From positions 1 through 64,000 of the IMG/VR virus record IMGVR_UViG_3300042876_000208: DNA of 64,000 bases; one strand, given 5' to 3'. Below the pieces are notes generated by a model. The model saw only the letters and a list, made by a program, of their open reading frames with translations. It did no database searches and was not told the origin of the DNA. The position numbers and the translations under genes were made by a program. Below, in pieces: positions 1 to 64,000 of the stretch (position 1 is its first letter; each line of letters starts with the position of its first letter). This stretch comes from a virus. Taxonomy: Duplodnaviria; Heunggongvirae; Uroviricota; Caudoviricetes.

Positions 1-37
1 AGTGGGGTTTTATATTACTGAAATACTTCTAAATTAT

Positions 38-592
38 TTATTCAGAATCGTCTAGACCATCATCACTATCATCATAAACTTCATAGGACTCAAGAATGTC
101 AGCGAACTCATTAAAAGTAAAATCATCGTGACCTCTGCCAAAGAGTTCTTTAAGAACCTGATATTGTTCATCAGTGAGTTCTTTTATTTTTAGAGAGCGT
201 CTGTAATCCTCATAACCACTATAGGTAAAACCCTCATTAGTGCCAAAGCCTACCTCAATATCTACACTGGAATAACGTGTCTTTTCTTCAACGTATTCAT
301 TCTCCGTCTTGGTAAAAACTTCATACCAATAATAGGATTTCTTTCTGGCTGTTTCCTTATCCTGATGGAAAAGATTCTTCCAATCCTCGGTGATAGAACC
401 AATCATCTGTCGATAGTGTTCCCTGGTCTTTTTATCAAGCTTTGCCTTATGTTCAGCTACAATTTTGTTACACAAATCCTCAGTCTTTGAAAGAAACCTA
501 TCCAAATCCTCCTTGGAAGGGAACACACGGAAACCTTCTACGTCAAATTCATCAGCGTAGTTATCATCAAATATTACTAATTGTGCTGGCAT
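38..592 (-). CDS. hypothetical protein with strongly acidic C-terminus (DDSDDGLDDSE)
   Basis: Uninterrupted 184-aa ORF co-oriented with neighbours; start overlaps stop of next ORF; no recognisable motif. Confidence 0.45.
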   Translation of the reverse strand: MPAQLVIFDDNYADEFDVEGFRVFPSKEDLDRFLSKTEDLCNKIVAEHKAKLDKKTREHYRQMIGSITEDWKNLFHQDKETARKKSYYWYEVFTKTENEYVEEKTRYSSVDIEVGFGTNEGFTYSGYEDYRRSLKIKELTDEQYQVLKELFGRGHDDFTFNEFADILESYEVYDDSDDGLDDSE

Positions 593-880
593 TTAGTTTT
601 CCTTTCGTCTTACTACAATGATAAAACAGTTATGAGTTTCAATACCTTTCCATGCTACACCCGCATAAAACCACTTAACGTTTTTCTGCGAGTCTAAGCA
701 CTTCTTAAAAGCATCATAATTTTCTCGGTCTACAGGCCCTTCATCACCAAACTCATAGGCACTGCTTGGAAAGATACCTAAGACTATATCATCAGGTCTA
801 TAGTCACTCGGCATGATACTAGCCACAGACCGATTGGCTGAGAATACGGACTCGGCAAATTCCGGCTCTACTTCTGGCAT
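593..880 (-). CDS. hypothetical protein
   Basis: 95-aa ORF abutting 38..592 (stop/start adjacent), same strand. Confidence 0.4.
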   Translation of the reverse strand: MPEVEPEFAESVFSANRSVASIMPSDYRPDDIVLGIFPSSAYEFGDEGPVDRENYDAFKKCLDSQKNVKWFYAGVAWKGIETHNCFIIVVRRKEN

Positions 881-1078
881 TTATATCTCCTCTCTAAATC
901 TTGAATGTTAAACCAATGCCGAAACTCATGGTATCAGCACCTAAAGGACTTGAGTCATACGGTTCATCAGTATAATAGTAAATATTAATCTGGCATTGTT
1001 TACCATTATACATTTGAATATAGATGAAAAGCTTTCTCTTATCTCCAAAGGGTATCTCAAGTTTTTTGTTTATGAAGT

Positions 1079-1378
1079 TCATAAATTTTTCCAGTAGAAT
1101 AGTTCCCGAATACGATAGTAAGTTTGTCCAGTAGATACAAAGATTTCTCCGGGAACGCCCTTTTCATAACTAGATGCTGGCCAATACTTTCCGGTCGGAT
1201 TTTCTGGAATTGGAAGGCCAGTGTTTAGATGATTTATCAGAGATTTCTTGTCGTATATACCTACCAATTCCCAATGAGTATTTAGTGGTGGGGTTTCTTC
1301 TATGCCATTTGGGTCTTCAATAAATCTACGAATTTCAAGAACGAATGAAGGGTGTGTCATCTCTTTTAAGCTCCTCAC
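1079..1378 (-). CDS. hypothetical protein
   Basis: 99-aa ORF in minus-strand early-gene array. Confidence 0.35.
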   Translation of the reverse strand: MRSLKEMTHPSFVLEIRRFIEDPNGIEETPPLNTHWELVGIYDKKSLINHLNTGLPIPENPTGKYWPASSYEKGVPGEIFVSTGQTYYRIRELFYWKNL

Positions 1379-1655
1379 TTAATAAATAGTTTGAGGCACA
1401 GGATTTACTACAGAAATCATAACTTTTAGTCATTAGAATTTCATATCTTTCTGCAAAATACTCTTTTCTCTCCTGTGCAAAACGATTGCCCCATTCCTCA
1501 TCGGCTACATCTGTTGGTTTGTAGTACCAACCATGTAGATATGCAGGATAATCCTTAGTAGGATGTTCTGTAAGAACCTTTTTTGTAAATATAAGTGTTA
1601 CCTCAGGTTCGTCAGAACTCTCATCACCACAGTTATGGCATACATAGTTGCACAT
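1335..1655 (-). CDS. hypothetical Cys-rich (CxxC) small protein
   Basis: N-terminus MCNYVCHNCGDE plus later CSKSC suggest a zinc-binding fold. Confidence 0.4.
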   Translation of the reverse strand: MCNYVCHNCGDESSDEPEVTLIFTKKVLTEHPTKDYPAYLHGWYYKPTDVADEEWGNRFAQERKEYFAERYEILMTKSYDFCSKSCASNYLLSEELKRDDTPFIRS

Positions 1656-2110
1656 TACTTATAGTCCTCTAGTTTAAAACTGAATACACCAACAAGGTGG
1701 CTGGTATGCGGATTAATAAACTCATTAAGTTTAGTCCATCCTGTTTTCTCAAGGATATGAGCCTCGGCAGGATTTCCAGATAGGTTTACCGTAGCCAAAA
1801 GTAAACCATATCCAAACTCTTTTGCAAGGGACTTCTTCAATAGCATAAGTTCTTGTGCGATACCCCGCCCACGATACTTTTCTGATACCGAGGTCTTTGT
1901 GGAAACAAGAATTCCACAACAACCAGTTTGTTCTTGAAGTTTAAAATGTGCTATTTCATTGTCGTTGTTATCAAGCAACCAGAACTCAATTCTAAATGGC
2001 CCCTGATTAATCTTAACCTTGAAATTAACTGAACCAACCGAGTGAAACAGTTCTTTAACACCATGAGCAATCGCATCAGCTACTTCTTTGGTATCACATA
2101 TGTAACCCAT
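1655..2110 (-). CDS. GNAT-family N-acetyltransferase
   Basis: 151 aa; RGRGIAQELM followed by hydrophobic stretch and LLLATV resemble GNAT motif A (acetyl-CoA binding Q/RxxGxG/A). Confidence 0.55.
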   Translation of the reverse strand: MGYICDTKEVADAIAHGVKELFHSVGSVNFKVKINQGPFRIEFWLLDNNDNEIAHFKLQEQTGCCGILVSTKTSVSEKYRGRGIAQELMLLKKSLAKEFGYGLLLATVNLSGNPAEAHILEKTGWTKLNEFINPHTSHLVGVFSFKLEDYK

Positions 2111-2435
2111 TTGTTGTCTCCTTTGTTTTCTTGTACTTAGTCATAGCAGTTCTTACAAGTTTTTCAGAAATTTCAATGACAATACTGCAGAATCCAGTCG
2201 GCCATACATCAAGTTTTCCATAGGTGTTCATATGAAGCTCTTGACCTTTGTAAACAAATACAAATTTATCTAGAGGAATTACATCCAGTGCTACTTGAAG
2301 TTTGATATAAGCAAAGATATTCTCAGTAGAGAAATTATATTCAGAGAACCCAAATTCAAGTATACGATTAAAAGTTCCTTCAAGGTTGAAATCATTTACA
2401 GGTTCGCCTTCAGGTGAGTAGATAACTTTAATCAT
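2094..2435 (-). CDS. hypothetical protein
   Basis: 113-aa ORF, overlapping start/stop with neighbours (operon). Confidence 0.4.
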   Translation of the reverse strand: MIKVIYSPEGEPVNDFNLEGTFNRILEFGFSEYNFSTENIFAYIKLQVALDVIPLDKFVFVYKGQELHMNTYGKLDVWPTGFCSIVIEISEKLVRTAMTKYKKTKETTNGLHM

Positions 2436-2848
2436 TTGTCAGACCAAGTCAGAAGTTCTGCAAGTTGTCTATCAGTGTAGTCACAAAAGCCTCGGGGCCA
2501 GTAATCTAAGTAACCACGCTTATCAGGAAATATCACCTTATCCTCAAAATGAAACTCAACCTGTGAGTAAGGCAATAAACCTCTGGCCACAAGAACTCTA
2601 AAGCAATTGACTAATAGTTCTTGTGATACAGTCAAGGTGTATTGCATGGTTTCTCTGTTCCAAGCTTTTACTTTGGATAGGGCGAATTCCTCAGCTAATC
2701 CATCTGCGATATTTGCAGCATTTTTGTTCTTGGGTTCATACTTTACTATGAATTTTCCAAATGGTGGCATATTAACTTCCCTTCTAATAGTGATTACAGT
2801 ATTTATCAATGATATTACTAACAGCCTGAATAAATACATTAACACCAC
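2432..2848 (-). CDS. hypothetical protein
   Basis: 138-aa ORF in the same array. Confidence 0.4.
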   Translation of the reverse strand: MVLMYLFRLLVISLINTVITIRREVNMPPFGKFIVKYEPKNKNAANIADGLAEEFALSKVKAWNRETMQYTLTVSQELLVNCFRVLVARGLLPYSQVEFHFEDKVIFPDKRGYLDYWPRGFCDYTDRQLAELLTWSDK

Positions 2849-2974
2849 AGACTAAATCATTAAGTCTATATGCTAATTGCTTATCGCTTCTGAGATTATC
2901 ATTTCTTATTGAGATAAGTAAAAGTCTAACCTCACGAAGTTTCTTAAGGACTTCAGCAAGCTTATCATAAGATT

Positions 2975-3205
2975 TCATTTAGACCCTCCTTTCAGAATCT
3001 TACGAATAGCAAGTATATCTACAATTACGTAGAAAATACTTCTAAACAAAAACGCAAGTTGTCCAGTGTAGGAAAAATAAATTATTGACAAAATAGACGC
3101 TACAGTAAATATATACATGGAATACAATCTATATTTAATATTTACTGTCCATCCAATCATGGCAATAATATTTATAGTCCACTCGAAAATCACCAGAGCG
3201 TTCAT
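2975..3205 (-). CDS. small integral membrane protein
   Basis: 76 aa with two hydrophobic helices (IIAMIGWTV / IFTVASILSIIYF). Confidence 0.35.
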   Translation of the reverse strand: MNALVIFEWTINIIAMIGWTVNIKYRLYSMYIFTVASILSIIYFSYTGQLAFLFRSIFYVIVDILAIRKILKGGSK

Positions 3206-3366
3206 TAATTCTCCAATTTCTTAAGTTCTTTTTGAATGGCTTCAATAACCTTATTCTTTTTGTTCAACTCCTTCTTCAAGTCATTTATTTCATTTGACTG
3301 AAGAACCATGATAATAAACAGCACTGCAATAGCTATGAGTGCTGATATATTCCACAATCCTGCCAT

Positions 3367-3846
3367 TTAATCCTCCTGGTTAAAAGTCTTGAGAGCAAAG
3401 TAGTTCATATTTGTGGAGTGGGGATTGTACAAATGCTGGATTATAGTATATCCACGAGATACAAAGAATTCCTCAACTGGTTTCACAGTTCCCGTGAACA
3501 TAAGACCACCATATCCAGCTTCTTTAGCAATTTCTTCCGCAAAACCTATAAGATTTTCCCGTAGTTTATACCGCATATCTGACTCATCTCTATCTAGAGA
3601 GATTTGAATTGGTGTTTCTCCGCCATGCACAACAACCACAGAGCAATTGCCGGGGAATTCTGAAATGTGAAAGTTAGAACCACCCGAAGATGCAAATTTG
3701 ATGGACGTTGTAATCGTATCAAACGGCCTAACTGCATCAATAAACGTAAAGTCATATTTATCCAGCATGTTCTTAACAAGGTCAATATACTTGGCCTGTT
3801 CCAAACCAAATCCCCGTACAAGACTAGACAGATAGAATTTTCCCAT
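3367..3846 (-). CDS. hypothetical protein
   Basis: 159-aa ORF preceded by AGGAG-like RBS; no motif recognised. Confidence 0.45.
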   Translation of the reverse strand: MGKFYLSSLVRGFGLEQAKYIDLVKNMLDKYDFTFIDAVRPFDTITTSIKFASSGGSNFHISEFPGNCSVVVVHGGETPIQISLDRDESDMRYKLRENLIGFAEEIAKEAGYGGLMFTGTVKPVEEFFVSRGYTIIQHLYNPHSTNMNYFALKTFNQED

Positions 3847-4122
3847 AGTTATGCTCCTTTTTGAATATAGTACAGAATGGATGAACTTACAATCGTGGAG
3901 TTAATTCTTGGAAATCCTTGTGTTGCTAACTCTCTCCACAAAGCCGTTGAGCAGTCTTTAAAGCTACGGTTTAGCACTAGAATTCCGTTATGACTACTCA
4001 AGTTACACAGACCGGACATCAATACTTCAATCTTATAGTCATACATGGGTTACCTCCAAGAACAAAATTTATGATAGCAAAAAGGGGCAGAAATCTCCGC
4101 CCCTTGTATTACAACCCACGTA

Positions 4123-4407
4123 TTACTTTTTACACTTGCTATAGTACAGTTCCCACAACTCTTTCCGCGCCCTTTTGGAGGGAATTGTGGCAAGCAGTTT
4201 CTCAAACGCCTTGTGACGACCAACTGCTTTTTCAAAGCGGTCTTTGAAATGACAGGTCACGGAATACTTGGCGACCTCGCCGTTCACAGTATTGGTGGTG
4301 ACAAGGGTAGTAGTGCGCTTACCTTCATCATTGGTGTACTGGAAATTAAAGCCTACATTTACATACTCGAACAGATACTTTTCTTTCTTATCACTTTCTT
4401 CAGACAT
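4123..4407 (-). CDS. hypothetical protein
   Basis: 94-aa ORF, start abuts stop of 4407..5045. Confidence 0.4.
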   Translation of the reverse strand: MSEESDKKEKYLFEYVNVGFNFQYTNDEGKRTTTLVTTNTVNGEVAKYSVTCHFKDRFEKAVGRHKAFEKLLATIPSKRARKELWELYYSKCKK

Positions 4408-5045
4408 TAGTTACCTCCTTGTGGTGTTCCATTACGGAACTCAGAATGAAACCGTTCGCGGTAATTACGCCCGTTTGGGTCATACATTTTGTACACAGCT
4501 TCTTGTTCAGATGTTTCCGGCTTGGTGATGGTAGCCCAGTCGTCAAACACTATGCCAAATTCGTCCCAGGCATTGGTGCTAGTACCACCACCTTGTCCAA
4601 CATCTTCTCGCACACGGAACACACGGCGACCCACCGTTGAGCAGAGAGATACATACATTCTATTCTCTTTCATGCACAACTTATAGAGGGACTCCATGAC
4701 TTCACTAAGAGACACGTTCAATCCCACACCCTGGGCAATGCGCCACATATCTAAAGCTGAGCGGCGACGGTTGGATTCTGTTTGAGCTGATGCCCCGAGT
4801 TCATCCCCACTTTTCTTGGTGAAGGTGTTATAGGTACGAGTTAAACACAGAATCTCGTACAGAATATCCTCAAGAGAATTTCCTTCGAGTTTTGAACGTA
4901 ACTTGGTATCCACGCTGGGTGTGAAGTACAACGGCTCTACATCGTGGTTCTCTTCACAGATGTCCAAGAACAATGCAACACGCTTACCCTTATTCAGCAT
5001 CTTAAATCTCCTTCCATTTATCAAAGTCGAGGCCATATTCATCAC
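4407..5045 (-). CDS. hypothetical protein (paralog A of tandem pair)
   Basis: 212 aa; C-terminal region (RRSALDMWR...WDEFGIVFDDW) resembles 5002..5547 (KRSSLDLYR...EYGLDFDKW). Confidence 0.5.
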   Translation of the reverse strand: MMNMASTLINGRRFKMLNKGKRVALFLDICEENHDVEPLYFTPSVDTKLRSKLEGNSLEDILYEILCLTRTYNTFTKKSGDELGASAQTESNRRRSALDMWRIAQGVGLNVSLSEVMESLYKLCMKENRMYVSLCSTVGRRVFRVREDVGQGGGTSTNAWDEFGIVFDDWATITKPETSEQEAVYKMYDPNGRNYRERFHSEFRNGTPQGGN

Positions 5046-5547
5046 GCTCAGGATTGTAGATGGCCGAGCCGCCTGTGTAGTCGTATAACTTTTTCATGTT
5101 TGGCAAAGTCTGACAAACACGCTTGCAAACACCAAAGCAGTACGCCGAGTAGAACTCGTCGGCATGTTCATACAGAGTGTGCATCACATCCCATAGGGTG
5201 AACTCTGGACAATATTTGTAGATGTGACGGTACAAGTCTAGAGAGGAACGCTTTCGCCCTGCGGTGGTTTCAATCCATCCTGTTGGGTCAACACTTGGAT
5301 ACTGCATTGCAAAGTCCAGACATAACTTGATTTTGTCAAGCAAGGTTGGTGCTTCCTTGAGTTGGTTCTCTTTGTCTTCTGGTAAGAGATAGAACGTAAG
5401 AACTGTTTTTGGAAGGAATTTTCCCGACCCATCGATGATACGACACACCTGCTCTGCATAGGTCGTGGTTGGAACTAAACTAACCGTTGGTGTTTCCATT
5501 AGTACCTCCATTCGTAGCGCGTCTGCGGCGAGGTCTAGCCTCACCAA
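5002..5547 (-). CDS. hypothetical protein (paralog B of tandem pair)
   Basis: 181 aa; shares C-terminal block with 4407..5045. Confidence 0.5.
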   Translation of the reverse strand: MVRLDLAADALRMEVLMETPTVSLVPTTTYAEQVCRIIDGSGKFLPKTVLTFYLLPEDKENQLKEAPTLLDKIKLCLDFAMQYPSVDPTGWIETTAGRKRSSLDLYRHIYKYCPEFTLWDVMHTLYEHADEFYSAYCFGVCKRVCQTLPNMKKLYDYTGGSAIYNPERDEYGLDFDKWKEI

Positions 5548-6160
5548 CTTGTGGGGTTGCTGGCATATCTATCGGGGTAGCGGCCTGTTCTATTGGGGCA
5601 TTGACGGGATTAACTCTAGGCACACGCAGAGTAGCCGCCTCAGTACCACGCTGTGCTATAAGTCTATTCAGTTCATTAATAACTTCTGCTCTTGGCTCAT
5701 CATCCAAATTCTCAAGCACTTGAAAATCTATACCCAGCATCTCGTGTGCCATTGCCATCCAACCTGGGCGAGTATCTTCAACAAATCTATTCGGTTGTGG
5801 GATGTTAATACGAGCATTAGCTCTATCAGCCTCATCAATATTGAAGTCATGAGCCACTTCAGTCCAAGTGGGATTTATGGTAGTTCCAACTGTGGTGTAA
5901 GTTGAGCCATATCCACCAGAGACCTTGACCTCTTTTTCAGCGACTTTCTTGGGCTTTGGAACGTATTCGCTGATTTCAACGGTGACCGTGACTTTCAGGT
6001 TAAAGGTATAGCCACAGAATGGACATGTGGTTTTACCATCATAGTTGCTCTGGTTGATGATATACATCTGGGTTTTGCACTTAGCACAAATCACCGTGGG
6101 CGTTTCAGAACCTGACTTTACACTAGACTTTATCAGTAACATTATTCCTCCTTTACCCAA
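5480..6160 (-). CDS. zinc-ribbon protein with Arg-rich/Asn-Gly-rich tail
   Basis: CAKCKTQ...CPFCGY zinc ribbon near N-terminus; C-terminus PRRRRATNGGTNGNTNG; last gene of the ligase operon. Confidence 0.45.
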   Translation of the reverse strand: MGKGGIMLLIKSSVKSGSETPTVICAKCKTQMYIINQSNYDGKTTCPFCGYTFNLKVTVTVEISEYVPKPKKVAEKEVKVSGGYGSTYTTVGTTINPTWTEVAHDFNIDEADRANARINIPQPNRFVEDTRPGWMAMAHEMLGIDFQVLENLDDEPRAEVINELNRLIAQRGTEAATLRVPRVNPVNAPIEQAATPIDMPATPQVGEARPRRRRATNGGTNGNTNG

Positions 6161-6747
6161 TCACAAACGTAGTCAAAGAACTTTTGTCCAGCGGTCATAG
6201 TAGAGAATTCAGGATGGAATTGCGTGGTCAAAATCCTGTTATCCCGACTATAGGCTAGCTCAACAATACGGCTCTCTGGCTCAATAGCAAATGGTTCAAG
6301 ATGCTTAGAAATTTCGTCCGCAGTGTAACCTTGATGGTGCATACTATTCACATTATCAGTATAAATTTGTTGCACTGGAGTTTTCTTTAGCCACACAACC
6401 TCATGGTGGCTTGCATGGCCTGGACGAATGTCTTGAACAAGACCACCACCCAAGAGTGCATTGATAAGCTGGTGACCACGACATACACCCAGCATCTTGA
6501 GTTTCAGCCTTTGAGCATGACGGAATACTTCAAGTTCTACAGCATCCCTTTCCACTTCAATTCCTCTTGCACCATGAAAATCCTGGTTGTATAAGCGAGG
6601 TGAAATGTCTGCCCCGCCCGGAAAGATGACCAAATCCAATCTTGGCAGGATAGCCAAGTTCTTTCCAATTACAACCAGATTAGGAAAGTAAGACTTAAAG
6701 TGAGCAAAGAATGGGACTGTGGCAATCCCTACTTTTAGTTCGTCCAT
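6142..6747 (-). CDS. class-I glutamine amidotransferase / peptidase C26 (gamma-glutamyl hydrolase-like)
   Basis: GVCRGHQ nucleophile-Cys motif, HHQ, and QFHPE His/Glu motif; 201 aa. Confidence 0.7.
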   Translation of the reverse strand: MDELKVGIATVPFFAHFKSYFPNLVVIGKNLAILPRLDLVIFPGGADISPRLYNQDFHGARGIEVERDAVELEVFRHAQRLKLKMLGVCRGHQLINALLGGGLVQDIRPGHASHHEVVWLKKTPVQQIYTDNVNSMHHQGYTADEISKHLEPFAIEPESRIVELAYSRDNRILTTQFHPEFSTMTAGQKFFDYVCDWVKEE

Positions 6748-7668
6748 TTATACCTTGCTTTCAATGTAGGACAGGAGTTCAAGCGCCTTGGTTTGATTGC
6801 ACTGAGCGATGGCATCCGTCATTTCAACCTCAAGTTCTTTGCTGAACTTTTCAATTTTTTCAGGGAAATTGAGCAGGTTTTCAACCGAGAACTTGGCCCA
6901 GCGGAAAATTTCTTTTGGCAGGTCGGGATAGTCCGGGTTCGTCCAAGACGTGGAGGGTGTACGATATTCCACACCAACCAGATTCTTTCCGTTTACCTCA
7001 CCATACTTCTGAGGACGGAATTTACCAATGCGCCCATAGAGATAGGTGCGGAGACGTTCCAGTTCGGGGAATGGGGAATAAGCCGTAGCTGCAAGACCAA
7101 TGCCCATAGCGAACCCACGGATTGCTGTGCGTGGTGCAATCTCAAAGAGCGGGTGACCAGACCAGTGGATATGACCGCCAAAGTAGCGATACGGGTGAAT
7201 GGAGGCATCAATTTCTGGACTGGTATAGGATGTGTCGAAGGCATTTTCGTCCGGGTCACAGCCAAACATGTTAGCCATTTCCATCTCTGGCCCCATACTG
7301 TTCCAACGGTCAAAGTTGTATTTCAAGGTTGGGCGAACGACTGGCCCAATGGTATCGCTCGGGAACTTGGAGAGCATTTCCTTAAGTATCTCAAGACCAT
7401 TGTAAACCCGGCCAAGCAACTGTTCCCAATTTCCATTCGGAGCGGGTGGCACGGTGAATTCAAAGGCTGCACCATCTTCAATGATTTTGAGTTCCGGTGA
7501 CTCAAAGAACAGAGGGTGACGCGGGTGGTCAACAAATTTTATGCCACGAGCCAAGCGGAAGAATGCTGCCGGAATGACTTCCATATCACCGTGCATATCA
7601 ATAGCACCTGCGGCGTATTCTGGGTCACACCCAATGGTCAAATCTGAAAACTTAACATCGAAATTCAT
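6748..7668 (-). CDS. putative carboxylate-amine ligase (GCS2/COG2170-like amidoligase), divergent
   Basis: 306 aa; FGGHIHWSG HxH-G motif echoes the AIHFHVG motif of 13097..14233; directly coupled to GATase-I gene. Confidence 0.35.
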   Translation of the reverse strand: MNFDVKFSDLTIGCDPEYAAGAIDMHGDMEVIPAAFFRLARGIKFVDHPRHPLFFESPELKIIEDGAAFEFTVPPAPNGNWEQLLGRVYNGLEILKEMLSKFPSDTIGPVVRPTLKYNFDRWNSMGPEMEMANMFGCDPDENAFDTSYTSPEIDASIHPYRYFGGHIHWSGHPLFEIAPRTAIRGFAMGIGLAATAYSPFPELERLRTYLYGRIGKFRPQKYGEVNGKNLVGVEYRTPSTSWTNPDYPDLPKEIFRWAKFSVENLLNFPEKIEKFSKELEVEMTDAIAQCNQTKALELLSYIESKV

Positions 7669-7681
7669 ATAGAGCCTCCTT

Positions 7682-8101
7682 CTAAATTGAAATCTTTTTG
7701 TTCAGTAGAATTGAAAGAACAGCATTCTTGCGGCAAGACGGTGGAATAGTCTGGTCGGGTATTTTGAGCCAGCCCTCAAGACATTCCTTTCCAGCCAAGG
7801 GTGTATAGGCGGTGGACACCATATCTTCAATCTTGTGTTGATGACCACACACAAAGCACCCAGCACGAATTTGCTTGAAATCATCCTCAGTGATAAATTC
7901 CTTACCACACTTAGAGCAAAAGAATGTGATAGGATAATCTTCACCGGAATGTAATTCGCCACTCTCTGAGAGTGGTCGTGCCTCTGCCGCGCCGGGAATG
8001 AGAGTCTTTTCCTGAAACGTCCAGGTTAAGACACGCATCACCAAGCGAAAGCCCGAGATTACTGCACCACCACATTCACCTTCGTGGTAGAGTTGGCTCA
8101 T
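7682..8101 (-). CDS. zinc-ribbon protein
   Basis: CSKCGKEF ... CFVCGH pairs of CxxC. Confidence 0.4.
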   Translation of the reverse strand: MSQLYHEGECGGAVISGFRLVMRVLTWTFQEKTLIPGAAEARPLSESGELHSGEDYPITFFCSKCGKEFITEDDFKQIRAGCFVCGHQHKIEDMVSTAYTPLAGKECLEGWLKIPDQTIPPSCRKNAVLSILLNKKISI

Positions 8102-9108
8102 ATTGCACCTCCTTTTGGACTATTTCCTTCGGTAATTAAACTAATTGACAGTTGATTTGTTTCAAAGATATTTTCAAGGCTGTCCCTAAGAACCACAGTT
8201 ATAGCATCATAGACAACTATATGAACCATGCCATTCTGAATGTAAGCTGAAAAGATTGTATCTAACAGAGTATCAAGCTTAATCCTGTAGGTTTTCCTTG
8301 GGTCAAGTTTACTACTTTCCAACTTATCTTCATAAGCCTCTTTGCCTAATGCTGTTATACTCAGTAGGCTTATGGCATAATCCGTCGGTTCAGGCAAGAG
8401 TGGCATTTGCTTTTCTCCTGGGCGAAATTTATCCCGGTTACGTTCAGCATATTCCACAAGGTTAGTAATACAACCTTTACCATACCCACCCTCCACCGTA
8501 GTCCTTAGAGGATTTCCAGTAGGAACTTTCACAAACGAGATGCCGTTGGTTCCTGTGAATTGCTTGAGGTTGTGGTAGTTCACGGTTAATCCAGCAAGCA
8601 GTGCCTTGCCCGTATCGGTGATGCTCTTTGAGTCAGGGACTGGAAAGCATTGGTTAGCTGCAACATTGCAAGCCGTTGCAATCCACCCTTCAAAGTCAAA
8701 AGAGTAGACTTGATTACGCTCAGATAAGAATAGGCTTGGCCCTTTGGTATCAGGGGCGAAAGAGAACATGAAATCCTTCGCGGTAAGTTTTTTCTTTAGC
8801 CTAAAGTCCACAAGGCAGGGAACATCGAGGTCGGCTACAGTATAGAGCCAATCCATATTCTCTGGATATTTGAGAAAACCATCCAAGAGAGTATCATCGG
8901 TTGCCCTGAGAGAGCCAATATTGAGAACGTCAAGAGTACTAGGCTTGGTGACTTCAAGTTGAATTACACATTCAGCGGTTTCGGGATAAAACCTGCCGGG
9001 GAAAATAATTGTTCCCATTTCATCTTCCAACTTGCCAACCATTCTAACCAGACACTTATCGTCATTGCGTTTATCCATGACTCTTCGATTAATTACATAA
9101 TCTGTCAT
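8098..9108 (-). CDS. hypothetical protein (336 aa) inside ligase operon
   Basis: Long uninterrupted ORF, overlapping stop/start with both neighbours; no motif recognised. Confidence 0.45.
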   Translation of the reverse strand: MTDYVINRRVMDKRNDDKCLVRMVGKLEDEMGTIIFPGRFYPETAECVIQLEVTKPSTLDVLNIGSLRATDDTLLDGFLKYPENMDWLYTVADLDVPCLVDFRLKKKLTAKDFMFSFAPDTKGPSLFLSERNQVYSFDFEGWIATACNVAANQCFPVPDSKSITDTGKALLAGLTVNYHNLKQFTGTNGISFVKVPTGNPLRTTVEGGYGKGCITNLVEYAERNRDKFRPGEKQMPLLPEPTDYAISLLSITALGKEAYEDKLESSKLDPRKTYRIKLDTLLDTIFSAYIQNGMVHIVVYDAITVVLRDSLENIFETNQLSISLITEGNSPKGGAI

Positions 9109-9878
9109 ACCAAACTCCTTCCCGCTCGCCCAATTTGGATGAGCCTTTTGTGAAGTAGAACGGGTTCTACCTGATAGAGTAGTAACCCCTTGTTCATATG
9201 TAAATATCCTGCAAGTGTGTCCAACGAAGCCCTACCACCAAGAGCAGAGAGTGCATCTAAATACCTTGTGCCGTTGGCATCAATGCCATCCTGAATACCA
9301 AAGAACTCTTTTAGAACTCTGGTAATACTATCAGGAACACCATTTCGTTTGATGTATAGAGATAATCGTTTAGCCAGAGACGCTATAACTCTTGGATTTT
9401 CTAGACCTGCATTGACAATCTCCGGATAGAATTCCTCCGGTAGGTCTATAGATACATCCATATAGCTTTTAGTTATTTCAATCAAATCTCCCATCGAGTA
9501 TGGTTCAAAGGTCAATGGCACACACCTGTTGATTAGTGGTTCTAGCAAACCATCCAGTTCATTGGTTGCCATAAATACTACAAACCTGTTACTATCTAGA
9601 GTGTGGTAAAGCGTCTCCGGGTCTTGTAGCTTATGTACCTCATCTATAAAGTGAACCCTAAAGTCTTCATTGAAGGATATTCTACCATCCCTTGGCACAC
9701 TGATTTCAAAGTCACCATTCGGACACAGATAGTTGCAAGATAGCAGGGCTAACCTAGTTTTCCCCCATCCAGAAGGGCCATTAAGTAGGATGTTTAATGC
9801 CTCAGTGGTATGTTCAAGCAGGTTCGGCAAGAACAATCCCAATTGACGCATTAAAGCTGGTTGTCCCTGAAAATACAT
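9105..9878 (-). CDS. RuvB-like AAA+ ATPase (short form)
   Basis: FQGQ..LMRQLGLFL (RuvB FIGQ..VKEQL-like), Walker A GPSGWGKT, Walker B HFIDEVH, C-terminal winged-helix-like GGRASLDTLAGYL...EPVLLHKRLIQIGRAGR (RuvB EPYLIQ.GF..RTPRGR-like). Confidence 0.55.
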   Translation of the reverse strand: MYFQGQPALMRQLGLFLPNLLEHTTEALNILLNGPSGWGKTRLALLSCNYLCPNGDFEISVPRDGRISFNEDFRVHFIDEVHKLQDPETLYHTLDSNRFVVFMATNELDGLLEPLINRCVPLTFEPYSMGDLIEITKSYMDVSIDLPEEFYPEIVNAGLENPRVIASLAKRLSLYIKRNGVPDSITRVLKEFFGIQDGIDANGTRYLDALSALGGRASLDTLAGYLHMNKGLLLYQVEPVLLHKRLIQIGRAGRSLV

Positions 9879-10687
9879 TACAACTCCAAGGCGGTGCGAA
9901 GATAGTCTACATATGTCCGGGCGGTATCGGCATTGTTTGTCAAAGCTGGGGCGGTGTTTATTTCAATCAGTCGAAAACCACCGATAGCCTCTTCAAACGC
10001 TACATCAATCCTGGCCATCTTGACCGGAACAATGGCATAGAGTCTGTGAACAAAATCGCGGAGTTCGGCAATGCGTCCAAAGCCTTCATTTGAAATTCTT
10101 TTGAAGGAATAACCCATATCCTGATTACGGATTGGGAACTCAGGCTCATTATTGGCATCATTGTCCCAGACCTTTTTGAAAATCTTGGCAACCTCACCTC
10201 CGAGAATATGCACACCATATTCATAACGGAATGTATACCAAGGACTCCAATAGCTTTCACGGTGTGCAGAGAATTCTTCTGGGGTACGGGCAATGATAAT
10301 TCCCGCCCCGCCATGCCCATTCAGGACGGTACGAATACACACCGGGTATTGAGTCGGAGTACCGCGACGAAATTCAACTACAGGAAAGTCACGGTCAACA
10401 AGCTTGGTAGCCAGTCGGGTTTTGCTCCCACAAAGACTAATCACCGCAGGGGAATTGAACACGGTGTCACGACCCGCAAAGCGTTCACTACCTGCGGATG
10501 AACCCCAGCGAATTGTAGGAGGCTCATTGGTAGTGGTATAGCGAGTACCCATACCAAGTCCTTCAGCAAGGATACGTGCAGACCCAATCAAGGTATCACT
10601 AGTAAGAATGTAGGACATTCTAATTACCTCCATAAAGGAACAAATCTTCATTTGGAAAAAGATGCTGATAACTTTTGTTCTCAGCAA
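9878..10687 (-). CDS. ATP-grasp family ligase (RimK/glutathione-synthetase-like)
   Basis: 269 aa; CIRTVLNGHGGAGIIIA Gly-rich ATP-grasp loop, downstream acidic/Asn metal-binding region (IEINTAP). Confidence 0.55.
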   Translation of the reverse strand: MLRTKVISIFFQMKICSFMEVIRMSYILTSDTLIGSARILAEGLGMGTRYTTTNEPPTIRWGSSAGSERFAGRDTVFNSPAVISLCGSKTRLATKLVDRDFPVVEFRRGTPTQYPVCIRTVLNGHGGAGIIIARTPEEFSAHRESYWSPWYTFRYEYGVHILGGEVAKIFKKVWDNDANNEPEFPIRNQDMGYSFKRISNEGFGRIAELRDFVHRLYAIVPVKMARIDVAFEEAIGGFRLIEINTAPALTNNADTARTYVDYLRTALEL

Positions 10688-10937
10688 ATTTGGAAGAAAT
10701 ACGCACTTTGTCTACAATTAGACTATAGGCAGTGATAATCTCAAAGACATCCAAGATAGGAACATTTTTCAATACAAGAATGAGTATGCCATTTGCTTCC
10801 CTTGTATAGTTATCAGGATATTTCTTAACGAGGTCTATAATTAATCCCACACCTCGCTGCATAATCAATCTCGTAGAGATAGCCAGTGTCACCTCTTTTT
10901 TATCTCTGTAGATAGGTGAAAGAACTAAGTCAGACAT
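10620..10937 (-). CDS. hypothetical protein
   Basis: 105-aa ORF between the two ATP-grasp genes. Confidence 0.3.
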   Translation of the reverse strand: MSDLVLSPIYRDKKEVTLAISTRLIMQRGVGLIIDLVKKYPDNYTREANGILILVLKNVPILDVFEIITAYSLIVDKVRISSKFAENKSYQHLFPNEDLFLYGGN

Positions 10938-10947
10938 AAAGTATCAA

Positions 10948-11874
10948 TTATCCTCCAAAAGCTACCGACCACAGATATTTTGCGATACGGTAATGAATGT
11001 TCCAAGGGCCATCTTCGCCCAATGAGGCTTTGGCAAGGCGTTCATGCCGAAGTAGAGAACAAGCAGTGTTAATCTCACTCATAACAAACTTTCGGTGCGT
11101 AGTTTGGAAGATGTCGATGAAAGAGATTTTAGCGCCCACAAGTTGCTGAGCTTTAACCGCCAGGTTCAAGAGAATTTCCGGCGGTGTGGGCATGAACTGC
11201 ATGGTGTCGGATAAACACACAGACACTTTCCACTCATCGGGGTGGAACTCAGGTTTGTCCACAAAGCCATATGGAAGGGCCTCCCCATTGATAACCACGA
11301 TGCGGTACAGAGCATCATATTCAATGTATTCTTGCAGGACAAAGCGGTTGCCTAAACCATTGGCCAGGGTGGACATGGGAACAATTTCTTCTGTTCCGGT
11401 TTTCTTCCAACCACTTTCCACTTTGGTAAGCCGAAGGACACGAGCGCCCTGTTCCATGCTGGTGATGGGTTTGATAATGTAATTCCCATTTGGTACAACT
11501 GGAATATCATCAACCCGGACACTCCAAGTGCGTGGGTGTGCAATGGTTTCCTGCAATAAGAGAGAGCAAGCAAGCTTGTCGGACGTAAGCCGTAGAGCTG
11601 AAGGCTTGTTGACAATCTTAAATCCACGCCTCTCCATATCGAAGAGTGTTCCCATCCACCCGTTTTCAGACGGGTTTGCCGCACGAGCGTGTACCACAGT
11701 GTTCGCTGGGGTGAGTTCGGTATGGCGTTCAAAGAATTCCGACAACTCTGATACACGGATTACGTGTGTGTGAATGTCAGTCTTATGCTTCTTCCCGGCA
11801 ATCCACATGATAGACCGTGCAATTACGCGGCTGTAATCACCGCCAGTTTCGGTTCGTACAATAACAAAATTCAT
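10948..11874 (-). CDS. ATP-grasp family ligase (second copy)
   Basis: 308 aa; FVLQEYIEY and EINTA motifs typical of RimK-like ATP-grasp. Confidence 0.5.
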   Translation of the reverse strand: MNFVIVRTETGGDYSRVIARSIMWIAGKKHKTDIHTHVIRVSELSEFFERHTELTPANTVVHARAANPSENGWMGTLFDMERRGFKIVNKPSALRLTSDKLACSLLLQETIAHPRTWSVRVDDIPVVPNGNYIIKPITSMEQGARVLRLTKVESGWKKTGTEEIVPMSTLANGLGNRFVLQEYIEYDALYRIVVINGEALPYGFVDKPEFHPDEWKVSVCLSDTMQFMPTPPEILLNLAVKAQQLVGAKISFIDIFQTTHRKFVMSEINTACSLLRHERLAKASLGEDGPWNIHYRIAKYLWSVAFGG

Positions 11875-11883
11875 CGCTCCTCC

Positions 11884-13089
11884 TTAATGATACTGAAATT
11901 TTTTGATGGCACGTTCAATCTCATTGAAATTAGTACCCAGTCCCAAGGGGAATTGAATCTCCTTAGAATAGATACCAATTGGAATAACCGCGAACTTCTT
12001 TCGTTCTACCTCATCACGAACGGATTTTCTGCTACCAAGTCCACCGACAGCGTATTTCAAGAACAAGTCGATTTGCTTTTCTTCAAGACTCAAGAGAGGC
12101 TTGTTGAACAGAACAATGAATATAGCATCCATGTCTGCAACACTCAACCTCTCCCTCTCACGGAATTCAGCCACCCGAGTAATCTTTTGCCAAAGACCCT
12201 CCTGTGGACTAGTCCCCGAAGTATCCCCCGCGCCGTAACCAGTATTCCTCGTCGTCTGAGAGTTCACGGAGTGGACTTGTCCCTGACTGTATGACGTTTG
12301 ATACGTTTTTGCTGGTAAAGGGTTTTCGGGGCATTTCCCTACCTCCGTTAGAGTTAACCCATCGACTCTGTAGATGGTTTCCTTTTCGAGTTCTTTGACT
12401 TCCTTATCAAAGTCTATTTGAGGACTGCCGAGTAACTGGGCAATATTGGAAATGCTCAGTTGTTCATCGGATAGTGTGCCCTTTTCTGTATTGACGATAA
12501 ACCCATACGGAACTTTGTCCTTCGAGAGATGAACAATATGCAAATCGGCAGTACGTCCTCGACACACATAGAACTTGGACTCTCTGCGAACATAGATAAC
12601 CATTGCATACTTGCCCTTGCATCCGGCCATACAATTGTTGAAGGCGAGGACAAAATCCGGCTCGATTTTCAATTCCGCAGTGAGCATTTCAGCAAAGCGC
12701 TTGCTATCCGAGGGGCGGCTTTCTTCCGTTGTACTGGTTGTGGTGTTGGTATCCTTTAGCTCATCTTCAAACCAAAGAGTACCATTGTGAACGAGAACGA
12801 GTTCATCCGTCTGAAAGGGATGTACATTTTCCTCAGTTACCACAATATTCTTGCTTGCCCTGCGAACATGCGATACAATGGGATTTACCCCAAAGCCATA
12901 GTCGCTGATTAAACCACCAATGTCGCATAGTTCGCTGGCTGCGAATTTGGTTTTGAAGATACCTGACTTAGGTGAGAAAAACCCCCAACCATCCTTGTGC
13001 AGGTAGCGTGAATTCTTTGTTGCTGTTACAAGTAGTGCGGCTTTGTTAAACCGCTCAGACCGTGAGGCGATAAGTGTTATTTGGCACAT
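11884..13089 (-). CDS. class-II (Ntn) glutamine amidotransferase-like protein
   Basis: Begins Met-Cys (MCQITLIAS), the N-terminal nucleophile arrangement of GATase-II/Ntn hydrolases; 401 aa. Confidence 0.5.
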   Translation of the reverse strand: MCQITLIASRSERFNKAALLVTATKNSRYLHKDGWGFFSPKSGIFKTKFAASELCDIGGLISDYGFGVNPIVSHVRRASKNIVVTEENVHPFQTDELVLVHNGTLWFEDELKDTNTTTSTTEESRPSDSKRFAEMLTAELKIEPDFVLAFNNCMAGCKGKYAMVIYVRRESKFYVCRGRTADLHIVHLSKDKVPYGFIVNTEKGTLSDEQLSISNIAQLLGSPQIDFDKEVKELEKETIYRVDGLTLTEVGKCPENPLPAKTYQTSYSQGQVHSVNSQTTRNTGYGAGDTSGTSPQEGLWQKITRVAEFRERERLSVADMDAIFIVLFNKPLLSLEEKQIDLFLKYAVGGLGSRKSVRDEVERKKFAVIPIGIYSKEIQFPLGLGTNFNEIERAIKKFQYH

Positions 13090-13096
13090 ATTACTC

Positions 13097-14233
13097 CTAA
13101 CGATTGATTACGTGACTGAATTGGATATTGTGTACAGAGGCTTGGTGTGAGTCCAAGAAACCAGAATCTTTCAAATCTCTGGCATTTACCTTACGCCGGG
13201 GTTTATCATCCCCAGTATAGTAGAAATCTTCTTGGACATACTTATCCCAAAGGTGGGATTTTATCTCACCCTCTGGTAAGACAAATTTAGGCGCTGTACA
13301 TAAGAGTTCCCTTAGTAGGGTCTTGTACTTGGGCTGCATAGGATATGTATCAGAGAACTCATCCAAGAGTGCAAAGAGAACCTCAAGCAACTGACAATCA
13401 TCGTTGCTCTTGGTCACAGGTGCAAATGGCAGCTCTTCCAAGCGTCTCAATGGCACTTTGGTCAGCATTTCGGCTGTGCTTTGACACAGACGCATGTTAG
13501 CCAAGAACAACTGAGAGTTGACGGTGAAATTGAAATGTCTGAACTCTAATGTGCCGTGTAGTAAGATGCTCAGCAGGTTCACCCCAAAATAGCGCGATGG
13601 GTGATACCGCTTCGGTTCACGCTGACTTACACCATAAGCACGCCAGAATTCATCCACGGTTTCGGATGTTATCAGTTGCTCGTAAGAGAGTACCGGGCGA
13701 TAGTTTCCATCTTCACAACGAACAATCGGGGGCGCGGTGTGTGGTCTGCAATAAATAGCATTGTTGCTATCGCCTCTGAATGTATAGCCCATAGTCCCGA
13801 GCTGATACATGAGGCTTTCAAACTTAGCAGAGAATGTTACCGCCGATAGCAGGCTACCAAGTGAATGGGGGAAACCTACGTGGAAGTGAATGGCATTGCG
13901 AGTACCTTTCTCCAATTCACCTTCACGGTCTAGTTCACCAAGCAAGAGCGGAAAGATACGTTCAGCATCCCTAAAGTACATGGGTACTGAAATCAATTCA
14001 ACTCCCGTGGTGACTTGAGTTAAACTACGACCACTTTTAGTCAACAGATTGAAGGGGTCGATGAAATAGAGTTTGTCTGTAAGCCGCTTCAAAAAGGTTT
14101 CGGAGGATGCATCCCTATCCTTTTTAAACCAATCAAGTATCCCAAGAGTTCCTGCTCTCTCAACGAAGCGTGTGGGGATAACATTTGTGGTTTCTATTTC
14201 AGCGGCTACAGTATCAAGAATTAAACCTTGCAT
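13097..14233 (-). CDS. carboxylate-amine ligase (GCS2/COG2170 family amidoligase)
   Basis: 378 aa; AIHFHVGFP motif comparable to YbdK-type HVHVG; Glu/Arg-rich catalytic core. Confidence 0.45.
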   Translation of the reverse strand: MQGLILDTVAAEIETTNVIPTRFVERAGTLGILDWFKKDRDASSETFLKRLTDKLYFIDPFNLLTKSGRSLTQVTTGVELISVPMYFRDAERIFPLLLGELDREGELEKGTRNAIHFHVGFPHSLGSLLSAVTFSAKFESLMYQLGTMGYTFRGDSNNAIYCRPHTAPPIVRCEDGNYRPVLSYEQLITSETVDEFWRAYGVSQREPKRYHPSRYFGVNLLSILLHGTLEFRHFNFTVNSQLFLANMRLCQSTAEMLTKVPLRRLEELPFAPVTKSNDDCQLLEVLFALLDEFSDTYPMQPKYKTLLRELLCTAPKFVLPEGEIKSHLWDKYVQEDFYYTGDDKPRRKVNARDLKDSGFLDSHQASVHNIQFSHVINR

Positions 14234-14241
14234 AGTTTTTC

Positions 14242-14685
14242 CTAGAACTGGTAAACGTCATTGACAGAGTATACAAATCCAAGTTGAGTTTTATTCTCAC
14301 GGAAATTCTGGCAAAGACGCCAGATGGTTTCAATGAGGTTATTCTTAACCTGCTCTGCATTAGGAACTGAGTAGTGGCACATAATGTTATCCATGTTTCT
14401 ATCCAGTCCTTGAATATAGACCACGGTTCTATCCCCGAGCGCTGGGGTATTATTCACCTTGACCGTGCCTCCGGTGTCCTCGCAAGAGAACGTGAGTTCA
14501 TTAACACGGAGAGCGTCGTGTTGAGATAACACCCTGAAATAAATCACATCACGGTCAACACACATCATAAACGTAATGAGTGCTTCCGTCTCAGGGACAA
14601 TCGGTGGCTTTCCTACCGGGTATCGGAACATATTACCTCCTACGAGAACAAAGTAGTGAACTTCTTGATTGAATAAGCATCCCAC
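14242..14685 (-). CDS. hypothetical protein (true start probably internal Met)
   Basis: 147-aa ORF overlapping next gene by 46 nt; internal MFRYPVGK start likely. Confidence 0.35.
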   Translation of the reverse strand: MGCLFNQEVHYFVLVGGNMFRYPVGKPPIVPETEALITFMMCVDRDVIYFRVLSQHDALRVNELTFSCEDTGGTVKVNNTPALGDRTVVYIQGLDRNMDNIMCHYSVPNAEQVKNNLIETIWRLCQNFRENKTQLGFVYSVNDVYQF

Positions 14686-15245
14686 ATACGTTCAGGATGC
14701 CATTGAACTGCAAAGATATTTGCATCGACCGAGATGGCTTCAACAAGGCCTGACTCTTCAGAGTTAGCCTCAACCCTAACACCGTTACCTAAACGAGCAA
14801 TTCCCTGGTGGTGGAAAGAGTTTGTACGAAACACGCTCCTATCCCGTGTAGTAACACGGTGAACCAAATCAGTCTCGTGCTGAGAGTAGGGATGGTCAAC
14901 AAGGTCTTGACGCAGAGTTCCACCAAAGAACACATTCAACGCCTGCAACCCTCGACAAATCCCAAAGATTGGAAGCTTTGCTTCAACGAACAAAGGTAAA
15001 ACGTGGTCGTCAAAGTATTCCAGGTACGTGTTGGGTTTAGATGTTCGATACTCAGGCCATTGACCATACTTACCGGGATAAATATCTGCACCACCGGGAA
15101 GAACAATTCCGTACAAGAACTTGAGGGGTTCTTCCAAGGACGGGGTTACAATTACGGGTGTTCCAACCTGTTCAATCCAATACAGGTAGTTTGTGTGAAC
15201 ACCAAACACACCATCTGTTTCCGAGCCAGGAATTCCAATTCGCAT
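14640..15245 (-). CDS. class-I glutamine amidotransferase / peptidase C26 (second copy)
   Basis: GICRGLQ nucleophile motif, HHQ, WHPE; 201 aa; first gene of operon. Confidence 0.7.
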   Translation of the reverse strand: MRIGIPGSETDGVFGVHTNYLYWIEQVGTPVIVTPSLEEPLKFLYGIVLPGGADIYPGKYGQWPEYRTSKPNTYLEYFDDHVLPLFVEAKLPIFGICRGLQALNVFFGGTLRQDLVDHPYSQHETDLVHRVTTRDRSVFRTNSFHHQGIARLGNGVRVEANSEESGLVEAISVDANIFAVQWHPERMWDAYSIKKFTTLFS

Positions 15246-15521
15246 CGTTAGCCTCCTTTAGCTAATAATACAGCACCGAGTATGCACATCAAAATCCACA
15301 GTGCAATCAAACCTCTTGATAACATATTGCCTCCTTAAATTCTCTTATCATGCTTGTTGGAGATATAGGTATCCAGCATAGTTGCGAATGTGTTGGCTAG
15401 AAAAATAATGCCCAGGCCAATCAAAATAGTTCCGAGGTCAGAAACATTATAATTTCCAGAATATATCTTATCCAGAACAAATTCAATTCTTTCAGTAATC
15501 CTTCTGTTCATATTACCTCCT

Positions 15522-15896
15522 TTACTTAAGATAAAGATTGGTGTTCAGGTCGATGAACTTTTGATTTTCTACTTCAAGAGCATGAAAGTTATAATCAATC
15601 CAAGCTTTAACTGCATTGAAACAAGTGCTACCGCGAAATACCATACCAGCTTCTGTGGCTTGCTCTCTAGTGACACCAATATTGTATCGTGACTTCAACT
15701 CAACATAGTATCTTTGACCCAGAAGGGTGTAGTAAATGTTAATAGGAATAGACTCTCTCAGGACAGATACAATAATGCGAGAATTATCATCTGAGTTGTG
15801 TACACCAGTTTCCTCAACTCTCAGGTCTGGCCACAACTTTCCGAGGATTTCGATAATCTCCTCAACGGCTTTGCGTTCTTCAGCAATCAGTTTCAT
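15522..15896 (-). CDS. hypothetical protein
   Basis: 124-aa ORF. Confidence 0.4.
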   Translation of the reverse strand: MKLIAEERKAVEEIIEILGKLWPDLRVEETGVHNSDDNSRIIVSVLRESIPINIYYTLLGQRYYVELKSRYNIGVTREQATEAGMVFRGSTCFNAVKAWIDYNFHALEVENQKFIDLNTNLYLK

Positions 15897-16112
15897 TTTA
15901 CTCTCCTTGGTTCATAAGCAAATACGCAAGTATAAGTAACAGAATGGTTATGGGGTTCATAGTCTTCCCAATATAAGTGCAAGAGTTAATAGAAGTAATA
16001 ATCCAAGTAAGAATGTGACAATTGCCACAGTCTTACCAAATAGAATTACAAGCAGTATAAAAACTAGTACACATGCTGCTTCTATTATTAGACTTGCAAG
16101 CATAGTTACTCC

Positions 16113-16463
16113 TTAAATCTCGATGTTACAAATCTCAGACAAAGCAGCCCTTGCTTGTGTCATGAGTTCTTGCTGTTCATTATCTTTGATAGTTGATTTG
16201 ATAGACTGTAGTGCCATCTTGAACTGTTCTATAAACTTGTTGACAAATTCCATGTTGGCCTTTCCTATGGAGCGTATTTCAAAGGTGGTTAGGACTGTAC
16301 TACTACCATCCATTACACTAAGCAGAGGTAACGCATGAAAAGCTTGTTTGACCTTTACAATTTTAAGTTCGGAGTCTTTTGACTTATCCACTGAAACAAT
16401 GATACAAATAGATAGTTCACCGCTCTTTGTAATATGCAACTGTGGCTTTTCAAAAGTTCTCAT
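16113..16463 (-). CDS. hypothetical protein
   Basis: 116-aa ORF. Confidence 0.4.
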   Translation of the reverse strand: MRTFEKPQLHITKSGELSICIIVSVDKSKDSELKIVKVKQAFHALPLLSVMDGSSTVLTTFEIRSIGKANMEFVNKFIEQFKMALQSIKSTIKDNEQQELMTQARAALSEICNIEI

Positions 16464-16678
16464 CTCTTATCTCCTGCTTGATAGATATACAATCCGATTA
16501 CGGCAGGCAGGAAAAAGAAATCTACAAAGAATATTGTAAGGAGTACTCCAATGTTTCCTAAGCCATAGTCAGACTTGAAAAGTTCTTTGACCAATTTAGT
16601 ATCTGTAAGTTGGCCAACAAATATGCCAACAAACAGCATAATCCAGATGTATGCTAAGATTGCTAATGTATCACTCAT
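16460..16678 (-). CDS. small membrane protein
   Basis: 72 aa, two hydrophobic helices. Confidence 0.4.
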   Translation of the reverse strand: MSDTLAILAYIWIMLFVGIFVGQLTDTKLVKELFKSDYGLGNIGVLLTIFFVDFFFLPAVIGLYIYQAGDKR

Positions 16679-16681
16679 AGC

Positions 16682-17074
16682 TTATTCTTCACTTTCAGAT
16701 TCTTTTGTAGGAACTATAACATGCACACTGCAAGGAACAATTGCGGCTGACACAAGTGTAGATGAATTTACACATTTAAGAGCATCTCCAGTATTGTGTG
16801 CAAATACAATACGCAAACCCCCAGAACCATCGCTGTGTTTTGTTTCAACAATGAATGGAATTCCAGCATCGAGTTCATATGAGTCTGGATAAATTGTACT
16901 GTTATCATACAAAAAGGGTTTATTTTTTACACTAATAACAGCATGAAGGTGCGGCGGTTTGTTAAACCTATCCAGAGGATTACCCAGATAGACTTCAGAA
17001 ACACTATCGTCTATTTTGGTAGGATGGGGATTACTGTGATAAGCTTTTGCAGTATCTTTATTATACTTAGTCAT
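16682..17074 (-). CDS. hypothetical protein
   Basis: 130-aa ORF. Confidence 0.4.
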   Translation of the reverse strand: MTKYNKDTAKAYHSNPHPTKIDDSVSEVYLGNPLDRFNKPPHLHAVISVKNKPFLYDNSTIYPDSYELDAGIPFIVETKHSDGSGGLRIVFAHNTGDALKCVNSSTLVSAAIVPCSVHVIVPTKESESEE

Positions 17075-17075
17075 A

Positions 17076-17300
17076 TTATTTCTCCGGATTTTCTATGGGG
17101 CCAGAGCGCATGAGATTTATCTTGATAACTTTGGAGAATCTTTTATCTCTGCCAAGTTCAAGGAATAACTGGGCGAGTGCTTCATCTCGATTATATCTCC
17201 TATACTTAATAGTTTTAGTTATCTTGGAATGATAACTATCTGTGTAAGAGAGTTTAATCTTTATTTCAAGAACATCTTCAAACCAATCGTTCATAGTCAT
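17076..17300 (-). CDS. hypothetical protein
   Basis: 74-aa ORF abutting previous. Confidence 0.35.
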   Translation of the reverse strand: MTMNDWFEDVLEIKIKLSYTDSYHSKITKTIKYRRYNRDEALAQLFLELGRDKRFSKVIKINLMRSGPIENPEK

Positions 17301-17317
17301 CTCCTTTTTTGAATAAG

Positions 17318-17341
17318 ACCCGGGCTAGGAATCGAACCTAG
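17318..17341 (-). other. tRNA 3'-half-like element (T-arm plus acceptor strand only)
   Basis: Minus strand reads CTAGG-TTCGATT-CCTAG followed by CCCGGGT; I could not find a matching 5' acceptor strand or D-arm within 120 nt. Confidence 0.3.
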
Positions 17342-17499
17342 ACCTTCTCCTGCTATAACTTCATTACGGACATTGCCGTAATACATCATTCGCATCAGAG
17401 CTGTACTACTTATACTACTCAGGGTTTAGAACACTCTATTTTTACTTTCGCGGGTCGCTAAATCCGCTGTGGAAGAATGTTCAAGAGAACCACCAGAGT

Positions 17500-17571
17500 G
17501 CCCTCGCAGGGAATCGAACCCTGATTGCCAATTTAGAAGATTGGAGCTTCTATCCATTGAGCTACGAGGGC
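17500..17571 (-). tRNA. tRNA-Arg (anticodon UCU)
   Basis: Hand-folded: acceptor GCCCTCG/CGAGGGC, D-arm, anticodon stem CCAAT/ATTGG with loop CTTCTAA (UCU), T-arm CAGGG-TTCGATT-CCCTG; 72 nt, no encoded CCA. Confidence 0.7.
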
Positions 17572-17699
17572 GTTTTGTTACGGAAGTAAATATCTCAAAA
17601 ATAAATATAGTTCTTTCCACCAAGTCACCGGTGTAAATTGAAACGATGCAGGAAGTCTTGGGTCACAACCAAAATAAATGCGCCGTTTTTTACCCATAG

Positions 17700-18038
17700 T
17701 TAACTCCTTTCTATAAACTCTATTACTTCTAATAGTCTATCCAATATTTCCTTCTTTAATTCTTCATGACCTTCAAAACTCTCAATACACCCAAAGAACC
17801 CAAGGTTCACAGAGTAGATGCCATCAACAAGCTTTCCGTCAGCATCCTCTATGTGAGAATACATCCAATTCCTGCTTCTTACGGTCATAGGTGCATCAAA
17901 GGAGTCAATGGACTTGATATTACCTTCCTTGTCCATAACCATTGTTTCACCGTTTGGATTGAGAGTACCAAATACAACTCCCAAATAGATGTAAAAGCTA
18001 CCATCGTTATGCTTTACAGGTTGACCAATGTTTAACAT
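17700..18038 (-). CDS. hypothetical protein
   Basis: 112-aa ORF. Confidence 0.45.
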   Translation of the reverse strand: MLNIGQPVKHNDGSFYIYLGVVFGTLNPNGETMVMDKEGNIKSIDSFDAPMTVRSRNWMYSHIEDADGKLVDGIYSVNLGFFGCIESFEGHEELKKEILDRLLEVIEFIERS

Positions 18039-18040
18039 AG

Positions 18041-18334
18041 TTATCTCCCGTTCTCTGCTTCACAAAGGTGTGCTAATGTTTTACCCACAGAAATCCAGCC
18101 CTCAAACTCGAAGGTAAAGACATAGATAACAAAGTCTTTGATAATGTTCTCACCACAGAATGGACAACGATTAGTTGCTTCAATACTTTTTTCTGCGATT
18201 ACTCGTTCAAGGTCAATGGGCGCTCCACAATGCTCACACTTGGAAAATACTTCCTTGAGGTCTGCCATCATAACATATTGGTCAAAAGAATTACTCAATC
18301 TGAGACGATTAATAATAGTTTCTTTAATGTTCAT
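18041..18334 (-). CDS. zinc-ribbon protein
   Basis: CEHCGAP ... CPFCGENI. Confidence 0.45.
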   Translation of the reverse strand: MNIKETIINRLRLSNSFDQYVMMADLKEVFSKCEHCGAPIDLERVIAEKSIEATNRCPFCGENIIKDFVIYVFTFEFEGWISVGKTLAHLCEAENGR

Positions 18335-18536
18335 TGACTACCTCCTCATCCAAAACCACAACCATAGAATATTTCATAATCAGGTTCAAGAACCAATTGG
18401 TATTAATGAACATTCCGCAGGACAAGGTATTAAATCCCTTTAGCAGGTTCAGCACTTGCTTGCCGGATAGATTGTTCAGCATATTCAAGAGCAATGTGGT
18501 TATAAATAACAGATAAAATGTGTACATGGTAATCTC

Positions 18537-19109
18537 CTAAAAGAATGGAAAGATAGTCTTTAGATGTTCAGTATATTCCACATCAAAACCATCACAGCAA
18601 CTGACACGAACACCATGTGTTTCCACGTAGTAATTCAAATCCACTGAGATGGTCTTAAATTTATCAGAGAATTTGTGGCCTTTGAGATAATTAATACACT
18701 CTTTCCAGCCTTTATTATCGGGAAAGGATAGAGCAAATTCTTTCAGTTCCTTGATTGCTGCATCTAAGTCTTCCGGCTCAAAGCCTAAACTAACTGAGAT
18801 GTTCTCATATCCTTCAAGACCCCACCGCAGGTCAAAGATGCAATATTCAAGGTCATCACGTTTTACCTTTAACGTTCTTTTCAGACTTTTGCGTACTTGC
18901 TTGACAAGAAAATGATTTAAAAGAACTTCATTCTCAGGTTTTATTTGTAAATTGACCTCGGAGGCCTTATTCACTTGCTCTTTGGTCAATACCAACATAG
19001 TCCCTGAGTGACGTGGACTTTCGATTACGTAGCTATCTTCATCCAGTTTAAACATCAAAGGACGTGCTTTGTGGTTTACAAGAACGGCTTCTGTTTCCAT
19101 ATCAATCAT
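18537..19109 (-). CDS. hypothetical protein
   Basis: 190-aa ORF. Confidence 0.45.
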   Translation of the reverse strand: MIDMETEAVLVNHKARPLMFKLDEDSYVIESPRHSGTMLVLTKEQVNKASEVNLQIKPENEVLLNHFLVKQVRKSLKRTLKVKRDDLEYCIFDLRWGLEGYENISVSLGFEPEDLDAAIKELKEFALSFPDNKGWKECINYLKGHKFSDKFKTISVDLNYYVETHGVRVSCCDGFDVEYTEHLKTIFPFF

Positions 19110-19473
19110 CCTCTTCCATAGTTATTTGCACGATATGGGGTATCCATTTCCAACTGCGGAAATCGAATTGCTTGTCTCCGCGAGTGGCCCAAAGTTCCCA
19201 AGCCTCTGAACCAAGGTCAATGTTTATCTTCCCTTCGCCATAGCGTTTACTGTCAAATACATCGATGGTTAGGGAATTAGACAACTGCATCATATTGGTA
19301 TAGGTATTCAGAGTAACCATATCCACACCAAATTCTGAAATGAACTTGACTACCTTTTCATGCCTGGTTCTTACTTGTTGGCGTAAAGACTCTGGATATT
19401 GTTCCTCCTCAATCTTGAGAAAATAATCCAGCAACTTTCCGGCATGTGTACCTTTCAGAGTTTCAATATCCAT
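19102..19473 (-). CDS. hypothetical protein
   Basis: 123-aa ORF overlapping neighbour by 8 nt. Confidence 0.45.
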   Translation of the reverse strand: MDIETLKGTHAGKLLDYFLKIEEEQYPESLRQQVRTRHEKVVKFISEFGVDMVTLNTYTNMMQLSNSLTIDVFDSKRYGEGKINIDLGSEAWELWATRGDKQFDFRSWKWIPHIVQITMEEDD

Positions 19474-19480
19474 AACAACC

Positions 19481-19714
19481 TCACTTTACTGAATAAGTAG
19501 GAACAGACTCACAATGGTCATAAATGTCTGTAGGTGAGTGAAACATTTGTGCTACCCAGCCACGCTTGTAGCATACTTCACTCACAGTACAACCATGCCA
19601 TCCACCTAAGATGTTCATATGGCAGTCACGCATTTCAACGCGCTCTGTGGACATCATACCCATTCCCAGAGCAATGAGTAAAGCCACGATTATGATTAGA
19701 ACCAGGTTTTGCAT
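19481..19714 (-). CDS. small secreted/membrane protein
   Basis: 77 aa, N-terminal hydrophobic helix, four Cys. Confidence 0.4.
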   Translation of the reverse strand: MQNLVLIIIVALLIALGMGMMSTERVEMRDCHMNILGGWHGCTVSEVCYKRGWVAQMFHSPTDIYDHCESVPTYSVK

Positions 19715-19819
19715 ATTATCCTCCTTGAATTTAGTATGGTCTTACGAAAGAGCTAGTGCAGCGATGAACCACACTAGCCCTGGGCCTTACATTTGTTGCA
19801 CTGACACTACTTGCTTATA

Positions 19820-20431
19820 TTATTCCATACCATCCTGGTAGATGTCGTATGGATTTTCACCGAACACGTCGCTGGGCTTGACGGTGACAGGCATAACAAA
19901 GATAGAGATGAGGTCACCGCTGTTCAACATGACCGACACCGCGCTTTTGCCAGCCTCAACAAAGAGGGTATAGGCACGTGTGATGGCCTGCTTGAGCAAT
20001 GCGGGAACGCTGCTTGCCGGGACAACTTTCCATCCGTCACTTTCCAGGTATTGAACCAAGGCTGCCATATCTTTGTAGTTGGCAATCGTGCCACGCCCGA
20101 AGGTAGCTTTCAACCACCCGCTGATGGGGGTTTCAAACATAACTTCACCACCGGACTGAATGGCATTACGCATCATGGTGAAGCCAACACCACCGCCGGG
20201 TGTTCCCCATGCGAACAGGTAATTCTCACCATTGGTCAGGATGTAAGTACCCGTTCCACCCGTTACGGCCTGATTGAGCCAATACAGGGTAGTGCCGAGG
20301 TGAGCCGCGTAAACCTGGCCATCCGGAGGCAGGGGCGGGTTGATGGTCGCCGCAGATGGGTCGGGGGCGCAGGCGGCCAAAACGAGGGTCATGATTGTTA
20401 CAAACAACAGAGCGATACGAGCAAGTTTCAT
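19820..20431 (-). CDS. lipoprotein (signal peptidase II substrate), GC-rich island
   Basis: MKLARIALLFVTIMTLVLAAC lipobox; Gly/Thr-rich mature part; local GC visibly higher than flanks. Confidence 0.55.
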   Translation of the reverse strand: MKLARIALLFVTIMTLVLAACAPDPSAATINPPLPPDGQVYAAHLGTTLYWLNQAVTGGTGTYILTNGENYLFAWGTPGGGVGFTMMRNAIQSGGEVMFETPISGWLKATFGRGTIANYKDMAALVQYLESDGWKVVPASSVPALLKQAITRAYTLFVEAGKSAVSVMLNSGDLISIFVMPVTVKPSDVFGENPYDIYQDGME

Positions 20432-20705
20432 TTTACATTCTCCTTTCGAGAGACGAACTAAGATTAGTTATCTAGCCTGAGCTAGTTTAACTTACTAAAA
20501 TACCAATTGTCCGCTGCAAATCTACCCGTGATGTTGTTAACTTGGCCTTCTCTGAAATCTGCAATTGTGGACATTTCAACACCAAGTCCCGTTCTAGGAA
20601 TAGTTGAGAAACCTTTTGGAAAGCGGTCAATGGCCTGCATGGAAATAGTCTGTTGTCTTGGAAACCACTTGATTATATATACTTTCAGAATAGTAATTTC
20701 CATAG

Positions 20706-21026
20706 TTACCTCAACTTACTAAACTGTTCCCAAACTTTTCTACTAATACGCACCCAACCGTCTGCTGGATTTAAGCGATTGCGTTTCCAGTTTATAATAT
20801 ATAAATCGCCAGTATTCACGTTCAAATAACATTCCGGCTCTACCAATTGAGTATCCGGCGACTGGTCTACAATATAGTCGATATTAACTCCTTCACCATA
20901 GTTACCATTTACATCAAGAACAGTGTTATCATCAAACTCAATGGTTACACCATAAGGTTCAGTATCATTTCCTACCAGAACCTCTTTGAACTCTTTGATA
21001 CGTTTTCCAGTAAGATTGAGTGTCAT
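20706..21026 (-). CDS. hypothetical protein
   Basis: 106-aa ORF. Confidence 0.4.
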   Translation of the reverse strand: MTLNLTGKRIKEFKEVLVGNDTEPYGVTIEFDDNTVLDVNGNYGEGVNIDYIVDQSPDTQLVEPECYLNVNTGDLYIINWKRNRLNPADGWVRISRKVWEQFSKLR

Positions 21027-21283
21027 TTTAATACCTTCTTTCCAACGAACTCATGGTAGTACCACATCGCAACATGGTTCAGAAAATACATCATTACAAA
21101 TAATTGAAGATATTGCATTTCCTCTGCGGTTAAGATGCGATACATGAACTTGTTTGCAAAGGTGAATAAAGCCAGATATGAAATAGCTTTAGACAATCCA
21201 GCTATGCTTGTTGAAGCAATAAACATTGGCCAAATTTTGTGCTTATTCAAGTCACCAATCCAGATATTTATGGCTTTTATCAT
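21023..21283 (-). CDS. small membrane protein
   Basis: 86 aa with hydrophobic helices. Confidence 0.4.
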   Translation of the reverse strand: MIKAINIWIGDLNKHKIWPMFIASTSIAGLSKAISYLALFTFANKFMYRILTAEEMQYLQLFVMMYFLNHVAMWYYHEFVGKKVLK

Positions 21284-22042
21284 TTAGGCCTCCTTGTGGA
21301 ACAGGAAAAGCTTACCATCATTGCTCTCGAAATGCTTCTTTATTTCAGGATTGCTCATAGCATGCCAACCGGAGTCCACGTTATAAAACACGCAAATAAT
21401 ATCATCGTCTGCGGTATTGATTACATTCTTGAAAAATGCTTCCATACCATCTGGGCGGGTCATCGGATTATAGGCATAAATAAGATTGTAGCTCTTGAAA
21501 TCCCAGGTTGTAATATCACCCTGTTTCACGTTAATTGTTCTTCTTAATGCTTTAGCCGGAGAAACTAGGAACGGATTATATTCCACACCCTCCCAGATAT
21601 TAGCGGTAGTCTTGAACACACAATCAAAGAATGTCTGAGCAAGTAAAACCTTATCGCCCATGCCTGAGCCTGCATCTACAAAACGAATGGTATCAGTTTT
21701 AGTTCTAAGCAGTTTAGTCGCTTTGTGCATAGTAAAAATAAACTCATCTGACCAAAGAGGAATGTAAGGATAGGCATCAAACCCACTGGGCGGGTTTTCA
21801 GCGTCTTTACCAAATTTTTTGCACTCAAAAATAGACTCACTGAGATTAAGCCGTTTCTCAAGTACATACATAACTCTTGGTGGAAGATAGTTATCTGGGT
21901 TATCATCCAAGTATTTCAGGACACCTTGGCAGATAAGCGGGGTTGGAATAATATTGAGAATAGGTGAGTCCGATTCTGAACTCACTAGCAACTTGAGTGC
22001 CTCAGAAGCGGTTTCTGGAAAATCAAATATTACTTGTTTCAT
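21284..22042 (-). CDS. putative class-I SAM-dependent methyltransferase
   Basis: FVDAGSGMGDKVL resembles MTase motif I; start moved to internal Met (perfect AAGGAG RBS 7 nt upstream), which avoids overlap with the tRNA-like element. Confidence 0.4.
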   Translation of the reverse strand: MKQVIFDFPETASEALKLLVSSESDSPILNIIPTPLICQGVLKYLDDNPDNYLPPRVMYVLEKRLNLSESIFECKKFGKDAENPPSGFDAYPYIPLWSDEFIFTMHKATKLLRTKTDTIRFVDAGSGMGDKVLLAQTFFDCVFKTTANIWEGVEYNPFLVSPAKALRRTINVKQGDITTWDFKSYNLIYAYNPMTRPDGMEAFFKNVINTADDDIICVFYNVDSGWHAMSNPEIKKHFESNDGKLFLFHKEA

Positions 22043-22074
22043 TTCAGTCTCCTTTTTGAATTGTATGAAACAGA

Positions 22075-22140
22075 AGCACCGATGGGATTTGAACCCATGC
22101 ACAGCGTATCCGCTTGCTCTACCAACTGAGCTACGGTGCT
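22075..22140 (-). other. tRNA-like element with truncated anticodon arm (66 nt)
   Basis: Perfect acceptor AGCACCG/CGGTGCT, canonical U8 and D-arm GCTCAGTTGGTAGAGC, canonical T-arm ATGGG-TTCAAAT-CCCAT, but only 16 nt (AGCG-GATA-CGCT-GTGC) where the anticodon arm plus variable loop (~22 nt) should be. Confidence 0.45.
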
Positions 22141-22156
22141 TGCCTACTACATGGAG

Positions 22157-22474
22157 CTAATCGTGAATTTTCTTTAAAGATGTGGCCAAAACAACGTAAT
22201 CTTGACTGATTGAACCTGGTTCACGACAGGTGACCACTAGACTTGGTGTATTTCCCGAAATGGCATCTGCACCACAAGTGCTGTACTTTGTTAAGGTTTC
22301 CACTTTGCCTTCTATGGTAACTTCATATACCCTTGTAGTGGAAAATGCTTCCTGTTTAGGCGCACCAGGTAAGTTGGTGTTCCCCTCAGCAGGGCCACAA
22401 GCCGCTACAATCAATGCCAAGACAAACAACATGGCCAGTAATACATACCAGGGGTTAATCCTTGCGTTTTTCAT
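22157..22474 (-). CDS. lipoprotein
   Basis: Signal peptide ending LIVAAC lipobox. Confidence 0.5.
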   Translation of the reverse strand: MKNARINPWYVLLAMLFVLALIVAACGPAEGNTNLPGAPKQEAFSTTRVYEVTIEGKVETLTKYSTCGADAISGNTPSLVVTCREPGSISQDYVVLATSLKKIHD

Positions 22475-22685
22475 ATTTCCTCACAGCTCGCTTGCGTTTG
22501 AGCCAACGTGGTAACCAGCCACGCATGGTTGAAAGGATTTCCTGAGCATCCAGGCCAATCTTTGGGGCAACGAACTTCACCGCAATCCAGAGCAATTTGA
22601 CTGAGAGCCAAACCACAAGTAGGATTACCAGGGCCATGCCACCAAACTGTACAATATTGTACAAGAACTTTATGCCGATACCCAC
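22455..22685 (-). CDS. small membrane protein
   Basis: 76 aa, two TM helices, basic C-terminus. Confidence 0.4.
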   Translation of the reverse strand: MGIGIKFLYNIVQFGGMALVILLVVWLSVKLLWIAVKFVAPKIGLDAQEILSTMRGWLPRWLKRKRAVRKYEKRKD

Positions 22686-22694
22686 GATTACCTC

Positions 22695-23615
22695 CTAGGG
22701 CTGGGGAACGGGCACGATGTTAGTGCCTGTGGTATTAAAGAACTGGGTCAAGTCGGTTCCTTCGGGGATGAAGTAAACCGTTCCTGTACCGAACATACGC
22801 TGGATGAGTTCCAGGCGCTTGAGTTCAAATGCCTGCGGGTTATCGGTGTAGACCTGCTGGGCGGCGGCAACTTTCTTGCCTTCACGCTGGGCGATTTCAA
22901 CATCAATAGCGGTTTGAGCTTTCTGCACGTCGAGCTGCTTTTCCAAGACGGTCTTGCTCTTTTCGGCCTGCAAGATGTCATTGGCAGCCTGTTGATTAAT
23001 CAACGACTGCCTTTGAACCTCAACTTCGGTATTGACACGCAGCAAGGCTTTGTCGTTCAAAGCTTTCATGTATTCAGCAGACGGGGCAACGTTTTCAATG
23101 GTCACATTGATGATTTCTGCAGAATATTTTTCAGAGTCTTGCTCAAGCTGGTCTTTGATGTTATTGGCCAGACCATTGCGGTCATCAAGCAACTTGTCCA
23201 GGGTGAATGAACGAACGCCATTCTTCATGCCCTCACGAGCGGTAGCGGCCACCGTGTTCACAAAGTTACCATCATCAGTCAATGTAGACCAATTCGTCAT
23301 CAAGTTCATGACGGAGTCCTTGTCGGACTTGCGGCGAGCCTGGATGGTCACTTTCAAGCCAATCGCCTGATTATCCGAGGTAAGCACCTCGGGGTCTTCA
23401 ACGCTGAACGTAAGTGCATCCACGTTGATGACCTTGATTTCAGCGAGAGCGCCACCGCTGTACATGCCTGGGCCAACCACGTTCACAATCTTGTTGGACT
23501 CCATTTGCACGGCCACCTGGTTCGGGTTAACGTCCGCGTTCCAGTAACAACCGCTGGTGATGAGGGTGAACAAAACGAGCAATACTGTCAAAAGCGATAA
23601 CTTACTGAATTTCAT
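22695..23615 (-). CDS. SPFH/band-7 (stomatin/prohibitin/HflKC-like) lipoprotein
   Basis: Lipobox LITSGC; central SPFH-like core followed by long Ala/Gln/Glu-rich coiled coil (QRQSLINQQAANDILQAEKSKTVLEKQLDVQKAQTAIDVEIAQREGKK); GC-rich. Confidence 0.6.
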   Translation of the reverse strand: MKFSKLSLLTVLLVLFTLITSGCYWNADVNPNQVAVQMESNKIVNVVGPGMYSGGALAEIKVINVDALTFSVEDPEVLTSDNQAIGLKVTIQARRKSDKDSVMNLMTNWSTLTDDGNFVNTVAATAREGMKNGVRSFTLDKLLDDRNGLANNIKDQLEQDSEKYSAEIINVTIENVAPSAEYMKALNDKALLRVNTEVEVQRQSLINQQAANDILQAEKSKTVLEKQLDVQKAQTAIDVEIAQREGKKVAAAQQVYTDNPQAFELKRLELIQRMFGTGTVYFIPEGTDLTQFFNTTGTNIVPVPQP

Positions 23616-23626
23616 TTAGAACCTCC

Positions 23627-23866
23627 TTAATGAACACTTGGCTGAATGGAATTTAGGACTATGGCTAACCAGCCACCGATTGCCACAGCCAGACAAATAA
23701 ACCCTATTGTAATTACCAGGGCTTTTATCTTCTTATTAACAACCATGCGAACGCTCCGAGTAGTACGATTGAAGGACAAAATGAGGAAGCAGCCAAGAGC
23801 CTTTGCCACGCTGGATAATCCATAGTCAATGCAATTCTGCCCAAAAGAACTGCACATACTCCACAA
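23627..23866 (-). CDS. small membrane protein
   Basis: 79 aa, hydrophobic C-terminal helices. Confidence 0.4.
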   Translation of the reverse strand: MWSMCSSFGQNCIDYGLSSVAKALGCFLILSFNRTTRSVRMVVNKKIKALVITIGFICLAVAIGGWLAIVLNSIQPSVH

Positions 23867-23887
23867 ATGGCATAGACTATTGGGTGG

Positions 23888-24058
23888 TTCATTTAGTGCT
23901 CCTTCTTGTTTTTCTTGCTTTTGGATGCTTCAGCATCGTAATCCTCTAAGCTGGGTTTGGTAGTAGATTTACCACCAATTTTCTTGCCCTGCTCAAGAGC
24001 GGCCAATTCCTCAGCCGTGATGCCAATTACCTGCTTGTAGCGGTCGTTGCGAGTCTTG
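23888..24058 (-). CDS. small basic protein (about 56 aa)
   Basis: Hand-translated MHKTRNDRYKQVIGITAEELAALEQGKKIGGKSTT..., below ORF-track length cut-off. Confidence 0.3.
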
Positions 24059-24173
24059 TGCATGATAACCTTCTTATTTATTGTACATAATTACTGCAAT
24101 AATCAAGAACAAGATTACCAATCCAGCGTAATCTAGTTCAAGTTCAAACGGGCCAATTTTAATCCTGAACATT

Positions 24174-24335
24174 ACTTGCCCCGATTGATACGGCGGGAGG
24201 CCTTGGACTGCTTGCGAGCCTTTTTGCTCTGGCTCTTGTTCTTCTTGGTGATACCAATTGAAGAAATCTTAGTAACATGCTCTACTGGTTTGAGCGGGGT
24301 TTCTTCAAAGGTTTCTACGATTTTTTCGTTCATAA
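24174..24335 (-). CDS. small Lys/Arg-rich protein (about 53 aa)
   Basis: Hand-translated MNEKIVETFEETPLKPVEHVTKISSIGITKKNKSQSKKARKQSKASRRINRGK. Confidence 0.3.
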
Positions 24336-24356
24336 CGAGTCTCCTTGTATAAGATT

Positions 24357-24488
24357 AGGTCTATCAAAACTAATAGACCTTTAAAACTGAGCAAGCACTT
24401 GGCGTGTCCCGGCTTATAGCTCTGAACATCCTTTAATCTCTAGCGAACCGACTTACTCAGTTTTAAAGGACTACTAGATGTAGTCCTT
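24357..24488. ncRNA. structured element: three interlocking hairpins
   Basis: H1 aggtctat/atagacct (24357-24380), H2 long-range 18-bp cctttaaaactgagcaag / cttactcagttttaaagg (24378-24395 with 24452-24469), H3 aaggactac/gtagtcctt (24466-24488). Confidence 0.4.
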
Positions 24489-24496
24489 CCCATGCT

Positions 24497-24604
24497 TTAC
24501 AAATAAAGTGGAACGGGTGTTGGCTGGCCGTTGGCATTGGCAATAGCGGCTGCAATGAGTACAATCACAAGCAAAATCATCATAATCCAGAACGGGTTAG
24601 GCAT
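24497..24604 (-). CDS. small hydrophobic peptide (about 35 aa)
   Basis: Hand-translated MPNPFWIMMILLVIVLIAAAIANANGQPTPVPLYL. Confidence 0.3.
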   Translation of the reverse strand: MPNPFWIMMILLVIVLIAAAIANANGQPTPVPLYL

Positions 24605-24698
24605 GTTATCCTCCTTTTTTATGGAATGATGTAGGCTAGAAATGCACCTACTGCTGAGATTACAAAAAGCAATTCAAAGAACAGGGAAAGGGACATTT

Positions 24699-25010
24699 TT
24701 ATACTCCTACGGTTAAAGATTGGGCGAGCAATTCGATACTCACTCCACTATCAGACATTAAATAAATCTTGTAGCGGTCTCCAATTTGTTCAACGGATAC
24801 CATATCGCATCCTGCCTCAAATTCAGCATCCGTACCATCGAAGTACAAGTAAACAATGATGGGTTCATCAGTCTTGCGGGGTTCAATCACAAGGGCAAAC
24901 TGACGGTCACTAAATAAGCCAGCGTTCCTCGGGTGTGCATATTTCTTGAGAACGCTGGAAAGATAAACGCCATCCTCGGCTGTGAGTTTTTCAACAAAGA
25001 GTGATTTCAT
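24699..25010 (-). CDS. hypothetical protein
   Basis: 103-aa ORF. Confidence 0.4.
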   Translation of the reverse strand: MKSLFVEKLTAEDGVYLSSVLKKYAHPRNAGLFSDRQFALVIEPRKTDEPIIVYLYFDGTDAEFEAGCDMVSVEQIGDRYKIYLMSDSGVSIELLAQSLTVGV

Positions 25011-25348
25011 TGTGCCTCCAAAGCCTGGTCAAGCTTGTCCTTGAAAGATGAAAGCGGAGGAAGCAGACCCTTACATTCCTCGAGGTCAAACGATTTTCGC
25101 CAATCATTCCAGTATTTTTCAACAAAGCTGGTAAGAGAATGAATGTGCTTATCCATGTTGAAGCGATTGAATTGCTTAGCCGCTTCATCCTCACTCATGG
25201 TAGGTTTGATGTGCCAACGAAATTCAAGAGTAATATCAAGTTGTTGTTGAGCCTTTTGATGTTCAGCCCAATAACGGGCCTCTTTCAAAGCCAGACGCTG
25301 AAACAGTCTAAAGGACTTTTTGTTGAAGTCTTTTTCGTTCATAGTCAA
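25007..25348 (-). CDS. hypothetical protein
   Basis: 113-aa ORF, overlapping stop/start with previous. Confidence 0.4.
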   Translation of the reverse strand: MTMNEKDFNKKSFRLFQRLALKEARYWAEHQKAQQQLDITLEFRWHIKPTMSEDEAAKQFNRFNMDKHIHSLTSFVEKYWNDWRKSFDLEECKGLLPPLSSFKDKLDQALEAQ

Positions 25349-25368
25349 TCTCCTTTTGGATAATAATA

Positions 25369-25390
25369 AACCCGCCTTTTGGCGGGTTTT
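25369..25390. terminator. intrinsic terminator-like hairpin
   Basis: aaacccgcc-tttt-ggcgggttt, 9-bp GC-rich stem flanked by A/T runs on both sides. Confidence 0.55.
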
Positions 25391-25409
25391 AGATTGTGAA
25401 TTGAATTTT

Positions 25410-26462
25410 TTAGAAGGTTTGTACGGGGATTACCTGACCCATGAATACTCTGAGTTCCCATTCAGCGGCGGTTTTGACTTTATCGCCATATTCCCAGCGG
25501 GTGTAGTTGTCTTTGACAATATCTGGCCACAAGACCACCGTGTTGGTCGGAGTGTGAATGAAACCTATGTGAATTTTAGCTTTGTAATCTTTAAGAGCTT
25601 CTTCAAGAGGATTGGCTGTGACAAATGCACCCAAGTCACGCAGGTTCTTGAACATGGCTTTCAGGTCGTTGGATAACTCGGCTTGTTTCACAATAGATTC
25701 TTCATGCTTGTAATATTCAGGATTTTTGGGATTAGCAGAGGTTTCTCGAAAAACTACCTTGCCCGGTCTAGCTGCTTCATTCTCAGCCGTTACGCTATCA
25801 AACCAAGCAATTCCATCGTGAAGATACTCAATAACCTTTTTAGACTTCAACTCAACAAAGAGAGTATCACCATCGCTCAGGTTGAACATACCAATATTGG
25901 TATAGCGGAACTTCTTTGAATGGTCGGGAGTGGGATTATCATTTTCTGAAAGCAGGTAAGCCCAAATTCGTTCACCCTGTTCCCGCATCTCCTTAATTTC
26001 CTTGACACGGGATTTATCATGCAGGACTTTGCCAGATTTACCAAATTGTACCCAACTACCTTCGGCATATAATGGTAGAACTGGTGTACCCGGCACGGTC
26101 ATCTTGACGGTAGTAGCAGCCTTGGCTTTCAGGCTAAACTTGCCCGTATGCGGATTATTCTCAGTCTTTTTAATATCCCCTAATACTGAGATAGTTCCAT
26201 CGGGGAACAGGACAATTGCTTTACCATCTTGTTTAGCACGGTGCAGCAAATCAAGTACGTATTGTAACTCGGCAAGTAAATTGGAGTCTGTCATAAGATT
26301 ATCCTTGTACGCCCCAAAAGGCGTCTGCACGTTGCTTTTCGGCATCTGAACACTTGGCATGAAACTCGTTAGCCATCTCCGGAGTTTCAAACTCAAGAAT
26401 TTCATCGCGCTTTTCACCACTCTGATACCAAGTGAAGGCAACCATGTTCTCAACAACTTCAA
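25410..26462 (-). CDS. hypothetical protein (350 aa; true start may be internal)
   Basis: Long ORF; no motif confidently recognised. Confidence 0.45.
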   Translation of the reverse strand: MKLLRTWLPSLGIRVVKSAMKFLSLKLRRWLTSFMPSVQMPKSNVQTPFGAYKDNLMTDSNLLAELQYVLDLLHRAKQDGKAIVLFPDGTISVLGDIKKTENNPHTGKFSLKAKAATTVKMTVPGTPVLPLYAEGSWVQFGKSGKVLHDKSRVKEIKEMREQGERIWAYLLSENDNPTPDHSKKFRYTNIGMFNLSDGDTLFVELKSKKVIEYLHDGIAWFDSVTAENEAARPGKVVFRETSANPKNPEYYKHEESIVKQAELSNDLKAMFKNLRDLGAFVTANPLEEALKDYKAKIHIGFIHTPTNTVVLWPDIVKDNYTRWEYGDKVKTAAEWELRVFMGQVIPVQTF

Positions 26463-26631
26463 TCATAGGAAAGTCATCATACTTCAAGTTCCACACTCGA
26501 AGTGTGCGAGGCCAACGTTCGGCTTCCGGTGAATTGAGTCTTAGAAGTTTATTTTCCATGTTATTTACCTTTCCAGGCAAACTTGATTGGGCAATAGTAA
26601 TTGTAATTGCGAAGGGCATTTCCGAAGGCAA
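26299..26631 (-). CDS. hypothetical protein
   Basis: 110-aa ORF. Confidence 0.4.
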   Translation of the reverse strand: MPSEMPFAITITIAQSSLPGKVNNMENKLLRLNSPEAERWPRTLRVWNLKYDDFPMIEVVENMVAFTWYQSGEKRDEILEFETPEMANEFHAKCSDAEKQRADAFWGVQG

Positions 26632-26765
26632 AATGTCGTGCCCAATTCATATTGAACTTGTAACTCCGAAGGAAAGCAAATTGTTTGTTCTTCATAATCT
26701 TATCCTTTTGTCAGTTGGTTACACATAACCGTACTCGAATTACTTCAAATACGGATGGTGTGTCA

Positions 26766-27179
26766 CTAACTCCATTTTTGACTAACTTGCTTGTAGAACT
26801 GAATTGTTCTGCCGGAACGCATCGCGTATAAAGGAATGGGGAATTGATGCTCTGGGTGGTAGCATACATGATACTGAGCTACAAAACCATCATCCAGGTT
26901 GGGAAAGATTTCCTTGTATGGTTCATATATATCTGCATCAAGTAACTTTCCGAAGGTGCAAGCCTCAGCCGAGATAGGTTGAGAAATAATCGGGGCAACT
27001 TGCTTCAATTGGTCAAGTAGGGTTTGCTTGTCTGCATCAAACTTGCATCGGGAGCAAAGTGTACGCCCGATTGGGTGAGCAGGTGAGGGCGGTTCATTGT
27101 ACAGTTTGCTAATTGAAATGTGATGCCCACAGCCATTGCATTGTTCATATTGAACTCCATCCATGATTACGCCAGACAT
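26766..27179 (-). CDS. zinc-finger protein (first gene of leftward transcription unit)
   Basis: CNGCGHH ... CSRCKFD; lies immediately downstream of the leftward promoter. Confidence 0.45.
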   Translation of the reverse strand: MSGVIMDGVQYEQCNGCGHHISISKLYNEPPSPAHPIGRTLCSRCKFDADKQTLLDQLKQVAPIISQPISAEACTFGKLLDADIYEPYKEIFPNLDDGFVAQYHVCYHPEHQFPIPLYAMRSGRTIQFYKQVSQKWS

Positions 27180-27254
27180 ATTTTTATCCTTTTTTGAATT
27201 TGAAGTTCGAAGTTAAAATGTAATCGCACGGGCATGTATAACCACCCGCCCCTA

Positions 27255-27264
27255 TAGTATAGCA
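27255..27264 (-). promoter_or_regulatory. extended -10 promoter (TGcTATACT) for leftward early operon
   Basis: Minus strand reads GTGCTATACT, identical to the box in the rightward promoter 570 bp away. Confidence 0.45.
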
Positions 27265-27807
27265 CGAAAAAATTGGCCGAACACAACAAATTTTGACCAA
27301 TTTGTTTCCGAAAACGACATAAAATGATGAAAAAATTGTAGGAAAATGACATTTTCGATAGGCGATATTAGGCGAAATATGCCCAAATCTGCGGAGGAAG
27401 GCATAGTAGAAGGTAATAGAAGAGTAAGTGGTATATACCAATATAGGAATATAAGCGGGAGAAAATATAAACACGTAGACTAATTATTATAAGGTAAACA
27501 TATAAATGAACCATTATATGCGATAACATAGAACACTAATAATAGAATATATTCAGAAACGTCAAAAAATATTCTTGTGTAAATAGTGCTAAGAGTAAAT
27601 ATATAGGGAAATATTAGAAGATGTGTAAAAAGAGAGGGCTGTATAGAACAAACACATACTCTTATATGACTGATTTACTTCGATAAGAATTTTTCCCCAG
27701 AATTTAGTTGAGCAAATGTTTTTGAGCAGTTCCTGTTCGCGTTTCAGTACATATTTGAATATGGTGTACAGAAAGCTAAGTTCGGAGTTTGGGTTTTGCT
27801 AGGGTAC

Positions 27808-27836
27808 TTGCATATGCTTACATGTCGTGCTATACT
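27808..27836 (+). promoter_or_regulatory. sigma70-like promoter: TTGCAT, 17 bp spacer, TGcTATACT
   Basis: -35 at 27808-13, spacer 17 nt, extended -10 TGc + TATACT at 27831-36, about 60 nt upstream of ATG 27898. Confidence 0.5.
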
Positions 27837-27848
27837 AAGCTAAGGTTA

Positions 27849-27866
27849 CATGTTCGCGTGAACATG
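27849..27866. promoter_or_regulatory. palindromic operator candidate CATGTTCgcgtGAACATG
   Basis: 7-bp inverted repeat immediately downstream of the -10; the half-site core GTTCGCGT recurs at 27735-27742. Confidence 0.45.
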
Positions 27867-27897
27867 ACCTAGGGTTCTTACCCGGAAAGGTTATACA

Positions 27898-28314
27898 ATG
27901 GCTACTTACTTTTGCAAGCGTAATGAAAAGACCGCACTTGCCCAAAGCGTGTTCGCCCCTATGTACACGCTACTCGATACCCAATCGCCAACCGCTCAAA
28001 ACTACGCCAACGCGGTCGAAACCAAGACTATGTTGGAAACCGGTCTTTTGCCCAAGTACGGTGGCAAGGATAGCGACGTGTACACGTTTGGCATTGACGA
28101 AACGGTTGTATACAAAGCTACCCGCCGCGAAATTATCGACTACGCTGACAAGGTTATCGCCACCAAAGTACACTTTGATGCACTCAATACCGCATGGTTA
28201 GCTATCCGCCCCGTTGACAAAGACGGTAAGGACAACCCCGCCTGGAAAGTGGCCGATAAGCCTAAGATTGAAAAGGGCACGGGCACGCGGGTAAAGGTCG
28301 AAAAGGTCGCCTAG
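27898..28314 (+). CDS. hypothetical protein (138 aa), first gene of the only plus-strand cassette
   Basis: GGAAAGG RBS 8 nt upstream of ATG; Lys-rich C-terminus. Confidence 0.5.
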   Translation: MATYFCKRNEKTALAQSVFAPMYTLLDTQSPTAQNYANAVETKTMLETGLLPKYGGKDSDVYTFGIDETVVYKATRREIIDYADKVIATKVHFDALNTAWLAIRPVDKDGKDNPAWKVADKPKIEKGTGTRVKVEKVA

Positions 28315-28385
28315 TTTTTTCTCACTTGCGGCGGGTGATGTTTGGACAAGTCACCCGCCAACATTTTCTCATAAGGATAATCAAC

Positions 28386-28577
28386 ATGGATACTAAACTT
28401 TTTGAAAGTGAACGCGGACAAGGTTTACTAGGCTTTTTGCTCTTTGTCTTTTGCATAGTGGTTATTGTGTACGTGCTATGCTATGCGGCGGGTACGCAAG
28501 ATGTTCATATCTCACTGGCCGACTTGTGGGGTGCGCTTGTGAACATTGGTCACACGGCACAAAACGCTATGCACTAA
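28386..28577 (+). CDS. small membrane protein (63 aa)
   Basis: AAGGA RBS before internal Met; hydrophobic helix LLGFLLFVFCIVVIVYVLCYAAG. Confidence 0.4.
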   Translation: MDTKLFESERGQGLLGFLLFVFCIVVIVYVLCYAAGTQDVHISLADLWGALVNIGHTAQNAMH

Positions 28578-28610
28578 CACTACCTTACAATTCCCCCACT
28601 TACTTTCATA

Positions 28611-28637
28611 AGCCAACTTTCATTAGTTGGCTTTTTT
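28611..28637 (+). terminator. rho-independent terminator of plus-strand cassette
   Basis: agccaact-ttcatt-agttggct followed by TTTTTTG. Confidence 0.6.
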
Positions 28638-28646
28638 GTTCTATAT

Positions 28647-28656
28647 CCCCCCCCCC
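28647..28656. repeat. poly(C)10 homopolymer tract
   Basis: Ten consecutive C in the intergenic region, preceded by TATAT; related motif TATATCCCCC recurs at about 28847. Confidence 0.6.
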
Positions 28657-28925
28657 TTGCCTGAAAAAAGCGGGCTGTGCTTTGTGGACTCCGGCGGGTT
28701 GTATACCCCAGGAACGTCGCAGTATTTTTTCAAATAAATCGCTTTGTGTTAAATCGAACGTCGCTTCTATTTTTTGAATCTCAGTCGTTATTACGAATTC
28801 GATTATATTGAATAAGTTTCTATTGGTTTCTTATTAAACTTTGCTTATATCCCCCTTACTTTGTATAAAATTGGCCTCTTTCCTGCCATGAGTTTATTGA
28901 ATTCCCAAAAAATCTGATAAAAAAA

Positions 28926-28950
28926 TCCCCTAGAAAGGCTACTTCTAGGG
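28926..28950 (-). terminator. rho-independent terminator after endolysin gene
   Basis: cccctagaa-aggctac-ttctagggg; A-run on plus strand gives a U-tract on the minus transcript. Confidence 0.6.
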
Positions 28951-28962
28951 GATGATTTGTAT

Positions 28963-29760
28963 TTAATTGTTAGGATGTGATTTTAAATATTCATTCCAAA
29001 GTATTGAAACCTTTTGTTCTAAAGTAATCTCATATGGTATTGGACTGGGGATTTGCTCCACTGTGCCAACTAGCTTATTAAATTCTGCATCTGTACCTAG
29101 AAAGAAATTGAAATCTATTTCTTTCTTATCTAGGAAACCTGTGGGGTAACCGGGAATGTCTCTAGGTTTACCCCTATATGACCACTGGAGGAATTTTAAG
29201 GTACTTATATTGGGTACGCTGGGTACTTGTGGCAGCTTAGTTCCTGCCATGATTGCTAAGTAATCCTGCTCAAAGGTTTTACTATAATCCACATTAGGTA
29301 AAGAAAACCAAAAGATGTGAGCATCACACCAAGCTTTACTGGCTTTGGTTTGACAAGTTGTTTTCCAATAATCCAACCCCGTATAGATTATAGGGTATCT
29401 TCCAATCGTGTTTTTAATTCTTTCTGAGAGTTCGTCTATCTGCCCGAAAACCAAGGCTCTATTCGCTAGAGTATCCTCAAGGTCTATTACAGGAGGTAAT
29501 TCACCATTATAATCTTTTCCACCAATAGCTTTTAAGAAAGCATCTGTGCGGGTTTTATTGATTAACTCAGTGGATTGTCTCCAAAAGTAATAAGCCCCTC
29601 TGGGAACTTTACCTTTTGAATTATTCCAGTTGGTAGCAAATGCTGAATCCTGAGTATACTCATAAGCCTTTATAAATACGAAATCCAGTTTAGTCTTAGC
29701 TAAATCCCAATCAATTTTTACACCATCATATTTAGATATGTCTATTCCGAATCTGAGCAT
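28963..29760 (-). CDS. endolysin, GH25 muramidase family
   Basis: N-terminus FGIDISKYDGVKIDWDLAK...FVFIKAYE matches the GH25 signature (GIDVSxxQG.IDW..V); 265 aa; adjacent holin genes. Confidence 0.7.
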   Translation of the reverse strand: MLRFGIDISKYDGVKIDWDLAKTKLDFVFIKAYEYTQDSAFATNWNNSKGKVPRGAYYFWRQSTELINKTRTDAFLKAIGGKDYNGELPPVIDLEDTLANRALVFGQIDELSERIKNTIGRYPIIYTGLDYWKTTCQTKASKAWCDAHIFWFSLPNVDYSKTFEQDYLAIMAGTKLPQVPSVPNISTLKFLQWSYRGKPRDIPGYPTGFLDKKEIDFNFFLGTDAEFNKLVGTVEQIPSPIPYEITLEQKVSILWNEYLKSHPNN

Positions 29761-30254
29761 TTTTCCTCCTGCATTTTTTCAAGGGCTGCATTTAGTTTAC
29801 CATCTGGTTTCCAAGCGGGTGTTATGTTGAGTTCCTTCAATTGTTTCAATACTTCATTGAATCCATGAAATAACTCAATGGTTAACTTCTCTCCCCTTAT
29901 TCTTCTTTTTATTTCGTCGTCTAGTCTTGATTCAGTAGCTTGTAATCTTTCGTCTAGAGTTGCGTATTTCTTAGATAATGCTTCTAGCATTTCCTTATAC
30001 TCCGAGACTAGTGCATTAGCGGATTCGACAATATTCTGAGCAACCTCAGATTCTATTTTTCTAGCACTAGCCTTAGTTGCTTCTGCATCAGCATCAATCT
30101 TTTTATTCTCTTTATCAAATTTATTTTTTTCTAAGATTCTGCCCAATAGATATATTATTGCTGGGAGTAATACCGACAGCATTACACCAATTTCTCCATA
30201 GGTTGGCATTGGTATATCTATAAACAGCGTTGTTAGTTTATTTAATAGTAACAT
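29742..30254 (-). CDS. membrane-anchored coiled-coil protein (spanin-like or second holin/antiholin)
   Basis: N-terminal TM helix then long coiled coil; located between holin and endolysin. Confidence 0.4.
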   Translation of the reverse strand: MLLLNKLTTLFIDIPMPTYGEIGVMLSVLLPAIIYLLGRILEKNKFDKENKKIDADAEATKASARKIESEVAQNIVESANALVSEYKEMLEALSKKYATLDERLQATESRLDDEIKRRIRGEKLTIELFHGFNEVLKQLKELNITPAWKPDGKLNAALEKMQEEKCSDSE

Positions 30255-30558
30255 GGGGCATCCATCCGTTCCAAGTGATTCTAAAGTGTGAGAGCATTAG
30301 AAATAAATGATAAATACTTTCTGCCATAAATAAAGCGGTCAATCCGTATCTAACTACAATACCACGAGCATCCATAGGAAAGTCGTTAATGTATAGGGCA
30401 AAATAAGCATATATTACCGTAAAGTAGATTCTAACAAGTAAATCTATTACTCTCGAAAAATCCCTTCTAGCTACTATTCTCATAGCGAATCCTACACTAG
30501 AGATGAAAGCCAGAAAGGTTATAAGCCATTCTTGTATTTCATATAAGTTTCTTGACAT
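30238..30558 (-). CDS. holin (multi-TM small membrane protein)
   Basis: 106 aa, three predicted TM helices, charged C-terminus, lysis-cassette position. Confidence 0.5.
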   Translation of the reverse strand: MSRNLYEIQEWLITFLAFISSVGFAMRIVARRDFSRVIDLLVRIYFTVIYAYFALYINDFPMDARGIVVRYGLTALFMAESIYHLFLMLSHFRITWNGWMPHVTIK

Positions 30559-30568
30559 TTAACTACTC

Positions 30569-32494
30569 CTACAAATAAGAAAGTGTACAAACAACCAACG
30601 TTGCTGCCAAATCTCCACGGAAAGATATGCTCGTTGTAGCCGCAGTGCCAGTCAAACAATTTAGATAATAGGTTGTTTTCGCTGTTAGATAGAGCGAAAA
30701 CTGCGTTGAAAAGAAAGGAGAATAGGTAGTTGCGGAGGCTACTGCACTATTGCAGGTTGTATCACTATTACTTTCAGAATTAGTCGCTGTGGAAAAAGTT
30801 GCCCTAATACCAATGCTTGTTCCGCTAGCTATAATAACATCGGCTCTCAATTTATATCTACAATCCCAAATTCCTATGGGAATAACTAAAGATATTGAGC
30901 CAAGATTATACCACGTGGACGCGGTAGGTGAAGCTTGCAGTTGGGAATTTATATCTGATACTGTTACACTCCACTTCGCTTTATTTATAGGAAATCCACT
31001 AGGTATTTTAACTGATGAATATTTAAAGTTAGAGATTGTATCATTAACTAGAGAATGGTCTGTTCCACCCCAAAAAGTTACAAGAGTAGCTCCAGCGGAA
31101 TAATTACCCATTTTAGTAACTATTCCATATTTGGTAAGAGTAATACTGCCCGTTCCCTGTGCCGTAGATGCTATATACTTTACTTTTACGGTTTGTTCGT
31201 CCAAAGCATACCCATTTATTATAAACAAATCATCTATTTGTCCATTCATAAAAGATATGTCTGTTCCTGCATTATTTCCACACCCGATTCTAATGTAATT
31301 TGTAGCTACATAAAAGGGAGTTATACAGTATCCCGATGCTTCTAATGCACCATCTAAATATATTTGGACAAAGTTGTTTCTAAAGATTGCCACAACATAA
31401 TGGAAATTTCCATCAGTTACAGTTGTAGTACCCGAAATTACTGAATAATCTATACCTGCGGTAGTTCCAGAATATTTTCCTGAGTTAAAGGCTAACTTAT
31501 TTGAAGAATTTATAGATAAATAAATTCCCGCTGGATATGGGTTTTCTGAGTAAGATTGAAATAGTACCTTAGCTGCACCCGTATTACTAGTTTTAAACCA
31601 ACATCCTACAGTAAAGTTGTTAGTAGGCTGTAGTGTGACCGTATCCGTGATTGATAGGGCTTGTGTTGTTCCGTTTAGAGTTAGAGCATTAGAAAATTTT
31701 CCAGCCGTATAGGTTGGAGTAGCTATGTTAGACATAGTAAACGAGCCAACATCAGGAGTTGAATTAGTATCAAATGTCCAATAAGCGGTTAATGCCTGTG
31801 TTTGAGAATATTTAACTCTCATTCCATTTGACAAAATAGATGTCATGTCAGCAGCAAAAGAAACAACTCCAGTAGCACCATCTATACTGGAATAGGTAGG
31901 TGAAACAGAGGGTGAGTTCCAATCTGAATATGCTTGAGTTCCTACTAAACTAGTTCCGCTTCTAACTACTTGATACCCGTCTGGAATACTACCGATAGTT
32001 AGAGCGGTTGGCCCTCCAGTTTCCGTAATACCATTCACCGTAGGTAAATCGGCAGTTCCACCTAACTGGTTTGTTAATTTTAAGATGCCTTTAGTGGTAG
32101 CATCGGCATCCACAACCGTAACTGAAGAACTAGAGACACTAGTTCCATCCGACAATGAGAAAGTTCCACTCGCTACAATTACGGAACTCTTTATGTTTCT
32201 TTGAGTTCCGCTATTGTCTAAATAAATTCTAGGGGTGATACTAACTCCCATATTATTGTAAATGGTTAGTTCTCTAATTACTCTAGAAATTCCCGATGCA
32301 GGAGCATCTAGAATGGTTATATCTGTAGTAGAGTTAAACACACCGTCGCTTGATTTTTCTATAAAAGAACCTGTAGATAAATTATGTTCAGCATAGTGAA
32401 CCGTAAATGCGGGTTGTGTAGAAACCCCGCTAAGTAAAACTCCTTTTATTGCTTTTGTTGTACTATCTAAAACTAAAATGTTCATAAAAACCAA
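30569..32494 (-). CDS. tail fiber / receptor-binding protein with LamG/ConA-like lectin domain
   Basis: 641 aa, Ser/Thr/Gly-rich; DGNFHYVVAIF...IYLDGALEASG resembles LamG jelly-roll motif. Confidence 0.5.
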   Translation of the reverse strand: MVFMNILVLDSTTKAIKGVLLSGVSTQPAFTVHYAEHNLSTGSFIEKSSDGVFNSTTDITILDAPASGISRVIRELTIYNNMGVSITPRIYLDNSGTQRNIKSSVIVASGTFSLSDGTSVSSSSVTVVDADATTKGILKLTNQLGGTADLPTVNGITETGGPTALTIGSIPDGYQVVRSGTSLVGTQAYSDWNSPSVSPTYSSIDGATGVVSFAADMTSILSNGMRVKYSQTQALTAYWTFDTNSTPDVGSFTMSNIATPTYTAGKFSNALTLNGTTQALSITDTVTLQPTNNFTVGCWFKTSNTGAAKVLFQSYSENPYPAGIYLSINSSNKLAFNSGKYSGTTAGIDYSVISGTTTVTDGNFHYVVAIFRNNFVQIYLDGALEASGYCITPFYVATNYIRIGCGNNAGTDISFMNGQIDDLFIINGYALDEQTVKVKYIASTAQGTGSITLTKYGIVTKMGNYSAGATLVTFWGGTDHSLVNDTISNFKYSSVKIPSGFPINKAKWSVTVSDINSQLQASPTASTWYNLGSISLVIPIGIWDCRYKLRADVIIASGTSIGIRATFSTATNSESNSDTTCNSAVASATTYSPFFSTQFSLYLTAKTTYYLNCLTGTAATTSISFRGDLAATLVVCTLSYL

Positions 32495-33483
32495 CTCCTT
32501 GCTATAGCGGGGGATATGTCCGCACTAGGCCCGTGTGTGTGTGGCACACCATCAATATTGTATGTACTTCCTGCCGGAATGTTTACACTTGTATTTCTAA
32601 TTGTAAAAGCATCCGTTCCTGTAGTTCCTAATACTGTATAAAATACAATCTTACTCGTTTGATTTGAACTAGTCCAATCGTCATCTGCATTGAAATATAT
32701 TGCAGGCCCCCATTGCCAGTCTCCATCTGCCCAGCCCAACGTTTCTATGCCAAGTAAAGTATTATAATTACTAACATTACTTCTAGAAGCAAAAGTTCCA
32801 TTAGCATAATAACCAGCTACTCCAGGACTTGCACCAAAACCAAAAGAGTTGTAATAAGGATAGGATGGGGATTCACCAAAGATATTTAGACTTGTCTTTC
32901 CATTAGACCAAATGGTTTCACTAAATGGTTTATATAGTGAAAGAGTTTTTAAAGTTTCATCGTAAGAGCCAAATTCTGTCGCTAGAACCTTTATTCCTTG
33001 TAATGCGGACAGTTCTCCGGGTGTTCCCGTTCCTGCACCCACGGCTCTACCCGTTAGAGTGGAATCCGCTTGGTCGGGTATAGAACCACCACCTCCGGAA
33101 ATAGTTACATCGGTAGAATTATTTCCAGGGTTATCCGTAACAACTACACTACCTAAGAATCTTAGTTTACTTCTCTGTGGATAACCGGATGATACAGTAT
33201 ATATACTATGTCCACCACCGCCGGATTCTAGAATCTGAATTCTATATCTAATATGATTTAGGTTATCATAAAGGGATTCACCAGAGGGAGGAGTATAAAG
33301 AGTAGCTAGTTCCGCAGTATCATACGCAACACGTCTTTGTGGTAACCAACCCACGAATCCACCCGGAGGGCCACCCGACCCTCCCGATGAAGACGCTATA
33401 CCACCCAAAACCAAGGCTCTAGCCTCATATTGTCTTCTAGACATATTGATTAGGTCTAGAATTTGATAATCATAATTTTGCAT
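32482..33483 (-). CDS. Gly-rich tail fiber protein
   Basis: 333 aa, runs of GGSGGPPGG / GGGGS, typical fiber composition. Confidence 0.45.
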   Translation of the reverse strand: MQNYDYQILDLINMSRRQYEARALVLGGIASSSGGSGGPPGGFVGWLPQRRVAYDTAELATLYTPPSGESLYDNLNHIRYRIQILESGGGGHSIYTVSSGYPQRSKLRFLGSVVVTDNPGNNSTDVTISGGGGSIPDQADSTLTGRAVGAGTGTPGELSALQGIKVLATEFGSYDETLKTLSLYKPFSETIWSNGKTSLNIFGESPSYPYYNSFGFGASPGVAGYYANGTFASRSNVSNYNTLLGIETLGWADGDWQWGPAIYFNADDDWTSSNQTSKIVFYTVLGTTGTDAFTIRNTSVNIPAGSTYNIDGVPHTHGPSADISPAIARSWFL

Positions 33484-33490
33484 AGTTTTC

Positions 33491-36400
33491 CTAAATCCTA
33501 TCGTCTACTCTGATTCTAGTAATTACTACATCACCAGGTAATCCGGTTTTATACTCAAACCACACATTTGGATTCATTAAACTCATTTGAAAGAAACTTC
33601 CCGAAATTGCGGTGAATATGTGTTGATTTAGATACAAGTTAGTAGTAGTTTCTATTTGAGTAGGGATTCCAGAGGCGGGGATAAAGAGTGATTGTGATTC
33701 CCCTAAAGTAGAATCATAATTAATTAGCTTTTGACAAATTCCGCTTGGGGTAGAATATATAAAATATTTATTTTGAATACCGGATATTAAATCAGTCACT
33801 TCCATATAACGGTGGTCATTGATAATATCGCCCGAAGGTGAGATTACTGATACATCTATTAAAGTTCCTAAATAGGAATTTAAGATATTTGTATCATATA
33901 GACCTACACCAGCTGCTACAATTGGAAATTGATTTGAAATATCTAATCTGTCTGCACTTATTCCTAGATGAACTAATTTAAATACTTCCCCAGTTCTTTG
34001 CATAACTTTGAACAAAGTAGAGGTAGCACCAGTAAATCCAGTCAAGTTCTTTACATAGATAACTACTGGGGTATTGAAAGTTCTCCAAAAAAAGTTACCC
34101 ATATTTCCATACAAACCTTTTGAGGTTGTAGATGTTGGTAGAACTAGGAATTCCTTCTTTATAGTAAAGTTACTAATATTTATTCCGAAAGTTCCAACAC
34201 TACTATCGCTAGAACGTCTACCAATTATATAGATAGAATCATCTATTGAATCCGGGGTATCATATATTCCATATAGTGCGGATAGTCCAGTTACTACTAC
34301 TTCATCAAAGTTTGAACTTCCCCAAGTCTTAAAATCGTTCATTCTAAAATACTTATTAGTTGAAGCATTATAAGACAATCTTGGAAAGGAATGTTTTGAA
34401 TTAAGAACTAAAGTATTTCCTTTATCTTTTTCATTAGTTATTCTAGAATCTGCGGAAGTAGTTGTTGCTACCGTAATTGTATTATCTGAACAAATGGAAA
34501 TCGCTTTAACTACTTCTGGCCCACCTGCATAGTCTCTAGAGTCATACCAAACATAGGTAAATAAATAATCAACATAGTTGTATTTACTTAAGAATGTATA
34601 GTTTAAAGCTATGTTAAAAACACCCGCACCGGGGGCTTTAGAGGTACTATAATATAAATTGGATACGTTATCATAAACTAAATAAACATCTGCATTTTTA
34701 TAATCACCAAAATCAAAGTTATAATAGTCTACATAGGTAACCACCCAATGTATTTGAGCGTTTGTTTCCATGAAATTAAAAGCGGTATAACGTATTCCAG
34801 ATGAGTTTCCAGTTCTTTTATGTCCTGCCGTTGGTATTGTTTGAAATAGTGTAGTGTTTGTATAAGTTCCAATCGTAGTATCTATAGTAGAAACATTGAC
34901 ATTAAAATCATTAGCTCCATTAAATTCCATGAACCCAACTCTAAGAATATCCCCAATAGAACTAGAACTCATTAAGTTACTTATTTGATTTGTAGATACA
35001 TAAACCTCAACATTTGTTGAACTACCTCCCGGTGTTACACTTATTTGCCACAAGTGTACTGGTTGTCCAAGGGATGTTTGAATTGTATAATAATATCTAT
35101 ATAAAGTATTACTAACTTTGTATAGTCCTAATATACCTCTACTAGTTCCTGATGAAAATCCATCCGTAAGAGTAATTGTAGTATTACTGTCTAATACAAA
35201 TAATCCATTTACTATCTTATAAACAAATAGATGAGGTACGCTTGAGATAACACGAATATAAGAAAATTCTCTATCATTATAATTATCTGAGGCATAGATA
35301 GTTGACATGGATGTTGGTGAAATTGCATCGTAGGTTTTGTCAATAGTAGTATCTAAGAACGCTACTTCTCCGGGTGGTTCATTTTGTGCTGAGTTTGTAT
35401 TGCCGTCACCATAAACAGTAGATACTGCATATCTATTTGCTAGAAAATGTGTATGTCCAAAGTTAGGTTCATTATCTGGGCCGGATGTAGTTATAATACC
35501 ACTACCCGCTACTAGGATTGAGGTATAATCATTTATACCATCATTCTCAATATCTAAAGCGCAGATGTTTATATCCCCCGATGAGACAATTGGAAAAGTA
35601 TTTGCAATGTGTCTAGTATAGGGTTCTACGTCAAGCACCCAAGCTAAATTGCCAGGACTAGTTGCAATCATTAGTGGATTCTTAGACCAATCAAAGTAAT
35701 TCCATTCTACTGGATAAGGTCTATTGTCAGCAATTATTCTAACATGATTGTTAACTTTATCATGTATAATACCTCTGGCATAAATAGCTCCTGAGAATGT
35801 AGAGTCTACTGCGCCACCATCTCTATGATAGTTGTATTTAAGACCACTAATTGTAACAGGTCTCCAAATGCCCTCTGATTCAGAAGCGGTATAAGCCACC
35901 CCGGTAACATCAATACAAGATAGAACACCCTTATTAACATAAAGGTCTACAATGTTATGATTTAGCAAACCAGATGAGAATGGATACCAAGTATCTCCCT
36001 CTAGGTGTTTTCTAAATACACCGCTAGTAGTTGTACTAGCATATACAAAGTCATAGCCATAGGAATCAAATAGGTTTTGTGGATTAAAGCATGTAAAGAG
36101 TCTAGGACATTTTTCGTCTAGAGTTATGTTAGTGATTAGACCCTCCCTACTCATTACAGAGCCAACGGATGTTACTAGTCCAATCCCACTCCAAACACCA
36201 TTAGCTACTTCTACAAAGTCGCCAATCTTAACATTTCTAGCGCCATGAACTTGAATGTGCTTTTCAATAGTAATATCACCAAAAGCAGAAAGCATCTTAG
36301 AAGCTAGCTCTTTAGCTTTTGCTTTGCTAGGTATGGCGTTGTTACTTACAACCGCAGCTCTTAAATCATTAGCATCATAGTTATAGTTGGTTATTCTATG

Positions 36401-37048
36401 TAAGTCAGCGGTAATCCAACCACCCGTAACGGGGTCTGTACTACCAAGAACTAAAGCACGGTTTCTAAGTAGTTTATCATTCTTAATTAATTTAATATTT
36501 AGAATATCCGTGTTATCTATTTTTAAAGTAGGAGCACCTTGTGAGAGTAAATCACCTATGATACAGGTATCGTTTTCAAAGTGCATGTACCAACCGGACA
36601 TTTGTAGTAAAGGTACGATTTGTTCATAAGCACTTGATAAGCCTAGATTTGTATTATTTGAAATAGGTTCTCCATCGCCTGCAACATTGTACGATGGTAC
36701 TCCGGCATCGGATAGGAATTTAGTAATCCAATAACCTGTTTCAGAATAATAGTCAATGAGATAGCTATCTGAAATAAAGTAATCATTTAAATATTTAGTC
36801 CCGTCTTGGCAATAAACAATCTTTTTCCCATCGGGTTGATTGCTTGTAATAATGTTAGCATAAAATACTCCTACTTGTCTGCCTTCCTCGAACAAGACAA
36901 ACTTATCCCAAGTATTTACAACCGTAGTGTATTTACTTGATAGTGTAATATTCAAAGTACCAATACCAGAACAGATGTTTTGTTCTCTAGTATAGTCTAT
37001 GACATATTCTGAAATATCTGTTGTTTTATGTATAATTTGAACATTCAT
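33491..37048 (-). CDS. central tail fiber / host-specificity (J-like) protein
   Basis: 1185 aa, follows minor tail genes downstream of tape measure. Confidence 0.5.
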   Translation of the reverse strand: MNVQIIHKTTDISEYVIDYTREQNICSGIGTLNITLSSKYTTVVNTWDKFVLFEEGRQVGVFYANIITSNQPDGKKIVYCQDGTKYLNDYFISDSYLIDYYSETGYWITKFLSDAGVPSYNVAGDGEPISNNTNLGLSSAYEQIVPLLQMSGWYMHFENDTCIIGDLLSQGAPTLKIDNTDILNIKLIKNDKLLRNRALVLGSTDPVTGGWITADLHRITNYNYDANDLRAAVVSNNAIPSKAKAKELASKMLSAFGDITIEKHIQVHGARNVKIGDFVEVANGVWSGIGLVTSVGSVMSREGLITNITLDEKCPRLFTCFNPQNLFDSYGYDFVYASTTTSGVFRKHLEGDTWYPFSSGLLNHNIVDLYVNKGVLSCIDVTGVAYTASESEGIWRPVTISGLKYNYHRDGGAVDSTFSGAIYARGIIHDKVNNHVRIIADNRPYPVEWNYFDWSKNPLMIATSPGNLAWVLDVEPYTRHIANTFPIVSSGDINICALDIENDGINDYTSILVAGSGIITTSGPDNEPNFGHTHFLANRYAVSTVYGDGNTNSAQNEPPGEVAFLDTTIDKTYDAISPTSMSTIYASDNYNDREFSYIRVISSVPHLFVYKIVNGLFVLDSNTTITLTDGFSSGTSRGILGLYKVSNTLYRYYYTIQTSLGQPVHLWQISVTPGGSSTNVEVYVSTNQISNLMSSSSIGDILRVGFMEFNGANDFNVNVSTIDTTIGTYTNTTLFQTIPTAGHKRTGNSSGIRYTAFNFMETNAQIHWVVTYVDYYNFDFGDYKNADVYLVYDNVSNLYYSTSKAPGAGVFNIALNYTFLSKYNYVDYLFTYVWYDSRDYAGGPEVVKAISICSDNTITVATTTSADSRITNEKDKGNTLVLNSKHSFPRLSYNASTNKYFRMNDFKTWGSSNFDEVVVTGLSALYGIYDTPDSIDDSIYIIGRRSSDSSVGTFGINISNFTIKKEFLVLPTSTTSKGLYGNMGNFFWRTFNTPVVIYVKNLTGFTGATSTLFKVMQRTGEVFKLVHLGISADRLDISNQFPIVAAGVGLYDTNILNSYLGTLIDVSVISPSGDIINDHRYMEVTDLISGIQNKYFIYSTPSGICQKLINYDSTLGESQSLFIPASGIPTQIETTTNLYLNQHIFTAISGSFFQMSLMNPNVWFEYKTGLPGDVVITRIRVDDRI

Positions 37049-37058
37049 CCTTATCCTT

Positions 37059-38012
37059 TTATCTCCTTAGTTCTACTTGCGTCTGATAACCTGAGTTATT
37101 TAGTGTGTGACTTACTGAATAAATATACCAATCACCCGAAACACCTAGAGATGTGTTTACTACTGTAGCTACTTGTCTAGGTTGAATAAGTGGATTGCCT
37201 ATCATTGTTAGTGAAACACTCTCGGTAAGTTTATTCAATAACTCTAAGTTATAATCTGCTGATTGCTGTGCCATTCCTTGATTATCAAATACCGTGGGTG
37301 CAGCCACCACAACGGATTTATAAAATCCACCTGGTAGATAAGGTGATACGGCAGATGCTTCTGCATGTATACCTTCTGCACCATAAACTACCACTCTGTT
37401 TCTCAAATCCTTATCCGTTTTGGAATAAGCCATTGAAATAGAATTGCTCGTTGTAATAGTTCCTATAGATACATCTCCGGGAACTACGTAAGGTAATCTT
37501 CTAGTAAAATGTATTTGACCATTTAAATCTGCATAAATATTATATGAAAGAATATCACAAATGAATCTTGCATAATCATATGAACTAGTTAAGTTTACAT
37601 CAAACGAGTTATTTATGCCAAAAGTAAATAGTGTAGAATCTCCTACATAGTTAGTTAATCCGGCTTGAGACAGAACATTTCCCACCAGTGTTTCGGCTTT
37701 AATATTCTTATAATTCAATGGTGCATCTGGATTACTTGCAGCAATAAAATAATCCATTGCTCTTACAAGCACATCACTAGCAGTAATAGAATAAGTCTTT
37801 GTAGGTTCTTTTAGTTCGATATACTTAACATAGCCACTAAATACTTTTAAGTGATTGTCCGTGTAACCCAAATCTAATTCCACATAGCTACCTATATCCA
37901 AAGTAGTATTAATAGCCTCAATTTGAGCTACAGCGGTTTGGGCAGTATGACTATTATTTACTTGGGCGCTTATTATGCCCGTTGTATTGGTAGCACTAGC
38001 ATATAATTTCAT
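37059..38012 (-). CDS. minor tail protein
   Basis: 317 aa, position after tape measure (lambda L/K-like slot). Confidence 0.4.
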   Translation of the reverse strand: MKLYASATNTTGIISAQVNNSHTAQTAVAQIEAINTTLDIGSYVELDLGYTDNHLKVFSGYVKYIELKEPTKTYSITASDVLVRAMDYFIAASNPDAPLNYKNIKAETLVGNVLSQAGLTNYVGDSTLFTFGINNSFDVNLTSSYDYARFICDILSYNIYADLNGQIHFTRRLPYVVPGDVSIGTITTSNSISMAYSKTDKDLRNRVVVYGAEGIHAEASAVSPYLPGGFYKSVVVAAPTVFDNQGMAQQSADYNLELLNKLTESVSLTMIGNPLIQPRQVATVVNTSLGVSGDWYIYSVSHTLNNSGYQTQVELRR

Positions 38013-38389
38013 GGTATTAAGAAGTATCCGCTTGCTGGAATCAAATCTAAGTCAACATTGTAAACCGGAGCATAACAACTCAAATCGGGACGCATTGTCT
38101 GCATAACCACTTGAATTCTAGAATATTTTACATCTTTTACATAAAAGTCACCAACTACTCCCTCCGGTGAAGTTAATTGGTAAGTTAAGCCAGTTTGTTT
38201 AGTTAGTAATAAAGAGGACATATCACCTGACCCAACTACTAATCCCCCTATTTGAGTTGTGTCTGATTCATATCCATATATTTGAACTACTGTTCCCCCG
38301 GCCAAGGGTTGTAGTAGAGGGAGAGTTTGTCTCCCTCCACCTGTTCTTTTATCAACGAAAATCCTAATTGAGTTGAGTCTCCAATCCAT
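38009..38389 (-). CDS. minor tail protein (lambda M-like slot)
   Basis: 126 aa immediately downstream of tape measure. Confidence 0.4.
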   Translation of the reverse strand: MDWRLNSIRIFVDKRTGGGRQTLPLLQPLAGGTVVQIYGYESDTTQIGGLVVGSGDMSSLLLTKQTGLTYQLTSPEGVVGDFYVKDVKYSRIQVVMQTMRPDLSCYAPVYNVDLDLIPASGYFLIP

Positions 38390-38399
38390 AATTTATCTC

Positions 38400-41300
38400 C
38401 TATACCGCAAAGTAAGCACTACTTGTGCTATTTGTAGAGGTTGCCTTAGACATATCAGAGGCCATGTACTGCTTTACGATACTAGCAAGTATTCTACCGT
38501 CTAGTGTCAAAGTTGTGTTAGAGGTAAATCTAACGTTTAAGTTTTGTGTGATAGTGTTATCAAGCTTGATAGGAGTTGTTCCTTTCATAGCGTCTTTTAG
38601 AGGTTGCTGAATCTTATCTAAGAAACTATCCTTTGATAAAGGCGCACCACCGCTTCTAGAGTCACCGATTAAGTCACGTCTATCACTGGTTGGTGTTCTT
38701 GGGCCAAGCGCTGGATTGGATAGCATATTGCTATAGAATGAATTTAACTCTTTTGCTCTTTGTTGTTCTGCAGTATCCGAGAGTGATTTGCTTCTTAGAG
38801 TTGGGCTTGTCAATAGACTTGTTAGATAGGATGTATTATCTATAGCCTTTGGTGTCATATTAGCTAAAGGTTGAGTACCAATGTATGGGCCTTCCCCGGT
38901 AGTAATACCAAATCCTTTTCCACCACCCGTATTTTGAGCGGCTCTTGTTTCTCTATCCATCTTAGCGGCTGCTAGGTTAACCCAGAAAGATGAACCCTCG
39001 GGCATGTTAAACATACCGTCAAGTTGTTTCTGTCCCTGGTCTACTAGTTTTTCAAGTAGCATAGCCAAAATCTTAAAGTCTGCCTTTAGAGGTTTAGCAA
39101 CGCCATCTTTTGCAATAGCAATTTGCTGTTCCGTAGTTCCGGTATAACCAAACTTTTGTTTCCATTGATTGTTTAGAGCGATTGATTGTTGTGCAGCTCT
39201 TTCTAGAGTTCCTCTATCAACGTCTTTGAATTGTTGGAAATCAACATTCTTTTGTTGAGCGGCTTGTAATTGCATACCAGCGGCCTCTAGGAATTTCTCA
39301 GCAATAGGAATAAACTTGGGGTCTAATCCTTCTACGGTTTCATAGAATAACTGAGCGCCTTGTTGAATTGGGAAAGCGGCTTTCTCGAATGTAGCTTCTA
39401 GAGCTGAGATTTGTCTCTCAGATAGATTTCCACCTGCTTCACTTCTATAGTACCCTCTTTGAAGATTCTTAGTTTGATTTATAATGCTTGTTACGGCACT
39501 CTGAGTGAATGGATTGGATACGTCGCCTTGAATTTGTGCTTGAGGAGTTCTAGCTAGGCTTACTTGAACTGATTGTTGCTCTACTTGACTTTGTAGTGAA
39601 CCTTTTAGAATATCCATTTGGTCTTGTAGTTCTTTCTTCTTAGCGGGGTCAGTTGCACTAGCTATAGCATCCGTTAATGTTAGAATATTTTCAGCAAGTG
39701 TTGTGATTGGTTGTGTAGCCTCGGTAGCACCATAAGTCATTACATCAAATAATTCCTTGATTTTATCTGGACTTAATTCCCCACCCAAAGCGGCTATAAT
39801 TGGTTGTAAGATTGTATCAGCATTTGCTGCCATTGTTGTTTTACTTGCGTAATCGGATGGCTTAATCTTGCCTAATTTGCTTTGGTTAGCCAAATCTTGC
39901 ATAGCACTTGAGGTTATTTGCTCAATGACCGCACTATATTTTTTATCAGCGGCGGCTTTTTGTTTTGTAGCAAGAGACTCACCAGTATCACCAGCGTTCT
40001 CGGCTTGTGTCTTTAGATTTAAATATTGATTCTTTAGGCTATCGTTTGCTGATACACCAAATGCTGCTTCACCCGCACTTATCTCACCATATGTTTTACC
40101 CGTCTTGGCTCTTTCCAGTGCTGATTTTAAATCTATTCCTTGACTCTGGAAAACTTTCTCTGTGTTAAGTCCCTTTATAGAATCAAAGAAACTTTTGATT
40201 CCCTCTGTATCACCAGAAGTTATTTTTGCGTTTAGTTCACCAATAGCTTTATTAGATAGATATGTTTCAATACTTGTAGTAATCTTTCCAACCTCTGAAA
40301 CTATTTTATCTGAAATATTCTTTAGTTCTTCTGCTCTTCCGGTTTTTGTATCTGTACCGTTATTGTTACTTATCTCGGTTAATTGTTTATTACCAATCTT
40401 CCATATATCAATTTCCGGTCTAGTTAGTGATATGAATACCTCGGCCATAGATGTACCGATTGTAGAACCAACCATAGCACCCATTGGGCCACCTACAAAG
40501 CTACCTACGATACCTCCGGCAATACCTCCACCAATATCAGCAAACGCTTTTTCTTTATCACCGGAAGCAAAATTGCTTGCAGCAGTAATTGCACTCGTAG
40601 CTAGACCAACTCCAGCACCAAATCCGGCTTTACCCAAGTTTCCAGCACTAGCACCACCTGTACCAATAAATTGTCCAAATCTCTGTGCTTGAGTATATCT
40701 AGGGTCTAAACCAGCCTGTGCTTCAAGAGAACCCGGTGTTCCACCTAATGCTCTGTATGCAAAGTCGGTAACGCCTTTTTCTATGGACATTCCATACATT
40801 GTTCTAGTTTCGGCAGGTTTTCTATAAAAAGCGATTAGAGCCGCTGTCATGGCTACAATCATTGGAGTAGCCTTACCAGTTCCACTAGTAATTAAGTCAA
40901 GAGCCTTGATAAAGAGTGTAGCACCGTTTGTAATTCCCTTAAAGGCATCTAATAAACCACCCTTAGTTCCAAGAGTTTGTGCAAGAGATTGGAAAGCATT
41001 GTTAAATCTATTTATGGCAGTTTGTGCTGTAGTTAGCTGTGTTTCCATAGCTTTAGCAGCCTCTCCACCTTGCGTAGACTTGCTTGCTTCCATGATTTGA
41101 CCATATCTATCAAAGTTAGATAGAACAGCAGATAAAGCAGCTTGGCCTCTTACACCTTGTCCGGCCACTAGAGTTAGATTAGAGAAATCATCTTTGGAAA
41201 TTAAACCTTTCTTTTTCATCTCATAAATTTCTTTAGAGATGTCAAGGAATCCTCTAGCCTTTCCTGTATAATCTTCAGTAGCGATACCTAATTGTCTTAA

Positions 41301-43715
41301 TGCTTCCTTAGCACCCGGAGTTTCATATGCAGTTACCAAACGTCTAGCAGAGTTAGCTGCTTCCTTACCACTTGCCAAACCAGTTTCTGCAACGGTAGCT
41401 ACAAGAGCATTTAGTTGGTCTACGTTTAAACCAGCCGCCTCAGCGGTATCGCCCATTACAGCGAAACCAGTTGCAAGTGTACCAATATCTACATTAGCTA
41501 CTTGTGAAGTTTTAACCCATTTATCTAGTAAAGATGAACCTTTATCTAGGTCAGTTCCGGTTTGTCTTAAGGCAGCTGATAGCGTATCAATAGCAGTAGA
41601 TTCGTCCATTCCTGCTAACTTAGCAAGGGTCATAGAGTCTGATAATAGCTTTTGAGCAGTAGCGAATCTTGTTGTTTCATCAGCACCCCCGCCCGTAGCT
41701 CTATATGCTTGAGTAAAGGCATCAATTGTTGTATTGATTTCCTCACCAGCTGCATTAGCGGCTTGTGCTGAGGCATTGAAAATATCAACTTGTGAAACAA
41801 AGGCATTATTAACTGCAACTGTAGCTGAAGCTAACTTTACCTCATTACTAATCATTAAGGTAGTAATCTCTCCAAGCTTTTGAATTGGGCCATAGATTAC
41901 TGCCATAGCAATAGACCACTTGGTTAATTCACCGATGTCTCTTACAACACTAGCACCAAATGTTCTAAAACGTCTGCCTACTTCTGGTAGAACATCCCCA
42001 GTCTCAGTAATTGTAGCATTAAATTTTTGAACAATCTTATATCCTTGTGAGAAATCATCTCTAGCAAAGGATACTAATCTTGTTCCTGCAGTTCCTTGTT
42101 GTTCAACTGATTTTACATCCTCGGCACTAAATCCACGTTGCTGGGCTTGAGATAGGATTGGATTTAATGTTGGGTCTTTCTTAACATTTTCAACGAAAGC
42201 AAGTCTTTCGGCTATTCTTGCTTGTTCTCTTGCTTCCTTTTCTCTAGCTTCAAGTGCTTGTTTAGCTTTGCGGTCGAATTCTTTTACCGCTCTTTGCTCT
42301 TCACGAATAGCTTTAGATTGGGCTTGTCTCCAGTCACGAAGAAATTCTGATGTTAAACCAGTTTCGGCATCAAACTTTTCATTGATACCAACCTGGTCTG
42401 AGGTAACCTTAACACCGGGTTCTGTTTGAAATTTTCTTAGTTTCAAACTACCATTTATATTGCTACCTACAAGTCCGGTAGCAGGTGTTTCCAACTTGGA
42501 CATTTGAGCAGTTAAAGCGGCTATAATTCTTTCAGCGGCTAAACCTTCCACACCCATCTTGGCTAGAGCGGCTTGTACATTTGTTATAGATAATGCTAAT
42601 CTTTCAGCGGCGGCAGATTCTTGATTAAAAGCTTGAGGATTTGGCTGGTCAGGATTTATAACTCTATCATCACCAGTAGAAATATAATTTCCAGTGTTGC
42701 GAGAACGTCTTTCTATACCACCGCTAGCTAGATAATTTGGGTCGTTCTTTATACGTCTATCTTGTATTGCTTTTTGTATTGCAGGACTTCCAGCAATTAA
42801 AGCATCTACTTGTGCTACTTGTGATGCAGAACTTGAAGCAGCTTCTTGCATCTTTCTAACTTCCTCACCAAATAACTTTTCCTGCTCAGTAGCTTTATTT
42901 ATTTCGGTGGAAAGTCTTTCGTAAAAACTAGTAACCTCTTTTAGATTATTCTTTACGGTTTCTAGTTCAGAACCAATAGCGCTCTTTTGCTCAGGAGTTT
43001 GTGCTTTCTTTAATTCCTGAGTTAACTGCTTCTTTTCAAACTTAAGAGACTCAATGGCTCTCTTTGTAATATCAAGAGTTTGTTGAGGATTTCCTACGGA
43101 TTCTTTTAGATTCTTGAGATATTGTTCGTCATCAAAAAGGGGTGGGGTACTTTTAGGAGCTGCTGGAGTCTTAACTTGTCTATTTAGACCGTAAGTTTTT
43201 GCCTTTGCATCACCATTCTTTTTAACCGCCTCGGTTTCAGTATTAATAGCTTCAACCGTCTTAGTAGTTGCTACCTGCAAATTCTTTTGAGACTCAGCAT
43301 CCTTGGCTAAGTTCTCTTGCATAGTTTTAAGAGAGTTGGTGAAGTCCGCAATCTTTCTTACGTCTAATTTCTCCACTGCACCAGCACCACCTAGCTTAAC
43401 ACCACCGATGGCTTTACCTAGGTACTTATCAAGATTAGCTTGATATTGCTCAATGCTTCTCTTAATATCCTCTAGCATCCTTGAAGATGATTGAACCATC
43501 GTTGATGGAACGTTACCACTTTCTTTTGCAACAGCCTTTAGTTCCTTGAGTGAATTCTCAAGAGTCTTAGCCTCGCTAATAGCAGTACCGATAGCTCCGC
43601 TCATCTTTTCTAGGAACTTTAAAGTAATTGGGTCAGTAGTAGTACCAGACGCTAGCTTAGAAAGTTCTTTATTAATATTTTGTAAATCCGAGGCTAATGA
43701 TTTTAATGTTGCCAT
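38400..43715 (-). CDS. tail tape measure protein
   Basis: 1771 aa, Ala/Gln/Lys-rich coiled coils, Gly-rich hydrophobic segment (GGIAGGIVGSFVGGPMGAMVGSTIG), preceded by G/GT chaperone pair. Confidence 0.8.
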   Translation of the reverse strand: MATLKSLASDLQNINKELSKLASGTTTDPITLKFLEKMSGAIGTAISEAKTLENSLKELKAVAKESGNVPSTMVQSSSRMLEDIKRSIEQYQANLDKYLGKAIGGVKLGGAGAVEKLDVRKIADFTNSLKTMQENLAKDAESQKNLQVATTKTVEAINTETEAVKKNGDAKAKTYGLNRQVKTPAAPKSTPPLFDDEQYLKNLKESVGNPQQTLDITKRAIESLKFEKKQLTQELKKAQTPEQKSAIGSELETVKNNLKEVTSFYERLSTEINKATEQEKLFGEEVRKMQEAASSSASQVAQVDALIAGSPAIQKAIQDRRIKNDPNYLASGGIERRSRNTGNYISTGDDRVINPDQPNPQAFNQESAAAERLALSITNVQAALAKMGVEGLAAERIIAALTAQMSKLETPATGLVGSNINGSLKLRKFQTEPGVKVTSDQVGINEKFDAETGLTSEFLRDWRQAQSKAIREEQRAVKEFDRKAKQALEAREKEAREQARIAERLAFVENVKKDPTLNPILSQAQQRGFSAEDVKSVEQQGTAGTRLVSFARDDFSQGYKIVQKFNATITETGDVLPEVGRRFRTFGASVVRDIGELTKWSIAMAVIYGPIQKLGEITTLMISNEVKLASATVAVNNAFVSQVDIFNASAQAANAAGEEINTTIDAFTQAYRATGGGADETTRFATAQKLLSDSMTLAKLAGMDESTAIDTLSAALRQTGTDLDKGSSLLDKWVKTSQVANVDIGTLATGFAVMGDTAEAAGLNVDQLNALVATVAETGLASGKEAANSARRLVTAYETPGAKEALRQLGIATEDYTGKARGFLDISKEIYEMKKKGLISKDDFSNLTLVAGQGVRGQAALSAVLSNFDRYGQIMEASKSTQGGEAAKAMETQLTTAQTAINRFNNAFQSLAQTLGTKGGLLDAFKGITNGATLFIKALDLITSGTGKATPMIVAMTAALIAFYRKPAETRTMYGMSIEKGVTDFAYRALGGTPGSLEAQAGLDPRYTQAQRFGQFIGTGGASAGNLGKAGFGAGVGLATSAITAASNFASGDKEKAFADIGGGIAGGIVGSFVGGPMGAMVGSTIGTSMAEVFISLTRPEIDIWKIGNKQLTEISNNNGTDTKTGRAEELKNISDKIVSEVGKITTSIETYLSNKAIGELNAKITSGDTEGIKSFFDSIKGLNTEKVFQSQGIDLKSALERAKTGKTYGEISAGEAAFGVSANDSLKNQYLNLKTQAENAGDTGESLATKQKAAADKKYSAVIEQITSSAMQDLANQSKLGKIKPSDYASKTTMAANADTILQPIIAALGGELSPDKIKELFDVMTYGATEATQPITTLAENILTLTDAIASATDPAKKKELQDQMDILKGSLQSQVEQQSVQVSLARTPQAQIQGDVSNPFTQSAVTSIINQTKNLQRGYYRSEAGGNLSERQISALEATFEKAAFPIQQGAQLFYETVEGLDPKFIPIAEKFLEAAGMQLQAAQQKNVDFQQFKDVDRGTLERAAQQSIALNNQWKQKFGYTGTTEQQIAIAKDGVAKPLKADFKILAMLLEKLVDQGQKQLDGMFNMPEGSSFWVNLAAAKMDRETRAAQNTGGGKGFGITTGEGPYIGTQPLANMTPKAIDNTSYLTSLLTSPTLRSKSLSDTAEQQRAKELNSFYSNMLSNPALGPRTPTSDRRDLIGDSRSGGAPLSKDSFLDKIQQPLKDAMKGTTPIKLDNTITQNLNVRFTSNTTLTLDGRILASIVKQYMASDMSKATSTNSTSSAYFAV

Positions 43716-43720
43716 TTAGT

Positions 43721-43984
43721 TTATTCCTCAATATCTGTAATCAAAATATCTACAGTATCTTTTTCATCGGGATTCTTGAATACTCGCTCAAGCCAGTCGT
43801 CAAGTTCATCTGAATTTCCATCCCAAATTAATTTATCGGGAGGACGCTTGTCTTTGGGTAGTTCATTAAAGTTATCTATTTGTTGTCTCTTTCTAATAGT
43901 ATAACTTATTGTATATGGTATATCAGTCAATTCAGTGATATTTGAATCTATTGGGATTCGCAACGCCTTTGCAATTGACCACAA
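43721..43984 (-). CDS. T segment of tail assembly chaperone GT (frameshift extension)
   Basis: No ATG (TTG in the track); in -1 frame relative to 43990..44718; -1 reading from the A7 run gives ...KKIAGSNAINSLWSIAK matching this ORF. Confidence 0.5.
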   Translation of the reverse strand: MWSIAKALRIPIDSNITELTDIPYTISYTIRKRQQIDNFNELPKDKRPPDKLIWDGNSDELDDWLERVFKNPDEKDTVDILITDIEE

Positions 43985-43989
43985 AGAAT

Positions 43990-44718
43990 TTATCGCGTTG
44001 CTACCAGCAATTTTTTTAGTTCGTCTGGATTTATATCTAGAGATTCATAAGCGGCCATAAATTGTTCTTTAAGTCCGGTTTCTAGATTATCAAACTCATC
44101 AAAGGATTCAAAATATCTTGTTTTGAAATGTTCGTCCTTGAATGTACCATAATAGGTACACATAGCCTTAAAGTAACTATACATTTCAATTTCACAAAGT
44201 TCATTTATAAAGTAATCTACGTATAAATCAAATAATTCATCGTAGGGTAACTTTTCATATTCTTTTATAAGTGTATCAACTTTAGCGGAAATATACTCTT
44301 TCAAAGCTTTATCTAGCTTTGCAGGATATTCATCCACCTGCTGTTGATAACGTTCTTGTTGCTCGGTTGTAGCATCGGCTTTTGGTTCTTTAGGCAAAGG
44401 CACATTTACATTCTTTGCTGCTTCTCTAGCAAAATCTTTAGAGATTAGCAAAGCACATGCCGAAACTAATCTTTCTTTTTCAACCGCACCCCTTTCCGGC
44501 ACAAAGGCGATTCTTTCATCAGAACCCTCTGTCTTTAATGCCTTTCTTTTTTCGGCGCTTTTTCTAAGAGCAAATACTCTAGCTCTATTCAAATCAGCAT
44601 CACCAATTAAACGCATATAAAGCGTTTCAACAACTTCATCTTTATTATTTCTAACTTCAAAAGCCTTGCCCCATGAGAACAAAGGCTTTAAATCCACATC
44701 ATTCTTCTCTGCTTGCAT
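43990..44718 (-). CDS. tail assembly chaperone (G-like)
   Basis: 242 aa, acidic, directly upstream of tape measure; slippery heptamer A_AAA_AAA about 20 nt before its stop. Confidence 0.55.
   Translation of the reverse strand: MQAEKNDVDLKPLFSWGKAFEVRNNKDEVVETLYMRLIGDADLNRARVFALRKSAEKRKALKTEGSDERIAFVPERGAVEKERLVSACALLISKDFAREAAKNVNVPLPKEPKADATTEQQERYQQQVDEYPAKLDKALKEYISAKVDTLIKEYEKLPYDELFDLYVDYFINELCEIEMYSYFKAMCTYYGTFKDEHFKTRYFESFDEFDNLETGLKEQFMAAYESLDINPDELKKLLVATR
44011..44017 (-). promoter_or_regulatory. programmed -1 ribosomal frameshift slippery site A_AAA_AAA
   Basis: Seven A on minus strand in X_XXY_YYZ register of the G frame. Confidence 0.5.
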
Positions 44719-44737
44719 TTTATTTTCTCCTAATACC

Positions 44738-44797
44738 TAATAAACAAAAAGGGACTGTAAAATAAGCTTATCTAGAAACTAGAAAGATATAATACAG
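44738..44797 (-). terminator. terminator hairpin after major tail protein gene
   Basis: aaagggactgta ... tacagtcccttt (12-bp stem, long loop with inner tctag/ctaga hairpin); U-rich on minus transcript. Confidence 0.5.
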
Positions 44798-44846
44798 TCC
44801 CTTTTGTCTTACTCCTTGAATTACCGACTTAAACTAAATTGTAATT

Positions 44847-46034
44847 TTAGAAACTACCGCTGTAAACTACAACGTTAGAGTCCGTGCTTCTAAAGTTAAA
44901 TGTCTGAGTTGCATTGTTGTTAACGTTGCTTGTGAAAGCGTCGCCAACTACTGTGATGCTTGGTAGATAGACAGTCTTTAGAACTACTTCTGGTGACTCT
45001 GGGCCACAAGGGTCTACCAATCTAATCTTTAGTGGCAAACCGGATGTTACGCATCCTTCGCCAGGAGTCCACTCAATACCAGACCCTACTACACCATAGG
45101 TTAGTAGAGAAATCAAGTCGGTATCTGTGTCAAGAACTGTGATAGTTCCTTCTACTGTTGGAACTTGTTTCTGGTAACCAACAATATTTCTATTGCCTAG
45201 TTCCTTTACGGGTTGAGTGTTTAAGTTACCATTGATTGTTACAGATTGTACTCTAGAAATCTCGCCAGCTGAGATTAGGATATTTACATCCTTGCCTCTA
45301 ATAGCGGCGGGGCCTGCTGCTGCGTCACTTACGTCAGACCAAGTTGCACCTGAGTTGGCGTTGTAAACAACAAGAAGTTGAGCGGATACTGTATCAAAAA
45401 CGGTAAGAGTTGTACCAACGATTTTATATTCGCCAGTAGCGGGTGTTCCAGTAACCTCGGTTAGATAACCACCATCTAATCTTACGGATAGTGCTTTCTT
45501 ACCATTGGCTAGCTGAATGGGTGTTTGTGAAAGTGTAAAGGTTGGGCCAGCAGTAACAAATTTGTCTACTACTACATCATACTTGAACCATCTCTTTTCA
45601 GAGCCGATTGCTGTGTATTCTTCTGTAGAGTCACCATCAACTGAATAGTTGAATGAAAAATCTCTAACCTGAAGTCTGCGAGCATGACCAGTCTTAACAT
45701 AAGAGTTAACAACTGAATCTTTTACTTTCAAAATGGCATCCATTTCACCCAAGTCAGAGATTGACTTTCCACCAGCTGGATAAGAAGCAGGGTCTGCCCC
45801 GGTCAATGCCGCAAATGTCTTGATTCCTACATCAAATGCTTGGAATGTAAGAGTGATGTTTGGGGTATCTTTTGACTGGCCGACGTGTAATGGATTACCT
45901 AGTTCATCCTTATCTTCAACTGGAATATCCGTAGTCAAAGTCACTCTCTGGACACGAGATGCCTTAAAAGCATCTCTAGCTCCTACAACGGTTAGTTGTA
46001 GTTCCTTTGAGGGTATAGCTAATTTTTTTGCCAT
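44847..46034 (-). CDS. major tail protein
   Basis: 395 aa, Thr/Val/Gly-rich beta composition, followed by terminator and upstream of the chaperones. Confidence 0.5.
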   Translation of the reverse strand: MAKKLAIPSKELQLTVVGARDAFKASRVQRVTLTTDIPVEDKDELGNPLHVGQSKDTPNITLTFQAFDVGIKTFAALTGADPASYPAGGKSISDLGEMDAILKVKDSVVNSYVKTGHARRLQVRDFSFNYSVDGDSTEEYTAIGSEKRWFKYDVVVDKFVTAGPTFTLSQTPIQLANGKKALSVRLDGGYLTEVTGTPATGEYKIVGTTLTVFDTVSAQLLVVYNANSGATWSDVSDAAAGPAAIRGKDVNILISAGEISRVQSVTINGNLNTQPVKELGNRNIVGYQKQVPTVEGTITVLDTDTDLISLLTYGVVGSGIEWTPGEGCVTSGLPLKIRLVDPCGPESPEVVLKTVYLPSITVVGDAFTSNVNNNATQTFNFRSTDSNVVVYSGSF

Positions 46035-46049
46035 GTAATCTCCTCCAAT

Positions 46050-46499
46050 TTATACTGTATCATTGTTGGCTACAATTGTTATTGTAGAACGATAATACAA
46101 TTTATCTACAAGTTCGGGCATGATTCTAACAGGGGTTAGTTCTCTTTGATACACATCCAGATGTTCTATCTGGGGTATACCAGACGCTGGTGGAAATCCT
46201 ACATTATAATCATAAATTGGAATTCCTCTATCAAATGAATTTAATATCCTATATCCAAATTCATCCCGTTGTGCTTTGTTTAGTGCATATATATCTATAT
46301 ACCATTTTCTGATTCGCAATCCCTTACTATTTCCTAACTCATAGTCTTCTAGACGTAAAGGCCCAGCGTTAACTGAAATTGAGGGGATTACCAAATTGTC
46401 CGTGGGATAGTCATCGGTAATCGGTAAACCGGAAACATCGGTAAATAGAGATTTAATAAAGTAATTTACAGAAAGGTCTTCTAGGCGCTCGATGTACAA
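46050..46499 (-). CDS. tail completion/terminator protein (positional)
   Basis: 149 aa directly upstream of major tail gene. Confidence 0.35.
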   Translation of the reverse strand: MYIERLEDLSVNYFIKSLFTDVSGLPITDDYPTDNLVIPSISVNAGPLRLEDYELGNSKGLRIRKWYIDIYALNKAQRDEFGYRILNSFDRGIPIYDYNVGFPPASGIPQIEHLDVYQRELTPVRIMPELVDKLYYRSTITIVANNDTV

Positions 46500-46559
46500 A
46501 TCAACCTCCTTTAGGAAAAATTTAAAGGATTTGGTAGATTGTTTTCTTTAACATAGCAA

Positions 46560-47160
46560 TCATAAGCTATAGCAGCATCAACTTCCTTAGCAAATCTTCC
46601 TAGATAGATTCTTTTTTTTTTAATATATTAAGTTGACTTTCCCATTGTCCAGTAGCTTTGAAAAAACAGACCCCAAAATATTTTGAAGTCGCATTTTTAT
46701 TCTTTTTTCCAAAAGCCCCGCACTCTGTATTTATTTTTCCCAAATGAGAAAGTGACATTTTTAGTTTTTCTTCTTTAGTATGCTTTCTACCGGTATTTTT
46801 TATGGATAGTTTAATTCTAGTTTCTTTAGAAACTTTTCTATTTAAGTTTCCTTCACCACCCATGGTAAGATTAAATCCAGTATTAAAAGTATTTAATTTT
46901 TGTATCCAAAATCTTTCTCTACGGCTTAACAATGAGTTTTCACATTGCTCTAGTATATAGAAGTTAAATTCTGCAATGCCGTATTTATTCCAAGAATTTT
47001 GAAGATATTTATTTTGATGACGATTTTGATTTAAGCATATAATATGACGATTCCATCGTTTTTGTATATTTATACTTTTTCCAACATATTTTTTATCAGT
47101 AATCTTGTTTTCTATGCAATAGATTCCAGATATTTTCTCTGAGGACATAGCCATATTATT
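46560..47160 (-). mobile_element. free-standing homing endonuclease gene insertion
   Basis: Selfish HEG between tail genes, lower GC than flanks. Confidence 0.5.
46600..47154 (-). CDS. GIY-YIG homing endonuclease (I-TevI/Seg-like)
   Basis: GIYCIENKITDKKYVGKS...KRWNRH...ERFWIQKLNT...GFN matches the GIY-YIG catalytic module; AT-rich; interrupts the tail gene array. Confidence 0.75.
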   Translation of the reverse strand: MAMSSEKISGIYCIENKITDKKYVGKSINIQKRWNRHIICLNQNRHQNKYLQNSWNKYGIAEFNFYILEQCENSLLSRRERFWIQKLNTFNTGFNLTMGGEGNLNRKVSKETRIKLSIKNTGRKHTKEEKLKMSLSHLGKINTECGAFGKKNKNATSKYFGVCFFKATGQWESQLNILKKKESI

Positions 47161-48310
47161 TTACTCCAGCAACAGCTCTTTTAAGTTTATTAACATAGAT
47201 TCTAAATCTATATCCATTGTTCATTGTTAATTCAACTCTACCTTCTTTAGTAACCTTTGAATTAATAACTTTCCCAAATTCCTCAATATCAAACACGATA
47301 CTGGCAAATTTTGGGCTATGTGTAAAGACGGCAGGTAGACCGTAAGCTTTTGCTACATCGACTACCTTTTGTTGCAATCTTTCTATTCTTTTAAGACCGG
47401 GTTCAAAAATAACAGGCAAATCATCTCCTTCGGTTAGTTCATTTTCTAACTCTGAGATTCTAGCCTCTAGATAATTCTTTAAGTCCAATAGATTATTGTG
47501 CGTAGAAAGTATCCTATTTCTAAAAATCATATAATCTTCTCTGGCACTTTTTAATGAATTTCTAAAAGTAAATTCTAATTCATCTTGGGTTCTTTCTACA
47601 AAAAAAGTAGGTCTATTTACTGGATATGGAAAACCACCCCTGTCTGACGACATACTGGTAAAATTTCCATTATTAAGTAATTTCCAAAATGGGGCAACCC
47701 CACCGGATAGACCTAGACGTTCATCAATTGTATATTTCCACAAGTCTGCGGAAACAAACCTCTTTCCTTTTTTCCCTACGGCGTTACTATGTTTAAAAAT
47801 AGAATCTCGCCAAATAGCTGAAGCTTGAATAGGGTCTTTTGTTTTGTTCCAATTATTTAAATTACGAGCTTCGGATACCGCTCTTGCCCACGAATCTAGA
47901 GTTCCTGCGGAAGAATCCAAATCTACGGTAGCTTTAATCGTGGAATTCCAACCCGCTCGATTTACTTTTATTTCGATTGGAGCATTTCTACAAGCTAATA
48001 AAAGTAAATCTCTTAGGGGTTGTCTACTATATTCCTCAGAAGAATCGGCTGCATCTGTTGCATTTGAGACTAGCGAATTAGTTGCATTTTCTTTTATAAT
48101 TATAGAGAGTTGAAATAAAATATTTGCTAAATATTCTGGTTCATAGGTTGCATTTACCAAATATTCCATATTAGATAGTGCTTTAGTTAATTCATCCACA
48201 ATTTCTTGTAAAGTGCTAATCTTAGCAAGAATACTGTTTAAATCATTCTCAGCCTTTTCTGCATCACTCTTTAATTGTTTAAAGATGTTCTCAAATTCAT
48301 CAATAGCCAT
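47156..48310 (-). CDS. hypothetical structural protein
   Basis: 384 aa, N-terminal coiled coil. Confidence 0.4.
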   Translation of the reverse strand: MAIDEFENIFKQLKSDAEKAENDLNSILAKISTLQEIVDELTKALSNMEYLVNATYEPEYLANILFQLSIIIKENATNSLVSNATDAADSSEEYSRQPLRDLLLLACRNAPIEIKVNRAGWNSTIKATVDLDSSAGTLDSWARAVSEARNLNNWNKTKDPIQASAIWRDSIFKHSNAVGKKGKRFVSADLWKYTIDERLGLSGGVAPFWKLLNNGNFTSMSSDRGGFPYPVNRPTFFVERTQDELEFTFRNSLKSAREDYMIFRNRILSTHNNLLDLKNYLEARISELENELTEGDDLPVIFEPGLKRIERLQQKVVDVAKAYGLPAVFTHSPKFASIVFDIEEFGKVINSKVTKEGRVELTMNNGYRFRIYVNKLKRAVAGVK

Positions 48311-48318
48311 TTAAACTC

Positions 48319-48546
48319 CTAGTGTAAAGTGTATTCAATATCTCCAAAAATTAATCTTACAATCGCTCTAGCATAGTTATTTGATTCATCCAAAATAATC
48401 TTACGATATGTATCATATTCCGGGGATTCTTTATCCATAACTTTTTCTAGTTCTTGTAGGAGAATTGCCTGCATCTTTTTGTTCTTTCGACCTATTGCAC
48501 GAACTAGAACAATAGGGTCTAATTCTTGCACAAAAGTGTTGTCCAT
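48319..48546 (-). CDS. hypothetical protein
   Basis: 75-aa ORF. Confidence 0.35.
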   Translation of the reverse strand: MDNTFVQELDPIVLVRAIGRKNKKMQAILLQELEKVMDKESPEYDTYRKIILDESNNYARAIVRLIFGDIEYTLH

Positions 48547-48557
48547 AAAATATCTCC

Positions 48558-49010
48558 TTATTCTTTATCCTTCTCCTGTAACGTAATAATTATTCTATTA
48601 ACATCGGGAGCGCCTCGAAGATTTATTTTGTCAATTTGCATAACCCTACCATCTACAACTACATATTTAGTAGCGTTAACAATGTTGACAACGTCGGGGT
48701 AATAATTTATTCTTACTTGGCAATCACCAGTAAATTGTTGTCCTGCCGAGTACCAAGATAAATTTTCAGAATATCTCCAAGTAACATGACCAGAAATAGT
48801 AGCAGTATCAAGAATATTTAACCAATAGTATCCAGAGCAAACTGGACAAAAGGCATTAGTTGATGTGTTACTAACTGGGTCTAAGCTACAAATTGGACAA
48901 CCGGATGTGGCAACCACGTAATGAAACTCTACGGGTCTACCAATAGTTTCCAAAGTATTATTTAGAAATGAATCTATATTTGATTTATCTGGCCAGGGTA
49001 GTTTAGTCAT
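48558..49010 (-). CDS. Cys-rich hypothetical protein
   Basis: Start trimmed to internal Met (MTKLPW) to avoid 107-nt overlap; CPICS...CPVCSG motifs. Confidence 0.35.
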   Translation of the reverse strand: MTKLPWPDKSNIDSFLNNTLETIGRPVEFHYVVATSGCPICSLDPVSNTSTNAFCPVCSGYYWLNILDTATISGHVTWRYSENLSWYSAGQQFTGDCQVRINYYPDVVNIVNATKYVVVDGRVMQIDKINLRGAPDVNRIIITLQEKDKE

Positions 49011-50166
49011 AGAGTTCCTCAAACAATTTGTACCAAGTCTCTGAAATAGTAGACCACTGGTATTCTGGTGCTGTAAATTTATTAAATGCTTTCTCAGCGA
49101 GGTCATCACACAATTCTCTTTGAGAGTAAGCCATTTGCATTGCTGAGGCTACGTCCTCGGCTCTAACTAGACCACCTACGGTCATGATTCCCTCATGTAA
49201 CCATTTGGTTTTTACTGGGATGAATACGCCGCAACCTTTAAATAGTTCCGTACAAGCTGAGTGATTAGGAATTATTTGTAAAGCCCCGGTACTAGCGTGT
49301 TCAGTTGAAGTTAATCCCCAACCTTCACCTAATCCGGTATTTACGCCTACATTACAGCTATTGTAAATAATATTCAAAGTCTTTTCGGAAACTTGCTGAG
49401 GGCCAACGCTTACATTGCTTAGAATTAGTTTATCATCTATTCCTAATCTTACTGATAGTCTGGCTACGTCAATGTGCATATCGGTTATACCGCAGTGCAT
49501 ATAGATGTTTACATCTGGTTTGCCATCAGCAAATAGTTTGAAACCCTCTAGAGTCAGGTCAATTTTCTTTCTTGGTTGATTTCTATTAGCATTTAGAAAG
49601 ATAAAGTTATCGGTGGCTTTATTACCAAATACTGCTTTTCTAGCCTCTTTTCTATCTATCTTAAAGAAAGTCTTTGTATCAATACCATGAGGAATTACGG
49701 TTAGTTTTTCAGCTAATTCCGGTGCGGCTTTTAGAATTACATTCTTTCCAAATTGAGTGTATGCAACAACTCTTGAAACAATATCAAAATGCTGAAACCA
49801 ATCTGGGTCATGTTCTTCAGCATCTACTGGAATATATGTAACAATTTTGGGTAGAGTATCCTTGGGCCAAATTTGCTTAATAATTGTAAGCATTTGATTA
49901 ATAACCCAAGCATCGTTTAGAATAAAAAGAATGTCTATATCAGAATGTGTAAACTCTTTTATTCTACCTATACCATATAAATCCCCGCCTAGGGATGCAG
50001 GATAAACAGGGAATCTATAAGAATTGGGGTCACCTCTGTAGTTAATCCCCAATCCCGCAATATCTAGTTTATCTGTTAAGTTTTCAAAGATAGAACGATT
50101 TACTCGTTCAAATCCCGTCTTTGTTACCAAATCTCCCCAAACCATTACTTTCAATTTCTTATCCAT
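49003..50166 (-). CDS. GT-B glycosyltransferase (GT4/GT1-like)
   Basis: 387 aa; GLGEGWGLTSTEHASTGALQI matches the EX7E sugar-donor motif region of GT4 enzymes. Confidence 0.55.
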   Translation of the reverse strand: MDKKLKVMVWGDLVTKTGFERVNRSIFENLTDKLDIAGLGINYRGDPNSYRFPVYPASLGGDLYGIGRIKEFTHSDIDILFILNDAWVINQMLTIIKQIWPKDTLPKIVTYIPVDAEEHDPDWFQHFDIVSRVVAYTQFGKNVILKAAPELAEKLTVIPHGIDTKTFFKIDRKEARKAVFGNKATDNFIFLNANRNQPRKKIDLTLEGFKLFADGKPDVNIYMHCGITDMHIDVARLSVRLGIDDKLILSNVSVGPQQVSEKTLNIIYNSCNVGVNTGLGEGWGLTSTEHASTGALQIIPNHSACTELFKGCGVFIPVKTKWLHEGIMTVGGLVRAEDVASAMQMAYSQRELCDDLAEKAFNKFTAPEYQWSTISETWYKLFEELYD

Positions 50167-50192
50167 TTATTATCTCCTTATCCTTTAAAAAA

Positions 50193-50663
50193 TTATGATG
50201 GGTCAGACCAATTGATTCTTAGTGGGATTGCACCGCGTTTGATTGGGGGCTTTAGATAATCGTAAAGTTCATTCCAATCTCTTTGCAACCCGGCATCTTT
50301 TGTTCTAGATTGCTCCAGGTTAGAATAAGAAAGTTCTGAATCTCTCCAGTTTCCCAAACTCCAACTTAGATTTTCTAACTGCCCTGACTTAATAATTATT
50401 GCGGCCATTAGGATTATAATCCATTGGTCTTTTACTTGAATAGTTGGGGGTGCAACTGTTTCCCAACTAGTATATACAGTACTTCTAGTTACATTTCCAA
50501 AATCATCGGAAGTATACTTATTTGACCACCATCTACTTAAGGCGGTTACAGCAGCTACCAATGAGGATAGTAACCATTCATCTAAATATCTATAACTTGC
50601 TGAATTAATATCACCAAGTTTAAGTCTCAAGGTAGGTATTAATTCTTCTAAAGTAGTTGGCAT
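50193..50663 (-). CDS. hypothetical head/connector-region protein
   Basis: 156 aa. Confidence 0.35.
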   Translation of the reverse strand: MPTTLEELIPTLRLKLGDINSASYRYLDEWLLSSLVAAVTALSRWWSNKYTSDDFGNVTRSTVYTSWETVAPPTIQVKDQWIIILMAAIIIKSGQLENLSWSLGNWRDSELSYSNLEQSRTKDAGLQRDWNELYDYLKPPIKRGAIPLRINWSDPS

Positions 50664-50675
50664 TAAATATCTCCG

Positions 50676-51155
50676 TTAGTCTTGCTTTTGTAGCTCAGAA
50701 ATTCTAGCCTCAATTGCCGCAAGGATTTTCTCTGATTTCTCATTTGCTTCTGCAATAGAAAGCATCTTGTAAAGAGTTTGAATATTTGTAACTTTGTTAA
50801 GCTTAGCTTGTAGCCCTAGGAATCTTTGTCCAAGAACCTCAAGTAGTTCCGTGTCGTTATAGTCATCAATGGTTCTTTCGGGTGCGGCGGTTGGTTTCTT
50901 ATATTCAATTAGAACACCATTGTCAAACAAACTTGCGTTCATATTATGAACAAACACATCTTGCTTGGTAGACCAAATATCCAAGATAGTCTTTCTTTCA
51001 TACTTTCTTGGGTCACCCTCTAGAAGTACACCCATTGGTTGGTCTGTGAAAGGGTCTAGTACCGTAAGATGTACCTTACCTAAAATAGTCTTGATATAAG
51101 ACTTAATAGGCTTACCTTCTTGCATTGCTGAATATAACTCTGTATTATTAATCAT
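50676..51155 (-). CDS. hypothetical protein
   Basis: 159 aa; AAGGAG RBS. Confidence 0.35.
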   Translation of the reverse strand: MINNTELYSAMQEGKPIKSYIKTILGKVHLTVLDPFTDQPMGVLLEGDPRKYERKTILDIWSTKQDVFVHNMNASLFDNGVLIEYKKPTAAPERTIDDYNDTELLEVLGQRFLGLQAKLNKVTNIQTLYKMLSIAEANEKSEKILAAIEARISELQKQD

Positions 51156-51233
51156 TTTTAAATCTCCTTATTCCTTTTAATTTTTATAGGGGAGGTTTTA
51201 ATCCTCCCCTTATTACCTAGTAAACTGATTGTT

Positions 51234-52445
51234 TTATACGATTGCCGATTGTAAAACGGGGCGGCTCAGATCGTGGACTTTTATTGCTCCGGCATTGGCA
51301 TAGTGCAGTAAGTCAGCTTGATAGTAGGTTGTGTTGTTGAATGCCCCAGGCGCTCCAATATCGGGGGCGTTACAAATCTCGACCAATCCGTCTAGAAACG
51401 AATGGTCATTACGCATCAACGTATTAAAATCTTGCCGCTTTTGTTCATACCCCTGGCTTATTGCTGCGCCGTCGCCTGCTGGTTGCAAAGTATAGCCAAT
51501 GACCTTATTGGCTCCTGCCGTGCGTCGTGCGGCTATGTAAGTTTGCAGACTGGCGTAATGTTCTGCGGCTGTGATTGGACGGCGCAGGTCATTCGTGCCG
51601 TAGTAAACAAATAGGATATTGTTATAGCCGCTTGTAAACAGGGGGTCGACGCGAGTCGCTACATCTGCGTTGGCTTCGGCCAGTCCGTATCCACTTACCC
51701 CCTTATTGGCCCACATACACTGTCTAAAATCAGCGTGAAGTAAATAAGGCCACGTATTGAGAAAAGTCAGACCGGAGCCGATAGTTAGACTATCCCCGTC
51801 AAAAATGATCAGATTGGTACTAGGGTTGTAGAATTTGAAATCGTTAAACATGTATGCAGAAATTCCCCACAACCCCGCTAGGGTTTCATTTTGATTGGCG
51901 GTGACACCGGTGGCTTTTATCATTGCCCCGTTGACATTTGCCATTATGGTCGTGCCTTTAGCCAATACCGAGCAATAATAGCTCGCCCCGGCTGTAAGCG
52001 TCATTGGTAAATTTGCCTTACTTGTAAATGTCCCGTTCACATTCTGGAATATATGTGCAGCGGGAGTCCCTGTGTCATACAAATATAAACCATTCCAGTT
52101 GGTACTGTTTTTCCCCCTTACCACCAACCCGCCGCTTTGTGCCGCCCCGGCAGGCTTGATAAGCTTCCCTTCGATAAGCATATCTTTTTGTCCGGCTGGG
52201 ATTGTGGCAATGTTATGATCTGTGGCCCCGGCCCACTTTGCGGAATTGGATAATATTATCCAGTCCGCTGCGCCAGTCCAGGCAGCATTGATAGTATTTG
52301 TCGGGGCTGGCGTGTGCGAGCTTAGCAGGGCATTGTCTGTCCCCGTAAAAGCATCGTGGAACAGCGGGGAAACGGGCGTAAAAACATTTTCTGCTGCTCC
52401 CCCGCCCAACATCCCCAACGTTCTATGTCTAAGAGTTCTTAGCAT
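51234..52445 (-). CDS. SGNH/GDSL hydrolase with N-terminal beta-rich domain
   Basis: IIFDGDSLTIGSG (block I GDS), YYGTNDL (block III), DLLHYANAG (block V DxxH); GC-rich gene. Confidence 0.55.
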   Translation of the reverse strand: MLRTLRHRTLGMLGGGAAENVFTPVSPLFHDAFTGTDNALLSSHTPAPTNTINAAWTGAADWIILSNSAKWAGATDHNIATIPAGQKDMLIEGKLIKPAGAAQSGGLVVRGKNSTNWNGLYLYDTGTPAAHIFQNVNGTFTSKANLPMTLTAGASYYCSVLAKGTTIMANVNGAMIKATGVTANQNETLAGLWGISAYMFNDFKFYNPSTNLIIFDGDSLTIGSGLTFLNTWPYLLHADFRQCMWANKGVSGYGLAEANADVATRVDPLFTSGYNNILFVYYGTNDLRRPITAAEHYASLQTYIAARRTAGANKVIGYTLQPAGDGAAISQGYEQKRQDFNTLMRNDHSFLDGLVEICNAPDIGAPGAFNNTTYYQADLLHYANAGAIKVHDLSRPVLQSAIV

Positions 52446-52447
52446 AA

Positions 52448-52858
52448 TTACTCCTCAATGCCGTATAAAGTTCCTGTGATTGTTGCTGCGGCAGAAGAAG
52501 TTGCTTTCAAAACACTATTGATTGCTCCAAGTAAAACACCATTGCCCAAATCGAAGGAATAAGGACTATCAACAGCTAGTTTAGGAGTTTGATAAACATC
52601 TGTACCTGCCGAATTATCTTCAAATAAAACTGAAACAGCGGCAGATACGGAAATAGAACCACCCATTAAACGAACTTTTTTACCGCTTGCGGGTGTCCAA
52701 ACAGTTGCAATAGATGTAATCGTAACAGCTTTTAAAGTCTTAAACGTAGATGGTACTTTTAGACTTATGTCTGTATAAGGACTATAAGAGCCGTCCCCGT
52801 TATCTTTATATTTTATTTTTACACTTTCATCCCCATCGGGAAAAATTACATCGGCCAT
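52448..52858 (-). CDS. hypothetical protein (possible decoration/Ig-like)
   Basis: 136 aa, Ser/Thr/Ala-rich beta composition. Confidence 0.35.
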   Translation of the reverse strand: MADVIFPDGDESVKIKYKDNGDGSYSPYTDISLKVPSTFKTLKAVTITSIATVWTPASGKKVRLMGGSISVSAAVSVLFEDNSAGTDVYQTPKLAVDSPYSFDLGNGVLLGAINSVLKATSSAAATITGTLYGIEE

Positions 52859-53023
52859 AATATCACCTTTAAACTATCATAGATAGAACTACAAAAAATA
52901 AATCACCCGCTAACATATCTAAATTCGCCACGTTTACATTTATGAATTTAAGGAAAAAACATACGGCGGCTGCGATGAGACAAAGTAATTTTAACATAAG
53001 CTTAGTCTCCTATAGTAGTAAAA

Positions 53024-53050
53024 AGAGGGGATAAGGTTATTATCCCCTCT
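53024..53050 (-). terminator. strong rho-independent terminator after major capsid gene
   Basis: agaggggataa-ggtta-ttatcccctct (11-bp stem), A4 on plus gives U-tract on minus transcript. Confidence 0.65.
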
Positions 53051-53064
53051 TTCATTAGTTGCTA

Positions 53065-53985
53065 TTAAGCAATCTTAATTACGTACACTCCATCGGCGTT
53101 ATCAATCACCATACCAAATTCTTGGTAGAGTTCTAGATACCACTGTGGAGGTGTTGGCTCCATATCTGTCCATTCCTTGCTCTTTACTTCACCATAAGTG
53201 ATAAAATCACCTACTTTATTACCGATAACAAGAATCTTGTCAGCGGGTAGTAGTGGAGTATAGTCATCTGGGTTGTTGTAAACCTGTTCTAGAGCAATAA
53301 TGGGCGCACCATAATATCTACCTAGCCAGCCAGTTGACATGATTTCACGAATGTTTTCTGGAACTACTTGGCTAACACCAGTACCATCGGTATAACCTGC
53401 ACCGAATGTAGTAATGGGTGTTAGAGCAGAACGTAGACCTACAACGGCCTTTACACCACCAGTTGTCTGGTTAATTCTATCAATGGCGTTCTTTAGCATT
53501 GTTGCTGTAAGAGTTGCACCAGTTGTATAGTTTAGAGGTGTATTTGTTGGAGTCCAGATTGTTGAAAGAGCAGTAAAGACCTTTCCTAGATAGTAGTCAC
53601 GTAGCTTAGCCATCATTTCAGTTCTAATTTCACCAACTGTTCCAATGTCACCATTATCTAGTTCCCATTGGTTAGCGGTTACTTTAATATCTGCACCGTC
53701 AAGAATGTAGTTCAATCTCTCAGATGTAGTGATTTCGTGTGCTAGGTGAATTGAACCAGGAACTAGAGTGTGTACCTTTAGCCCCTTGCGGATTTTCTTT
53801 ACAAGAGAGTCACCCTTGTTAAGAGCCTTTGAGTTCAATAATAGACTGATATAGTCTGTAGTAATGTGTTGTGGTTGAATCCATTCAACCATTAGCTGTG
53901 CAAGAGCTGCCTTGTCACCGTTTTTAACTAGCTCAGCAATAGCTTCCTTTAGTTTGATTTCGTCCATGTTATTAAAATCCTCCAA
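53065..53985 (-). CDS. major capsid protein (positional/compositional)
   Basis: 306 aa, between scaffold/protease and strong terminator. Confidence 0.5.
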   Translation of the reverse strand: MEDFNNMDEIKLKEAIAELVKNGDKAALAQLMVEWIQPQHITTDYISLLLNSKALNKGDSLVKKIRKGLKVHTLVPGSIHLAHEITTSERLNYILDGADIKVTANQWELDNGDIGTVGEIRTEMMAKLRDYYLGKVFTALSTIWTPTNTPLNYTTGATLTATMLKNAIDRINQTTGGVKAVVGLRSALTPITTFGAGYTDGTGVSQVVPENIREIMSTGWLGRYYGAPIIALEQVYNNPDDYTPLLPADKILVIGNKVGDFITYGEVKSKEWTDMEPTPPQWYLELYQEFGMVIDNADGVYVIKIA

Positions 53986-53992
53986 GTATCTT

Positions 53993-54562
53993 TTAGTAGA
54001 TACGAACAGTTAGTTTACCAGAATCAGCATCAAAGTCTTCAGTTACACCGATAACTTGAATGTCATAGGTATTGCTTTGAACTAACTTACCTTCGTTTCC
54101 ACCACTATAACCAACTGTTAGATAAGCACCTGTTAATTTAATCGCAGAACTATCTACGTATCCACCAGATGGAATAGTGAAAGTACCGTGAGTATAGCCT
54201 AGGCTTGGTCTACCAGAAGGAATTGTCTGGCTTTCTGGGCCGCTAGAGTGATGTGTCATATAGATGGTGGCGGATAAAGGCATATTTGCGCCCTTTGACC
54301 AACCACCGCGAGTAGCAAAGCTACCATCGAGTGTAGGTAGGGTTTCGTAGAATGGTGTTGGTTGGTTATCAACTGCCCATGTGATGCAATACTTAGCTGA
54401 GGCAGCTTCTGCGGCTGTAGTAGGAACTTTTACGCCTACAACATCCTCTTTGCTACCAAAGTCTGTTGAAAAAGTATGAGGAACGATGCAAACAAATCTA
54501 CCCTCAACTACATCAGCAGTAGGAATCACACCAATAACGTCTTCGAATTTATTGATTTCCAT
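53993..54562 (-). CDS. head protein (decoration or minor capsid)
   Basis: 189 aa, Gly/Thr-rich, between scaffold and capsid genes. Confidence 0.35.
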   Translation of the reverse strand: MEINKFEDVIGVIPTADVVEGRFVCIVPHTFSTDFGSKEDVVGVKVPTTAAEAASAKYCITWAVDNQPTPFYETLPTLDGSFATRGGWSKGANMPLSATIYMTHHSSGPESQTIPSGRPSLGYTHGTFTIPSGGYVDSSAIKLTGAYLTVGYSGGNEGKLVQSNTYDIQVIGVTEDFDADSGKLTVRIY

Positions 54563-54579
54563 TAGAATAATCTCCTTGG

Positions 54580-55827
54580 TTATTTAGCCTTTAATGAGTT
54601 TAAGGCTTTAACTATTTCTTTAATATCAGATTCTGCAGCGCGTCCTTTACCACTTAGGTTGGGGATTCTTTCGCTTGCTGATGCTGATTGGTTGTTGTTA
54701 TTTGCGCTAGAAAAAGCTACAAGTTCTTGTAGCATAAATTCAAGAGCCTTCTCGTCTAGTGAAAGTAGAAATTCTCTTTTTTCGTTAAAGAATTCTTCAT
54801 CTTTCTTAAGTCCAGCTTCTTCAAACTTTGTCTTGATTGATGCAAATTTTTCATTTGCAGCTTTCTCATTCTCAATGCTGGATTTGAATTCTCTTAATGA
54901 AACAAGTTCTTGTTCCTTCTCTGTTAGAGCATTTGCTTTCTCTTCAATCAAAGCTTTATTAGTAGCTAATTCAGCTTTAATGTTTTCTAGCTCTTGCTTT
55001 AGAGTCTCAAGTTCGTCCAATTTAGTATCCTCCGTAATATCTTGAACTACAGATTCTTCACTGTTTGCTAGTAATTCATTGGCTTTTGCGGTTAGCTCAC
55101 CTTTTGTTTCATCCGGCAAATCAGAGTTTTCTATATCCTCTAAACATGAGGATAGTAGTTCTGTATCAATGTTCCCATCTCTATCCTTGAAGGGAAATAA
55201 TTTTAACCCATCATCATTAGCAAACAAAAATGCAGAAGTAGGAAGGTCGTCTACACCATCTACTTTCTTTGCTGCTACTGCGAGTATAGGGGTTCTATCA
55301 CCATATGCAGGTCTACCAACGATAGTCGAGGCTTTTAGAACTACACCTCTTAGAATTTCAACTCCGTCTTTAAACTCAGAATCTCTATAAAGAACTTCCC
55401 AAGAAAGTCTTAGTTTCTTAGATTCCTTATAAGTATTCTTAATAAATTTAATATCGTTGATTCTCTCTTTAGACCAAAGAGCCGCTAGTCCAACAATATA
55501 ATTAACACCGTCTTTTACTTCCTCTTTCAAATTTGTGATAACACCAAGAGGTTCAGAGTTCTTATGAGTTTCCTCAACCGCACCCTTAGCCATTTTAATT
55601 GGCATATAAATTCCGGTCTTAATTAAATTCGCAAACTCCTCTTGTGGAATTTGCTGACTATTCCCATTGGGTTGGTCATCTGTCAAGACAAACTTTGCCC
55701 AAGTGATTGCTGGATTAATATTTATAGCAGAAGTGGCTTCTTTGAATTCCTCTTTGGCCTCATTCTCTGTTAGTAATTCTAACACAAAATCGGATTCTTT
55801 GCTAATAATTGAGTCATTTTCGTTCAT
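54580..55827 (-). CDS. prohead protease/scaffolding protein
   Basis: 415 aa, globular N-half plus long acidic coiled-coil C-half (ELETLKQELENIKAELATNKALIEEKANALTEKEQEL), directly after portal. Confidence 0.45.
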   Translation of the reverse strand: MNENDSIISKESDFVLELLTENEAKEEFKEATSAININPAITWAKFVLTDDQPNGNSQQIPQEEFANLIKTGIYMPIKMAKGAVEETHKNSEPLGVITNLKEEVKDGVNYIVGLAALWSKERINDIKFIKNTYKESKKLRLSWEVLYRDSEFKDGVEILRGVVLKASTIVGRPAYGDRTPILAVAAKKVDGVDDLPTSAFLFANDDGLKLFPFKDRDGNIDTELLSSCLEDIENSDLPDETKGELTAKANELLANSEESVVQDITEDTKLDELETLKQELENIKAELATNKALIEEKANALTEKEQELVSLREFKSSIENEKAANEKFASIKTKFEEAGLKKDEEFFNEKREFLLSLDEKALEFMLQELVAFSSANNNNQSASASERIPNLSGKGRAAESDIKEIVKALNSLKAK

Positions 55828-57404
55828 TATTTTGCTCCTGGCTTAGTTTGTGTACTTGGCTTAGCCGCTGGTTTTGGTTGTGGTTGACCAGGTTTTGGTG
55901 TCTGGCCGGGTGTAGTTTGAACTTGGTTTCCAGCATTTGGTGTTAGACCAACTTGAGGAATACCAGATTGAGTAATCTCTTCTTGTTCTTGGGTTCTCAA
56001 ATCAATCTGTTCTTTGAAATCATAACCAAGAATTTCATCGAAGGCATCTCTACTCAAACCACCAGTTTCATATAACTTAGATAGAGCGGCAATCAAATCA
56101 GCAAACTTATGTAGATTTAAAGCCTTGAAGTCTAGAGTTGGGGGTGTCTTAAACTTATTAGCCAAAGCAACTTCCTCACAGACTCTACGCAATACTTCAA
56201 TAATCTTACGTCTAAAATTTTCCATTGTCTTTATAGGGCCAATCATAGCCATCTCGGGGTCACCCGCAGCTGTTCTAGATGCTTCACCTACAATCAATGT
56301 TTGAGGGAATCCTAAAGCATACAGGATTTCCATATTAATATCTCTATACTTTGCATCATTAACTAGTTCAGTAGTATCAGGGAAAATCCACTTAATATCC
56401 ACTGTATGACTAGTCAATAGTTGGAATATTCTTTCCAAATCCTTTTTAGAATTGAAACGCCAAGTTAATTGGTTTCTCAATGAGTCCACAAACTCTTGGT
56501 CTTCTTCACTATCGGTAATTGGAAATTCATCACTACCCATCTTAACGTGTAAGATAGCACCAATTACTTTGTCAGCAATGGAATAGTCCATCTGGCGAAG
56601 TTTTCTCTTGTGTTTTAGAACATCAAGAGCTGGTGCAATAAAAGGTGTTGGATATGGATTATCAGACATATATCTACGTCTAATAACATTTTTATTATAA
56701 ATGGGGATTTCAGTAACACCCGCTAGAACATCTTTTACAAACTCGGGAAACTTTGCTTTCATTTGTTTGAAAAGTTCTTTGTTCTCTTCACCGTTAGGGT
56801 ATGTACCATTATTCTTAATGAAATAGGCTACATCGTCGGGAACTTGAACAAAGTAATCGGGTTGGTCGGACATTAGAGAAGTATAGATTACTATACTCTT
56901 TGGGTCACGCACGAACATTGAAATGGGAAGTTCTAGTGTTGAATATTTCTTAACCCCTAAGCTAAGGATTTCTTCTTTGGTAGCCTTTCCTAGAGCAAAC
57001 TCAGGAACTACTAAACCAGAAAGTAGAAACTCTTGTGCCATAGATTCAGCAAATTCAAGTAGCTTTGGCTTAAGTGATGTGAATACTGTGAACTCATTAT
57101 CAGATAAACCGTTCTTAGAAAAGACTAAATCATTAATCCCGATTTCAACCATTCTATTTACAATTGAGGCTACGAGTGGTTCGTTCTTATAAAAGAATCT
57201 ACACTCATTTACTAGGCTTACAAAGTAGTCTAGATTAGTCTTTGATGACACATCATCCATCTTAACAGTCCAAGGATTGGCGTTGTTAATTTGATTTCCT
57301 GATGTAGCCGCCTCTGCTATATTAAGTCTGGATACTGTTTTATTAGTAGACTCAATAGGCTCTTCACTTTCTTCTTCAAAATTTAACTTATCAATTTCTT
57401 CCAT
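55827..57404 (-). CDS. portal protein
   Basis: 525 aa, immediately downstream of terminase large subunit; Pro/Gln-rich flexible C-terminus. Confidence 0.6.
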   Translation of the reverse strand: MEEIDKLNFEEESEEPIESTNKTVSRLNIAEAATSGNQINNANPWTVKMDDVSSKTNLDYFVSLVNECRFFYKNEPLVASIVNRMVEIGINDLVFSKNGLSDNEFTVFTSLKPKLLEFAESMAQEFLLSGLVVPEFALGKATKEEILSLGVKKYSTLELPISMFVRDPKSIVIYTSLMSDQPDYFVQVPDDVAYFIKNNGTYPNGEENKELFKQMKAKFPEFVKDVLAGVTEIPIYNKNVIRRRYMSDNPYPTPFIAPALDVLKHKRKLRQMDYSIADKVIGAILHVKMGSDEFPITDSEEDQEFVDSLRNQLTWRFNSKKDLERIFQLLTSHTVDIKWIFPDTTELVNDAKYRDINMEILYALGFPQTLIVGEASRTAAGDPEMAMIGPIKTMENFRRKIIEVLRRVCEEVALANKFKTPPTLDFKALNLHKFADLIAALSKLYETGGLSRDAFDEILGYDFKEQIDLRTQEQEEITQSGIPQVGLTPNAGNQVQTTPGQTPKPGQPQPKPAAKPSTQTKPGAK

Positions 57405-57408
57405 ATTT

Positions 57409-58962
57409 TTATCCTACCCATCTAGCTAGCATGAGTTTTTTCTTTTGTTGTCTATTTTGTGAGAATTCATACACAAGATAATAAGCACCCGTGGCACAGA
57501 GTAGAGCCGATGTAAAGTGGTCTTCACCTTTTTGACCGCCCTTTGGAGTTAAGGTTTTATACGAAATGTCCCCGGTTGTTGGATTCTTTGTATAAGTCAT
57601 TCTTTCCAACTCGGTAATCATATCCGGGTCTGTACTAGAATATACTAGTCTATGTGTATTTGAATAGTCTTGCAAAATAGAAACGGTTAATGGTTTAGTC
57701 TTTACCTTAATTTCCTCACCGTCAGAATTTGTTCCCATAACTGTCCAAGATGAAAAGTCAATAGGGATTAATCTTTCTGCAAAGTTTTTGTGGATAAAGT
57801 CTTTATGTTCCCAAAGATTCTGTACTACGGACATACCCGCATTTCCTTTATCAATGCCTAGTAGTCCTGGTTCAAACTTAGAGTCTATAAAGTCAATAAT
57901 CTTTTCCTGAATTGGATAAGATACTTTAGTTAATTTTATTCTAGCATGGAATTTAAGTCGCTCATGCTTATCGAAATACAAAATAACTATCGCGGTTGGC
58001 TCGGTATAACCTAAGTCAATACCCACTAGTACATTTGAATTCTTATCTGGAACTCCGGGAATCGCAGATACTTTTTGGAAATATTCACTTATGTTTTCAG
58101 TTCTAATACCATCAATTTCTAGATTGTATACGGGATAAGTTTCCACCAAGAACATTTCTCTATCAAATAATGAGAATACTGGCTTACCGTGTTGACCCAA
58201 GAAATAGTGAACAAAGTCATCACTATCTTCACCACCATATTGTTCTATGGCTCTTGTCTTGTCATCTTCCGTAATTCTAGGATTCATGTAAGCACTAATT
58301 CTATGCTTACTATAGTTAGAATTTTCCATGTCGGCGTTATAGAGAACATTCTTTTCTCTAAGTCCGGTAGGTACACCCGCGACTATTTCCCTAAATCCGG
58401 GTGTAAATGTATTCAAGGATGGCTGCATTTCATTGAAAGCATTATGTGGGTAATATCCACCTTCATCCACTGTAATATAGGGTGTATGCAAACCAATTAG
58501 GTTTGAACCATTTCCCGACTGGCCAGCAATACGGCAAAGTAAAACCGCTGAATTTAATAGTGAGATTGTGTATTCCGAACTATTAATTCCCCCGTTCTTT
58601 GATATGAATTGTTTTAGAAATGAATTTGTTCTAAAGTGCCTAATTAGATTTTTGAATACTGGTTCAAGGTGAACTTTATTAGGAACGGTGTATAAAACAT
58701 AGTCATCGGGATAAACTTTAAAGGTTAAAATCCATTCAAATAACGAGGTTAGTGTGACCGTTTTACCTGTGGCTCTAGCTTGGCATAAGGAAACAAATGA
58801 ATTGAAATCCCCTAATACTTCTCTTTGATACCATGAGAATTCAAACGGTTCATCATATTTTGGGTCTAAATCTATATTGTAGATAAATTCCATGCACAGA
58901 ACTGGGTTTCTAAGTATCTCATATAAAATTAAATCATCTCTTGAGACTTTTTCAACTATCAT
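57409..58962 (-). CDS. terL: terminase large subunit
   Basis: Walker A QARATGKT, Walker B YITVDEGG, nuclease-domain acidic motifs VGIDLGYTEP and GEDHFTSAL. Confidence 0.85.
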   Translation of the reverse strand: MIVEKVSRDDLILYEILRNPVLCMEFIYNIDLDPKYDEPFEFSWYQREVLGDFNSFVSLCQARATGKTVTLTSLFEWILTFKVYPDDYVLYTVPNKVHLEPVFKNLIRHFRTNSFLKQFISKNGGINSSEYTISLLNSAVLLCRIAGQSGNGSNLIGLHTPYITVDEGGYYPHNAFNEMQPSLNTFTPGFREIVAGVPTGLREKNVLYNADMENSNYSKHRISAYMNPRITEDDKTRAIEQYGGEDSDDFVHYFLGQHGKPVFSLFDREMFLVETYPVYNLEIDGIRTENISEYFQKVSAIPGVPDKNSNVLVGIDLGYTEPTAIVILYFDKHERLKFHARIKLTKVSYPIQEKIIDFIDSKFEPGLLGIDKGNAGMSVVQNLWEHKDFIHKNFAERLIPIDFSSWTVMGTNSDGEEIKVKTKPLTVSILQDYSNTHRLVYSSTDPDMITELERMTYTKNPTTGDISYKTLTPKGGQKGEDHFTSALLCATGAYYLVYEFSQNRQQKKKLMLARWVG

Positions 58963-59810
58963 CTATTTCTCCAATATTCAATAATGTTTCCCTCACTTTC
59001 TCTAGAACCTATATAAAGATTGGGTACTTTTGTTTCTCTACCCGGCTCACCGCCCCACTTAGAGATATAATATTCTCTATTGTTTTGGAAATAGTGGGAA
59101 TTACTTCCACCGCCTCCTTGATGGATGGTGCGTGACCAAAAATGAAAGAAACGGGCGTTTCCTAGAGAGCAGAATCTTAATCCAGTTCTAACCATTCTTT
59201 GAGCATAATCATTATCAATAAAATAAGCAGGGAAAAAAGCTACATCGGTATATCCAACGGCATTGAATACACTTTTCTTATATAGACATAGATTTTGAAT
59301 ATCATATAATTGCATATTCGCAATATCTAGCTTGGGTGAGTATCCAGTAAACTTATTCCAAAATTTAGATGAGAAATCATTTACTACAAAGTTATCACCG
59401 GAAAAGTATTGTCTTGTTTCGGGATGTTCTGCTACTAAGCTTCTAACATCATATTGTATAGCACTAATAGCATCATAATTGCTTAAGTTAGCAAGTGTGA
59501 TTAGTGAATCTACTGCATAAGGATAGGCAACTATATCATTCCCCGCTAGGATTAGATTATCATAGTCATTTTCCTTCCAAGCATAATCATAAATATCATT
59601 CACGCTTTTAGGAAATCCATAATTATTAATATGTCTAACAAATGGAATATTTGCTTCTTTTAGATAATTAGCGGTAACCTCATCATCTGGTTTCCCTATA
59701 ACACAAAAGAAATCCACGGGAATTTTAGTGGTTTCCATGATAGACTCTATGGCTAATCTAGTAAACTGAAAGTTACCAAAGGTTACAATTCCTATTAAGT
59801 TTTTGCTCAT
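58959..59810 (-). CDS. GT-A fold glycosyltransferase (GT2-like)
   Basis: N-terminal IGIVTFGNF...RLAIESI like GT2 Rossmann start; acidic DxD-like LILAGNDIV. Confidence 0.45.
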   Translation of the reverse strand: MSKNLIGIVTFGNFQFTRLAIESIMETTKIPVDFFCVIGKPDDEVTANYLKEANIPFVRHINNYGFPKSVNDIYDYAWKENDYDNLILAGNDIVAYPYAVDSLITLANLSNYDAISAIQYDVRSLVAEHPETRQYFSGDNFVVNDFSSKFWNKFTGYSPKLDIANMQLYDIQNLCLYKKSVFNAVGYTDVAFFPAYFIDNDYAQRMVRTGLRFCSLGNARFFHFWSRTIHQGGGGSNSHYFQNNREYYISKWGGEPGRETKVPNLYIGSRESEGNIIEYWRNR

Positions 59811-60526
59811 CCGGTTATACTCCTTATAAACTCTACAACCTGCGGTGTTACTAGTTGTTCAATTGGTGGCTTAGAAAATCCACCACCAGCAATATGTAGA
59901 AGTTTAATCCGTTTATTATTTAATTCTAGATGGTCATTTACAACTACAATGTTTTTCCACACATCCCAATAAGTTACAGTTCCTTCAATAAAGGATGTAC
60001 CATAATATATGTTTGACTCTACCGGGTCTAATAGTTTGCAGTTATATTTACCTGAATAAAATACTATATTATAAGTATCATTCTCACCATAGGGATATTC
60101 ACCACCATGCTCTGCTGTTAACTTATTCCATTCATCACAAAATTGTTCCGATGAGATTGAGTGTACGCCTACATTAATAAATTTATCCCAGGCTATTCCA
60201 GGTATAGGAGTTAATCCTGGGCCAGTTGCACTTCGGTTGTTATCACTATTATTTCTACATCCACGGGCATCTGTAGTATCATCGAATAGTTCATCTAGTC
60301 TATCTACAATGATTACATCAGAGTCTATATGTGTTACTGTGGAATATTTTTTAAATAGTGGTAATTCTAGTTTTGGATATATGTAGTATCCAGTTACTAA
60401 TTTGATAACATCCTCTCTATTTGGAACTTCGAGATTTACTTCTGGATGAAAATGAAGAAGACTTTTAACCATTCTATCGTGTTCAAATTTAAAATCTATA
60501 AAGAAACTAGATACACACTTGCTCAT
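59807..60526 (-). CDS. putative nucleotide-sugar glycosyltransferase (DxD)
   Basis: THIDSDVIIV DxD-type motif. Confidence 0.35.
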   Translation of the reverse strand: MSKCVSSFFIDFKFEHDRMVKSLLHFHPEVNLEVPNREDVIKLVTGYYIYPKLELPLFKKYSTVTHIDSDVIIVDRLDELFDDTTDARGCRNNSDNNRSATGPGLTPIPGIAWDKFINVGVHSISSEQFCDEWNKLTAEHGGEYPYGENDTYNIVFYSGKYNCKLLDPVESNIYYGTSFIEGTVTYWDVWKNIVVVNDHLELNNKRIKLLHIAGGGFSKPPIEQLVTPQVVEFIRSITG

Positions 60527-61377
60527 AATTCCCCCGCTATAATGCTTTCAATCTCGCTTAGGTTAGTAGAAGGCGACCAAACTTTTTTAGCTTTAGTAAC
60601 TTGATTTGAAACAAAAGACGAAGCTTCTTTTCCATACGTGAAAGATATAAAGGTTTTATTTGGGTTTTCCCAGTTATCCTTAGTACCACAAAAACAAAAT
60701 GGGCCTGATTTTCTACCTACAATTACATCACAATACGAGCTAAGTAAAGCAACCTCATTCAAATCAAATCCGTTTTTCTTTATTAAATCACCTGTGAAAA
60801 CAACATTGTTATATTTAATTTCCATATTGCTGGTTATGTAGAACGTTACGTTTTGAAAATTATGTGCTAAGAAATTAATCACTGGTGTAAAATCAAAATT
60901 CTCTGCTTGACAGGATTGAACTGGGCCATTACAAATCAATACTTTTTTACCACTTGCTACGTTGGTTATCCAATCAGTTTTATAGAACGAATAGTCTATA
61001 TTTGGAACATAGTCATAAGGAACTCCGGGTAATTGCTTATCGCTAAATATTCTTAGAATATCATTAAACATTCTAAAGCTTTGTTCTACAACACAACCTA
61101 CATTTGGTAGTACGTATTGACTATCTCTACCAATCCAAGTATTAATAAATCTAGTTTCTACATGCACATAGCTTCCGGTACGTTCTAAGAACAAGTGACT
61201 ATTCTCGCTAGTGATAGGTACATAAATAATTGGTAAATCTTTTAGAACTTCTTCACCCTTAGCGTGGGCGAACATATAGCTTAAGCCGGGAAATAAATTT
61301 ATAATCTCTTGTACGAAACGTCTTGTCTCAAACAAATCCCCCGCGCCATACTGATTGTAAAACATTATACTATTCAT
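60523..61377 (-). CDS. hypothetical protein in glycosylation operon (possible transferase)
   Basis: 284 aa, translationally coupled to neighbours. Confidence 0.35.
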   Translation of the reverse strand: MNSIMFYNQYGAGDLFETRRFVQEIINLFPGLSYMFAHAKGEEVLKDLPIIYVPITSENSHLFLERTGSYVHVETRFINTWIGRDSQYVLPNVGCVVEQSFRMFNDILRIFSDKQLPGVPYDYVPNIDYSFYKTDWITNVASGKKVLICNGPVQSCQAENFDFTPVINFLAHNFQNVTFYITSNMEIKYNNVVFTGDLIKKNGFDLNEVALLSSYCDVIVGRKSGPFCFCGTKDNWENPNKTFISFTYGKEASSFVSNQVTKAKKVWSPSTNLSEIESIIAGEL

Positions 61378-61378
61378 T

Positions 61379-61603
61379 TTAGTATGTCTTATCTGTTACA
61401 GTAATATCCGAGTCGCCAAGACGTTTATCAATCTCTATCATAAGTTCATTGCGTCTTTTATTTAAGGTTTGAATATCTTTAGCAACTTGTACAACTTTAT
61501 CCTCTGGTGAGGACATTAGAATATCTTGCTTTAAGAAACACTTGATACTAGTGGTGATAAGACTATCTATTAACTCTGCGGTTGATTTCATTCCTACGTT
61601 CAT
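61379..61603 (-). CDS. hypothetical protein
   Basis: 74-aa ORF. Confidence 0.3.
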   Translation of the reverse strand: MNVGMKSTAELIDSLITTSIKCFLKQDILMSSPEDKVVQVAKDIQTLNKRRNELMIEIDKRLGDSDITVTDKTY

Positions 61604-61607
61604 GTTT

Positions 61608-62186
61608 TTACTCCTTTATTTCCGCAACAAGAATATCATTATTTCCATTTGCGGAGTCCATATAAGAAATTTTGTATTTTGGATTTATATCCAAAATATA
61701 ATGTATTACCAAATCCTCTGAAAACTTTCCCCAATCCTTTACAATTTCACCGGGTATATTCGTTTGACCAAATACACGCCTATCATCAATTAAAATAGTA
61801 TGTGTTTTAATCGGATGCTCTTTTATTATTTCTAGTTCCTGTAGTAGGGGAACTTCAATCGCGGCTAATTGATGATTATCCACAATAGCGGGACTTTGAG
61901 AAAAGAAATGTCCATCCAAAAAGAATGTGATTGGTTCATTTATTGGTTCTATAATCCAAGGTAGAACTTTTAGAGAGTCTCCTAAAAATAAGGAGACTCT
62001 GTTATTATCTGCAAATCTATTAAAAGAATAGTTGAAATATTTTTCAGATATTTCAATGCTAATAACCTTTTTAAAACCTGCTTCTAAGGCTCTTTGAACA
62101 CCACCACCCATAAAAGTTCCGGTTTCAACAAAGATATTATTATTTGTAAATCTTGTTAATGAATTTTCAAGTATGCTCAGGCTCAT
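61608..62186 (-). CDS. class-I SAM-dependent methyltransferase (TylF/CmcI-like sugar O-MTase)
   Basis: FVETGTFMGGG resembles the E-x-G-x-x-x-G-G-S motif of TylF/cephalosporin-hydroxylase family. Confidence 0.45.
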   Translation of the reverse strand: MSLSILENSLTRFTNNNIFVETGTFMGGGVQRALEAGFKKVISIEISEKYFNYSFNRFADNNRVSLFLGDSLKVLPWIIEPINEPITFFLDGHFFSQSPAIVDNHQLAAIEVPLLQELEIIKEHPIKTHTILIDDRRVFGQTNIPGEIVKDWGKFSEDLVIHYILDINPKYKISYMDSANGNNDILVAEIKE

Positions 62187-62409
62187 ATGCTCCCCAAAAA
62201 TAATCCTCTATTTCCTTGAAAGTATCCGCGATAGCTTGTCCATGAAAAATTCTTTCATGTGGAAAATCTAAGGGTGGATACCAAACTATAAACAAAAGGC
62301 TTTCGTCAGTATTTTTTAAGAAATATTCTAGAAAACCTTTATCCGCTGAGTATAACACTACAAACTTGTTATGCCCATACTTTTGTATAAACTCTTGGAA
62401 TTTTGTCAT
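62167..62409 (-). CDS. hypothetical protein
   Basis: 80-aa ORF. Confidence 0.3.
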   Translation of the reverse strand: MTKFQEFIQKYGHNKFVVLYSADKGFLEYFLKNTDESLLFIVWYPPLDFPHERIFHGQAIADTFKEIEDYFWGAYEPEHT

Positions 62410-63077
62410 TGTAAACTCTCCGGCATAATCTCTGGTTTGTTAGAACTCTTAGTCTCTAACATTTGTTTTGTAGTTACCTTGACTACGGTATTACAAACCC
62501 CACCGTCTACCTCACGTTTACAAATTAATTCAATTTTATTTTGTTGTTCTGGATACTGTGTCCAGATAGTTCCAAGTAACATCTTGCATTTTGGGCAAAA
62601 AATATATTGTTCTTTTAGCTCATGAAACTTTTTAGCTTTCTCTTTTAGAGAGTCGATATAGTTAATAAGCGAAGTCTCTTGGTCTGACTTTCTAATCTTA
62701 CGTGTGATTTTCAAGTCATTTTGTAGAGATGAAATATCACGTCTTAAGTCTGACATAACCTTATTAACTTTGTCTAGCTTTACGATAGTATCGTCTGTGA
62801 TACCTTCCTTTCTAAACTTATAAACTATTTGTTCATAATCCTCAAGAGAAATCAATGCTTGAATTAAGGCTCTTAGAGTTTCATGGTCATTCATTTTCAT
62901 ATCGGAAATGTCATAATCCTCAGTGAATTTCTTTAGCTTAAGTTCAATTCTTTTTTCAAACTCTTGTGAAGGTTTTACATCATCCTCTTTCTTTAACATT
63001 AGTTCTTCAAAATCATCCTCACTCATATTCTTATATTGAGGAAGATTTCTCTGACGTTTCCATTTACCGTTATTCAT
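62406..63077 (-). CDS. coiled-coil protein with C-terminal zinc ribbon
   Basis: 223 aa; CPKCKML...C..C. Confidence 0.4.
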   Translation of the reverse strand: MNNGKWKRQRNLPQYKNMSEDDFEELMLKKEDDVKPSQEFEKRIELKLKKFTEDYDISDMKMNDHETLRALIQALISLEDYEQIVYKFRKEGITDDTIVKLDKVNKVMSDLRRDISSLQNDLKITRKIRKSDQETSLINYIDSLKEKAKKFHELKEQYIFCPKCKMLLGTIWTQYPEQQNKIELICKREVDGGVCNTVVKVTTKQMLETKSSNKPEIMPESLQ

Positions 63078-63139
63078 AATTCTCCTTTAGTTTCATACAA
63101 TAATTTTACCATATTGTACTAATTGTTGCCAATTATTGA

Positions 63140-63337
63140 CTATTTTCCACCATCCTTCCATAACTTATAACACCTATCTAAATTTGTAGAAAGATAGCCT
63201 ATTAAATCCTCTGTGACTATCTTTTTACATTCCTCATGTAAAATCAGGTTCATATAGGGTCTTTCGATGGGTACAAAAATCCTACGCTCACCTTCCTCAA
63301 AAGGTTTTTCGCAGTGATGACAAACTTTCTTTATCAT
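63140..63337 (-). CDS. small zinc-ribbon protein
   Basis: CHHCEKP ... HEECKK. Confidence 0.4.
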   Translation of the reverse strand: MIKKVCHHCEKPFEEGERRIFVPIERPYMNLILHEECKKIVTEDLIGYLSTNLDRCYKLWKDGGK

Positions 63338-63852
63338 AGTTCCTTCAAGTAATATTTTATTCTATTTGGATATAATTTAGATTTATTTTCCACTAGAGAG
63401 TTTACATGACTTTCACCTGCGGCATAGATATATCTAACTTTAGTTCCACTAAAATATTCTATGTTTTTGTAAAAAGCCACATCGCCAACAAACTTTCTAA
63501 GTGTATATTTTGTTTCGTCTAGTTGAGTAAACTTTTCTATATCAATCTTTGCAATACTATTTTGAACTGCAGCATATAAACTAGTTCCATCAAATTGCTC
63601 ATAGTAAATATTATAGGAAATCAAAACACCGTTAAAGTATAAACAAGTTCCTATAATACCTTTAGTATTAAGTTGTTTAATTAAAGACGGCGCAAATTTT
63701 GGATAGGATAGGTCTTGCTTGTTAGCTTTCCACAATTCAAATAGGGCTAGCATATTTTCTTTATCTGAGTCATCGGCTACTTTGAAAGTTAATTCACCTA
63801 GTTTATTCACCTTATTAATGTCATGCGCTGAACGCCAAACGCTTCTATTCAT
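63334..63852 (-). CDS. hypothetical protein
   Basis: 172-aa ORF. Confidence 0.4.
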   Translation of the reverse strand: MNRSVWRSAHDINKVNKLGELTFKVADDSDKENMLALFELWKANKQDLSYPKFAPSLIKQLNTKGIIGTCLYFNGVLISYNIYYEQFDGTSLYAAVQNSIAKIDIEKFTQLDETKYTLRKFVGDVAFYKNIEYFSGTKVRYIYAAGESHVNSLVENKSKLYPNRIKYYLKEL

Positions 63853-64000
63853 GTGTTTCCAAGACTCATTAATATCACAAAAGAAATCAGAATCGGAGTA
63901 TTCAGTTTCCTCTCCAAATATTGAAATTATTTGCTTTACTATATTATTTCTTTGTAGAATATCTAGAACGGTGATAGCATTGTCATCGACATCATTTAAA

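Follow-up and report, generated by a model that had tools for sequence, protein, structure and literature searches.

A nested-palindrome spacer between micro-genes of an uncultivated tailed phage: a possible intercistronic mRNA punctuation element

In phage lambda, nutL and an RNase III-sensitive hairpin lie in the leader upstream of the small basic N protein. In phage T7, the products of RNase III cleavage retain a 3′ hairpin that stabilises the upstream message, and several of the cleavage sites lie directly after a promoter. Correia- and ERIC-type miniature inverted repeats and REPIN/BIME doublets are present in multiple copies on host chromosomes, with target-site duplications, and Correia elements are cut by RNase III. 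The T7 sites, R0.3 to R18.5 in the early and late mRNAs, were reportedly described by Dunn and Studier in 1983. An idealised RNase III substrate of E. coli is 22 bp long, many cellular substrates have about 20 bp or less, and the cleavage products bear 3′ hairpins that are determinants of stability (PMC3867540). Genomes of T4-like phages each contain many conserved promoter-early stem-loops (PeSLs), which have a strong sigma-70 promoter and a stem-loop that terminates transcription effectively (PMC2839356, PMC4122927). In this study, we analysed a structured intergenic spacer of an uncultivated tailed phage that resembles these systems in part.

The phage genome, of about 93 kb, is known from assemblies. 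The stretch that was analysed as a whole, 64,000 nt long, is referred to as the window. Its sequence was found in two independent Logan assemblies (93.5 and 56.5 kb), which are identical across the element and show no inversion or excision variant of it. A further 10 kb of the same phage (L132) carries a second, convergent arm with genes for ribonucleotide reductase, primase and dCMP deaminase, five tRNAs and a TROVE/Ro60-like gene. Downstream of the endolysin gene of the window (Table 1), a short gene pair on the plus strand is followed by a 700-nt non-coding stretch (27180-27897), which contains the extended -10-like site TGCTATACT. Beyond this stretch, a new minus-strand operon of mostly tiny ORFans heads to lower coordinates, and the element lies between micro-genes within it. 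The region is highly plastic and its ORFans evolve fast. No DNA match for it was found among INPHARED phages or PLSDB plasmids, and the neighbouring 103-aa and 294-aa proteins had no relatives among 5.8 billion sequences or in IMG/VR.

The micro-ORFs on both sides of the element have good Shine-Dalgarno (SD) sites and were also called independently. Same-strand micro-genes around the element are otherwise only 0-15 nt apart. The initial annotation, which was made from the letters alone, had placed the structure in an ORF-free stretch at 23870-24700; the gap proved to be the 163-nt spacer, and the wider stretch is full of micro-ORFs with SD sites. It had also read the strand as written. Every gene of this region lies on the minus strand, which makes the reverse complement of those letters the RNA to consider, and "sense" below refers to the minus strand.

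Table 1. Positions of the element, its parts and its neighbours in the window and in two related phages.
Feature	Sequence	Coordinates	Strand	Description
Intergenic spacer	Window	24334..24496	-	163 nt, from 35-aa gene stop to 53-aa gene start; filled by the element
HP1 (sense 5′ hairpin)	Window	24467..24487	-	AGGACUAC-AUCUA-GUAGUCCU; 8 bp, 5-nt loop; pair probabilities at least 0.95
Long helix, 5′ arm (sense)	Window	24452..24469	-	18 bp
Central insert	Window	24396..24451	-	56 nt, enclosed by the long helix; two small hairpins predicted
Long helix, 3′ arm (sense)	Window	24378..24395	-	One G.U in sense RNA
HP3 (sense 3′ hairpin)	Window	24357..24380	-	AGGUCUAUUA-GUUU-UGAUAGACCU; 10 bp including two G.U
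Shine-Dalgarno site AAGGAG of 53-aa gene	Window	24342..24347	-	Free of structure
Upstream 35-aa hydrophobic micro-gene	Window	24497..24604	-	Strong SD; gene calls, independent on identical contigs
Stop codon of 35-aa gene	Window	24497-24499	-	
Downstream 53-aa basic-protein gene	Window	24172..24333	-	ATG at 24333
SPFH/band-7 lipoprotein gene	Window	22695-23615		About 0.7 kb downstream of the element
Terminase, portal, tail fibre, GH25 endolysin	Window		-	
L008 element	L008	4303-4418		Hairpin, perfect 16-bp helix enclosing 29 nt, hairpin, SD
L008 flanks	L008			Upstream, basic 79-aa gene; downstream, 63-aa gene
L014 element	L014	87-190		Window design with a 16-bp helix, 9-nt centre; z -7.7 to -8.8
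L014 flanks	L014			Upstream, 26-aa membrane peptide; downstream, unrelated 75-aa gene

The three-helix structure at 24340-24490 that the initial annotation had described was borne out by direct reading and by folding (z -4.33), and so was its statement that the arms of neighbouring helices overlap. The three helices adjoin with zero linker, and neighbours have 2-4 nt in common. On the sense RNA, HP1 begins 9 nt past the stop codon of the upstream gene and HP3 ends 9 nt ahead of the SD site. In plus-strand letters, HP1 reads AGGACTAC-TAGAT-GTAGTCCT and HP3 reads AGGTCTAT-N8-ATAGACCT with 8 Watson-Crick bp. In the long helix, CCTTTAAAACTGAGCAAG (24378-24395) pairs with CTTACTCAGTTTTAAAGG (24452-24469); of its 18 positions, all but one are Watson-Crick, the exception being a G.U in the minus-strand RNA that reads as C.A in plus-strand letters. 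The enclosed loop had been called GC-rich. Its length of 56 nt was confirmed, and its G+C content is only moderately raised (50%, versus 39% in the window and 42% locally). HP1 and HP3 resemble each other, and their stems are weak and A+U-rich, with only 3-4 G-C pairs. The tail after HP1 is UUUAAAAC and that after HP3 is UAAUCUUAU.

The inverted repeat continues from the long helix into the inner arms of both hairpins, where the repeat finder gave 26 nt at 88% complementarity. The left and right halves of the element are thus inverted copies of each other, each with a GGWCTAY...RTAGWCC hairpin and then TTTAAAACTGAGYAAG. At the DNA level, this would be a 35-39-nt inverted duplication of a hairpin-plus-tail module around a variable centre. 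Because the repeat reaches into the hairpin arms, the RNA can form either three helices or one extended hairpin, in which the 5′ arm of HP3 pairs with the 3′ arm of HP1 and the long helix grows to about 25 bp with one U.U mismatch. The three-helix state was computed to be preferred over the extended hairpin by about 7 kcal/mol.

The sense strand of 24334-24496 folded at an MFE of -54.0 kcal/mol, and none of 200 shuffled sequences folded as well. The antisense strand gave -43.7 kcal/mol (z -3.46). In a sliding scan of both strands of the entire window, the element ranked about 9th among 6,400 scanned segments. Two occurrences of the arm were counted in the window, where 0.10 would be expected. 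To estimate how often the architecture arises by chance, unrelated viral loci totalling 1.03 Mb were searched. The first two detectors were too definition-dependent, so the rate is a rough one; only two loose matches were returned, and the one examined lay inside a gene and had no strong flanking hairpins. These results demonstrate that the three-helix structure is genuine and non-random.

The SPFH protein encoded downstream of the element has about 200 homologues, many of them on contigs of 70-100 kb. It belongs to a loose sub-clade with P0004 (75% identity), P0005 (68%) and P0006 (61%), and the rest have 50-59% identity. Two phages, L008 and L014, were the only members of the closest SPFH sub-clade with upstream DNA to examine. 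In both of them, an element of the window design (Table 1) is among the strongest-structured spots that precede the SPFH gene, at a distance of 0.9-1.7 kb. In L008, the first hairpin is GGGCACACGA-loop-UCGUGUGCCC and the last is GGGCG-CAUGA-CGCCC, and the fold has an energy of -61.2 kcal/mol (z -8.1), with z values ranging from -8.1 to -10.1. In L014, the MFE structure is the extended form, here with 28 bp (z -8.8). The inverted repeat reaches the hairpin arms in these phages as well (26 nt at 92% in L008 and 27 nt at 85% in L014). We assigned the three elements to one class by what all of them have: a hairpin, a helix of 16-18 bp and a second hairpin without linkers, placed from stop codon to SD site in the same neighbourhood. 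The central insert is 56 nt long in the window, 29 nt in L008 and 9 nt in L014, and its sequence is not conserved. Since both its length and its sequence vary, the insert is not a conserved small RNA, which weakens the earlier suggestion of a structured sRNA.

When the stems of L008 and L014 were compared, 8 of 27 pairs were changed on both sides and 96% of cells were paired, although 5 of these 8 compensated pairs can alternatively be explained by one symmetric 2-nt indel; the helix is kept either way. Slid controls gave 30-41% paired cells and 0-1 such two-sided changes. In each phage, the sequence of the 5′ part of HP3 follows that of the 5′ arm of HP1, which indicates that the alternative pairing is kept too, with G.U pairs on the sense strand. 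The first loop is identical over 15 nt in L008 and L014 (CTGGTAAAATAAACC). This loop (CUGGUAAAAUAAACC) includes the extended -10-like TGgTAAAAT, and the TGGTAAAAT that it carries is a good match to an extended -10; the window element does not have this loop. In IMG/VR, the 15-nt loop had 109 matches, none of them in a hairpin. By sequence, the L008 element is a homologue of the L014 element.

The window element could not be aligned with the other two by MAFFT. A covariance model built from L008 and L014 (R1) scored 136 bits on L008 and 118 bits on L014 and gave no match in 24334-24496 at E values up to 10. As the window element has no detectable sequence homologue, the covariation backs the class and not the window sequence itself. 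Conservation of base-pairing in related phages had been proposed as a test of the structure, and the answer is an indirect yes: two relatives have the design, and the compensatory changes are between those two. Although their SPFH proteins are the more divergent pair, L008 and L014 have an element in common, whereas the window, which is nearest to L008, has another. The window element is therefore most likely a replacement built to the same design and not a diverged orthologue. The occurrence of one design with different sequence in two relatives looks like the result of selection. More distant relatives (L009, L010, L125, L126, L128 and L129) had nothing comparable, distant relatives with shared replication genes do not have the element, and an SPFH-alignment scan of IMG/VR returned one distant locus, also without it.

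Next to the strength of the fold, we compared its strand preference in the three phages. The sense and antisense values were -50.9 versus -40.8 for the window and -54.4 versus -43.6 for L014. L008 was near-symmetric and slightly better in antisense (-60.3 versus -64.4). All three wobble pairs of the window element are G.U on the sense RNA. These results indicate that the sense strand fits the element better in two of the three phages, the window and L014.

The homologous elements of L008 and L014 are conserved from stop codon to SD site, yet they are flanked by non-homologous genes. The 26-aa gene before the L014 element is analogous to the 35-aa gene of the window, and the gene downstream of the L014 element has a homologue 0.8 kb further on in L008. 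The 53-aa basic protein of the window has 46% identity to the 79-aa protein of L008 (E 4e-9), with the conserved arginine/lysine-rich tail GIT(K/R)KNKSQSKKARKxSKxSRRINRGK. This protein has no Pfam or PHROG family. Its own family is tiny, with only three further relatives among 1.84 billion representatives and none in IMG/VR. Seen from the element, the basic-protein gene lies on the downstream side in the window and immediately upstream in L008, where this gene has a plain leader of only 11 nt. The opposite positions and the short L008 leader argue against a dedicated riboregulator of the basic gene, a role that had been considered at first, and favour a self-contained spacer unit that fits different junctions. 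These results suggest that spacers of this kind act as portable connectors of ORFan cassettes, which is compatible with an RNA role.

Known families and signals were searched for as well. Rfam 15 at gathering thresholds found only two tRNAs in the entire window and none at the element. With E values up to 10, 24250-24600 matched only MIR2646, with 13.5 of the 245 bits that its threshold requires, and L008 gave only sub-threshold matches to generic miRNA hairpins. A tRNA-like or Y-RNA-like reading of the central GGUUCG and UAGCUC was rejected, as neither Rfam nor ARAGORN gave a match and the centre is not conserved. The promoter scan found no sigma-70 promoter on the sense strand of the window element, and TGnTAWAAT is also absent from it. 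The 3′ arm TGCTCAGTTTTAAA bears only a loose resemblance to boxA, and it has no counterpart in L008 and L014. The motif ATAGACCT occurs 10 times in the window against 2.2 expected, but the other copies are coding sequence, and it was dropped as a shared hairpin motif. By eye, neither integron attC core sites (GTTRRRY / RYYYAAC) nor an IHF site in the central insert could be seen. An invertible segment was also discarded, given that 56 bp are too few for such a spacer and that the two assemblies do not differ.

We tentatively propose, with a probability of roughly 0.35, that the element is an intercistronic mRNA punctuation module made up of an RNase III-type helix and end-protecting hairpins. 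Of the four roles suggested in the initial annotation, an RNase III processing site is thus the best candidate. The module would punctuate a sense, minus-strand, polycistronic early mRNA between two gene cassettes. During transcription, the 5′ hairpin would fold first, followed by the 18-bp helix and then by the 3′ hairpin. The long, near-perfect helix of 18 or about 25 bp would be the target of a double-strand-specific endonuclease, host RNase III. After the cut, the 5′ hairpin would close the upstream message and guard it against 3′ exonucleases, and the downstream message would open with the 3′ hairpin, 9 nt before the exposed SD site, as a 5′ stabiliser. In L008 and L014, a promoter in the first loop would start the RNA inside HP1, so that the extended hairpin would be forced at the new 5′ end, an arrangement reminiscent of the paired promoters and RNase III sites of T7 and of the PeSL cassettes of T4-like phages (PMC2839356, PMC4122927). 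We infer all three of these events, namely read-through transcription, cleavage, and stabilisation of the products by the hairpins.

The anatomy, the fit of the sense strand, the lack of terminator features and the recurrence with compensatory changes in two relatives are in keeping with punctuation, and so is the placement 9 nt past a stop codon and 9 nt before an SD site, which is that of an intercistronic element. The length also agrees with the RNase III requirement of about two turns (PMC3867540), with 18 bp and one G.U, or about 25 bp and one U.U in the extended form; the 18-bp helix is at the short end of the RNase III range. On the other side, the L008 fold is slightly better in antisense, the window element has no detectable sequence homologue, and distant relatives do not have the element. 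The 15-nt loop, identical in L008 and L014, speaks for recognition of a specific sequence or for a promoter, and the punctuation model leaves it unexplained.

The least unlikely of the alternatives is that the element acts as DNA, as a portable palindromic linker or miniature mobile element at junctions where ORFans are exchanged, with an RNA role being optional. The inverted left and right modules, the conservation of the L008 and L014 elements from stop codon to SD site between non-homologous genes, the change of side of the basic gene, the slightly better antisense fold of L008, and a window sequence that differs although its SPFH gene is nearest to that of L008, which suggests replacement, all agree with this, and a precedent exists in the PeSL cassettes of T4-like phages (PMC2839356, PMC4122927). 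A mobile element should leave copies, however, and no second copy of the arm, tail or hairpin motif was found in the 64-kb window or in the 10 kb beyond it (74 kb in total); the L008 type is likewise single in 12.9 kb of its locus. Exact-pattern scans for the terminal repeats and for the hairpin-plus-tail module gave only chance matches in IMG/VR, in one genome per GTDB species and in JGI metagenome contigs, a search in which diverged copies could be missed. The sense-strand flanks (...CATGGGA and AATCTTA...) have no direct repeat and thus no target-site duplication, the two identical assemblies show no inversion or excision, and a folded single strand is the better match to the compensatory changes and to the G.U pairs of the sense strand. 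It is unlikely that the element is instead a non-canonical terminator, attenuator or insulator, in which the stack of hairpins makes RNA polymerase pause or stop, or serves to load a termination factor, where early-operon cassettes meet; the basic protein, the membrane peptides and SPFH downstream would then need read-through or antitermination. The first hairpin does stand 9 nt past a stop codon, terminator-like hairpins occur at intervals in other gaps of the operon (26729-26754 and 25368-25389), and in L008 another gap of the small-gene region, just before the membrane-peptide and SPFH genes, has two tandem canonical terminators. Against termination, none of the three elements has a U-tract, as the tails of HP1 and HP3 in the window illustrate, the terminator scan made no call in 24334-24496, and the flanking hairpins are weak and A+U-rich. 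Canonical terminators with a hairpin and U-run are used elsewhere by these phages (at 25368-25389 and 44747-44805 in that of the window), and the initial judgement that the structure is not a simple terminator was upheld on these grounds. Quite unlikely, in our estimate, is a combination of the DNA and RNA roles, in which a clade of phages of about 93 kb uses undescribed bistable nested-palindrome cassettes that switch between three helices and one hairpin of 25-28 bp, are exchangeable at ORFan junctions, and serve as a landing or recombination point for micro-genes as well as in mRNA processing.

Neutral inverted duplication in a fast-evolving ORFan region, for example by template switching at a hairpin, appears improbable. 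The window element is unique and without a homologue, the centre is not conserved and the region is highly plastic, as would be expected, but this unusual design is also present in the two nearest relatives, where compensatory changes preserve it, exactly abutting helices are unlikely to arise by drift, and the rough scan of unrelated viruses gave so few and such loose matches. Recognition of the RNA by the adjacent basic protein, as a nut-like antitermination site or a translational operator that would have its parallel in lambda nutL and the RNase III hairpin ahead of N, seems distinctly improbable, even though the 53-aa protein with its arginine/lysine-rich tail is encoded beside the window element and its homologue beside the L008 element, the two flanking hairpins are alike, and the L008/L014 loop is strictly conserved. 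The window and L008 have the element and the basic gene in opposite order, the L014 element is flanked by a membrane peptide and an unrelated protein, the basic protein has no family assignment, and neither hairpin recurs in 74 kb, where antitermination of several operons would need copies. A replication origin or other signal made by a single-stranded DNA hairpin is highly improbable. The element folds equally as DNA, and that of L008 is strand-symmetric, but there are no iterons or AT-rich unwinding region, the element is missing where distant relatives share the replication genes, and it sits between micro-genes within an operon; nothing was found in support of the origin-like element that had been suggested at the start.

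The element is a genuine, lineage-specific structured spacer that is probably under selection. If it does punctuate mRNA, an uncultivated phage lineage would split a long early transcript of one strand into separately stable messages without terminators. The spacer would then be swappable or replaceable while its shape stays, which would tie RNA processing to the modular shuffling of ORFans. The RNA of about 130 nt is small enough for work on RNase III and stability, and the L008/L014 element with its covariation could seed a new RNA family. As three sequences from one sub-clade are concerned, the finding is modest and narrow in scope, and it is not a surprise.

Among known systems, the T7 RNase III sites are like the element in being intercistronic, same-strand, non-terminating hairpins between phage genes with a helix of about two turns, and the promoter directly ahead of several T7 sites has a likeness in the extended -10-like sequence that L008 and L014 carry in their first hairpin loop. 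They differ in that each T7 site is one bipartite hairpin with an internal loop, whereas three abutting helices with a variable insert are found here, and there is no sequence relationship. Correia/ERIC-type repeats and REPIN/BIME doublets are also units of 100-150 bp with long terminal inverted repeats that form long hairpins when co-transcribed, and GTAG/CTAC, as in REP sequences, is present in one hairpin of the element; the multiple copies and target-site duplications of those repeats were not found here. As in the lambda N leader, a structured leader ends just before the SD site of a small, very basic protein of an early operon, but no clear boxA/boxB organisation is seen and the link to the basic gene is not conserved, the L008 leader being 11 nt. 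Intrinsic terminators, including tandem ones, share with the element a hairpin directly after a stop codon and differ from it by their U-run, their stems, which are A+U-rich here, and their detection by the scan. PeSLs of T4-like phages are likewise stop-to-SD spacers of about 100 bp with a stable stem-loop among ORFans of a hyperplastic region (PMC2839356, PMC4122927), and, like PeSLs, the L008/L014 element stays conserved although the genes that flank it are unrelated. In contrast to PeSLs, the element occurs once per sampled genome stretch, has no promoter in the window and no terminator tail, and is built as a nested palindrome. If the element were a bistable cassette, it would be a single-copy, structure-defined counterpart of PeSLs or of integron attC sites. 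The general kind to which it belongs, that of intercistronic processing or regulatory cassettes, is already known, and it is the nested-palindrome design that is unusual.

A small structured element was conserved between the two closest phage relatives with DNA upstream of the SPFH (membrane-scaffold family) gene, L008 and L014. Comparison of the two copies showed compensatory changes in 8 of 27 pairs. The 15-nt loop, CTGGTAAAATAAACC, was identical in both and resembles an extended -10 site, and the genes flanking the element were unrelated between the two phages. We consider this element a candidate for a new RNA or cassette family.

A small protein gene with a basic tail was found in both the window and L008. 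The acidic head of this family is variable and its basic tail, GIT(R/K)KNKSQSKKARKxSKxSRRINRGK, is invariant. Only four relatives are known, and no family could be assigned. In L008, the closest relative, the gap immediately 5' of the membrane-peptide/SPFH genes is occupied by two tandem terminators. L125, a distant IMG/VR contig that also carries an SPFH gene, has a repeat region that looks origin-like; its inverted repeat is 81% complementary, with 32 nt between the arms.

Downstream of the SPFH gene, relatives keep the amidotransferase/amidoligase cluster, a possible module for the modification of DNA or metabolites. Several relatives (L008, L014, L015, L129 and L125) also carry a tRNA 3' of the SPFH gene, at a distance of 0.5-1 kb or more. 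In the window, the tRNA was matched by Rfam, although ARAGORN called none there.

Table. Locations of the features in the window, in the relatives and elsewhere in the phage
Feature	Location	Strand	Remarks
Small conserved structured element	L008:4303-4418; L014:87-190		
Basic-tail small protein gene	window 24172-24333	-	
Basic-tail small protein gene	L008:4058-4297		
Canonical intrinsic terminators, tandem	L008:5455-5590		n=2; z -6.6
Tandem repeats GCATTCGA(A/G)TTC, then 42-nt inverted repeat	L125:883-1235		
Two class-I glutamine amidotransferases (peptidase C26), amidoligase, GATase-like protein	window 6142-6747, 11884-14233, 14640-15245		
tRNA	window 22074-22140	-	Rfam, 53 bits
Long-range helix	window 47580-47780	-	UAGGUCUAU ... 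AUAGACCUA
Stretch directly upstream of TROVE/Ro60-like gene	L132:19915-20060	-	same phage, outside window
Non-coding stretch	window 27180-27897		700 nt
Sigma-70-like match	window 24537-24565	+	TTGGCA-17-TACAAT, 10/12

The long-range helix has about 90 structured nt between its arms and a U7 run after it; it falls within a 384-aa ORF (47156-48310). Possible explanations are an internal terminator, an intron-like insert and a mis-called ORF. The 8-mer ATAGACCT/AGGTCTAT occurs 10 times in the whole window, against 2.2 expected; all copies are in coding sequence except those in the three-helix spacer (24334-24496) and the pair near 47.6 kb.

L132, a further 10 kb of the same phage, encodes a 472-aa TROVE/Ro60-like protein (DUF2828/DUF7788). 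Directly 5' of this gene, we found a stretch that resembles the 3' end of a tRNA, GUGGGUUCAAUUCCC, together with a 15-bp stem (arms at 19953-19967 and 20004-20018). Rfam gave no match in this upstream region, and its fold z-score was unremarkable. It is possibly a Y-RNA-like partner.

The non-coding stretch between the plus-strand 138-aa gene and the minus-strand micro-gene operon is likely the early control region; an extended -10-like site, TGCTATACT, lies inside it near 27255-27265. The top sigma-70-like match around the three-helix spacer is on the antisense strand, directed into two hydrophobic micro-genes that encode 35 aa and 25 aa. By analogy with type I toxin-antitoxin pairs, this site could drive an antisense RNA.
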